From: Heptranchias perlo
Lineage: Eukaryota
Length of the DNA stretch: 64,000 nt
Direction of reading: 5' to 3'
Assembly: GCF_035084215.1 (NCBI RefSeq)
Contig: NC_090368.1
Location: 3,224,001 to 3,288,000, forward strand
In this document: in pieces, positions 1-64,000 of the stretch
How the letters are laid out: every line of letters begins with the position of its first letter
Numbering within the stretch: the first letter of the stretch is position 1
Notes under the pieces: generated by a model
What the model saw: the letters and a program-made list of their open reading frames with translations, nothing else
Told to the model about the DNA's origin: nothing
Database searches by the model: none
Position numbers and translations under genes: made by a program

Positions 1-850
1 TGAGACTGGAGGAGGACGGGAGAGAGGGAGTGAGAGAGGGAGGGAGAGAGGGAGTGAGACCGGGAGAGGGGGAGTGAGACTGGAGGAGGACGGGAGAGGG
101 AGTGAGACCGGGAGAGGGGGAGTGAGACTGGGAGAGAGGGAGTGAGACTGGAGGAGGACGGGAGAGAGGGAGTGAGACTGAAGGAGGACGGGAGAGAGGG
201 AGTGAGAGAGGGAGAGGACGGGAGAGAGGGAGTGAGAGAGGGAGAGGACAGGAGAGGGGGAGTGAGACTGGGAGAGGGGGAGTGAGACTGGGAGAGGGGG
301 AGTGAGAGAGGGAGAGGACGGAGAGAGGGAGTGAGACTGGGAGAGGTGGAGTGAGAGAGGGAGAGGACGGAGAGAGGGAGTGAGACTGGGAGAGGGGGAG
401 TGAGAGATGGAGAGGGGGAGTGAGAGATGGAGAGGGGGAGTGAGACTGGGAGAGGGGGAGTGAGAGATGGAGAGGGGGAGTGAGAGATGGAGAGGGGGAG
501 TGAGAGATGGAGAGGGGGAGTGAGACTGGGAGAGGTGGAGTGAGACTGGGAGAGAGGGAGTGAGAGAGGGAGAGGGGGAGTGAGAGATGGAGAGGGGGAG
601 TGAGAGATGGAGAGAGGGAGTGAGACTGGGAGAGGTGGAGTGAGAGAGGGAGAGGGGGAGTGAGAGAGGGAGTGAGAGAGGGAGTGAGACTGGGAGAGGT
701 GGAGTGAGAGAGGGAGAGGTGGAGTGAGAGAGGGAGAGGTGGAGTGAGAGAGGGAGAGGTGGAGTGAGAGAGGGAGAGGGGGAGTGAGAGAGGGAGAGGG
801 GGAGTGAGAGATGGAGAGGGGGAGTGAGAGAGGGAGAGGACGGGGAGAGG
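1..850. repeat. Purine-rich minisatellite, ~20/29-bp units (GGAGTGAGACTGGGAGAGGG variants)
   Basis: Direct tandem repetition; runs off the window start. Confidence 0.95.
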
Positions 851-907
851 ACAGACCCGAGAGAAACGCCGCCGCCCCCTCTTAAAACCAAAAAACCCCC
901 AGCTCAC

Positions 908-1024
908 CTGCTGGTCTAACTCGGAGCCTGGCATCAAAGGCAGGGAGACAGAGGGACAGTGTGGATCGTGCCATAGGTTTGGGGGAGAGAGGGGGGGTTT
1001 ACAATCCTTCCAATGCACCAACAT
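908..1024 (-). CDS. Candidate first coding exon of an unidentified gene
   Basis: ATG at 1024 opens 39 codons (MLVHWKDCKPPLSPPNLWHDPHCPSVSLPLMPGSELDQQ) ending at a consensus donor CAG|GTGAG (907-903). Repeat-free upstream region with an NRF1-like GCGCATGCGT at 1271-1280. Protein not recognised. Confidence 0.4.
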
Positions 1025-1919
1025 TTCAAGGAAGAATTTTGCAACAAAAAAAACCACTCGAAATATTTATTTTCAAACTGCAACAATTCACTTTTGATTT
1101 AAAAATAAAAAGATTTTGTTTAAAACGCACCATTTAGAGAAACGGCTGAATTAAATAGTGAATTTCACGAAAACAACTTTTTGAAAAAAAAAATAAAGTG
1201 CAAAACCCTCAAAGTTATTTTAATTTAATTTCCCAATTCCCGTCAGTTTCTGGGCTATGTTAATTTCACGGCGCATGCGTCTGTCTCCAAGTCAATTGCA
1301 CTGCAGCAATATTGAGTTCCAGGGGTTTGAGATTGCAGTGAGTCTCTGATCCAGGCTTACTGCAGATCTCAGGGCATTGCAAAGCAGAGGGAGAAAAGGC
1401 TCCTTCCAGAAAAAAAACCCTTTAAAATAAAATAATGCATCATAAAATATATGGATTTAAAATATGACATTCAATAAGGCCTCGATTTTCTCTCTCTCTC
1501 TCCTTGTGCTGTTCTGGTCTCTCCACTTTTGTTCGACAGTTCACTTTATCAGACTTGTGGCTTGGCACAGAATGGCCCAAACCTTTTAAATCGAGGTTTC
1601 TATTTTTAAAAATTTGGTGTCTAGTCTGCACCCTTCAAAGTGTCAAAGCTGCTGGTTTTCTGCTGCCCTTGAAAGTGCGACCTCTGCTCGAGAACCAAGG
1701 GGGATTTACAAGCAGCCGCCAACCTTCCCCTCGACGGTTAGCCTCTAGTCGAGGTTAGGATGTGTCTGGTTTAGACCGTTTCCGCACAAGGTGTGCTTGG
1801 AGCAGTGGATTTAAAGGGGCAGGCCGGGTTGTACACCACAAGCGTACCCCAGGTCCCAGAACTGGGAGCAATCCCCACCGGGGGGCCCACTAGTGCCTAA
1901 CAATTGATTTACGAGGATG

Positions 1920-2720
1920 ATATCAGAACTGAGAGAGGTTCTAACTATCAGGAAAGAGTGAGCAGGCTGGGGCTCTTTTCTCTAGAAAAGAGGAGGCTGA
2001 GGGGTGACCTGATAGAGGTCTTTAAAATTATGAAGGGGTTTGATGGGGTAGACGTAGAGAAAATGTTTGTGAGGGGAGACCAGAACTAGGGGTCATAAAT
2101 ATAAGAGAGTCACTAATAAATCCAATGGGGAATTCAGGAGAAACTTCTTTACCCAGAGAGTGGTGAGAATGTGGAACTCGCTCCCACATGGAGTGGTTGA
2201 GGCGAATAACAGAGATGGATTTAAGGGGAAGCTGGATAAACACATGAGGGAGAAAGGAATAGAAGGATATGCTGATAGGGTGAGATGAAGAGGGGAGGGG
2301 GAGGCTCGTGTGGAGCATAAACACCAGCACAGACCAGTTGGGCCGAATGGCCTGTTTCCGTGCTGTAAATTCTATATAACAATTGACTGCCTAAAATTCT
2401 AGTCTTTGAAGCTGGCAGGACAAGTTGAGAAGGCTGTTAAAAAAGCATATGGGATCCTGGGCTTTATTAATAAAGGCATAGAGTACAAAAGCAAGGATGT
2501 TATGCTCAACCTTTATAAATCACTGGTTAGGCCCCAGCTGGAGTATTGTGTCCAATTCTGGGCACCGCACTTTAGGAAGGATGTCAAAGCCTTAGAGAGG
2601 GTGCAGAGGAGATTTACCAGAATGGTACAAGGGATGAGGGACTTAATTGGATAGCTCTTTCAAAGGGCTGGCAATGGCACAATGGGCCGAGTGGCCTCCT
2701 TCTGTGCCGTATGATTCGAA
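1920..2720 (+). mobile_element. Two CR1 LINE 3' fragments
   Basis: Peptides [24 protein letters not shown] and [19 protein letters not shown] are typical of the CR1 ORF2 C-terminus. Confidence 0.9.
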
Positions 2721-3049
2721 GTCCCACTCTCATGGTTGACGGGACTTGGAAGGGTTGGCCCAATCACTGGGAGCTGGGCCTTCTTCTCATTTGGCTCCTG
2801 CAGGCATCTTACCAGCGGCACATGGCGGTGAGCACCAACAATAGCCCCTGGCTCTTGCCAAAACTGAGCCTGGGTCTCTGGACTTTGGCAAGTGGGGGAA
2901 AGTGTGCACTTCGCAATCACCACGTGGGATACACTTGGTGTATGGATTTCCCGGCAGCTCGGAGTGCGGTCTCAAAAGCCTGATGAGTTCATAATTTTAA
3001 AACAAAATACAGAATTGGATTCCACAGGGCACAAGTGGGGGTACCTGAA

Positions 3050-3400
3050 TGTCTATTGACACCACTGAGTCAGCCAATGAGTTGGCCGGCAGGACAGGAC
3101 TTACAGCAAGCAGTGTCTATTTTACAGCAAACACAGTCTATTTACTCAGCGAATAAACAGCGCACTACAGCAAACAGTCTACAGAGTCTATTTAAAAAGA
3201 ACTACAGCAAACAGAACCCATGACCAAAACTACAGCAACTTCTCCCGATAAAGGCAGGGTGATTTCTCCGGCAAAATGCAGCGAGTGGAAGATCGTTACA
3301 GAATGCAAATTACGTGCGTAAAATCAGTCCCAGTCGCTTACAACAGTGCGGCTGCCGGGCGGGATTGGCGGAGGAATCACCCAATCATCTCCATTCCGGC
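3050..3400. repeat. Unclassified interspersed repeat (second, inverted copy at 28070-28365)
   Basis: Extended reverse-complement match, e.g. GCAACTTCTCCCGATAAA vs TTTATCGGGAGAAGTTGC and AAATTACGTGCGTAAAATCA vs TGATTTTACGCACGTAATTT. Confidence 0.8.
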
Positions 3401-3569
3401 CGGGAATTGGGGTGGCACTATATGCAGCCAGCCTCATGGCCAACCCCAATTACCCCCCGAGCTTTTGAGGACAGATTTGCTGAGGGTATCGGAGGGTGAA
3501 ATACATCCCCCACACAGGTGCATGTTTTGTCTTGTAAAAGGACCTCAGTGGGTAGATGCACCACCCAGT

Positions 3570-3860
3570 ATTCAGACATACAGACCAGGAAGGTCAAAGG
3601 TTTGATCCTCAAGTCTGCATGGAGTTAGCTGCTCTCAGCCAGCGAGACAGTACGGAGTGTGCTACAATTAGCCTCGCCGGGGGAGGGAGCGAATGGCCAA
3701 TGTTCCTGCTCCAGGCCCCCTGCGCAACATGCATCAGGTGAAGATTGTGATGCTCCCCACAGTCGAATGGCCTGACAACACTCACCGTTGGATGAGACCA
3801 CTTTGGGCAAGGTACTGCAGGGTAGGTAGTGCCTGTGGAACTGTGCCCCAGCGAGATTTA
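3570..3860 (+). mobile_element. SINE-like family 2 (other copies ~13200-13610 -, 18190-18380 -, 25815-25950 +, 30790-31110 +, 38270-38700)
   Basis: Shared motifs GAGTTAGCYGATCTCAGCC, CAATTGGCC, GATGCYCTCCACRGTCGAATRGCC; degenerate B-box-like GGTTYGATCC. Confidence 0.6.
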
Positions 3861-4284
3861 GTGCCTTTTACAGATACATAATTTTTCCATTGTAAATTAA
3901 TAATACTCCTCTCGGACCTTTTGTTCTCTTTTTTAAAGCATCAACATTTCTTCTGCTCTGCTCTCTGAATTTTTACTTCTATTGTGCACCGTCATGCGTG
4001 TGATGCGATAGGGGAAGTGGATGAGAGAGACTATGCAGTGTGTGCTCTCGTTTATTGAGAGGGAAGCATTTTTATAAATCACCGTAAATTCCCTCTCGCA
4101 ATGTTGTCCATGGTCAGTTGATAAATACAAGTTTTTTTTTCCACACACAAGGTGGTGACAAGAGCTTGGGGAGGGGCTTCGGAAACCTGCTCCACAGCGC
4201 CATCTACTGGCCAGAGCATGCAACGACACCGTGACAGGCAACTGTTTACATAGGGGATTTTCATTCTAAATGTTTATATTTTAG

Positions 4285-4440
4285 GGGCATGGTAGCGTGG
4301 TGGTTATGTTTCGGACGAGTGATCCAGAGGCCTGGACTAATAATTCAGTACAACGTGAGTTCAAATCCCACTGCGGTAGTTTGAGAATTTTGAATTCAGT
4401 TTATGAAGAAAATCTGGAAATAAAAAATGACCATGAAAAG
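4285..4440 (+). mobile_element. Diverged solo copy of the tRNA-like head found at the 5' end of the 53657-56950 LINE
   Basis: GGTAGCGTGTGGTTATGTT...GATCCAGAGGCCTGGACT...GAGTTCAAATCCC...AAATCTGGAA matches 53658-53830. Confidence 0.75.
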
Positions 4441-5464
4441 GGAAGACTTGCATTTATATATAGGATTAGGCCATTCGGCCCCTTGAGCCTGTTCCGCCAT
4501 TCAATGGGATCATGGCCGATCTGTATCCTGACTCCATCCACCGACCTTGGCTCCATATCCCTTCAGTTAGCAAAAAATCTATCGTTCTCCGATTTATAAT
4601 GATTAATTGAGCGAGCGTCTACTGCTTTTTGCGGGAGAGTGTTCCACACTTCGACCACCCTTTGCCTGAAGAAGTGTTTCTTAACTTCTCTCCGGAATGG
4701 CCTGGCTCTGATTTTAAGGTTATGCCCCCCTGTCCTGGACTCCCCCACATCCCAGGAACGAATATAAAAAATAGTTTCAATGTCAGATACTGCCGGAAAT
4801 ACATGAACAGGTTGTGACAGTCGGAGGTTGGGCAGGATACCTGCGATTTTTAAAAATAATTACGGATGCTTATGACTCAAAGCACATATTACATGAGAGA
4901 TTTCCTGGCTGTTGGTTTTGACACCAATTTGGCATTGGTTTCTGCGCGCATTGTCTCGTGTTATGAGGTGATTCCTCGATCTGCCTCTGAATGCTGCTCT
5001 GTGTGGCCCCCTCTCTCAGCTGGCCACGTTTAGACGTTCTCACCATTTATCAGACCTGACCATAGCCGAGGGAGAGCGAGCCAAATCACCATCGTGCCAG
5101 GGCATGATGTCAGCACTGAGCTCCCTAGAAAGGCCCGAGCCCAGCAGGTGGGTCTTTTTGCTCCCTTTTCATTCTGCTAACTCTGTGTCTTTACCTCTTT
5201 CTGCTGCCTTTCCTTTGCTTTTCTATGAACCACTTGTCACTTGATTTCCGTCCCTTCTGGGCGAACAAAAGATTTCGTTCTCACTGGGGCGTCTGAGGCG
5301 CGGATGAATGTTAGCTGTGAACGTTTGCTCTAATTGGGGCTAACGTTGTCTCTCTTGCTCCCAAGGAGCTGGGAGGGGAGTGGGACGGGGGTGGAATTGT
5401 CACACTGGTGCAGTGAGAGTCCCTGAACCGGTTATAAAATAAAGGCACAATCTCAGTTTAATAA

Positions 5465-5890
5465 AAAGATTTGCATTTCTATCGTGCCTTTCACGACCTC
5501 AGGACGTCCCGAAGCTCTTTACAGCCAATGAAATATAGTGACTGTTAGAATGTGGGAAACGTGGCAGCCAATTTGTGCACAGCAAGATCCAACAGACAGC
5601 AATGTGATAAATGACCGGATTAGCGATGTTGGTTGAGGGATTAATATTGGCCAGGAGCTCCCCGAGCTCTTCTTCCAATAGTGGCCGTGGGATCTTTTAC
5701 CATCGCCTCAGAGGGGCAGACGGGGCCTCGGATTAGCGTGTCACCTGAAAGACGGCACCTCCGACAGTGCAGCATTCCCTCAGTACTGCAGTGAAGTGTC
5801 AGCCTGGGCTTTCGTCTCAAGTGGGGACTCGAACCCACGACATTGGAACTCAGAGGTGAGAGTGCTGCCCACTGAGCCTCGGCTGACATT
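5465..5890 (-). mobile_element. tRNA-derived DeuSINE/SacSINE1-like SINE (further copies: 7365-7680 +, 13660-14125 -, 18865-19275 -, 24845-25115 -, 29260-29730 -, 34475-34775 -, 38770-39070 +, 42640-43075 -, 46754-47510 -)
   Basis: tRNA-like head (GGCTCAGTGGGCAGCAC...GGTTCGAGTCCC), Deu-domain-like core (CCGTCTGCCC...AAAGATCCCACGGCCACT...CCTGGCCAATATT) and an L2-like tail. Confidence 0.8.
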
Positions 5891-6409
5891 TGGATAGCGG
5901 AGGGGGGCGGGGGTGTCTCTGCAGTCTCAGGGAGAGGAGTTGTACTGTGAATCCCCATAGAATGGCAATCGAGAACGAGTGAAAGCTAGGTACAACCTCA
6001 GCTCCCACAGTGCTGGGATAGCGTTTCACTGGTTCTGGGGTAACCCTGTGAGCAATCTTCATGTGCAAGACAGTGGGTGCCAGCAGACTATTCGACCATG
6101 GAGGGCATCACAGGTGAGCCATTAACGCACATGCACCGCCTTGGCTGAGGACCCAGAGAGCTGCAGGCATCCCCCCGCCATCAACAACTTGCATTTATCC
6201 AGAGCCTTTAACGTAGCACCGTGTCCCGAGGAGCCTGACAGTCACAAGGGGAAATGGGCGTTGAGCCAGAGGAGAGGTTAGGAGAGGCGGCCTGAAGCTT
6301 TGGGTGGGTTTCAAGGTTGGGGGTGGGGGTCGTAAAGGATTTTAAAAGGAAATCCAGAGAGTGGAATCCTACAGCTGTCAATGGGGAAGGGGAGGAGGCC
6401 CGAAAGGAG

Positions 6410-6900
6410 CAAGCCTCTGCTGCCCCCGTATCCTAACTCGCACCGAGTCCCGTTCACCCATCACCCCCCAGTGCTCGCTGACCTACATCGGCTCCCAGTC
6501 CAGGAACGCCTCGATTTTAAAATTCTCATCCTTGTGTTCAAATCCCTCCATGGCCCTCGCCCCCTCCCTATCTCTGTAACCTCCTCCAGCCCTACGACCC
6601 TCCAAGATCTCTGCGCTCCTCCAATTCTGGCCTCTGGGCAATCCCCCACTCCCTTCGCCTCATCATTGGCGGCCGTGCCTTCAGCTGCCTGGGCCCTAAG
6701 CTCTGGAATTCCCTCCCTAAACCTCTCCGCCTCTCTCTCCTCCTTTAAGACTCTCCTTAAAACCGACCTCTTTGACCGAGCTTTTGGTCGCCTGTCCTAA
6801 TATCTCCCTATGTGGCTCGGTGTCAAATTTTGTTTGATAATCGGTCCTGTGAAGAGCCTCGGGACGTTTTACTACGTTAAAGGCGCTATATAAATGCAGG
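6410..6900 (+). mobile_element. L2 LINE 3' end (further copies: 17810-18160 -, 25430-25810 -, 27079-27560 -, 33025-33210 -, 34075-34460 -, 37745-38195 -, 57150-57550 +, 61860-62230 +)
   Basis: Encodes LHRLPV..RLDFKILILVFKSLHG and RAFSCLGPKLWNSLP (L2 ORF2 C-terminus); tail GGCGCTATATAAATGCA. Confidence 0.85.
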
Positions 6901-8153
6901 CTGATGTGTAGGGCAAGAGGTTACAAGACCACGATGAGGGGGAATTTAAACACAAGGATGAGAATTCTAAAATCAGGGACAAGACTGGCAGAGAAATGAA
7001 AATTTTGGACACCACAAAGGCAGACAAGCAGTGAAAGGCTTTCCCCGAGTCGGCCTGTTTCTGGGACTCAGCGTGGGATGGACGCACGTAAAAGAAGCCC
7101 GATTAATTTATCTCGGGCTCAGAGCAGAGCTGGAGGGGGCTGTGGATCGTCAGCGACACCTCGTTCCCAAAAGGCCGATTAGCAGATAATCAGCTCCTCT
7201 CCGTGCCGCGGTTCAGTGAGGTGACAACGAGGACGACAGAAAGCCACACGGGATCTTATTCTTTCCGGAGCCCAAGGTTCAAGGTCATCTCGGCCGTTCT
7301 GGTTAGTTCTTAGCTGTCCCCGTTTCCCGTGTCCGAGAGTTCTTCATCAGTGTTTCGTTTCTTTAAACACTGAGGGAGCGCAGCACTGCCGGAGGTGCCC
7401 GTCTTTCGGATGAGACGTTAAACCGAGGCCCCGTCTGCCCCCCTCAGAAGAACGTAAAAGACGAAGAGCAGAGGAGTTCTCCCTGGTGTCCTGGTCCGAT
7501 ATTCATCACTAAAACAGATGATCTGGGTCATTGTCACATTGCTGTTTGTGGGATCTTGCTGTGCGCAAATTGGCTGCCTGCAACAGTGACCACACTTCAA
7601 AAAGTGCTTCATCGGCTGTAAAGCGCTTTGGGACGTCCTGAGGTCGTGAAAGGCGCGATAGAAATGCAAGTTCTTTCTTTCCTTGTTTTTTTTTTACCGA
7701 CTTCCCCCCCCTCCCCGCCCGAAACTCGGTTCAGGGCACTGAGGCCAACTATGGTTCACGGCTGCCGCCACGATTGAGGTCGGCAGTAGGGACAAACGTG
7801 CAGGAGGGAGGAGGCTGCAGCCTGCGCTGCTGCTCGCTGCAGCACTGCGATGCATTATTGATGCAGCAGTGCAGAAATTGCCACCTAAAGCAGGTTAGGG
7901 AGATGTGCTGACCGCAGCATTTCACGCAGCGAACGTGACTCTTTTGTACATGTGGTAATCCGGCCGTGCAGGGCGAGTCAGCTGCTTTCTCCCCCTCAAT
8001 CCAACTTCGGCCCAGCTCCATGCAGCTGGACTCTGCGGCAGTCTTCAACCTAAAAAAATCAATTTGGAATATCTGCAGCAATGCTGTTTGTTTTTTAATT
8101 TATATTTTTGTGGTGAGTTTTTGTGCTGCAAGAGGTACTTCTGATAAAAGCAA

Positions 8154-9505
8154 GTGTCCCATCAAACACTCCCAGGGCAGGTACAGCACGGGTTAGATAC
8201 AGAGTAAAGCTCCCTCTACACTGTCCCATCAAACACTCCCAGGGCAGGTACAGCACGGGTTAGATACAGAGTAAAGCTCCCTCTACACTGTCCCATCAAA
8301 CACTCCCAGGGCAGGTACAGCACAGGTTAGATACAGAGTAAAGCTCCCTCTACACTGTCCCATCAAACACTCCCAGGGCAGGTACAGCACGGGTTAGATA
8401 CAGAGTAAAGCTCCCTCTACACGGTCCCATCAAACACTCCCAGGGCAGGTACAGGGTTAGATACAGAGTAAAGCTCCCTCTACACTGTCCCATCAAACAC
8501 TCCCAGAGCAGGTACAGGGTTAGATACAGAGTAAAGCTCCCTCTACACTGTCCCATCAAACACTCCCAGGGCAGGTACAGGGTTAGATACAGAGTAAAGC
8601 TCCCTCTACACGGTCCCATCAAACACTCCCAGGGCAGGTACAGGGTTAGATACAGAGTAAAGCTCCCTCTACACTGTCCCATCAAACACTCCCAGGGCAG
8701 GTACAGCACAGGTTAGATACAGAGTAAAGCTCCCTCTACACTGTCCCATCAAACACTCCCAGGGCAGGTACAGCACGGGTTAGATACAGAGTAAAGCTCC
8801 CTCTACACTGTCCCATCAAACACTCCCAGGGCAGGTACAGCACGGGTTAGATACAGAGTAAAGCTCCCTCTACACTGTCCCATCAAACACTCCCAGGGCA
8901 GGTACAGCACAGGTTAGATACAGAGTAAAGCTCCCTCTACACTGTCCCATCAAACACTCCCAGGGCAGGTACAGCACGGGTTAGATACAGAGTAAAGCTC
9001 CCTCTACACGGTCCCATCAAACACTCCCAGGGCAGGTACAGGGTTAGATACAGAGTAAAGCTCCCTCTACACTGTCCCATCAAACACTCCCAGAGCAGGT
9101 ACAGGGTTAGATACAGAGTAAAGCTCCCTCTACACTGTCCCATCAAACACTCCCAGGGCAGGTACAGGGTTAGATACAGAGTAAAGCTCCCTCTACACGG
9201 TCCCATCAAACACTCCCAGGGCAGGTACAGGGTTAGATACAGAGTAAAGCTCCCTCTACACTGTCCCATCAAACACTCCCAGGGCAGGTACAGCACAGGT
9301 TAGATACAGAGTAAAGCTCCCTCTACACTGTCCCATCAAACACTCCCAGGGCAGGTACAGGGTTAGATACAGAGTAAAGCTCCCTTTACACTGTCCCATC
9401 AAACACTCCCAGGGCAGGTACAGGGTTAGATACAGAGTAAAGCTCCCTCTACACTGTCCCATCAAGCACTCCCAGGGCAGGTACAGCACAGGTTAGATAC
9501 AGAGT
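8154..9505. repeat. 67/63-bp satellite with a 587-bp higher-order repeat
   Basis: Unit TGTCCCATCAAACACTCCCAGGGCAGGTACAGCACGGGTTAGATACAGAGTAAAGCTCCCTCTACAC; the 63-bp variant lacks 4 nt. ORFs at 8350 and 8937 translate identically. Confidence 0.95.
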
Positions 9506-9506
9506 G

Positions 9507-9972
9507 AGAACATAAGAAATAGGAGCAGGAGTAGGCCATTCGGCCCCTCGAGCCTGCTCCGCCATTCAATCAGATCATGGCTGATCTTCTACCTCAACTC
9601 CACTTTCCTGCCCGATCCCCGTATCCCTCGATTCTCCTAGAGCCCAAAAATCTGTCGATCTCAGCCTTGAATATACTCAATGACTGAGCCTTCACAGCCC
9701 TCTGGGGTAGAGAATTCCAAAGATTCACAACCCTCTGAGTGAAGAAATTCCTCCTCATCTCAGTCTTAAATGGCCGACCCCTTATCCTGAGACTATGTCC
9801 TCTAGTTCTAGACTCTCCAGCCAGGGGAAACAATCTCTCAGCATCTCCCCTGTCAAGCCCTCTAAGAATTTTATACATTTCAATAAGATCACCTCTCATT
9901 CTTCTAAACTCCAGGGAGTATGGGCCCATTCTACTCAACCTCTCCTCATAGGACAACCCTCTCATCCCAGGC
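9507..9972 (-). mobile_element. CR1 LINE 3' end
   Basis: YEERLSRMG..EFRRMRGDLIE..RNFFTQRVVNLWNSLP; tail (TTCTTATG)n. Confidence 0.9.
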
Positions 9973-10304
9973 ATCGATCTGGTGAAGCTCCTGACAGTCA
10001 GCCTGAGCCCCAGCGGGCCTCTTATTCCACCATTCCACACTTGTGGCCCCTCTGGTGTTTTGGAAAAGTTCACATGACGTACCTGAAGTGTGTGGGCCTC
10101 CTTGTCCATGGCTGGATCTGGTTCCGTCACTGACCGGGAGGAGACACGAGCTCTGGTGCGGCTCCAACTCACAGCAACAGGCCTGGGAATCCCACTCCCC
10201 TCCGGCCTTTTCTCACTCACCAAGGAGACCAAACGAAAGCGCCTCCTTTTCGGAGCGGCACAATTAATAAGGCACTCAGCCGAAAAAGCAAAGGAAACTT
10301 ATGA

Positions 10305-10610
10305 AATTAAGTAATAATGCTGCGCCTAGTATCCAGTCTGCCCCGCGGTGCCCACCGGTCGCGGAGGGCCTCCGGGGTATCAGCAGACACTGCAAGCTCC
10401 TTCTCCAGGGCCACAGGCAGCCGGAACGACCCACTCTCCCCACGGGCCCCGTCCCACCTGGACCTGCGGACGTCGACCTCGGCCAGGCCCGGGAGAAGGT
10501 CCTGTGACTTGCCCTCAGCCTGCCCTCCGCACCGGGCGGCCAAAGAGCGGCAGCGTGGGGCTGAGGTGGAGCGGCCTCTTCAAAGAATGGGAGTCAGTGA
10601 AGTAATGTAA
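10305..10610 (-). mobile_element. Degraded Tx1/L1-like LINE ORF2 C-terminal remnant
   Basis: HLSPTLPLFGRPVRR and LEKELAVSADTPEALRDRWAP resemble, from memory, Tx1-like C-termini of fishes. Confidence 0.5.
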
Positions 10611-10824
10611 AAACTTACTGAATGGGACTGCACTGTGCAATAGTATCATGGTTGGTCCAATGCTGTCCACCCCAGTGGTCGGGGTATGCTGCAGACGCTC
10701 AGCGAGTTTACCTGAAAGTCAGCGAGCCTCGACCGTGGGATCAGGCAGCCTGTCTTGGCACCGAGAGTAAGCGGCTATTTGGCTCAGACCGTGAGGAGTC
10801 CTGAACTCGCGACTTAGCAGCACC

Positions 10825-10948
10825 TTCACCACATGGACTGCAGCGGTTCGAGAAGGCGGCTCACCACCACCTTCTCAGGGGGCAACTGGGGACGGGCGAG
10901 AAATGCCGGCCTTGCCAGTGGCGCCCACGTCCCCGGAACGATTAAATA
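10825..10948 (+). mobile_element. 3' tip of the family-B LINE
   Basis: GGACTGCAGCGGTTC..AAGGCGGCTCACCACCACCTTCTC matches 56835-56945. Confidence 0.8.
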
Positions 10949-11654
10949 CGGAGGCATCTCGAACCACCGCAGTAAGAGACAACCTGGGGACTTAATTCTC
11001 AATTTCATTTGGTCGTTTCAGTACAATAAAGAGTCCCGCATCAAAGAGACAGAATTGAGGCAAATTTTACGATTACAAGGAATTCTATATTACAAACCAT
11101 TGTAAAATACAGAATTTTTTTTTTTTACTTTCATTCATAAAATACTGTACATTAAAATCAAAGGTCAAAACCCACAGTCCGTCAGTAACTAACGATAATT
11201 AAAGAGGGTCCTCGCCCCCAACTTTCAAAAGACAAGCCTGTCGATCACTTGTATTCCACCCTCCATGTCTGAAAGGGGGCGGGTTTGGTCCCTGGCGGGC
11301 ACTAACCGCCCTCTGGCACCCTGCCCGTACCTCACACGTCCGATCCCTGAGTCTGTTCCCCCCACAATCGACGCAGGGAAGCGGGGTGGGGGGGGGGAAC
11401 GGAGGCCAATATTGGCCGCCCCCCTTTCAATGAAGCCGCCTCGGTTGAGATCAGATGAGGGACTGCCCTTTTACCCGTGTGGCGTCCTCAGGTACTTCTT
11501 TGCACTAAGTTATTAGTTGGTGGGGGGAGGAGGGGGGTACTTGAAATTTAGAGAAACGTAACAGTGTACGTTACGGGGTAGAATGTTTATAAAGGACATG
11601 AAACCTGCGTCCCAAACGGGAGCGCAGTGCAGTAACAGAGTGGAGATTGGCTCC

Positions 11655-24687: not shown

Positions 24688-25247
24688 TTATCACATTTTT
24701 TACTCTTCATTCTCAGTCTGCCCATTCACTGCCCATTCGCTGCCCATTCACTGCCCAGTCCTCGTTGACCTTACTGAGTGGTTTTTCTCGGCCACTTCAG
24801 AGGGCCGTTACGAGTCAAACCACTGATGTGGGACTGGACTCACGTAAAAGAAAGAACTTGCTTTTCCATCCGGCCTTTCACGGCCTCGGGACGTCCCAAA
24901 GCGATTCACAGCCAATGAAGTAATTTTTTGAAGTGCGTTCACTGTTGTGATGTCGGAAACGCGGCAGCCGATTTGTGCACAGCAAGATCCCACAAACAGC
25001 AATAAGATAATCTGTTTTTAGTGACGTTGGTTGAGGGATAAATATCGGCCCCAGGACACCGGGGAGAACTCCCCCCCCCCCCCCCCTGCTCTTCCTCCAA
25101 TAGTGGCCGTGGGGTTTCAGAGCCAGGTCGAGCAGACTTGATCCGCTTGCCGTGACTTCAGATTGTCATTTGCAATTGGTAGACGACGTTGACGCACTGC
25201 TCCGTTCTCTCCTCCATCCAGCGTTCTCTCTGGCATTGCCTCGAAGC

Positions 25248-25358
25248 ATGGCGGTACCCGTGACGCACCAGCTTCCCTTTCGGCAGCAGAAGCAGAGGGC
25301 AGCGGACATCGTACGCCTCCTGTCCCTCTACACCAACATCCTGGACTCGTACGTGATC
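25248..25358 (+). CDS. METTL25B: METTL25B/RRNAD1 coding exon 1
   Basis: MAVPVTHQLPFRQQKQRAADIVRLLSLYTNILDSYVI|gtaagt; resembles human ...VLALYRSILDAYII; acceptor at 25220-25221. Confidence 0.9.
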
Positions 25359-26034
25359 GTAAGTCCGCATTAAGCGTCTCTTAGACTCGGTTGTCGGGCT
25401 CCTTGTTGGTGGTTCAGTGGGAACGACAACAACCTGCATTCATATAGCGCCTTTAACGTAGTAAAACGTCCCAGGGCGCTTCCCAGGAAAATTTGACACC
25501 GAGCCACATGAGATATTAAGACAGGTGACCAAAAGCTTGGTCAAAGAGGTAGGTTTTAAGGAGCGTCTTAAAGGAGGAGAGAGAGGCGGAGAGGTTTAGG
25601 GAGGGAATTCCAGAGATTTAGGGCCCAGGCAGCTGAAGGCACGGCCGCCAATGGTGGAGCGATGGAAATCGGGGATGCGCAAGAAGCCAGAATTGGAGGA
25701 GCGCAGGGATCTCGGAGGCTTGTAGGGCTGGAGGAGGTTACAGAGATATGGAGGGGGTGAGGGCCATGGAGGGATTTGATCATGAGGATGAGAATTTTAA
25801 ATTCTCATTACGTGCAGTACTGGCCTGTACAGAGCAGGCTCAGTGCTGAGTTGGCCGATCTTAGCCAGGGGTAAAGGTTGAGGCATTACAGAATGACCTC
25901 AATGACCATGGAAAAATGAGCCTGGGAACCTGTTCCTGGAACATGGTGTGCAGACGTCAGGTGAAGACCGGATCAGGCTTGTCCAAATTCTCTCAGAATC
26001 TCGACATCTTTCTGACCCGCTCTGCTACTTTCTC

Positions 26035-26750
26035 AGTGTCCCATTACCCCAGTGTCTCAGTGTCCCAGTGTCTCGGGTCCCAGTGTCTCAGTGTCTCATT
26101 ATCCCAGTGTCTCATTATCCCAGTGTCTCAGTGCCCCATTATCCCAGTGCCCCATTATCCCAGTGCCCCATTATCCCAGTGCCCCATTATCCCAGTGTCT
26201 CAGGGTCCCAGTGTCTCATTATCCCAGTGTCTCAGGGTCCCAGTGTCCCAGTGCCCCATTATCTCAGTGCCCCATTATCCCAGTGTCTCAGTGTCCCATT
26301 ATCCCAGTGTCTCAGTGTCCCAGTGTCTCAGGGTCCCATTATCCCAGTGTCTCAGTGTACCAGTGTCTCAGGGTCCCATTATCCCAGTGTCTCAGGGTCC
26401 CATTATCCCATTATCCCAATGTCTCAGGGTCCCATTATCCCAGTGTCTCAGGAACCCATTATCCCAGTGTCTCAGGAACCCATTATCCCAGTGTCTCAGG
26501 GTCCCATTATCCCATTATCCCAATGTCCCAGGGTCCCAGTGTCCCAGTGTCTCAGGAACCCATTATCCCAGTGTCTCAGGAACCCATTATCCCAGTGTCT
26601 CAGGGTCCCATGGTCCCAGGGTCCCAGTGTCTCAGGGTCCCAGTGTCTCAGGGTCCCATTGTCCCAGTGTCCCAGTGTCCCAGGGTCCCAGTGTCCCAGT
26701 GTCTCAGGGTCCCATTGTCCCAGTGTCTCAGTATCCCACTATCCCAGTTC
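26035..26750. repeat. Compound 8-mer satellite (CCCAGTGT/CTCAGGGT/CCCATTAT/CTCAGTGT)
   Basis: Irregular ordering of related 8-bp cells. Confidence 0.9.
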
Positions 26751-26992
26751 CCCACTGTGTTTCATTCTCTGGATCCCTACATTCTGCCTTGTTTCCCAGT
26801 CTCCCTCTATCCTGTTCCAGTTGGATGTGGATTGGGTTGATCGGTAACATCCCTTGAGCCATTGAGCAAGAATGTTTCATTTTAAATAACCATCCATTTG
26901 TTTTTCCTCCCCCTATATGTTGCTGCACTGCAGCTAACTTTATTTATCCTCCCCCCTCCCTCACCTCCTCCTCCTCCGATCCCGTCTCCTAG

Positions 26993-27099
26993 GAATTTTT
27001 CAGTGAAAATCTTTGGGAGAAGGTTCCCCGTTCCTGGCAGACGACACTGTCCGATTTAACCGCTCCACAGTTATCCACGTATATAGCGCCTTTAATGTA
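26993..27099 (+). CDS. METTL25B: METTL25B coding exon 2 (3' boundary uncertain: 27078, 27096 or 27099)
   Basis: tag|EFFSENLWEKVPRSWQTTLSDLTAPQLS resembles human [28 protein letters not shown]; runs into an antisense L2 tail. Confidence 0.85.
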
Positions 27100-28861
27100 G
27101 TAAAACGTCCCGAGGGGCTTCACAGCAGCGATTATCAAACAAAATTTGACACCGAGCCACGTAAGGAGATATTAGGACAGGTGACCAAAAGCTTGGTCAA
27201 AGAGGGAGGTTTTAAGGAGCGTCTTAAAGGAGGAGAGAGAGAGGCGGAGAGGATTAGGGAGGGAATTCCAGAGTTTAGGGCCCGGGCAGCTGAAGGCACG
27301 GCCGCCAATGGTGGAGCGATGGAAATCGGGGATGGGCAAGAGGCCAGAATTGGAGGAGCGCAGGGATCTCGGAGTGTTGCGGGACTGGAGGAGGTTACAG
27401 AGATAGGGAGGGGGGGGGGGGGCGAGGAGGCCATGGAGAGATTTGAAGACGAGGATGAGAATTTTAAAACCGGGAGCCGACGTAGGACAGCGAGCGCAGG
27501 GGGTGATGGCTGAACGGTTGCGAGTCAGAATACGGGGCAGCTAGAGTTTTGGACGAGCTGCCAAAGACTCCCAACCCCGATGGCTCAGGCAGTGAAGGGG
27601 GAGCCATATATACGGCAGGAAACTTCCAATTTCGAAGCCTGCTCGGTTGCCGGCAGTTCCCCCAGTACCTCGCCCAGTGACCGTTAGGGTATTGGCCCCG
27701 GCCGAACCCGATCCCGAGCATTCTCCGGCAGGAATCACTAGGTGGCAGTCAGGAACGAGAAACGCTCAGTCAGCATCTCCCGACGCTGTGACCTCTGCCA
27801 CCGAGAAGGCCAAGAGCAGCAACATCGCGGGCACTCCATCTCTTAGATCAGTCGAGTAGATTCCTCCACATCATATAGGTTCGGACGCCAGAGATAAATC
27901 AACTTGTTTGTTTTATTAATATCGACAGAAAGTACAAGCAGGGTCTGTGTCTATATACTCACCAGTAGGATATCCATCGGGGTCTGCGAACTACTAATCA
28001 ATCCAGGTGCGTTCTCAGCACGGAATACCCAATAATTACTGAAAGTGAGGCTATTTATGGCTGTGTAGTGACAGAATGGAGATGATTGGGTAATTCCCCG
28101 GTCAATCACGCCCGGGGACCGCGCTGCTGTAAGTGACTGGGATTGATTTTACGCACGTAATTTGTATTACGTAACTCTTCTCCTCTCACCACATCTTGCG
28201 GGAGAAATCTCCCTGCTTTTATCGGGAGAAGTTGCTGCAGTTTCGGTCATGTGTTCTGTTTGCTGTAGTTCGTAGAGTTTCTTTTTTAAATAGATTCTGT
28301 AGACTGTCTGCTGTAGTGGCGCTGTTTAAGTAGACTCCTATGGACAGTGGTATCAATAGACATGCTGCTTATTTATACAACCAGATGGACAATGTCAGGT
28401 GTCTTGCTCTAAACCTATCAATTCTGAGATTATTGTCACGTGATCTTTGTCACGTGCTACTACACCAGTTTTGGCAATAGCGTACCACAAACACTGCACT
28501 CTCACTGGAATGTTTTGTTTATGGAGAAGATTTCGCTCGGTTATAAACGTCACACCTTAACAGAATGATAAATATTTTGGCTCCAAACTGGTGCCAATTG
28601 TTTACACAAATCCTTCGAAGTGCAGTTTCACCCTGAGCCATAGGAACAGGAGGAGGCCATTCAGCCCCTCGAGCCTGTTCCGCCATTGACTGAGATCACG
28701 GCCCGATCATTTTTATTACCCTGGGGAGGGCTGTCGTCACCTGTGCCCTCAGGAGCGGAGTGAACTGGGAGAGGCGGTGGGGGGGGAGAATGACGAGACT
28801 GAAAACCGTTTACCTGTTCTCTCTCTCTCCCTCTCTCTTTCTGTGTGTTTTTTTTTTGCAG

Positions 28862-29090
28862 CCGCGAGTCCGTGTGGCCGCTCTCGCTGCTGGCGTACAA
28901 GGCGGCTGCCCACGGGCTGGCCTTTCCCCGGGAGCCCTGTGCCGGCACTTCCCCTCCCTCCGTGGCAGCGGCAGCCAGATCGAGGCCGGAGGAATTCCGG
29001 GCGGACAGGAGCCAGAGCTCGGTGCTCGGCCACCTCTTCCGGAAGCACGTCAAGCCCAAGAAGCAGCACGAAATCGGCAAACTGGGCGCG
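28862..29090 (+). CDS. METTL25B: METTL25B coding exon 3
   Basis: [13 protein letters not shown]...[18 protein letters not shown]|gt; phase 2/0. Confidence 0.95.
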
Positions 29091-29989
29091 GTACGGCACG
29101 TCTGGCGGCGAGACGGACGGCACTGGGGACGACCGGTGCCCGGGGGACGTGCAGAGTGGTGCCAGTGTCGATAGAATAGAAGCAGGATTTCGGGAGGGGC
29201 GGAGTAAATCGCCAGTGTTACCGGGCGACGTAAAGGAGTTGGGGAACATCCAGTGTAGAAAGAAAAGGAGTTGCATTTATATAGAGCCTTTCACCGCCTC
29301 AGCGCATTACAGCCAGCAAAGTATTATTTTTGAAGTGTAGTCACTGTTGTAATGTAGGAAACGCAGCAGCCAATTTGCGCACAGCAAGATCCCACAAACA
29401 GCAATGAGATAATGACCAGATCATGTTTTTTTAGTCTCGTTGGTTGAGGGATAAATATCGGCCCCAGGACACCGGGGAGAACCCTCCCCCTCCCCCTCCC
29501 CCTCCCCCGCTCTTCTTCCAATCGTGGCCCCGTGCGATCTTTCACATCCACCCGAGAGGGGCAGACGGGGCCTCACCTGAAAGACGGCACCTCCGACAGT
29601 GCAGCGCTCCCTCGGTACTGGCACCGGGAGAGCCGGCCTGGATTGTGGGCTCAAGTCTCTGGAGTGGGGCTCGAACCTTCTGACTCAGAGACGAGAGAGA
29701 GAGAGAGACCCACTGAGTCACGGCTGGCTCAGGATATATAGCTTACCGCTGCATCCCGGGAGACGTAAAGTATGTTGGGAGATAGAGCACCGTGGAATGT
29801 AGTCGGATGGTGCAGAACGCGCTGGGAGATTTGTATTGTTATTGGCCTCGCTGGCAGATGCAGAGTACGCTGGAAGGCCATATCGGCTGTTAATGGTGTA
29901 GCTCGCAGGTGTACAGTAATCTGTGAGGTATAAACTGCAGTCTGCTGGGCAAAAACAGTTACCTTGATGTCTCTTTCCCTCGCTGCCAG

Positions 29990-30052
29990 CTCGTTAAGAA
30001 GCTATGCGACGCAACTGGGTGTGAACATGTGATTGACGTCGGATCTGGGCAG
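29990..30052 (+). CDS. METTL25B: METTL25B coding exon 4
   Basis: LVKKLCDATGCEHVIDVGSGQ; SAM-binding motif I (DxGxG). Confidence 0.95.
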
Positions 30053-31197
30053 GTACGTCAGACAACGCTGTGGGATTGTACTTTATCGGGGGGAAGGGGG
30101 GGACTTTTATGCTCTGTGGACACTTGCATCTAACTCCAGTTATGGGGAGAGACTGGGATTGTTCTCCTTAGAACAGAGAAAGTTAAGGAGAGATTTAACA
30201 GAGGCGTTTTGACAGAGAAAGTAAGGAGAATCTGTTCCCAGTGGAGGAGGGTCGGTAACCAGAGGACACAGATTTAAGATAATTGGCAAAAAAAAACAGA
30301 GGGGGAGATGAGGAGAAATGTTTTTTTACGCAGCGAGTTGTTCTGATCTGGAATGCGCTGCCTGAAAGGGCGGTGGAAGCAGATTCAATAGTAACTTTCA
30401 AAAGGGAATTGGATAAATACTTGAAGGGGAAAACATTTTCAGGGCAGGGGGGGAGTGGGATTAATTAGATCGCTCTTTCAAAGAGCTGGCACAGCACGAT
30501 GGGCTGAATGGCCTCCTTCTGTGCTGTACCTTCTGTGAACCATTTATAAATCCCGTGTAAGGCACGCTGTTCCTGTCTGCAAACCTTACTTCCCGTTGCC
30601 GTGATTTTTGGTCCTGCTTTTCTGGTCAATGTTTACCGCTATGTCCACTGTCACGGGGTAGTACATGGAATGTACAGCACAGAAACAGGCCATTCGGCCC
30701 AACAGGTCCATGCCGATGTCAATGCCCCCACACGAGCCTCCCTCCCTCCCAACTTTATCTCACCCCATCAGTAGTCGCAGGCTCTGGCTACTAGTTGCCC
30801 ACTTCCGCACCCGGTGTGGTACCGAGCCCCACACGCGCAGAGCAGGACAGGCCCAGGCTCCATCTCGGGCCTGTGCTGAGCGAGCCGATCTCAGCAGGGT
30901 GCAGAGCCTGGCCGCGACGGTTGGCCTGAGCCTCCGGGCGACGGAGGGGGACTAAAAAAAAAGCAGCCAGCGTTCCCACCTCCAATCCGGTGACTCTAAG
31001 GCCACCTGTATGAGGACCGGCCTCCGCGATGCCGTCCACAGTCGAATAGCCGGCCAGCGGACACTTCACTTGGGCGGGGTGCCGGAGGGACAGCCAGCCC
31101 AGCAAGAGAACCTTTCGGGGGAGGCAGGGACAGAGCTGGAACTATCAAGCCGCCCGCTGCGTCTAACCCCGTCACTCTCTGTCCTCTCGTCGGCCAG

Positions 31198-31341
31198 GGT
31201 CACCTGTCTCGCTACCTTGCGTTCCGGCACGGGCTGCACCTCACCGGGGTGGAAGCGGGGGAGGAGCTGGTTGCCACGGCGAGGCAGTTTGACAGACAGC
31301 TGCTGCTCACCCTGCAGAAAGAAGCAGCAAGGAAATCAAAG
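31198..31341 (+). CDS. METTL25B: METTL25B coding exon 5
   Basis: GHLSRYLAFRHGLHLTGVE...LQKEAARKSK|gtgaga; 144 nt. Confidence 0.93.
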
Positions 31342-31385
31342 GTGAGAGAATGGAGATATGATCGCGAGGTGTGGCAGTGAGAGGG

Positions 31386-32153
31386 GGGTCGGGTACAGAC
31401 ACTGCCGGCCTGTATTAACAGGGTCAGGTACAGACACTGCCCGCCTGTATTAACAGGGTCGGGTACAGACACTGCCCGCCTGTATTAACAGGGTCGGGTA
31501 CAGACACTGCCCGCCTGTATTAACAGGGTCGGGTACAGACACTGCCCGCCTGTATTAACAGGGTCGGGTACAGACACTGCCCGCCTGTATTAACAGGGTC
31601 GGGTACAGACACTGCCAGCCTGTATTAACAGGGTCGGGTACAGACACTGCCCGCCTGTATTAACAGGGTCAGGTACAGACACTGCCCGCCTGTATTAACA
31701 GAGTCGGGTACAGACACTGCCCGCCTGCATTAACAGGGTCGGGTACAGACACTGCCAGCCTGTATTAACAAGGTCGGGTACAGACACTGCCCGCCTGTAT
31801 TAACAGGGTCGGGTACAGACACTGCCCGCCTGTATTAACAGAGTCGGGTACAGACACTGCCCGCCTGTATTAACAGGGTCGGGTACAGACACTGCCCGCC
31901 TGTATTAACAGAGTCGGGTACAGACACTGCCCGCCTGTATTAACAGGGTCGGGTACAGACACAGCCCGCCTGTATTAACAGGGTCGGGTACAGACACTGC
32001 CCGCCTGTATTAACAGAGTCGGGTACAGACACTGCCCGCCTGTATTAACAGGGTCAGGTACAGACACAGCCCGCCTGTATTAACAGGGTCGGGTACAGAC
32101 ACTGCCCGCCTGTATTAACAGGGTCAGGTACAGACACTGCCCGCCTGTATTAA
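31386..32153. repeat. 35-bp minisatellite, ~22 copies (GGGTCGGGTACAGACACTGCCCGCCTGTATTAACA)
   Basis: Near-identical tandem units with no spacers. Confidence 0.95.
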
Positions 32154-32399
32154 GAGTCTGTCTCACCCAGTGGCCTCAAACAGTGGAGAAGAACAAGTCA
32201 TTTCCACCAGTAGGGTGCAGTCCATATCATAACATGAGTAGCAACATACTTTACCTCTCCGAGCAACACCAGTAGCATGGTATATACCTCTCTGGAGCTC
32301 GCATGGTGCCTGCAAAAGCCAGCATCTGTTTGTGGATGAGGGGGGGGGAAGAGGGTATCACAAACTAGTCATGATTTGACCGCCTTGTTTTCTGTGCAG

Positions 32400-32998
32400 A
32401 GTGAAGAGGGCCGGGAGAGCCCGAAGATCGAGCCCGCCAGGATCCGGCTCCCCAGACACCTGGTGGGATGGGTCGATCCCAGGGCGCCGTGGGGGGACTT
32501 CCTGCGGCTGCTGGAGTCAGACGGCGGCCCCGAGCGGGAGGGGACCCGGGGGGGTCCCCAATCCCCCCGCTGGGGGCCGGATGCCCCCTTTGTGCTGACG
32601 GGGCTCCACGCCTGCGGGGACCTGGGCCCCGCCGCCCTGCGCCACTTTGCCCAGTGCCCCAATGCCCTCGCCATCACCGCCGTCTCCTGCTGCTACATGA
32701 AAACCACAGCCGCCGCCGATCAGGTGCCCCCTCCTCCCCGGGCAGGGGGCTCGGAGACGGGCTACCCCATGAGCTCGTGGGTGAGGGGCCTCCCCGGGCA
32801 TGGGCTGCCCTACAAGCTGCGGGAGACGGCCTGCCACGCCATCGAGGGCTACGCCGGGCGACTGAAGAGGGAGAGCGCGGAGCTCCGCGTCCACTGTTAC
32901 CGGGCTGCGCTGGAGACCATCATCAGGCAGCTCGACCCCGGGCTCAGGCGACCGGGAGTGCAGCTCGCCAGGAAGGCTCATCTCCGCCCCTTCGAAGA
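32400..32998 (+). CDS. METTL25B: METTL25B coding exon 6
   Basis: LTGLHACGDLG, SCCYMK, LPYKLRETACHAIE, HCYRAALETII; donor GA|GTAAGC. Confidence 0.96.
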
Positions 32999-33693
32999 GT
33001 AAGCGGCCTGTTCTCGGCCACCACTACGCGCGCCTCTAACGTAGTAAATAAAACAGCACGGGAGCTTTACCGAGAATTTGACGCCAAGCCACGTAAGGAG
33101 ATATGTGAGCTTGGTCAAAGAGGTAAGCTTTAAGGAGGAGAGAGAGGCGGAGAGGTTTAGGGAGGGAATTCCAGAGCTTAGGGCCCAGGCAGCTGAAGGC
33201 ACAGCCGCCATCTCGGTCCTAAATGGTCGACCCCCTATCTTGAGACTGTGCCCCCTCGTTCTAGACTCTCCAACCTCTCAGCATCTACCCTGTAAAGCCT
33301 CTAAGAATTTTATACGTTTCAATGAGATCACCTCTCATTCTCCTAAACTCCAGAGAGTACAGGCCCATTCTACTCAATCTCTCCTCATAGGACAACCCTC
33401 TCATCCCAGGAATTAATCTGGTGAACCTTCATTGCACCCCCTCTAAGGCAAGTATATCCATCCTTAGATAAGGAGACCAGAACCATACACAGTACTCCAG
33501 ATGTGGTCTCACCAGAGCCCTGTACAATTGCAGCAAGACTTCCCAACTCACACACCAACCCCCTTGCAATAAAGGCTAACATACCATTTGCCTTCCTAAT
33601 TGCACCTGAAGGGGAGGGGAGGGGAGAAAATGGGAGGGTCCATTCTCTACATTAATGCCCCCCTCTCCTCCCCCCCCGATTTTGTTTACGCAG

Positions 33694-33878
33694 GTATGCT
33701 CGTGCCGGCCTGCAGAAGCTGGGCTTTGACCCTGGAACCCAATGGGATGCCAGTCTGGTGCAGTCGATGCTGGGACAGGAGGGGAAGGTGGTGGCCTATT
33801 TCTGCCTCAGCCTGCTGCTGGCTCCGGTGATCGAGACCCTCATTCTCCTGGACAGAGCCATCTACCTACAGGAGCAAG
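33694..33878 (+). CDS. METTL25B: METTL25B coding exon 7
   Basis: YARAGLQKLG...LLLAPVIETLILLDRAIYLQEQG; phase 2/1. Confidence 0.95.
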
Positions 33879-34829
33879 GTAAGGCAAAGGGAGGTGGGCA
33901 GGAGGGGGTCAGTTAACAAAAAACACACTGTTCCCATCTTTTACCTGCAGGATCCGACGGCGTGCACTACCTCTGCCTGCCTGCGGGTAGTGCTGCCGAG
34001 ACAGGTTGAGACTCAGGGTTGAAGTACCGCAGTGTGCCTCCTCGTGGCGCTGTCGAGACAGGCTGACTGGACCCATATAACTTGCATTTATATAGCGCCT
34101 ATGGCAGGACACTGGGAGAACTCGCTGATCTTTAACGTAGTGAAACGTCCCGAGGCGCTTCACGGGAGTGTTGGCGAACAAAATTTGACACCGAACCATA
34201 TTAGGACAGGTGACCAAAAGCTTGGTCAAAGAGGTAGGTTTTTAAGGAGCGTCTTAAAGGAGGAGAGAGAGGCGGAGAGGTTTAGGGAGGGAATTCCAGA
34301 GCTTAGGGCCCAGGCGGCTGAAGGCACGGCCGCCAATGGTGGAGCGATGGAAATCGGGGATGGGCAAGAGGCCAGAATTGGAGGAGCGCAGAGATCTCGG
34401 AGGGTTATGGGGCTGGAGGAGGTATTTGGAAACAAGGATGAGAATTTTAAAATCTAGGCATAAGAACCAATTAATTACTTTAAAAGTGTAGTCACTGTTC
34501 CTTTGTAGGTAAACTCAGCAGCCAATTTGCACACAGCAAGGGCCCACAAACGGGTGAATGCTGGTGTTGATTGAGCCAAGAAAATGGGAGATCTCCCTGC
34601 ACAGACAGACTGGGCCTCAGTTAAACATCTCTTTCAAAAGACGGCACCTCTGACAGTGCAGCACTCCCTCAGTACCACACTGGGAGTGTCGGCCTAGCTG
34701 ACGTGCTCATGTCTCTGGAGTGGGGCTCGAACCCACCACCTCCTGAACTCAGAGGTGAGAGTGCTGCCCACTGAGAAAGTCCTGAACTTACACTTCAGTT
34801 TGCTACCTGACTTAAATTGCACCAAAATG

Positions 34830-35345
34830 TATTCAATTCTGGGCACCACACTTTAGGAAGGATGTCAAGGCCTTGGAGAGGGGGCAGAGGAGATTTACCA
34901 GAACGGTACCAGGGATGAGGAACTTCAGTTACGTGGAGAGACTGGAGAAGCTGGGATTGTTCTCCTTAGAACAGAGAAAGTTAAGGGGAGATTTAATAGA
35001 GGTGTTCAAAATTATGAAGGGGTTTTGATAGAGAAAATAAGGAGAAACTGTTTCCACTGGCAGGAGGGTCGGTAACCAGAGGACTCAGATTTAAGATAAT
35101 TGGTAAAAGAACCAGAGGGGAGATGAGAATTATTTTTCACACAGCGAGTTGTTCTGATCTGGAATTCGCTGCCTGAAAGGGCAGAGGAAGCAGATTCAAT
35201 AATAAATTTCAAACGGGGATTCGGATAAATTCTTGAAAAAGGGAAAAAATTTGAAAAGCGATGGGGGTAGACTGGGACTAATTGGATAACTCTTTCAAAG
35301 AGCTGGCACAGACCACGATGGGCCGAATGGCCGCCTGTGCTGTAC
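34830..35345 (+). mobile_element. CR1 3' fragment (similar pieces at 30135-30535 +, 33210-33605 -, 36060-36345 +)
   Basis: CR1 ORF2 C-terminal and 3' UTR motifs. Confidence 0.8.
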
Positions 35346-35494
35346 GGTTGTGTACGTACGCCTTGGCTTTTACTCCACGGCAGGATGGGACTGATGTCGG
35401 CATCGCTTGCTGTCTCAGCTAGACCCGGGGGGGGGGAGCTGTTATCTGAACCCTGACCTGCCACTGTCCTCACTGTCCTTTCTCTTTGTTGCAG

Positions 35495-35643
35495 GCTTTC
35501 AGTGCGAGCTGCTCCCGCTGTTCGACCCCAGATTCTCCCCCAGGAACCTCGTGCTGGTGGCCGCGAAGGACGGGCGTCGAGTCAGTGACCTCCTCCGCCC
35601 GGAAGAGGGCCGCAGGCGTCCGGACCAAGGCCGTGGAGTTTGA
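35495..35643 (+). CDS. METTL25B: METTL25B last coding exon
   Basis: GFQCELLPLFDPRFSPRNLVLVAAK...GV*; conserved SPRN motif. Confidence 0.95.
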
Positions 35644-35850
35644 TCCGCGGACCGGGCTCGGGAAGACGGGGGTCGAGGAGCTCGGATCACACTTTAAACA
35701 GACGAGGTGGATGTTGGGACTCGCGGGGTCCCAAACTCTGAAACTCTTTTTTAAAAAAAAACAAAAACAATTCCACTGCATTTACGGTGCATGTATTGAC
35801 TGACGAGTCAAGAGACAGCTCGCTCTCTCTACAGATATTACACGTCCTAC

Positions 35851-35856
35851 AATAAA
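35851..35856 (+). terminator. Probable METTL25B polyadenylation signal AATAAA
   Basis: About 210 nt downstream of the stop codon. Confidence 0.6.
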
Positions 35857-36753
35857 ATCACTCAGCAGCTGCAAAGAGAAACCCGAGTTGTTCTGACTCT
35901 GGCTACACTCAAAACAGTCCGACTTTGCCTGAGGGAAATAGCTAGAGGTGTGTGTGCATGTGTGTGTGTGTGTGTGTGTGAGAGAGATCGTCCATTCATG
36001 GATCGGAGAAAGACAAATCAGAGTATTTTCTGCACGTTGCAAGACTGCGAGCTGTGGAGGAGCGAAGGGATTTGGGTGTCCGGGTACACAAATCACTAAA
36101 CACTGGTGGGCAGGTACAAAAAGCAATCAAAAAGACCAATGGAACGTTGGCCTTTATCTCAAGGGGGGGGCTGGAATATAAAAGGGAAGTTATGCTTAAA
36201 TTGGCAGACCCCATCTGGAGATACCGCGTTCAGTTCTGGATGTATTGGCCTTGGAGGGGGTGCAGTGCAGGTTCACCAGAGAAGAGTTAAATGATGAGGA
36301 ATCGGTTGCACAGACTCGGCTTGTGTTCCCTTGAGTTTGAGAGAGATGAAACATTCAGAGAGCTTCGCTCTGCAGTGTCAGCCGGTGTGCCGGAGCCGAG
36401 GATGTGAGCTGATCTTGGTCATACTGACACTGCGCTGATTTACAGAACAGGACGAAGCAGCTCGAAGACGCTGGACAGCAGCACCCACACGTACCAGACC
36501 ACATAAACCTGCACTCACCTTTCCGAATCCAGCTTCCCCCCACACCCGCCCCGACTTTCTCCGGGGTTTAGGAATGAACAGGAACAGAGTTTAATTTTTT
36601 TTTTTAAAAACCTTTAATTGTACAACATTAAATAAGGCATGCTGCACATTCAAGGGTCTGTACTGATTAGACAAGGCCTGCCCATTAGTCTTGCTCCTTA
36701 ATCCTCCCCTTGCACTGGGCTGGGACAGTGTATGTGGTTAGACCCTTTAGAAA

Positions 36754-36890
36754 CTAATACCAGTAAGACTTCCTGCGGAGGCTGGTTTCACTAATGCCCA
36801 TTTTCTCCATCACTTCTTCCTCGAAGGTCCTCAGAGCAGGTGTGTACGTGCTCTCCAGTGTGTCCTCAGTGCTGGTGTCCTTTGGCCCAT
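36754..36890 (-). CDS. MRPL24: MRPL24 last coding exon
   Basis: [33 protein letters not shown]...SYWY*; ATTAAA at 36618-36613. Confidence 0.95.
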
Positions 36891-37000
36891 CTCAACACAA
36901 CCACAGAAGGTAAATCAGTGTCGTTCGACAACAAACAATTTCCATAGAGAGGGTTAAAAAAAACAAAACGGTGAATTCGCTACTCAGTGCTGAGGAATAG

Positions 37001-37235
37001 GGCACGGGTTAGATACAGAGTAAAGCTCCCTCTACACTGTCCCATCAAACACTCCCAGGGCAGGTACAGGGTTAGATACAGAGTAAAGCTCCCTCTACAC
37101 TGTCCCATCAAACACTCCCAGGGCAGGTACAGCACGGGTTCGATACAGAGTAAAGCTCCCTCTACACTGTCCCATCAAACACTCCCAGGGCAGGTACAGC
37201 ACGGGTTTGATACAGAGTAAAGCTCCCTCTACACT
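37001..37235. repeat. Short array (~3.5 units) of the 67/63-bp satellite
   Basis: Same monomer as 8154-9505. Confidence 0.9.
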
Positions 37236-37581
37236 GCCTCCAACCTTAGAACAGTTTTTAAATCTGCAGAAAATTCCTTGTCCCTGACCTCGAGTGCTGC
37301 GGCCCCACAGCGGCAATGCCTGCGTTGAAGGCGCTCTCTAAATGCAAGCTGATGCGGCACAAGCCTGCGACCACCCTGGGACACTCAGACTGAGAAGCCG
37401 CTGGGCCAGGAGGGAAGATTCGACAGCAATATCTGCTTTCTTTCCCCAAGAGTTAGCAGGACATTTGATGCAGGATTCCCGGTCGGGGTCTCCGTATGTG
37501 GGCACTTTATTCACTATAGTCTGACCGGGGGAACTTAAAAGCAGGAAAAGGCGGGAGGGAGCTACCAGGTACACAACTCAC

Positions 37582-37712
37582 CTTTCCACTGCTCCGGCAC
37601 AATCCCGTCTTTCCTCTGGAATATGGGCTTGGGGATAATGCGTCCTGTCCGGGCCGATACTCTCACTTTCTCTCCCTCCTCCGTGTACCTCCAGTCCACC
37701 CCGCTGGGTTTT
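37582..37712 (-). CDS. MRPL24: MRPL24 coding exon
   Basis: [44 protein letters not shown]; phase 2/1. Confidence 0.95.
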
Positions 37713-39075
37713 CTGTGTAGCAGAAGGAGCAAGCGATTGGTAGCAACACCAACTTATACAGCGGCTTTAACATAATAAAATTCCCCGAGGCGCTTCACAG
37801 GAGCGATTATCAGACAAAATTTGGCACCGAGCCACATAAGGAGATATTAGGACAGGTGACCAAAAGCTCAGTCAAAGAGGTAGGTTTTAAGGAGCGTCTT
37901 AAAGGAGGAGAGAGAGGCGGAGAGGTTTCGGGAGGGAATTCCAGAGCTTAGGGCCCAGGCAGCTGAAGGCACGGCCGCCAATGGTGGAGCGATGGAAATC
38001 GGGGGATGCGCAAGAGGCCAGAATTGGAGGAGTGCAGAGATCTCGGAGGGTCGTAGGGCTGGAGGAGGTTACAGAGAGAGAGGGAGGGGCGAGGCCATGG
38101 AGGGATTTGAAAACCAGGATGAGAATTTTAAAATGGAGGGGTTGCCGGACCAGGAGCCGATGTAGGTCAGCGAGCGCAGGGGGTGATGGGTGAACTCTCA
38201 GCCTTTCCCACACGTTTGCCTTTAAAGTTGAATTTTAGCACCTTCCAGTTTCTCGGTGGATAACAGCACTTCCCAGTGTAGTACTGAGCCCGACCGAGCA
38301 GGAAGATCCCAGGATCAATCCCTGGGGGGGGTGGTGATTCCCGCAGAGGTATAGTCCCACGTGTACACAACACCGTCCCGTACCTCGCCCAGCTCAGGCG
38401 CGAGCAGGTTATCAGTCGGATATTCAACTACGGGAGGCATCAGAGGTGAACCCGATGCTCCATTCTGGATTGACCTTTGCACCCAGGCACAATCCAGCAG
38501 GGGTCACTGGATAACAATCAAGAGCAGGAACCCTGGCCGATTCCTCCCCCCACACCCGGCTGAACCACAACCGCTGCCCGACGGAGACAGGCCAGGAAGG
38601 GGGAAAATTGAGTCTGGGATCTTTCTAGTCTGCCTGGCTCAGCGCCGCACGCCACGGTGCACTTGCCAACTCAAGCCGTCTGGGCACCCCGGGTGCTGGG
38701 AGGGTCGGTGGGACCGGGATTAAACCTCATCCCTTCACGGAGGCAACATCGTTTCCCCTTCCTTAACCTGTTACAGGCCGACACTCCAGGTGCCGGTACT
38801 GAGGGAGTGCTGCACTGTCAGAGGTGCCGTCTTTCAGATGAGACGTTAAACCAAGGCCCCGTCTGCCCTCTCTCGGGTGGACGTAAAAGATTCCACGACC
38901 ACTATTTCGAAGAGGAGCATGGGGGGGGCGGGGGGGGGGGGAGTTCTCCCCCGGGGTGTCCCGGGACCAGTATTTATCCCTCATTAACCACCATCACTAA
39001 GATCTGGTCATTATCACATTCCTGTTTGTGGGACCTTGCTGTGCACAAATTGGCGTTCCCGACGCTACAACTTAC

Positions 39076-39179
39076 CGGTCGCTGGGGTCCACCAGCATCA
39101 CGTCACTGACCAGCAGCGGAGCCTCACTGGCGATGTACGTTCCCCTGTGCTCTCCTATTTTGCCGAAGTAGCGATAGTG
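39076..39179 (-). CDS. MRPL24: MRPL24 coding exon
   Basis: [35 protein letters not shown]; phase 0/2. Confidence 0.95.
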
Positions 39180-39554
39180 CTGCAGGGGAAACAAAAGGGT
39201 TAGCGGCCTGTACGAATGGGCAGGTCGAGGAAGATTCAAGCAAGAGTCCATGAAGATACGGAGTAGGTACCATTTTAACTACGCTGCCTGGCAATGAAAG
39301 TCAGGGCTGAAATAACCAGTGCTGCTGTAGCCCTAGGTAATGTCTTTAGGAGAATTTAATAAGAATGCTTTGTTGAGATAAGCTGCTCATGGTCGACCAG
39401 CCTTATCGTAAACAATGTAGCTCTGGACAACGTCCTGTCTCTTAAAGAAGTTAGCCTGTTGAGATAAGCTGCTCGTGGCTGATAGGCCTCGTCTCCCTCC
39501 AGTCTAAACAAATCCAGCTGACAATAACCAATCAACCTTACCTTCCCTGAAGTA

Positions 39555-40150
39555 GGACTGGGTGATCACTTTGCCGAACACCTCTTGTTCAGTCCACAAG
39601 CGTGACCCTTGACCTGCCGGTCACTTGCCATTTTAATTCCCCGTCCCACTCCTACTCTGACCTCTCTGTCCTCGGCCTCTTACACTGTTCCAACGAAGCT
39701 CAACATAACCTCCAGGGAACAGCACCTCATCTTTTGTTTAGACACTTTACAACCTTCCGGACTAAACATTGATTTCGATAACTTCAGATCAGAACCACTG
39801 CTCCCATTTTTTCGGACAGCTGGTACTGGTTCTGCTTCTGCCATTTACAGCTCCTCGAGTCCCATCTTTTGTTTCTTTACCTGTCCCATTCCCACCCTCC
39901 CTGCCTTGCACCATCATTCCTTTTGTCATTTAATCACCCCATCATTTGTTTCTTCCCTCCTCTCCCGTCCCCCACACCCCCCCACTTTCCCAGGCTTAAA
40001 AACTGTTAACTCTTTAACATCTTCCAGCTCTGACGAAAGGCCATCGTCCTGAAACGTTAGTATCTGCGGAGAGAGAATCAGAGCTGAGTATTTCCTGCAT
40101 TTTCTGGTTTTATTCCAGATTTCCAGCATCCGCAGTATTTTGCTCTTATC
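39555..40150 (+). mobile_element. Penelope-like element 3' fragment
   Basis: EQHLIFCLDTLQPSGLNIDF (GIY-YIG C-terminus); homologous to the reverse complement of 62230-62840. Confidence 0.85.
40026..40062 (+). ncRNA. Minimal type-I hammerhead ribozyme motif
   Basis: AGCT-CTGACGA-A-AGGCC-ATC-GTCCT-GAAAC-GTT-AGTA. Confidence 0.6.
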
Positions 40151-40274
40151 TTCTCTGGCCTTGTTACGTTGGGAAAAAATGTCACATTTCAAGGCTCCAG
40201 CTGCAAGAGTTGGGCTGGTACGGATTACAAGGCCTGTATAAGTACAGGCAATTGTAAGAGGTCGATAGGAGAGG

Positions 40275-41345
40275 GAAGGGACAGGAAACAGAGAGTAATA
40301 GTTAATGGTTGTTTTTCGGACTGGAGGGAGGTGTACAGTGGTGTTCCCCAGGGGTCGGTGCTGGGACCACTGCTTTTCTTGATATATATTAATGACTTGG
40401 ACTTGTGTGTACAGGGCACAATTTCAAAATGTGCAGATCACACAAAACTTGGAAGGGTAGTAAACAGTGAGGAGGATAGTGATAGACTTCAAGAGGATAT
40501 AGACAGGCCGGTGGAATGGGCGGACACGTGGCAGGTGGAATTTAACTCAGAGAAGTGCGAAGTGATACATTTCGGTAGGAAGAATGAGGAGAGGCAATAT
40601 AAACTAAAGGGCACAATTCTAAAAGGGGGTGCAGGAACAGAGAGATCTGGGGGTATATGTACACAAATCATTGAAGGTGGCAGGGCAGGTTGAGAAAGCA
40701 GTTAAAAAAGCATACAGGATCCTGGGCTTTATAAATAGAGGCATAGAGTACAAAGGCAAGGAAGTCATGGTGAACCTTTATAAAACACTGGTTTTATAAA
40801 CAACTGCGCAACTGGAGTATTGTGTCCAGTTCTGGGCACCACATTTTAGGAAAGATGTGAAGGCCTTAGAGAGGGTGCAGAAGAGATTTGCTAGAATGAT
40901 TCCAGGGATGAGGGACTTTAGTTACATGGATAGACTGGAGAAGCTGGGGTTGTTCTCCTTGGAACAGAGACGGTTGAGAGGAGATTTGATAGAGGTGTTC
41001 AAAATCATGAAAGGTTTAGATAAAGTAAATAAAATGAAACTTCCCATTGGCGGAAGGGTCATGAACCAGAGGACATAGATTCAAAGTGATTGGCAAAAGA
41101 TGATATGAGGAAAAAGTTTTTTACGCAGCGAGTTGTTCTGATCTGGAATTCACTGCCTGAAAGGGCGGTGGGAACAGATTCAATAATAACTTTCAAAAGG
41201 GAATTGGATAAATACTTGAAGGGGAAAAATTTGCAGGGCTACGGGGAAAGGGCGGGGGGAAATGGGACTAATTGGACAGCTCTTTCAAAAGAGCCAGCAC
41301 AGGCAGGATGGGCCGAATGGCCTCCTTCTGTGCTGTAAGATTCTA
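40275..41345 (+). mobile_element. CR1 LINE, RT domain to 3' end, frameshifted
   Basis: SGVPQGSVLGPLLFLIYINDL; degenerate ADDT motif. Confidence 0.9.
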
Positions 41346-41467
41346 CGATCAGGAGCAGAATTGCAGAATCTTGATTCCTCTGTAACTACAGGGATCTCCG
41401 GCTCCCAACGGGGAGGAAAGGAGGGGAACCAGGTACAAGAAACAAAGGGGAAGTGGCCACACGAGCA

Positions 41468-42368
41468 CGGCCTGCCCAGGACCCCCCTAGCCCTGCCCAG
41501 GAACCCCCCTAGCCCTGCCCAGGAACCCCCCCGCCAGGCCTGCCCAGGATCCCCCCTCGGCCTGCCCAGGATCCCCCCTCGGCCTGCCCAGGATCCCCCC
41601 TCGGCCTGCCCAGGATCCCCCCCCCTAGCCCTGCCCAGGATCCCCCCTCGGCCTGCCCAGGATCCCCCCTCGGCCTGCCCAGGAACCCCCCACTAGCTCT
41701 GCCCAGGATCCCCCCTAGCCCTGCCCAGGAACCCCCCCCCTAGCCCTGCCCAGGATCCCCCCTCGGCCTGCCCAGGAACCCCCCTCGGCCTGCCCAGGAA
41801 CCCCCCTCGGCCTGCCCAGGAACCCCCCTCGGCCTGCCCAGGAACCCCCCTCGGCCTGCCCAGGAACCCCCCTCGGCCTGCCCAGGAACCCCCCTCGGCC
41901 TGCCCAGGAACCCCCCTCGGCCTGCCCAGGAACCCCCCTCGGCCTGCCCAGGAACCCCCCTCGGCCTGCCCAGGAACCCCCCTCGGCCTGCCCAGGAACC
42001 CCCCTCGGCCTGCCCAGGAACCCCCCTCGGCCTGCCCAGGAACCCCCCTCGGCCTGCCCAGGAACCCCCCTCGGCCTGCCCAGGAACCCCCCTCGGCCTG
42101 CCCAGGAACCCCCCTCGGCCTGCCCAGGAACCCCCCTCGGCCTGCCCAGGAACCCCCCTCGGCCTGCCCAGGAACCCCCCTCGGCCTGCCCAGGAACCCC
42201 CCTCGGCCTGCCCAGGAACCCCCCTCGGCCTGCCCAGGAACCCCCCTCGGCCTGCCCAGGAACCCCCCTCGGCCTGCCCAGGAACCCCCCTCGGCCTGCC
42301 CAGGAACCCCCCTAGCCCTGCCCAGGATCCCCCCTAGCCCTGCCCAGGATCCCCCCTAGCCCTGCCCA
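41468..42368. repeat. 22-bp C-rich minisatellite (CCCCCCTCGGCCTGCCCAGGAA)
   Basis: Homogeneous core with variant edges. Confidence 0.95.
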
Positions 42369-43229
42369 TACTGCTCTCATTTCCAGGGAGGCCCCTTTTT
42401 GACAATCAGAAGATCTCCTGTGAACTAGCAGCCAGCCCTCCCTCCCCAATCCATATGTGACCCTTCTGGGGGATTGTGGGGAGGGCAGGGGGGGGGGGGG
42501 GGGGGGAACAGGCTGTGAACTCTTCGCACTCCTCGAGCCTCCTACACTGGCGGCATTTCCCTGCAATGCTGAGGATCCAGGCAAACTCACAGCCGCAAGT
42601 CGATCGATGGCTTCAAATGATCTGTGTATTTTAATTAAGGCAAGGACTCGTATTTCTACAGCGCCTTTCACCACCTCAGGACGTCCCAAAACGCTTTACA
42701 GCCAATGAAGCACTTTTTGAGTGTAGTCACTGTTGTAATGTAGGAAACGCTGCAGCCATTTGCGCACAGTAAGCTCCCACAAACAGCAATGAGATAATGA
42801 CCAGATCATCTGTTTTTTTAGTTAGTTGAGGGATAAATATTGGCCCCAGGTCAGGGGAGAGAACTCCCCCCCCCCCGCTCTTCTTCCAAATAGTGGCCGT
42901 GGGATCTATCACGTCCATCTGAGAGGGGCAGACGGGGCCTCGGTTTGAAGTCACATCTGAAAGACGGCACCTCCGACAGTGCAGCGCTCCCTCAGGACTA
43001 TCACCGGAGTGTCGGCCTGGATTATGGGTTGAAGTCTCTGGAGTGGGGGCTCGAACTCCCGACTTTCCGGCTCCGAACGCATTCTCACAAAGGGTGCCCA
43101 TCCAGGACAATTAACCTCCTCTTTCAGACGCGGACCGAACTGCTGTGTATTTCCAGCAATTCCCTCTCTATTTCCAATTTGCGTTTGCAGTTACTTTTCT
43201 TTTTAAAAAAGCCCCACTGTTATTCTCAC

Positions 43230-43325
43230 CGTGTTCAATCCTTCCAGTATCACCCAGTTGCGAGCTCGAATCACCTGGCTGACTTTCCCCTGCTTCCCGG
43301 CATCTTTTCCTTTTAGAATTTCCAC
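43230..43325 (-). CDS. MRPL24: MRPL24 KOW-motif exon (first coding exon not visible in the window)
   Basis: cag|[32 protein letters not shown]|gtgaga; 96 nt. Confidence 0.95.
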
Positions 43326-43343
43326 CTGGAGAGGAACGAAAAA

Positions 43344-43543
43344 NNNNNNNNNNNNNNNNNNNNNNNNNNNNNNNNNNNNNNNNNNNNNNNNNNNNNNNNN
43401 NNNNNNNNNNNNNNNNNNNNNNNNNNNNNNNNNNNNNNNNNNNNNNNNNNNNNNNNNNNNNNNNNNNNNNNNNNNNNNNNNNNNNNNNNNNNNNNNNNNN
43501 NNNNNNNNNNNNNNNNNNNNNNNNNNNNNNNNNNNNNNNNNNN
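43344..43543. other. Assembly gap (~200 N)
   Basis: Run of N. Confidence 0.99.
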
Positions 43544-44710
43544 TCCATATCCCTCTATACCCATCTTACCCATGTAACTGTCCAAATGCTTTTTAAAAGA
43601 CAAAATTGTACCCGCCTCTACTACTGCCTCTGGCAGCTCGTTCCAGACACTCACCACCCTTTGAGTGAAAAAATTGCCCCTCTGGACCTTTTGTATCTCT
43701 CCCCTCTCACCTTAAATCTGTGCCCCCTCGTTATAGACTCCCCTACCTTTGGGAAAAGATTTTGACTATCGACCTTATCTATGCCCCTCATTATTTTATA
43801 GACTTCTATAAGATCACCCCTTAACCTCCTACTCTCCAGGGAATAAAGTCCCAGTCTGTCTAACCTCTCCCTGTAAGTCAAACCATCAAGTCCCGGTAGC
43901 ATCCTAGTAAATCTTTTCTGCACTCTTTCTAGTTTAATAATATCCTTTCTATAATAGGGTGACCAGAACTGTACACAGTACTCCAAGTGTGGCCTCACCA
44001 ATGCCCTGTACAACTTCAACAAGACATCCCAACTCCTGCATTCAATGTTCTGACCAATGAAACCAAGCATGCTGAATGCCTTCTTCACCACCCTATCCAC
44101 CTGTGACTCCACTTTCAAGGAGCTATGAATCTGTACTCCTAGATCTCTTTGTTCTATAACTCTCCCAACGCCCTACCATTAACGGAGTAGGTCCTGGCCC
44201 GATTCGATCTACCAAAATGCATCACCTCACATTTATCTAAATTAAACTCCATCTGCCATTCATCGGCCCACTGGCCCAATTTATCAAGATCCCGTTGCAA
44301 TCCTAGATAACCTTCTTCACTGTCCACAATGCCACCAATCTTGGTGTCATCTGCAAACTTACTAACCATGCCTCCTAAATTCTCATCCAAATCATTAATA
44401 TAAATAACAAATAACAGCGGACCCAGCACCGATCCCTGAGGCACACCGCTGGACACAGGCATCCAGTTTGAAAAACAACCCTCTACAACCACCCTCTGTC
44501 TTCTGTCGTCAAGCCAATTTTGTATCCAATTGGCTACCTCACCTTGGATCCCATGAGATTTAACCTTATGTAACAACCTACCATGCGGTACCTTGTCAAA
44601 TGCTTTGCTGAAGTCCATGTAGACCACGTCTACTGCACAGCCCTCATCTATCTTCTTGGTTACCCCTTCAAAAAACTCAATCAAATTCGTGAGACATGAT
44701 TTTCCTCTCA
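43544..44710 (-). mobile_element. Young CR1 (family A), 5'-truncated
   Basis: KSCLTNLIEFF, YMDFSKAFDKVPH, KFADDTK; nearly identical to 51250-52420. Confidence 0.95.
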
Positions 44711-46753
44711 CTCTACCATTACCAACAAGCCAGGGGATCAACCCTGGTTCAATGAGGAGTGTAGAAGAGCATGCCAGGAGCAGCACCAGGCGTACCTAAA
44801 AATGAGGTGCCAACCTGGTGAAGCTACAACTCAGGACTACATGCATGCTAAACAGTGAAAGCAACATGCTATAGACAGAGCTAAGCGATTCCACAACCAA
44901 CGGATCAGATCAAAGCTCTGCAGTCCTGCCACATCCAGTCGTGAATGGTGGTGGACAATTAAACAACTAACGGGAGGAGGAGGCTCTGTAAACATCTCCA
45001 TCCTCAATGATGGCGGAGTCCAGCACATGAGTGCAAAAGACAAGGCTGAAGCGTTTGCAACCATCTTCAGCCAGAAGTGCCGAGTGGATAATCCATCTCA
45101 GCCTCCTCCCGATATCCCCACCATCACAGAAGCCAGTCTTCGGCCAATTCGATTCACTCCACGTGATATCAAGAAACGGCTGAGTGCACTGGATACAGCA
45201 AAGGCTATGGGCCCCGACAACATCCCAGCTGTAGTGCTGAAAACTTGTGCTCCAGAACTAGCTGCGCCTCTAGCCAAGCTGTTCCAGTACAGTTACAACA
45301 CTGGCATCTACCCGACAATGTGGAAAATTGCCCAGGTATGTCCTGTCCACAAAAAGCAGGACAAATCCAATCCGGCCAATTACCGCCCCATCAGTCTACT
45401 CTCAATCATCAGCAAAGTTATGGAAGGTGTCGTCGACAGTGCTATCAAGCGGCACTTACTCACCAATAACCTGCTCACCGATGCTCAGTTTGGGTTCCGC
45501 CAGGACCACTCGGCTCCAGACCTCATTACAGCCTTGGTCCAAACATGGATAAAAGAGCTGAATTCCAGAGGTGAGGTGAGAGTGACTGCCCTTGACATCA
45601 AGGCAGCATTTGACCGAGTGTGGCACCAAGGAGCCCGAGTAAAATTGAAGTCAATGGGAATCAGGGGAAAACTCTCCAGTGGCTGGAGTCATACCTAGCA
45701 CAAAGGAAGATGGTAGTGGCTGTTGGAGGCCAATCATCTCAGCCCCAGGACATTGCTGCAGGAGTTCCTCAGGGCAGTGTCCTAGGCCCAACCATCTTCA
45801 GCTGCTTCATCAATGACCTTCCCTCCATCATAAGGTCAGAAATGGGGATGTTCGCTGATGATTGCGCAGTGTTCAGTTCCATTCGCAACCCCTCAAATAA
45901 TGAAGCAGTCCGAGCCCGCATGCAGCAAGACCTGGGCAACATCCAGGCTTGGGCTCATAAGTGGCAAGTAACATTCGCGCCAGATAAGTGCCAGGCAATG
46001 ACCATCTCCAACAAGAGAGAGTCTAACCACCTCCCCTTGACATTCAACGGCATTACCATCACCGAATCCCCCACCATCAACATCCTGGGGGTCACCATTG
46101 ACCAGAAACTTAACTGGACCAGCCATATAAATACTGTGGCTACAAGAGCAGGTCAGAGGCTGGGTATTCTGCGGTGAGTGATTCACCTCCTGACTCCCCA
46201 AAGCCTTTCCACCATCTACAAGGCACAAGTCAGGAGTTATGATGGAATACTCTCCACTTGCCTGGATGAGTGCAGCTCCAACAACACTCAAGAAGCTCGA
46301 CACCATCCAGGACAAAGCAGCCCGCTTGATTGGCACCCCATCCACCACCCTAAACATTCACTCCCTTCACCACAGGCGCACAGTGGCTGCAGTGTGTACC
46401 GTCCACAGGATGCACTGCAGCAACTCGCCAAGGCTTCTTCGACAGCACCTCCCAAACCCGCGACCTCTACCACCTAGAAGGACAAGGGCAGCAGGAACAT
46501 GGGAACAACACCACCTGCACGTTCCCCTCCAAGTCACACACCATCCCGACTTGAAAATATATCGCCGTTCCTTCATCACCGCTGGGTCAAAATCCTGGAA
46601 CTTCCTAACAGCACTGTGGGAGAACCGTCACCACACGGACTGCAGCGGTTCAAGAAGGCGGCTCACCACCACCTTCTCAAGGGCAATTAGGGATGGGCAA
46701 TAAATGCCGGCCTCGCCAGCAACGCCCACATCCCATGAACGAATAAAAAAAAA
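44708..46753 (+). mobile_element. Family-B LINE, 5'-truncated, with stops and frameshifts
   Basis: ALDIKAAFDRVWH, GVPQGSVLGP, MFADD; ends in an A-rich tail. Confidence 0.95.
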
Positions 46754-48024
46754 GTCACTGTTGTAATGTAGGAAACGCAGCAGCCAATTTGCGCACAGCA
46801 GGATCCCACAAACAGCCATGTGATAATGACCCAGATCCTATGTTTATTTTAGTGATGTTGGTTGGGAGATAAATGTCGACCCCAGGGAGAACTCCCCCTG
46901 CTCTTCTCCGAAATAGTGGCCGTGGGGATCTTTTACATAAAAACATGAGAAATAGGAGCGGGAGTAGGCCATTCGGCCCCTCGAGCCTGCTCCGCCATTC
47001 ATTCAGATCATGGCCGATCTTCCACCTCATCTCCACTTTCCCGCCCGATCCCCGTATCCCTCGATTCCCCTGGAGTCCAAAAATCTATCGATCTCAGTCT
47101 TGAATATAACTCAACGACCGAGCATCCACAGCCCTCTGGGGTAGAGAATTCCAAAGATGCACAACCCTCTGAGTGAAGAAATTCCTCCTCATCTCAATCT
47201 TAAATGGCCGACCCCTTATCCTGAGACTATGCCCCCTTGTTCTGAACTCTCCAGCCAGGGGAAACAGCCTCTCAGTATCTCTACCCTGTCAAGCCCCCTC
47301 AGAATCTTATATGTTTCAATGAGATCACCTCTCATTCTTCTAAACTCCAGGCCCATTCTACTCAATCTCTCCTCATAGGGCAACCCTCTCAACCCATACC
47401 CGAGAGGGGCAGACGGGGCCTCTGTTTAACGTCTCATTCGAAAGACGGCACCTCCGACAGTGCAGCACTCCCTCAGTGGTGGCACCGGGAGTGTCGGCCT
47501 GGATTTTTTGTGCTAAATTAAAACTGAGATCGCGAACTAAAAGGTCCTGTGCAAACCCGGCAGGGGGAAAGGAGCAGGGAGCGAACAGAAGAAAATGCAG
47601 AATCCCGTTAAAAAGGTAGTCGATGGGGCGAAGACAGACACGGCAGTTTTAAAAAAAAAATGTCAGGGCTACGACTGCAAGAGGGCAGTCAGCGTCAAAT
47701 ATCCTTTAAACGGAGGATGAGCACAAAACAGCAAATATTCTGAACGATTCCACAAGGGAATCGAGCAGCAGCAGCGGGCCCTCCCCGGGGGAAACAGAAA
47801 GTGATGATGGTGGAGGCCGTACAAGAGCCCCTGCCCCGGTTTGACAATCCGCCTTTTCTCTTTCAGGCGCTGATGGGTCCTGCTTGTCGAGGGTGGGGGG
47901 CGGGGTGGGGGGAGAGAGACAGCTGCAGCCAATCACTGCGGTTCGGGTCACATCGAGCGATTCCAATCGCGAGAGCCCACCGTGCGCCCTAGTACCCCTG
48001 GAATAAATGCCCGTTACAAACGGA

Positions 48025-48710
48025 ATGGGGGGGGGCACGGGTAAGGGGGAGGGGGCATGGGTAAGGGGGAGAGGGCAGGGGTAAGGGGGAGGGGCACGGG
48101 TAAGGGGGAGAGGGCTCGGGTAAGGGGGAGGGCCATGGGTAAGGGGGAGGGGGCAAGGGTAAGGGGGAGGGGCATGGGTAAGGGGGAGAGGGCAGGGGTA
48201 AGGGGGAGGGGGCACGGGTGAGGGGGAGAGGCATGGGTAAGGGGGCACGGGTAAGGGGGAGGGGGCAGGGGTAAGGGGAGGGGCATGGGTAAGGGGGCAC
48301 GGGTAAGGGGGCACGGGTAAGGGGGAGGGGGCAGGGGTAAGGGGAGGGGCATGGGTAAGGGGGCACGGGTAAGGGGGAGAGGGCACGGGTAAGGGGAGGG
48401 GCATGGGTAAGGGGGCACGGGTAAGGGGGCAGGGGTAAGGGGGAGGGGCATGGGTAAGGGGGAGAGGGCTCGGGTAAGGGGGAGAGGGCTCGGGTAAGGG
48501 GGAGAGGGCACGGGTAAGGGGGAGAGGCACGGGTAAGGGGGAGGGGCACGGGTAAGGGGGAGGGGGCACGGGTAAGGGGGAGGGGGCACGGGTAAGGGGG
48601 TGAGTGCATGGGTAAGGGGGAGAGGGCTCGGGTAAGGGGGAGGGGGCACGGGTAAGGGGGAGGGGGCATGGGTAAGGGGGAGGGGGCATGGGGAGGGGCC
48701 TGGGTAAGAG
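48025..48710. repeat. 13/20-bp G-rich minisatellite (GGGTAAGGGGGAGGGGGCAC)
   Basis: Tandem repetition. Confidence 0.93.
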
Positions 48711-50761
48711 GCAGTGGAGAAAGGGCATGGGTAGATGGAGAGAAACTGGTGGGAATCCACAAGGGGGGCATAACCTTAAAATTAGAGCCAGGCCGTTCAG
48801 GGGTGATGTCAGGAAGCATTTCTTCACACAAAGGGGAGTGGAAATCTGGAACTCTCTCCCAATAAAGCTGTTGAGGCCGGGGGTCAATTGGAAATTTCAA
48901 GCCTGAGATAGATAGGTTTTTGTTGGGTGAGGGTATCGAGGGATACGGATCAAATGGAGTTGAGGTACAGATCAGCCATGATCCAATAGAATGTCAAATC
49001 AGGCTTGACATAAGAACATAAGAAATAGGAGCAGGAGTAGGCCATACGGCCCTTCGAGCCTGCTCCGTCATTCAATCAGATCATGGCTGATCTTCTACCT
49101 CAACTCCACTTTCCGCCCAATCCCCAAGTTCCCTTGATTCCCCTAGAGTCTAAAAATTTATCGATCTCAGACTTGAATATATTCAATAAATCAGCATCCA
49201 CAGCCCTCTGGTGTAGAGAATTCTAAAGATTCACAACCCTCTGCGTGAAGAAATTCCTCCTCATCTCAGTCTTAAATGGCCGACCCCTTATCCTGCGACT
49301 ATGCCCCCTTGTTTTAGACTCTCTAGCCAGGGGAAACAATCTCTCAGCATCTACCCTGTCACGCCCCCTCATAATCTTATATGTTTCAATGAGATCACCT
49401 CTCATCCTTCTAAACTCCAGAGTATAGGCTCATTCTACTCAACCTCTCTTCATAGGACAACCCTCTCACCCCAGGAATTAATCTAGTGAACCTTCATTGC
49501 ACCGCTTCCAAGGCAAGTATATCCTTCCTTAGGTAAGGAGACCAAAACTGTACGCAATACGCCGGGTGAGGTCTCACTAAAGCCCTGTATAACTGTAGTA
49601 AGACTTCCTTCCTTTTGTACACCAACCCCACTGCAATAAAGACCAACATGCCATTTGCTTTCCTAATTGCCTGCTGTACCTGCATACTAACTTTTTGTGT
49701 TTCTTGTACAAGGACACCCAAGTGTCTCTGAACACCAACATTTAATAGTTTCTTGCCATTTAAAAAATATTATGTTTTTCTATTCTACTTACAAAGTGAA
49801 TAACCTCACATTTCCCCAAATTATACTCCATCTGCCACCTTCTTGCCCACTCACTTAATCTGTCCATATCCCTTTGCAGACTCTTTGTGTCTTCCTCACA
49901 GCTTACTTTCCCACCTAGCTGTGTATCGTCAGCAAACTTAGATACATTACACTCGGTCCCTTCATCTAAATCATTAATATAGATTGTAAATAGCTGAGGC
50001 CCAAGCACCGATCCTTGCGGCACCCCACTAGTTACAGCCTGCCAACCTGAGAATAACCCATTTATCACTACTCTCTGTTTTCTGTCCATTAACCAATCCT
50101 CTATCCATGCTAATATATTACCCCCATCCCCATGAGCCCTTATCTTGTGTAACAACCTTTTATGTGGCACCTTATCGAATGCCTTTTGAAAATCCAAATA
50201 TACTACATCCACTGGTTCCCCTTTATCTACCCTGCTAGTTACATCCTCAAAAAACTCTAATAAATTTGTCAAACACGATTTCCCTTTCATAAAATCATGT
50301 TGACTCTGCCTAATCATATTATGATTTTCTAAGTGCTCTGTTACCACTTCCTTGCTAATGGATTCCAGCATTTTCACAACAACTGACGTCAGGCTAACTG
50401 GCCTGTAGTTCCCTGTTTTCTCTCTCCCTCTCTTCTTGAATAGCGGGGTAACATTTGCTACCTTCCAGTCCACTGGGACCGTTCCAGAATCTAGAGAATT
50501 TTGGAAGATCATAACCAATGCATCCACTATATCTGCAGCCACCTCTTTTAGAACCCTAGGATTAGGCCATCAGATCCAGGGGATTTGTCGGCTTTTAGTC
50601 CCATTAGTTTGTCCAGTACTTTTTCTCTAGTGACATTAATTGTTTTAAGTTCCTCACTCTCATTTACCCCTTGGTTCCACACTATTTTTGGTATGCTTTT
50701 TGTGTCTTCTGCAGCGAAGACAGATACAAAATATTTGTTAAATGCATCTGCCATTTCCTGA

Positions 50762-52529
50762 TTCAACAAGGTCATCTATGTGCGGAACCACAAGAGATGG
50801 GTGAGATCCTGAATGAATATTTCACATCGGCATTTACGGTTGAGAAAGGCATGGATGTTAGGGAACTTGGGGAAATAAATAGTGATGTCTTGAGGAGTGT
50901 ACATATTACAGAGAGGGAGGTGCTGGAAGTCTTAACGTGCATCAAGGTAGATAAATCTCCGGGACCTGATGAAATGTATCCCAGGACGTTATGGGAGGTT
51001 AGGGAGGAAATTGCGGGTCGCCTAGCAGAGATATTTGAATCATCGACAACGACAGGTAAGGTGCCTGAAGATTGGAGGGTAGCAAATGTTGTGCCTTTGT
51101 TTAAGAAGGGCGGCAGGGAAAAGCCTGGGAACTACAGACCGGTGAGCCTGGCATCTGTAGTGGGTAAGTTGTTAGAGGGTATTCTGACGGACAGGATCTA
51201 CAGGCATTTGGAGAGGCAGGGACTAATTAGGAACAGTCAGCATGGTTTTGTGAGAGGAAAATCATGTCTCACGAATTTGATTGAGTTTTTTGAAGGGGTA
51301 ACCAAGAAGATAGATGAGGGCTGTGCAGTAGACGTGATCTACATGGACTTCAGCAAAGCCTTTGACAAGGTACCGCATGGTAGGTTGTTACATAAGGTTA
51401 AATCTCATGGGATCCAAGGTGAGGTAGCCAATTGGATACAAAATTGAATTGACGACAGAAGACAGAGGGTGGTTGTAGAGGGTTGTTTTTCAGACTGGAG
51501 GCCTGTGACCAGCGGTGTGCCTCAGGGATCGGTGCTGGGTCCGCTGTTATTTGTTATTTATATTAATGATTTGGATGAGAATTTAGGAGGCATGGTTAGT
51601 AAGTTTGCAGATGACACCAAGATTGGTGGCATTGTGGACAGTGAAGAAGGTTATCTAGGATTGCAACGGGATCTTGATAAATTGGGCCAGTGGGCCGATG
51701 AATGGCAGATGGAGTTTAATTTAGATAAATGTGAGGTGATGCATTTTGGTAGATCGAATCGGGCCAGGACCTACTCCGTTAATGGTAGGGCGTTGGGGAG
51801 AGTTATAGAACAAAGAGATCTGGGAGTACAGGTTCATAGCTCCTTGAAAGTGGAGTCACAGGTGGATAGGGTGGTGAAGAAGGCATTCAGCATGCTTGGT
51901 TTCATTGGTCAGAACATTGAATGCAGGAGTTGGGATGTCTTGTTGAAGTTGTACAAGACATTAGTAAGGCCACACTTGGAATACTGTGTACAGTTCTGGT
52001 CACCCTATTATAGAAAGGATATTATTAAACTAGAAAGAGTGCAGAAAAGATTTACTAGGATGCTACCGGGACTTGATGGTTTGACTTATAGGGAGAGGTT
52101 AGACAGACTGGGACTTTTTTCCCTGGAGAGTAGGAGGTTAAGGGGTGATCTTATAGAAGTCTATAAAATAATGAGGGGCATAGATAAGGTAGATAGTCAA
52201 AATCTTTTCCCAAAGGTAGGGGAGTCTATAACGAGGGGACATAAATTTAAGGTGAGAGGGGAGAGATACAAAAGGGTCCAGAGGGGCAATTTTTTCACTC
52301 AAAGGGTGGTGAGTGTCTGGAACGAGCTGCCAGAGGCAGTAGTAGAGGCGGGTACAATTTTGTCTTTTAAAAAGCATTTGGACAGTTACATGGGTAAGAT
52401 GGGTATAGAGGGATATGGGCCAAGTGCAGGCAATTGGGACTAGCTTAGTGGTATAAACTGGGCGACATGGACATGTTGGGCCGAAGGGCCTGTTTCCATG
52501 TTGTAACTTCTATGATTCTATGATTCTAT
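50762..52529 (+). mobile_element. Young CR1 (family A), 5'-truncated, ORF2 intact except one TGA at 51445
   Basis: ORFs 50671-51447 and 51469-52443 are in the same frame; tail (CTATGATT)n. Confidence 0.95.
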
Positions 52530-52616
52530 ATTATAATATCTCCTGTCTCAGTCTCTAAGGGACCAATGTTTACTTTTGCTACTATCTTCCTTTTTACATA
52601 CTAGTAGAAGCTCTTA

Positions 52617-53503
52617 CAGTGTTCAGTTCCATTTGCAACCCCTCAGATAATGAAGCAGTCCGAGCCCGCATGTAGCAAGACCTGGACAACATCCAGGCTT
52701 GGGCTCATAAGTGGCAAGTAACATTCGCGCCAGACAAGTGCCAGACAATGACCATCTCCAACAAGAGAGAGTCTAACCACCTCCCCTTGACATTCAACGG
52801 CATTACCATCGCCGAATCCCCCACCATCAACATCCTGGGGGTCACCATTGACCAGAAACTTAACTGGACCAGTCATATAAATACTGTGGCTACAAGAGCA
52901 GGTCAGAGGCTGGGTATTCTGCGGCGAGTGACTCACCTCCTGACTCCCAAAAGCCTTTCCACCATCTACAAGGCACAAGTCAGGAGTGTGATGGAATACT
53001 CTCCACTTGCCTGGATGAGTGCAGCTCCAACAACACTCAAGAAGCTCGACACCATCCAGGACAAATCAGCCCGATTGGCACCCCATCCACCACCCTAAAC
53101 ATTCACTCCCTTCACCACCGGCGCACCGTGGCTGCAGTGTGTACCATCCACAGGATGCACTGCAGCAACGTGCCAAGGCTTCTTCGACAGCACCTCCCAA
53201 ACCCGCGACCTCTACCACCTAGAAGGACAAGGGCAGCAGGCACATGGGAACAACACCACCTGCACGTTCCCCTCCAAGTCACACACCATCCCGACTTGGA
53301 AATATATCACCGTTCCTTCATCGTCGCTGGGTCAAAATCCTGGAACTCCCTTCCTAACAGCACTGTGGGAGAACCGTCACCACACGGACTGCAGCGGTTC
53401 AAGAAGGTGACTCACCACCACCTTCTCAAGGGCAATTAGGGATGGGCAATAAATGCCGGCCTCGCCAGCGACGCCCACATCCCATGAATGAATAATAAAA
53501 AAA
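52617..53503 (+). mobile_element. Family-B LINE 3' fragment
   Basis: Matches 56060-56950; A-rich tail. Confidence 0.93.
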
Positions 53504-53656
53504 ATCCATTTTGATATTTCTTGCTGGTTTACTTTCATATTCTATTTTCTCCCTTTTTTTCAATTTTTGGTTGTCCTTTTTTGGTTTCTAAAACTTTCCC
53601 AATCCCCAGGCTTATTACTCTTCTTGGCAACATTATAGGCCTCTTCTTTCAATCTA

Positions 53657-56600
53657 CGGTAGCATAGTGGTTATGTTACTGGACTAGTAATCCAGAGACC
53701 TGGACTGAAATCCGGAGTCATGAGTTCAAATCCCGCCACGGCAGCTGGGAAATTTAAATTCAATTAATTAATTAAATTCAATTAATTAAATAAAAATCTG
53801 GAATTAAAATACTGGTATCAGTAATGGTGGCCATGTCGTAAAAACCCATCTGGTTCACTAATGTTCTTCAGGGAAGGAAACCTGCCGTCCTTACCCGGTC
53901 TGGCCTATATGTGACTCCAGACCCACAGCAATGTGGTTGATTCTTAATTGCCCTCTGAAATGGCCCAGCAAGCCACTCAGTCGTAAAATCTCGCTACAAA
54001 AAGTCATAATAAGAATAAAACCGGACGGACCACCCGGCACCAGACACGATGATGGCAAACCAAGCCCAGTCGACCCTGCAAGGTCCTCCTTACTAACATC
54101 TGGGGACTTGTGCCAAAATTGGGAGAGCTGTCCCACAGACTAGTCAAGCAACAGCCTGACATAGCCATACTCACAGAATCATACCTTTCAGCCAACGTCC
54201 CAGACTCTTCCATCACCATCCCTGGGTATGTCCTGTCCCACCGGCAGGACAGACCCACCAGAGGTGGCGGTACAGTGATATACAGTCAGGAGGGAGTGGC
54301 CCTGGGAGTCCTCAACATTGACTCTGGACCCCATGAAATCTCATGGCATCAGGTCAAACATGGGCAAGGAAACCTCCTGCTGATTACCACCTACCGTCCT
54401 CCCTCAGCTGATGAATCAGTCCTCCTCCATGTTGAGCACCACTTGGAGGAAGCACTGAGGGTAGCAAGGGCACAAAATGTACTCTGGGTGGGGGACTTCA
54501 ATGTCCATCACCAAGAGTGGCTCGGTAGCACCACTACTGACCGAGCTGGCCGAGTCCTGAAGGACATAGCTGCTAGACTGGGCCTGCGGCAGGTGGTGAG
54601 CGAACCAACACGAGGGAAAAACTTACTTGACCTCGTCCTCACCAATCTACTTGTCGCAAATGCATCTGTCCATGACAGTATTGATAGGAGTGACCACCGC
54701 ACAGTCCTCGTGGAGACAAAGTCCCGTCTTCGCACTGAGGACACCATCCAACGTGTTGTGTGGCACTACCACCGTGCTAAATGGGATAGATTCAGAACAG
54801 ATCTAGCAGCTCAAAACTGGGCATCCATGAGGCACTGTGGGCCATCAGCAGCAGCAGAATTGTATTCCACCACAATCTGTAACCTCATGGCCCGGCATAT
54901 TCCTCAATCTACCATTACCAACAAGCCAGGAGATCAACCCTGGTTCAATGAGGAGTGTAGAAGAGCATGCCAGGAGCAGCACCAGGCGTACCTAAAAATG
55001 AGGTGCCAACCTGGTGAAGCTACAACTCAGGACTACATGCATGCTAAACAGCGGAAGCAACATGCTATAGACAGAGCTAAGCGATTCCACAACCAACAGA
55101 GCAGATCAAAGCTCTGCAGTCCTGCCACATCCAGTCGTGAATGGTGGTGGACAATTAAACAACTAACGGGAGGAGGAGGCTCTGTAAACATCCCCATCCT
55201 CAATGATGGCGAAGTCCAGCAAGTGAGTGCAAAAGACAAGGCTGAAGCGTTTGCAACCATCTTCAGCCAGAAGTGCCAAGTGGATGATCCATCTCAGCCT
55301 CCTCCCGATATTCCCACCATCACAGAGGCCAGTCTTCAGCCAATTTGATTCACTCCACGTGATATCAAGAAACGGCTGAGTGCACTGGATACAGCAAAGG
55401 CTATGGGCCCCGACAACATCCCAGCTGTAGTGCTGAAGACTTGTGCTCCAGAACTAGCTGCGCCTCTAGCCAAGCTGTTCCAGTACAGCTACAACACTGG
55501 CATCTACCCGACAATGTGGAAAATTGCCCAGGTATGTCCTGTCCACAAAAAGCAGGACAAAGCCAATCCGGCCAATTACCGCCCCATCAGTCTACTCTCA
55601 ATCATCAGCAAAGTGATGGAAGGTGTCGTCGACAGTGCTATCAAGCGGCACTTACTCACCAACAACCTGCTCACCAATGCTCAGTTTGAGTTCCGCCAGG
55701 ACCACTCGGCTCCAGACCTCATTACAGCCTTGGTCCAAACATGGATAAAAGAGCTGAATTCCAGAGGTGAGGTGAGAGTGACTGCCCTTGACATCAAGGC
55801 AGCATTTGACCGAGTGTGGCACCAAGGAGCCCTAGTAAAATTGAAGTCAATGGGAATCAGGGGGAAAACTCTCCAGTGGCTGGAGTCATACCTAGCACAA
55901 AGGAAGATGGTAGTGGTTGTTGGAGGCCAATCATCTCAGCCCCAGGATTGCTGCAGGAGTTCCTCAGGGCAGTGTCCTAGGCCCGACCATCTTCAGCTGC
56001 TTCATCAATGACCTTCCCTCCATCATAAGGTCAGAAATGGGGATGTTCGCTGATGATTGCACAGTGTTCAGTTCCATTCGCAACCCCTCAAGTAATGGAG
56101 CAGTCCGAGCCCGCATGCAGAAAGACCTGGGCAACATCCAGGCTTGGGCTCATAAATGGCAAGTAACATTCACGCCAGATAAGTGCCAGGCAATGACCAT
56201 CTCCAACAAGAGAGAGTCTAACCACCTCCCCTTAACATTCAACGGCATTACCATCGCCGAATCCCCCACCATCAACATCCTGGGGGTCACCATTGACCAG
56301 AAACTTAACTGGACCAGCCATATAAATACTGTGGCTACAAGAGCAGGTCAGAGGCTGGGTATTCTGCGGCGAGTGACTCACCTCCTGACTCCCCAAAGCC
56401 TTTCCACCATCCACAAGGCACAAGTCAGGAGTATGATGGAATACTCTCCACTTGCCTGGATGAGTGCAGCTCCAACAACACTCAAGAAGCTCGACACCAT
56501 CCAAGATAAAGCAGCCCGCTTGATTGGCACCCCATCCACCACCCTAAACATTCACTCCCTTCACCACCGGCGCACTGTGGCTGCAGTGTGTACCATCCAC

Positions 56601-56950
56601 AGGATGCACTGCAGCAACTCGCCAAGGCTTCTTCGACAGCACCTCCAAAACCCGCGACCTCTCCCACCTAGAAGGACAAGGGCAGCAGGCACATGGGAAC
56701 AACACCACCTGCACGTTCCCCTCCAAGTCACACACCATCCCGACTTGGAAATATACCGGCCGTTCCTTCATCGTCGCTGGGTCAAAATCCTGGAACTCCC
56801 TTCCTAACAGCACTGTGGGAGAACCTTCACCACACGGACTGCAGCGGTTCAAGAAGGCGGCTCACCACCACCTTCTCAAGGGCAATTAGGGATGGGCAAT
56901 AAATGCCGGCCTCGCCAGCGACACCCACATCCCATGAACGAATAAAAAAA
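53657..56950 (+). mobile_element. Full-length family-B non-LTR retrotransposon (APE + RT, CR1/Jockey-group-like, no ORF1, tRNA-like 5' head)
   Basis: Target-site duplication AATCTA at 53651-53656 and 56951-56956. APE motifs NIWGL, LTES, GDFN, LDLV, SDH; RT motifs QGSVLGP, FADD. One stop (55346) and frameshifts. Confidence 0.92.
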
Positions 56951-57557
56951 AATCTAATACTCTCCTTAACTTCTTTTGTTAGCTACGGGTGAATCACTTT
57001 TCCCATGGAGTTTTTATTTCTCAATGGAATGTATAGTTATTGAGAATATTGAAATATTTCTTTAAATGTTTGCCGTTGCTTATCATTGCCATTGATGGGC
57101 TGAATGGCCTACTCCTGTTCCTATTGGTAACTTCAGACCCATTGGTCCATGTATTTTAAAATTCTCATCCTTGTTTTCAAATCCCTCCATGGCCCTCGCC
57201 ACCTCCCTCTCTCTGTGACCTCCTCCAGCCCTACGACCCTCCGAGATCTCTGCGCTCCTCCAATTCTGGCCTCTTGCGCATCCCCCGATTTCCATCACTC
57301 CACCATTGGCGGCCGTGCCTTCAGCTGCCTGGGCCCTAAGCTCTGGAATTCCCTCCCTAAACCTCTCCGCCTCTCTCTCCTCCTTTAAGATGCTCCTTAA
57401 AACCTACCTCTTTGACCAAGCTTTTGGTCACCTGTCCTAATATCTCCTTATGTGGCTCGGTGTCAAATTTTGTCTGATTTACGCTCCTGTGAAGCGCCTT
57501 GGGGACGTTTTACTACGGTAAAAGGGCTAGATAAATGCAAATTGTTGTTGAATCAGC

Positions 57558-58295
57558 GAATGGGAATTGGAGAGAGAGAGAAAGGGAATGGGAGAGGGAG
57601 AAACAGGGAATGAGAGAGGGAGAGGCAGGGAATGGGAGAGAGAGAGACTGGGAATGAGAGTGGGAGAGACAGGGAATGAGAGAGAGAGAGAGAGACAGGG
57701 GATGAGAGTGGGAGAGACAGGGAATGGGAGATACGGGATGGGGGTGGGAAAGAGAAAAGGAATGAGAGAGGGAGAGGCAGGAAATGGGAGATGGAGAGAC
57801 AGGCAGGGGATAGGAGAGAGAGAGAAAGGGAATGGGAGAGGGAGAGGGAGAGACAGGGAATGAGAGAGGGAGAGGCAAGGAATGGGAGATGGAGAGACAG
57901 GGAATGGGAGAGACAGGGGATGGGAGAGAGAGAGAAAGGGAATGAGAGACAGGAAATGGGAGAGGAAGATGGAGAGACAGGGAATGGGAGAGGGAGAGAC
58001 AGGGAATTGGAGAGGGAGATGGAGTGACAGAGAATGGGACTGAGAGATGAGAGACAGGGAATGGGAGAGGGAAAGACAGGGAATGGGAGGGGTATATGGA
58101 GAGACAGGGAATTGGAGAGGGAGATGGAGAGACAGGGAATGGGAGAGGGAGAGACAGGGAATTGGAGAGGGAGATGGAGAGACAGGGAATGGGAGAGGGA
58201 GAGACAGGGAATTGGAGAGGGAGATGGAGAGATGGGGAATGGGACTGGGAGAGGCTGGGTCCAGGAGAGGGGAGAGATGGAGAGGGAGGGGAGAG
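57558..58295. repeat. Degenerate polypurine repeat (GGGAATGGGAGAGGGAGAGACA-like)
   Basis: Low-complexity tandem sequence. Confidence 0.9.
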
Positions 58296-58690
58296 GTGTG
58301 GGACGGTCCAGGTTGAAGTGGGGTCGGGCGGGCACTAGGACCTCACCGCACTCGGTTTAACGACCAAAACTGCTCTCTGGCGCCCTCGGGCGGCCGGACG
58401 TTTCACCTAGAGTACAGCAGGGGGGGGGAATAGAACCAAAACCCAATTAAAAAGTCGAGTTTTTCAGAAAACAAATTAGTATCAGTCAGTAAAACTGCAA
58501 TTGCGTTTCACTCGCAATCCAACATTGAAGAAATGAGTTAATTTGTGCTTTGGGAGGAGGATTGAGTCCCTGGGTGGAGGTTGACTCACCCCCTGGGCCG
58601 GAGAGTGGCACCGCCCAATTTAAAGGGGCCGCGGACCAGCTGAACGCTGTCCTGTCCCACCCCCTGGGGGGGGGGCCATAGATGGCATTC

Positions 58691-58845
58691 TTTTTTTATT
58701 TTTCGTTCATGGGATGTGTGGTGACGGTTCTCCCACAGTGCTGTTAGGAAGGGAGTTCCAGGATTTTGACCCAGCGACGATGAAGGAACGGCCGATATAT
58801 TTCCAAGTCGGGATGGGGTGTGACTCGGAGGGGAACGTGCAGGTG
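58691..58845 (-). mobile_element. Family-B LINE 3' fragment with internal deletion, inserted in SAT-like exon 1
   Basis: Reverse complement of 56706-56835 joined to the tail CATCCCATGAACGAAAAATAAAAAAA. Confidence 0.9.
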
Positions 58846-59064
58846 GACGACACGGCGCACATTGTTCGAATGATCGAGGTCCGACAGCAGCCCCCACACC
58901 CCGGGGGATGTCTCCTTAAAGGGGAAGTTAATTGTGGTACGACTTTTAAAGACTGGTTGCACCCACGGGGAGGGGGCCGCAGTCCTCCCCTTGTGTTTGG
59001 TTTCACATTACCAGCTTGTCCCCCTTTTTCTTTTATTTTTCAGGTGCAATAAGTTTGGAATCAC

Positions 59065-60087
59065 CAGGCGGCAGAGGGTGCACTGGGGGGTGTTGGAGGG
59101 CACACTGGGGCATTGGAAGGCGCAGTGGGGAGTATGAGGGTGCACTGGGGGGTATAGAGGGCACACTGGGGCATTGGAAGGTGCAGTGGGGGGTTTGGAG
59201 GGCGCACTGGGACGTTGGAGGGCGCACTGGAGTGTTGGAGGGTGCTCTGGACGTTGGAGGGCGCACTGGGGGGACGATGGAGGGCGCACTGGGGGGCGAT
59301 GGAGGGCGCACTGGGGGGCGATGGAGGGCGCACTGGGGGACGATGGAGGGCGCACTGGGGCGATGGAGGGCGCACTGGGGCGATGGAGGGCGCACTGGGG
59401 CGATGGAGGGCGCACTGGGGCAATGGAGGGTGCACTGGAGGGGATGGAGGGCACACTGGAGGGGCGATGGAGGGCGCACTGGGGGCGATGGAGGGCGCAC
59501 TGGGGCGATGGAGGGCGCACTGGGGCGATGGAGGGCGCACTGGGGCAATGGAGGGCGCACTGGGATGTTGGAGGGTGCACTGGAGGGGATGGAGGGCACA
59601 CTGGAGGGGCGATGGAGGGCGCACTGGGGGCGATGGAGGGCGCACTGGGGCGATGGAGGGTGCACTGGGATGTTGGAGGGCGCGATGGAGGGGATGGAGG
59701 GCACACTGGAGGGGATGGAGGGCGCACTGGGGCGATGGAGGGCGCACTGGGGCGATGGAGGGCGCGATGGAGGGGATGGAGGGCGCACTGGGGGGCGATG
59801 GAGGGCGCGATGGAGGGGATGGAGGGCGCACTGGGGGGCGATGGAGGGCGCACTGGGGCGATGGAGGGCGCGATGGAGGGGATGGAGGGCGCACTGGGGC
59901 GATGGAGGGCGCGCTGGGGCGATGGAGGGCGCGATGGAGGGGATGGAGGGCGCGATGGAGGGGATGGAGGGCGCACTGGAGGGGATGGAGGGCGCACTGG
60001 GGCGATGGAGGGCGCGCTGGGGCGATGGAGGGCGCGATGGAGGGGATGGAGGGCGCGATGGAGGGGATGGAGGTCGCACTGGGGGTC
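59065..60087. repeat. ~20-bp G-rich minisatellite (GGAGGGCGCACTGGGGCGAT)
   Basis: Tandem repetition within SAT-like intron 1. Confidence 0.95.
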
Positions 60088-60987
60088 CAACAAAAGAGCG
60101 AAGGGATAATATATTTGCAAGGTACTGGTGCTGTGTGAGGATTGGCTTCCCCATTAAAGACAGGACATTAAAGCCAGAGGGGACAAACAGTGTAGATTCA
60201 CCAGGGTAAATCGACATCCACCAACTGGAACTCCCTGACACCGTCTCTCCACCTTCAAGGGCGTCCCGTGACCGAGATCCCCCCAACCCCACAACCCATT
60301 TGCCTCTGGGAGGGGCGGAGCTCCACGGATCGCAGACTTGGGGTTGACGAGTCACCGTTTGGTGTTTGGGTTACAGGAACTGGAGGAATACAATGAGCTC
60401 GCACATCAGGTATCCCTGACGGAGGAAGGGGAGATGTTTATTTGACATGTTTTCACCTTGCCGAGGTGATTCTGCCCCCACCACCCCCCCCACGACAGGC
60501 GCAGGTCCCCTTCCCCCCAGACGCGCACCCCTTTAACAGCAGCTGATTAAAGGCCTCTCCTTGTGCCCCACAGTTCTGAGAGAAGATGGATTTGCACAAC
60601 ACCCTTTCTATAAATGTCTGGTCGCTGGGGTTCCAGCCGACAGTTTCGTTCTCAGACTCTCCTCTCGTTAGCGGTCGAGGGTCCGTTGGGTTTTTCTTCC
60701 TTGATATCGAGAAGCCGCACCTCGGGCCGGAGAGGAGTCAGGGGCGACGCAGCGTCCCGGGGCAGAGGCACTTGGGGAGTGGAAATCCACCAGGGCTACT
60801 GCTTCTGACCGCTGCCCGGTGTCTCCTGGTCGAGGACAGGATTGGGAGGCCGCGATGACCCACATGGCTGAACAGCCCACTGTCGCTTCCCCGTTCGGGC
60901 TCCCGCGCGGCCACTTGGAATCGTTTGACAGGTGCCGAGTAGCCTCTTGTATCTCACCCGGCAAGAAAGGGGAGCGGATTGGGCTGG

Positions 60988-61576
60988 GGGGTTGCCAACT
61001 CTGGTTGGACGTATTCCTGGAGGTTTCATCACATGGCGTCCCGCCCCCAACACACCCATGCCATTGGTCGCTCGACATGTCAATCTCACGATGTCCCGCC
61101 CCCGTACCCACATCATTGGTCACCCGACATGTCAATCCTCATGGCGTCCCCCCATACCATTGGTCAGCCGACACGTCAATCTTCATGATGTCCCACCCCC
61201 CAAACTCCCGCCATTGGTCATCCGACAAGTCAATCCTCATGACATCCCGCCCCCACACCCCCGCCATTGGCTCCCCGACACATCCATCCTCACAGCGCCC
61301 TCCCCCACCGTCTTCCCAGCCAATCGGAAAGCGAACACTCTCTTCATGACCCAATTGGACGATTCTTGACTCTCAAGTCAAACTCCTTCTCCGATAGTTT
61401 TTATAACTAATAAAAATGAACAAAAGGTGCTCGAAGAAAATGAAATGAAACGATTTTTTGTTGCGAGCACCCTGATCGTTATCTCCTGGGGGTTTTTTTT
61501 GCTCGCAGCGAGTGTTCCTGGTTATTAATCTTCATTCCTGGAGTCTCCGGGACAATCCTGGAGGGTTGGCAACCCT
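60988..61576. mobile_element. Non-autonomous DNA transposon (MITE) with GGGTTGCCAAC terminal inverted repeats
   Basis: GGGGTTGCCAACTCT at the left end and GAGGGTTGGCAACCCT at the right; internal ~50-bp tandem repeats; no TSD seen. Confidence 0.65.
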
Positions 61577-62074
61577 CATTTATGACTGAAACCTTCTTCC
61601 TTTCTCTTGTAGGGCACACGGTGGTGGGATACGCAATGTACTTTTTCACCTATGGCCCCTGGAAGGGCAGGATGGTTTATATGTAAGACCTCTATGTAAT
61701 GGCAGTGTTCAGAGGTGTGTGTTTGGTTGGACATGTACAGCTTCGCCTCTGGTGTAGGGTGAGGATATTCATTCATCCCGTCAGTAGGGGGCGGGTCGTC
61801 GGGATGAGTCATAAGGCAAGGCCCCTTTCGCCTGTGCCTCAAATTGCCCCATTCACTTATGGGCCCCCTCCCTATCTCTGTGACCTCCTCCAGCCCTACG
61901 ACCCTCCGAGATCTCTGCGCTCCTCCAATTCTGGCCTCTTGCACATCCCCAATTTCCATCGCTCCACCATTGGCGGCCGTGCCTTCAGCTGCCTGGGCCC
62001 GAAGCTCTGGAATTCCCTCCCTAAACCTCTCCGCCTCTCTCTCCTCCTTTAAGACGCTCCTCAAAACCAACCTT

Positions 62075-62164
62075 TTGACATCGAGCCATATAAGGAGATA
62101 TTAGGACAGGTGACCGAGCTTTTGGTCACCTGTCCTAATATCTCCTTATATGGCTCGGTGTCAA
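62075..62164. repeat. 41-bp-arm inverted repeat with 8-nt loop inside an L2 tail
   Basis: TTGACATCGAGCCATATAAGGAGATATTAGGACAGGTGACC / GGTCACCTGTCCTAATATCTCCTTATATGGCTCGGTGTCAA. Confidence 0.9.
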
Positions 62165-62229
62165 GTTTTGTCTCCTGTGAAGGACCTTGGGACGTTTTAC
62201 TACGTTAAAGGCGCTATATAAATGCAAGT

Positions 62230-64000
62230 CATCGCACGCAAAACACTGCGGACACTAGAAATCTGAAATAAAAACAGAAAATGCTGGAAAACCTCAGCAA
62301 GTGAGGCAGCATCTGTGGAGAAAGAAACAGAGTTAACGTTTCAGGTCGAAGACCTTTCGTCAGAACTGAAAGATGTTAAAGAGTTAAAGTTTTTGAGCAA
62401 GTACAGAGTTGGAAGGGGGGGGGAGGAAAGAACAAAAGGGAAGGTCTGCGATAGGGTAGAGGGCACGAGTGATTAAATGACAAATTGATGATGGTGCAAG
62501 GCAGGGAGGGTGGTAATGGGACAGGTTAAGAAACGAAAGATTGATCAGGAGTAGCTGTAAACAGCAGCAGAACCATTACCAGCACTGGCTGACCGAAAAA
62601 ACGGGAGCAGTGATTCTGATCTGAAGTTATCGAAATCAATGTTGAGTCCGGAAGGTTGTAAAGTGCCTAAACGAAAGATGAGTTGCTGTTCCTTGAGCTT
62701 ATGTTGAGCTTCATTGAAACAGTGTAAGAGGCCGAGGTCAGAGTAGGAGTGGGACGGGGAATTAAAATGGCAAGTGACCGGCAGGTCAAGGGTCACGATT
62801 GCGGACAGAGCGGAGGTGTTCAGCAAAGCGATCACCCAGTCTGGGCTTGGTATCCCCAATGTAGAGGAGACCGTATTGTGTGCAGCGGATACAGTATACT
62901 AAATTGAAAGAAGTACAAGTAAACCATTCGTTTCACCTGGAAGGAGTGTTTGGGGCCCTGGACGGTGGGAAGGGAGGAGGTGAAGGGGCAGGTGTTGCAT
63001 CTCCTGCGCGGGAAGGTGCCGTAGGAAGGAGAGTGGGTGTTGGGGGGAATGGGAAGAGTGGACCAGGGTGTCACTGAGGGACCGCTCCCTTCGGAATGCT
63101 GAAAGGGGAGGGGAAGATGTATTTGGTGGGGGGATCACGCTGGAGGTGGTGGAAATGGCGGAGGATGATACGTTGAATGTGGAGGCTGGTGGGGTGGAAG
63201 GTGAGAACAAGGGAGACCCTATCATAGTTCTGGGAGGGAAGAGCAGGGGTGAGGGCAGCAGAAGTGCAGGAAATAGGATGGCCACAGTCGAGGCCCTGTC
63301 AACTACAGTGGAGGGGAATCCTCCGGTTGAGGAAAAAGGAAGACATATCGGAAGCACTGGTGCGAAAGGTGGCATTGTCAGAACAGATGAGACGGAGAAA
63401 CTGGGAGAAGGGAATAGAGTCCTCACAGGAAGCGGGGTGGGAGCAAGTGTAATCAAGGAATCGGTGGGCTTATAATAGATATTGGTTGACAGCCTATCCC
63501 CAGAAATGGAGATAGAGAAGTCGAGGAAGGGAAGGGAAGAGTTGGAGATGGACCATGTGAAGGTGAGAGAAGGGTGGAAATTGCAAGCAAAGTTGATGAA
63601 ATTTTCCAGTTCGGGGCGAGAGCAGAAAACGGCACCGATACAGTCATCAATGTATCGGAAAAAGGAGAGGGAGAGGTCCTGAATAGGACGAACAAAGAAT
63701 GTTCCACATATCCCACAAAAAGGCAGGCATAGTTGGGACCCACACGGGTTCCCATAGCGAGACCTTTTATTTGGAGGAAAAGGGTGGAGTCAAAGGAGAA
63801 GTTGCTTAACATAAGAACAAGTTCAGCCAGGCGGAGGAGGGTGATGGTGGATGGGGACTGGTTGGGCCTCCGTTCAAGGAAGAAGCGGAGGGCCCGCAGG
63901 CCGTCCTGGTGGGAGACGGAGGTGTAGAGGGACTGGACGTCCAGGGTGAAACGGAGACGGTGAGGGCCGGGGAACTGGAAACTGTTAAAGTGGCGGAGGG
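62230..64000 (-). mobile_element. Penelope-like element (RT + GIY-YIG), degraded, continuing past the window end
   Basis: NFSFDSTLFLQIKGLAMGTRVGPNYACLFVG; RRCNTCPFT; EQQLIFRLGTLQPSGLNIDF. Confidence 0.9.
62331..62367 (-). ncRNA. Minimal type-I hammerhead ribozyme motif
   Basis: AGTT-CTGACGA-A-AGGTC-TTC-GACCT-GAAAC-GTT-AACT; stems I and II pair perfectly. Confidence 0.75.

Follow-up and report, generated by a model that had tools for sequence, protein, structure and literature searches.

The element at 53651-56956 of the 64-kb stretch of shark DNA analysed here (the window) is a decayed copy of an elasmobranch Zenon LINE, a family already catalogued in the available parts of Stuart et al. 2026 (PMC13343379). 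This family, which is abundant in sharks and rays and codes for its own copying enzyme, carries a conserved tRNA-type head, apparently unremarked in the sources as far as they were accessible, together with a statistical Pol III signature. Head, A tail and all that lies between them move as a single unit of 3.3 kb, which has one ORF (basic leader, endonuclease and reverse transcriptase (RT)) that lacks a usable in-frame AUG. Judged from these sequence features, the family is probably an autonomous LINE that Pol III transcribes and whose translation does not begin at a normal AUG.

Anatomy of the element and its surroundings

All parts of the window element lie on the forward (+) strand. Short direct repeats of AATCTA stand at its left end (53651-53656) and its right end (56951-56956), the latter overlapping the A tract. 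The sequence-only reading had taken them for a 6-bp target duplication; the repeats are present, but the duplication is probably 4 bp (AATC), because the last two letters are the family's own first two and the window copy lacks the three leading G with which 29 of 39 two-ended copies begin. The tRNA-like head (53655-53742), which is seen by eye in the published consensuses as well, contains an A-box-like motif (53660-53670), an anticodon-like hairpin arm (53679-53695), a second arm (53700-53715) and a B-box-like motif (53724-53732); these motifs and both repeats lie exactly where that reading had placed them. An AT-rich spacer of variable length (53743-53830), shorter by 2 and 14 bases in the window copy than in copy L035, leads to a conserved non-coding body (53831-53982) that is common to the LINE and its SINE-sized forms and is a candidate translation-initiation element. 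The basic, AUG-less ORF leader (53983-54092) is open in intact copies, and an AUG-started stretch of ~70 codons in another frame (53931-54143) overlaps the start of the main ORF. Further downstream are an apurinic-type endonuclease domain (54095-54697; Pfam PF03372 and PF14529, matched over residues 15-215 in the frame that opens at 54053), an RT domain (55547-56294; PF00078), matched in two later frames of the window copy, and a 3′ tail with the A tract (56860-56952), which is shared with the SINE-sized forms and holds AATAAA at 56898-56903 and 56941-56946. The window copy is dead: it has stops at 54050-54052, within the leader, and at 55346-55348, upstream of the RT domain; two bases lost near 55947 break the frame, and one base has been gained at 56758. 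From the first of these stops to the NIWGL motif there is no in-frame ATG, and nothing resembling an ORF1 was found, only ~330 nt preceding the ORF in full-length copies, in agreement with what had been read from the letters.

Five Zenon copies or fragments had been counted in the window, and this number holds. Besides the headed element there are two 5′-truncated copies at 44707-46753 (+; 97.0% identical) and 52616-53502 (+; 95.9%), a short 3′ fragment at 58716-58846 (−; 96.9%) and an older 3′ tail fragment at 10819-10946 (+; 85.9%). An older, diverged lone head lies at 4291-4413 (+; 75.4%). Other repeats are also present. A very young CR1-type LINE has left two 3′ fragments, 43545-44719 (−) and 51242-52418 (+), which are 97.9% alike and show 99% identity to many genomic copies. 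Tandem arrays occupy 8155-9505, 19579-20114, 26031-26758, 31386-32156 (period 70 bp), 37002-37236 and 59074-60085; the stretch at 37002 and the array at 8155 share a unit of ~63-67 bp. A ~400-bp repeat, whose translation resembles what we take to be the end of an L2-type ORF, recurs with 80-94% identity at 57153-57548, 6415-6907, 17811-18135 and 25426-25804, with further pieces at 27077-27546, 34130-34423, 37752-38195 and 61863-62229. An assembly gap of 200 N lies at 43344-43543.

The 5′ end, coding capacity and short derivatives of the family

Zenon LINEs are described in sharks and rays, hagfish and coelacanth, in all cases without an ORF1 and with a poly-A tail (PMC13343379, available parts). 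The supplement of that study displays the first 400 nt of each consensus, which we compared by eye. All seven elasmobranch consensuses (SquAca_Zenon-1, -2 and -3, and Zenon-1 of CarCar, ScyCan, RhiTyp and HypSab; five species, 2.9-3.3 kb) open with the head, body and leader and are free of T4 in the visible 400 nt (7/7); the B box of the ray consensus is degenerate. SquAca_Zenon-1 matches the window element closely over this region. The two hagfish and one coelacanth consensuses have no such head in their first 400 nt and contain T-runs. In the accessible material the elasmobranch consensuses show no structural difference from the window element, with which they share a length of ~3.3 kb, the absence of ORF1, the endonuclease and RT, and the poly-A tail. 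The defining traits of Zenon are found here: a single ORF with endonuclease and RT and no ORF1, a tail of the poly-A and not the microsatellite type (19 of the 20 copies fetched have an A tract), and likeness to the catalogued elasmobranch elements in the first 400 nt. The esterase ORF1 upstream of ORF2 that typifies canonical vertebrate CR1 is absent from the element, and its protein is 27% identical to CR1 of the same genome. A protein homology search with the Zenon ORF returned seven matches, none with a clade label; identity to outside relatives, mostly unnamed and one named from amphioxus, is at most 40% over the full length.

The family itself is catalogued, and loss of ORF1 is known for Zenon, Rex1 and many L2 elements (PMC13343379, available parts). 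The word ‘tRNA’ has no match in the text and supplement of that paper, nor ‘polymerase III’ in the text, and the head, the avoidance of T-runs, the AUG-less leader and the derived SINEs apparently go unremarked in the portions available.

Searches of the 3.25-Gb genome were evaluated for the best 40 of 2538 candidates for the UTR/ORF junction and the best 40 of 3018 for the head. Among 29 non-self junction copies, 23 begin no more than 9 nt from one common point and two more within 21 nt of it; the remaining four are cut at 50-151, and flanks are unrelated among loci. With the head as query, 25 of 29 non-self loci continue into the ORF and four join the tail directly. A headless query from the middle of the element recovered 29 copies, of which eight reach the head and the others end at scattered points, with no second shared 5′ end among them. 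The head is therefore a feature of the family, in the scored genomic copies as well as in the seven published consensuses (as far as visible), a point that the sequence-only reading had put up for checking. Twenty head-bearing matches were retrieved over their whole length; the A tail is reached by 19 of them, and five have an unbroken ORF of 968-984 codons. The first Met of these ORFs, residue 245, lies so far in that a protein begun there would miss the endonuclease. Unbroken ORFs in head-bearing copies are in line with the autonomy proposed for the family. Eleven young copies are 95.6-99.3% identical in pairs, and the young copies as a whole go back to few masters.

Where target duplications occur at all, they are short. 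In a strict search, duplications of at least 4 bp flank 8 of 39 units, a small excess over the 7.2% of mismatched pairs (P = 0.006); a permissive search gave noise except for a 28-bp repeat at locus L049. At one locus (L074/L151; G000:C2:96818136-96818584) a SINE-sized derivative with a 4-bp duplication sits within the 3′ end of a second Zenon copy, offering a direct view of a short target duplication. Separately, a shark aldo-keto-reductase gene model (P0002) includes a segment with 80% identity to roughly one quarter of the Zenon ORF, which represents either mis-annotation or exonisation of a Zenon piece.

As a tRNA, the head is weak. ARAGORN called no tRNA in the whole window, and the match to the Rfam tRNA model scores 17.3 bits, under the cut-off of 29. 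Alignment to tRNA-Thr(TGT) of the same genome scores 50-53.5, compared with a mean of 29 and a maximum of 46.5-54 in 500 shuffles, and the score against tRNA-Cys, the only other isotype compared, is slightly lower. The Thr-like head of the earlier description accordingly survives in part: it is tRNA-like with A and B boxes in place, but it is degenerate, and two isotypes do not suffice to establish Thr. Near-identical tRNA-Cys genes form arrays at ~1.8-18.4 Mb of contig G000:C23 (L291-L320), many ~2.35 kb apart and including some tRNA-Thr(TGT) genes. With respect to SINE2 elements, Zenon shares the tRNA-related head at the 5′ end, in which both an A and a B box are present, albeit weak as a tRNA; the short, non-coding character of SINE2 is seen only in its 420-530 nt derivatives, the 3.3-kb element having an ORF of ~968 codons.

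The ORF frame is open for ~35 basic codons ahead of the endonuclease. In 76 of 81 copies the length of this leader is divisible by three, with five common classes of 108, 111, 123, 126 and 129 nt, while the upstream spacer varies more freely (37 of 70). This preservation suggests that the leader is translated, length being equally compatible with the main frame and with the overlapping AUG-started frame (53931-54143). In-frame ATGs occur in the leaders of only 7 of 81 copies. Inspection by eye shows the leader frame preserved too in the first consensuses of four among the five species, and in these an ATG in another frame is present in that region (PMC13343379, first 400 nt). RNAalifold on 18 aligned bodies found no real covariation (double changes at 3 of 30 pairs; covariation term −0.32).

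Young forms that join head to tail are 420-530 nt long and show at least eight different junctions, three of them common to 3-4 copies each, indicating that some derivatives have multiplied. In an older layer the heads are 72-84% like the young head and mostly SINE-sized: 23 of 29 old-type heads pass directly to the tail, through variable junctions that often keep the first leader bases. None of these 29 heads continues into the endonuclease, and one (L097) joins mid-ORF. Old and young short forms together fit repeated internal deletion of a headed LINE. The suggestion that the family spawns SINEs in this way has thus gained observed junctions, many and varied, from which we infer the deletion origin.

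T-run depletion and the route of transcription

Runs of at least four T terminate Pol III transcription. A scan of the sense strand for T4-T5 terminators found no T4 against 4.3 expected (P = 0.013), which favours the Pol III promoter proposed from the letters, and there are 7 T3 runs against 21.5 expected (P = 0.0003). Runs of A, C and G (19 A4, 11 C4 and 5 G4) show no such depletion. The T3 ratio of 0.33 is below that of every one of the 80 LINE relatives from metagenomes (median 1.07, minimum 0.58), including seven with a T content below 0.25, and T4 is present in 79 of these 80, the exception (L228) being 1489 nt long. Among two-ended copies, 15 of 20 have no T4 and five have one each, in differing places. 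Phe codons are TTT:TTC 3-4:15-16 in the five intact Zenon ORFs and 22-27:8-10 (~3:1 for TTT) in four clean CR1 ORFs of the same genome, which have 11 T4 each. A fifth CR1 row (L121; G000:C1:197901425-197907050) was excluded from this control, being a nested insertion in Zenon; a chance 740-codon frame there links the Zenon endonuclease to the CR1 RT, and the candidate fusion ORF was rejected, as a CR1 fragment is inserted in Zenon and Zenon resumes beyond it. No A/B-box pair was seen upstream of the 80 metagenome relatives, a count measured from the first matched residue, with many contigs lacking a true 5′ end and no positive control.

The statistical weight of the depletion depends on the null. 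It is significant given third-position composition (P = 0.004-0.01) and not under synonymous-codon shuffling within the ORF (P = 0.06-0.11), so the signal consists mostly of TTT avoidance and low T content. Moreover, since the young copies stem from few masters, it is close to one single observation.

Based on these data, we propose a probable mechanism. Pol III would transcribe from the A and B boxes in the head, starting at the leading GGG, and would read through the whole element because its T-runs have presumably been purged, stopping once it meets a T-run in the DNA beyond. Its uncapped product could be translated by a non-AUG or reinitiation route, with the help of either the conserved body or the upstream frame that overlaps the ORF. 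The resulting protein would then copy the RNA from the A tract by target-primed reverse transcription, which is established for LINEs in general. Internal deletions retaining head, body and tail may yield ready-made SINEs. Contigs of eight runs cover the head and ORF, and such contigs show neither start, strand nor level. Pol III transcripts are described as short owing to weak processivity (PMC10886601, available passages), which counts against this mechanism.

A head of tRNA or SINE origin might instead now serve Pol II, or accompany a Pol II promoter in the body, the poverty in T being compositional; we regard this as a less likely alternative. The AATAAA signals at 56898 and 56941 fit Pol II equally well and count against Pol III, as do 13 old-type alignments that share a T4 near position 110, indicating that old SINE-type copies tolerate such runs. 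The outcome of the codon shuffle and the degeneracy of the head for ARAGORN and Rfam point the same way, and butterfly Zenon, which has no Pol III promoter, also yields deletion derivatives (PMC6740152, in the passages available). However, the A and B boxes are kept in the consensuses of five species (in the visible 400 nt), the T3/T4 depletion is specific to T and exceeds that of every relative, even those poor in T, and copies start where Pol III would begin on a tRNA gene.

An element with no promoter of its own, co-transcribed with host genes by Pol II, is improbable. Here the tRNA-like fold would be a processing signal, for instance for RNase P, that sets the 5′ end, in a manner we liken to the ribozyme of R2, whose cleavage is mentioned in the accessible part of PMC5786205; the RNase P idea is our own. 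The sharp 5′ ends of copies are in keeping with this, an uncapped processed RNA would fit the AUG-less ORF equally well, and 39% of whale-shark CR1-Zenon-like elements are intronic (10.1101/443036, as far as available). On the other hand, the avoidance of T-runs is left unexplained and the head does not form a full cloverleaf. Finally, chance juxtaposition of a SINE with a 5′-truncated LINE, or non-autonomous chimeras of a longer, ORF1-bearing LINE, would be in keeping with the weak target duplications, but this is refuted by the identical head-to-ORF junction at dozens of independent loci with unrelated flanks and in the visible parts of the seven published consensuses, by head-bearing copies with unbroken ORFs, and by the headless query. 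Transcription of the headed LINE by Pol III thus remains our preferred reading.

Relation to known elements and significance

The following comparisons draw on the accessible passages of each source. Lepidopteran Zenon and its derivative Persaeus (PMC6740152) share the single ORF, the poly-A tail and short derivatives with deletions that retain 5′ and 3′ ends; Persaeus has neither tRNA homology nor a Pol III promoter, whereas the shark derivatives carry A and B boxes and are thus a true SINE form. RTE-1_DAn and elements related to it (Repbase; PMC5786205) are a precedent for the combination, as autonomous LINEs stated to hold a tRNA-like sequence. They differ in belonging to the RTE clade, and the passages give no position for that sequence and make no Pol III claim. 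The bipartite SINEs Bov-tA, CoeSINE4 and SINE2-1_EC (PMC5786205) likewise combine a tRNA head with LINE-derived 5′ and 3′ parts; in their case the head is proposed to have been added after deletion within the LINE, whereas in shark Zenon the autonomous LINE itself is headed. HE1 (V-SINE), SacSINE1 (Deu) and the CmiSINEs (CORE) are also tRNA-headed and from cartilaginous fish (PMC5499810, PMC3747384), but their partners are described as HER1, L2-2_CM or CR1-like LINEs and not Zenon, a distinction that rests on these descriptions.

Bivalve SINEs share tails with CR1-Zenon (PMC11481361), and as regards the conserved central domain that marks the MetaSINE, Deu, V and CORE superfamilies, visual comparison of the element with the bivalve Meta sequences (PMC4824008, first of four supplement parts) brought out no clear resemblance. 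No description of the Zenon head occurs in the available portions of PMC5499810, PMC4824008, PMC3747384, PMC7245038, PMC10886601 or 10.1101/443036, and a literature search, conducted outside Repbase, Dfam and most subscription journals and on titles, abstract openings and available passages, found neither a Pol III-driven LINE nor a Zenon head.

In the literature, transcription by Pol II is ascribed to LINEs, whereas SINEs figure as non-coding products of Pol III (PMC10886601 and PMC5786205, available passages). If our reading is true, a coding LINE with a tRNA promoter would break this division. It would also provide a Pol III messenger of 3.3 kb that occurs in nature and starts translation in an unusual way, and a direct route to the birth of SINEs in which no head need be captured. 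Since unbroken ORFs survive in natural copies, the question is open to immediate testing. Even if Pol III is not involved, the family would still possess a head that is conserved in sharks and rays and was missed by annotation.
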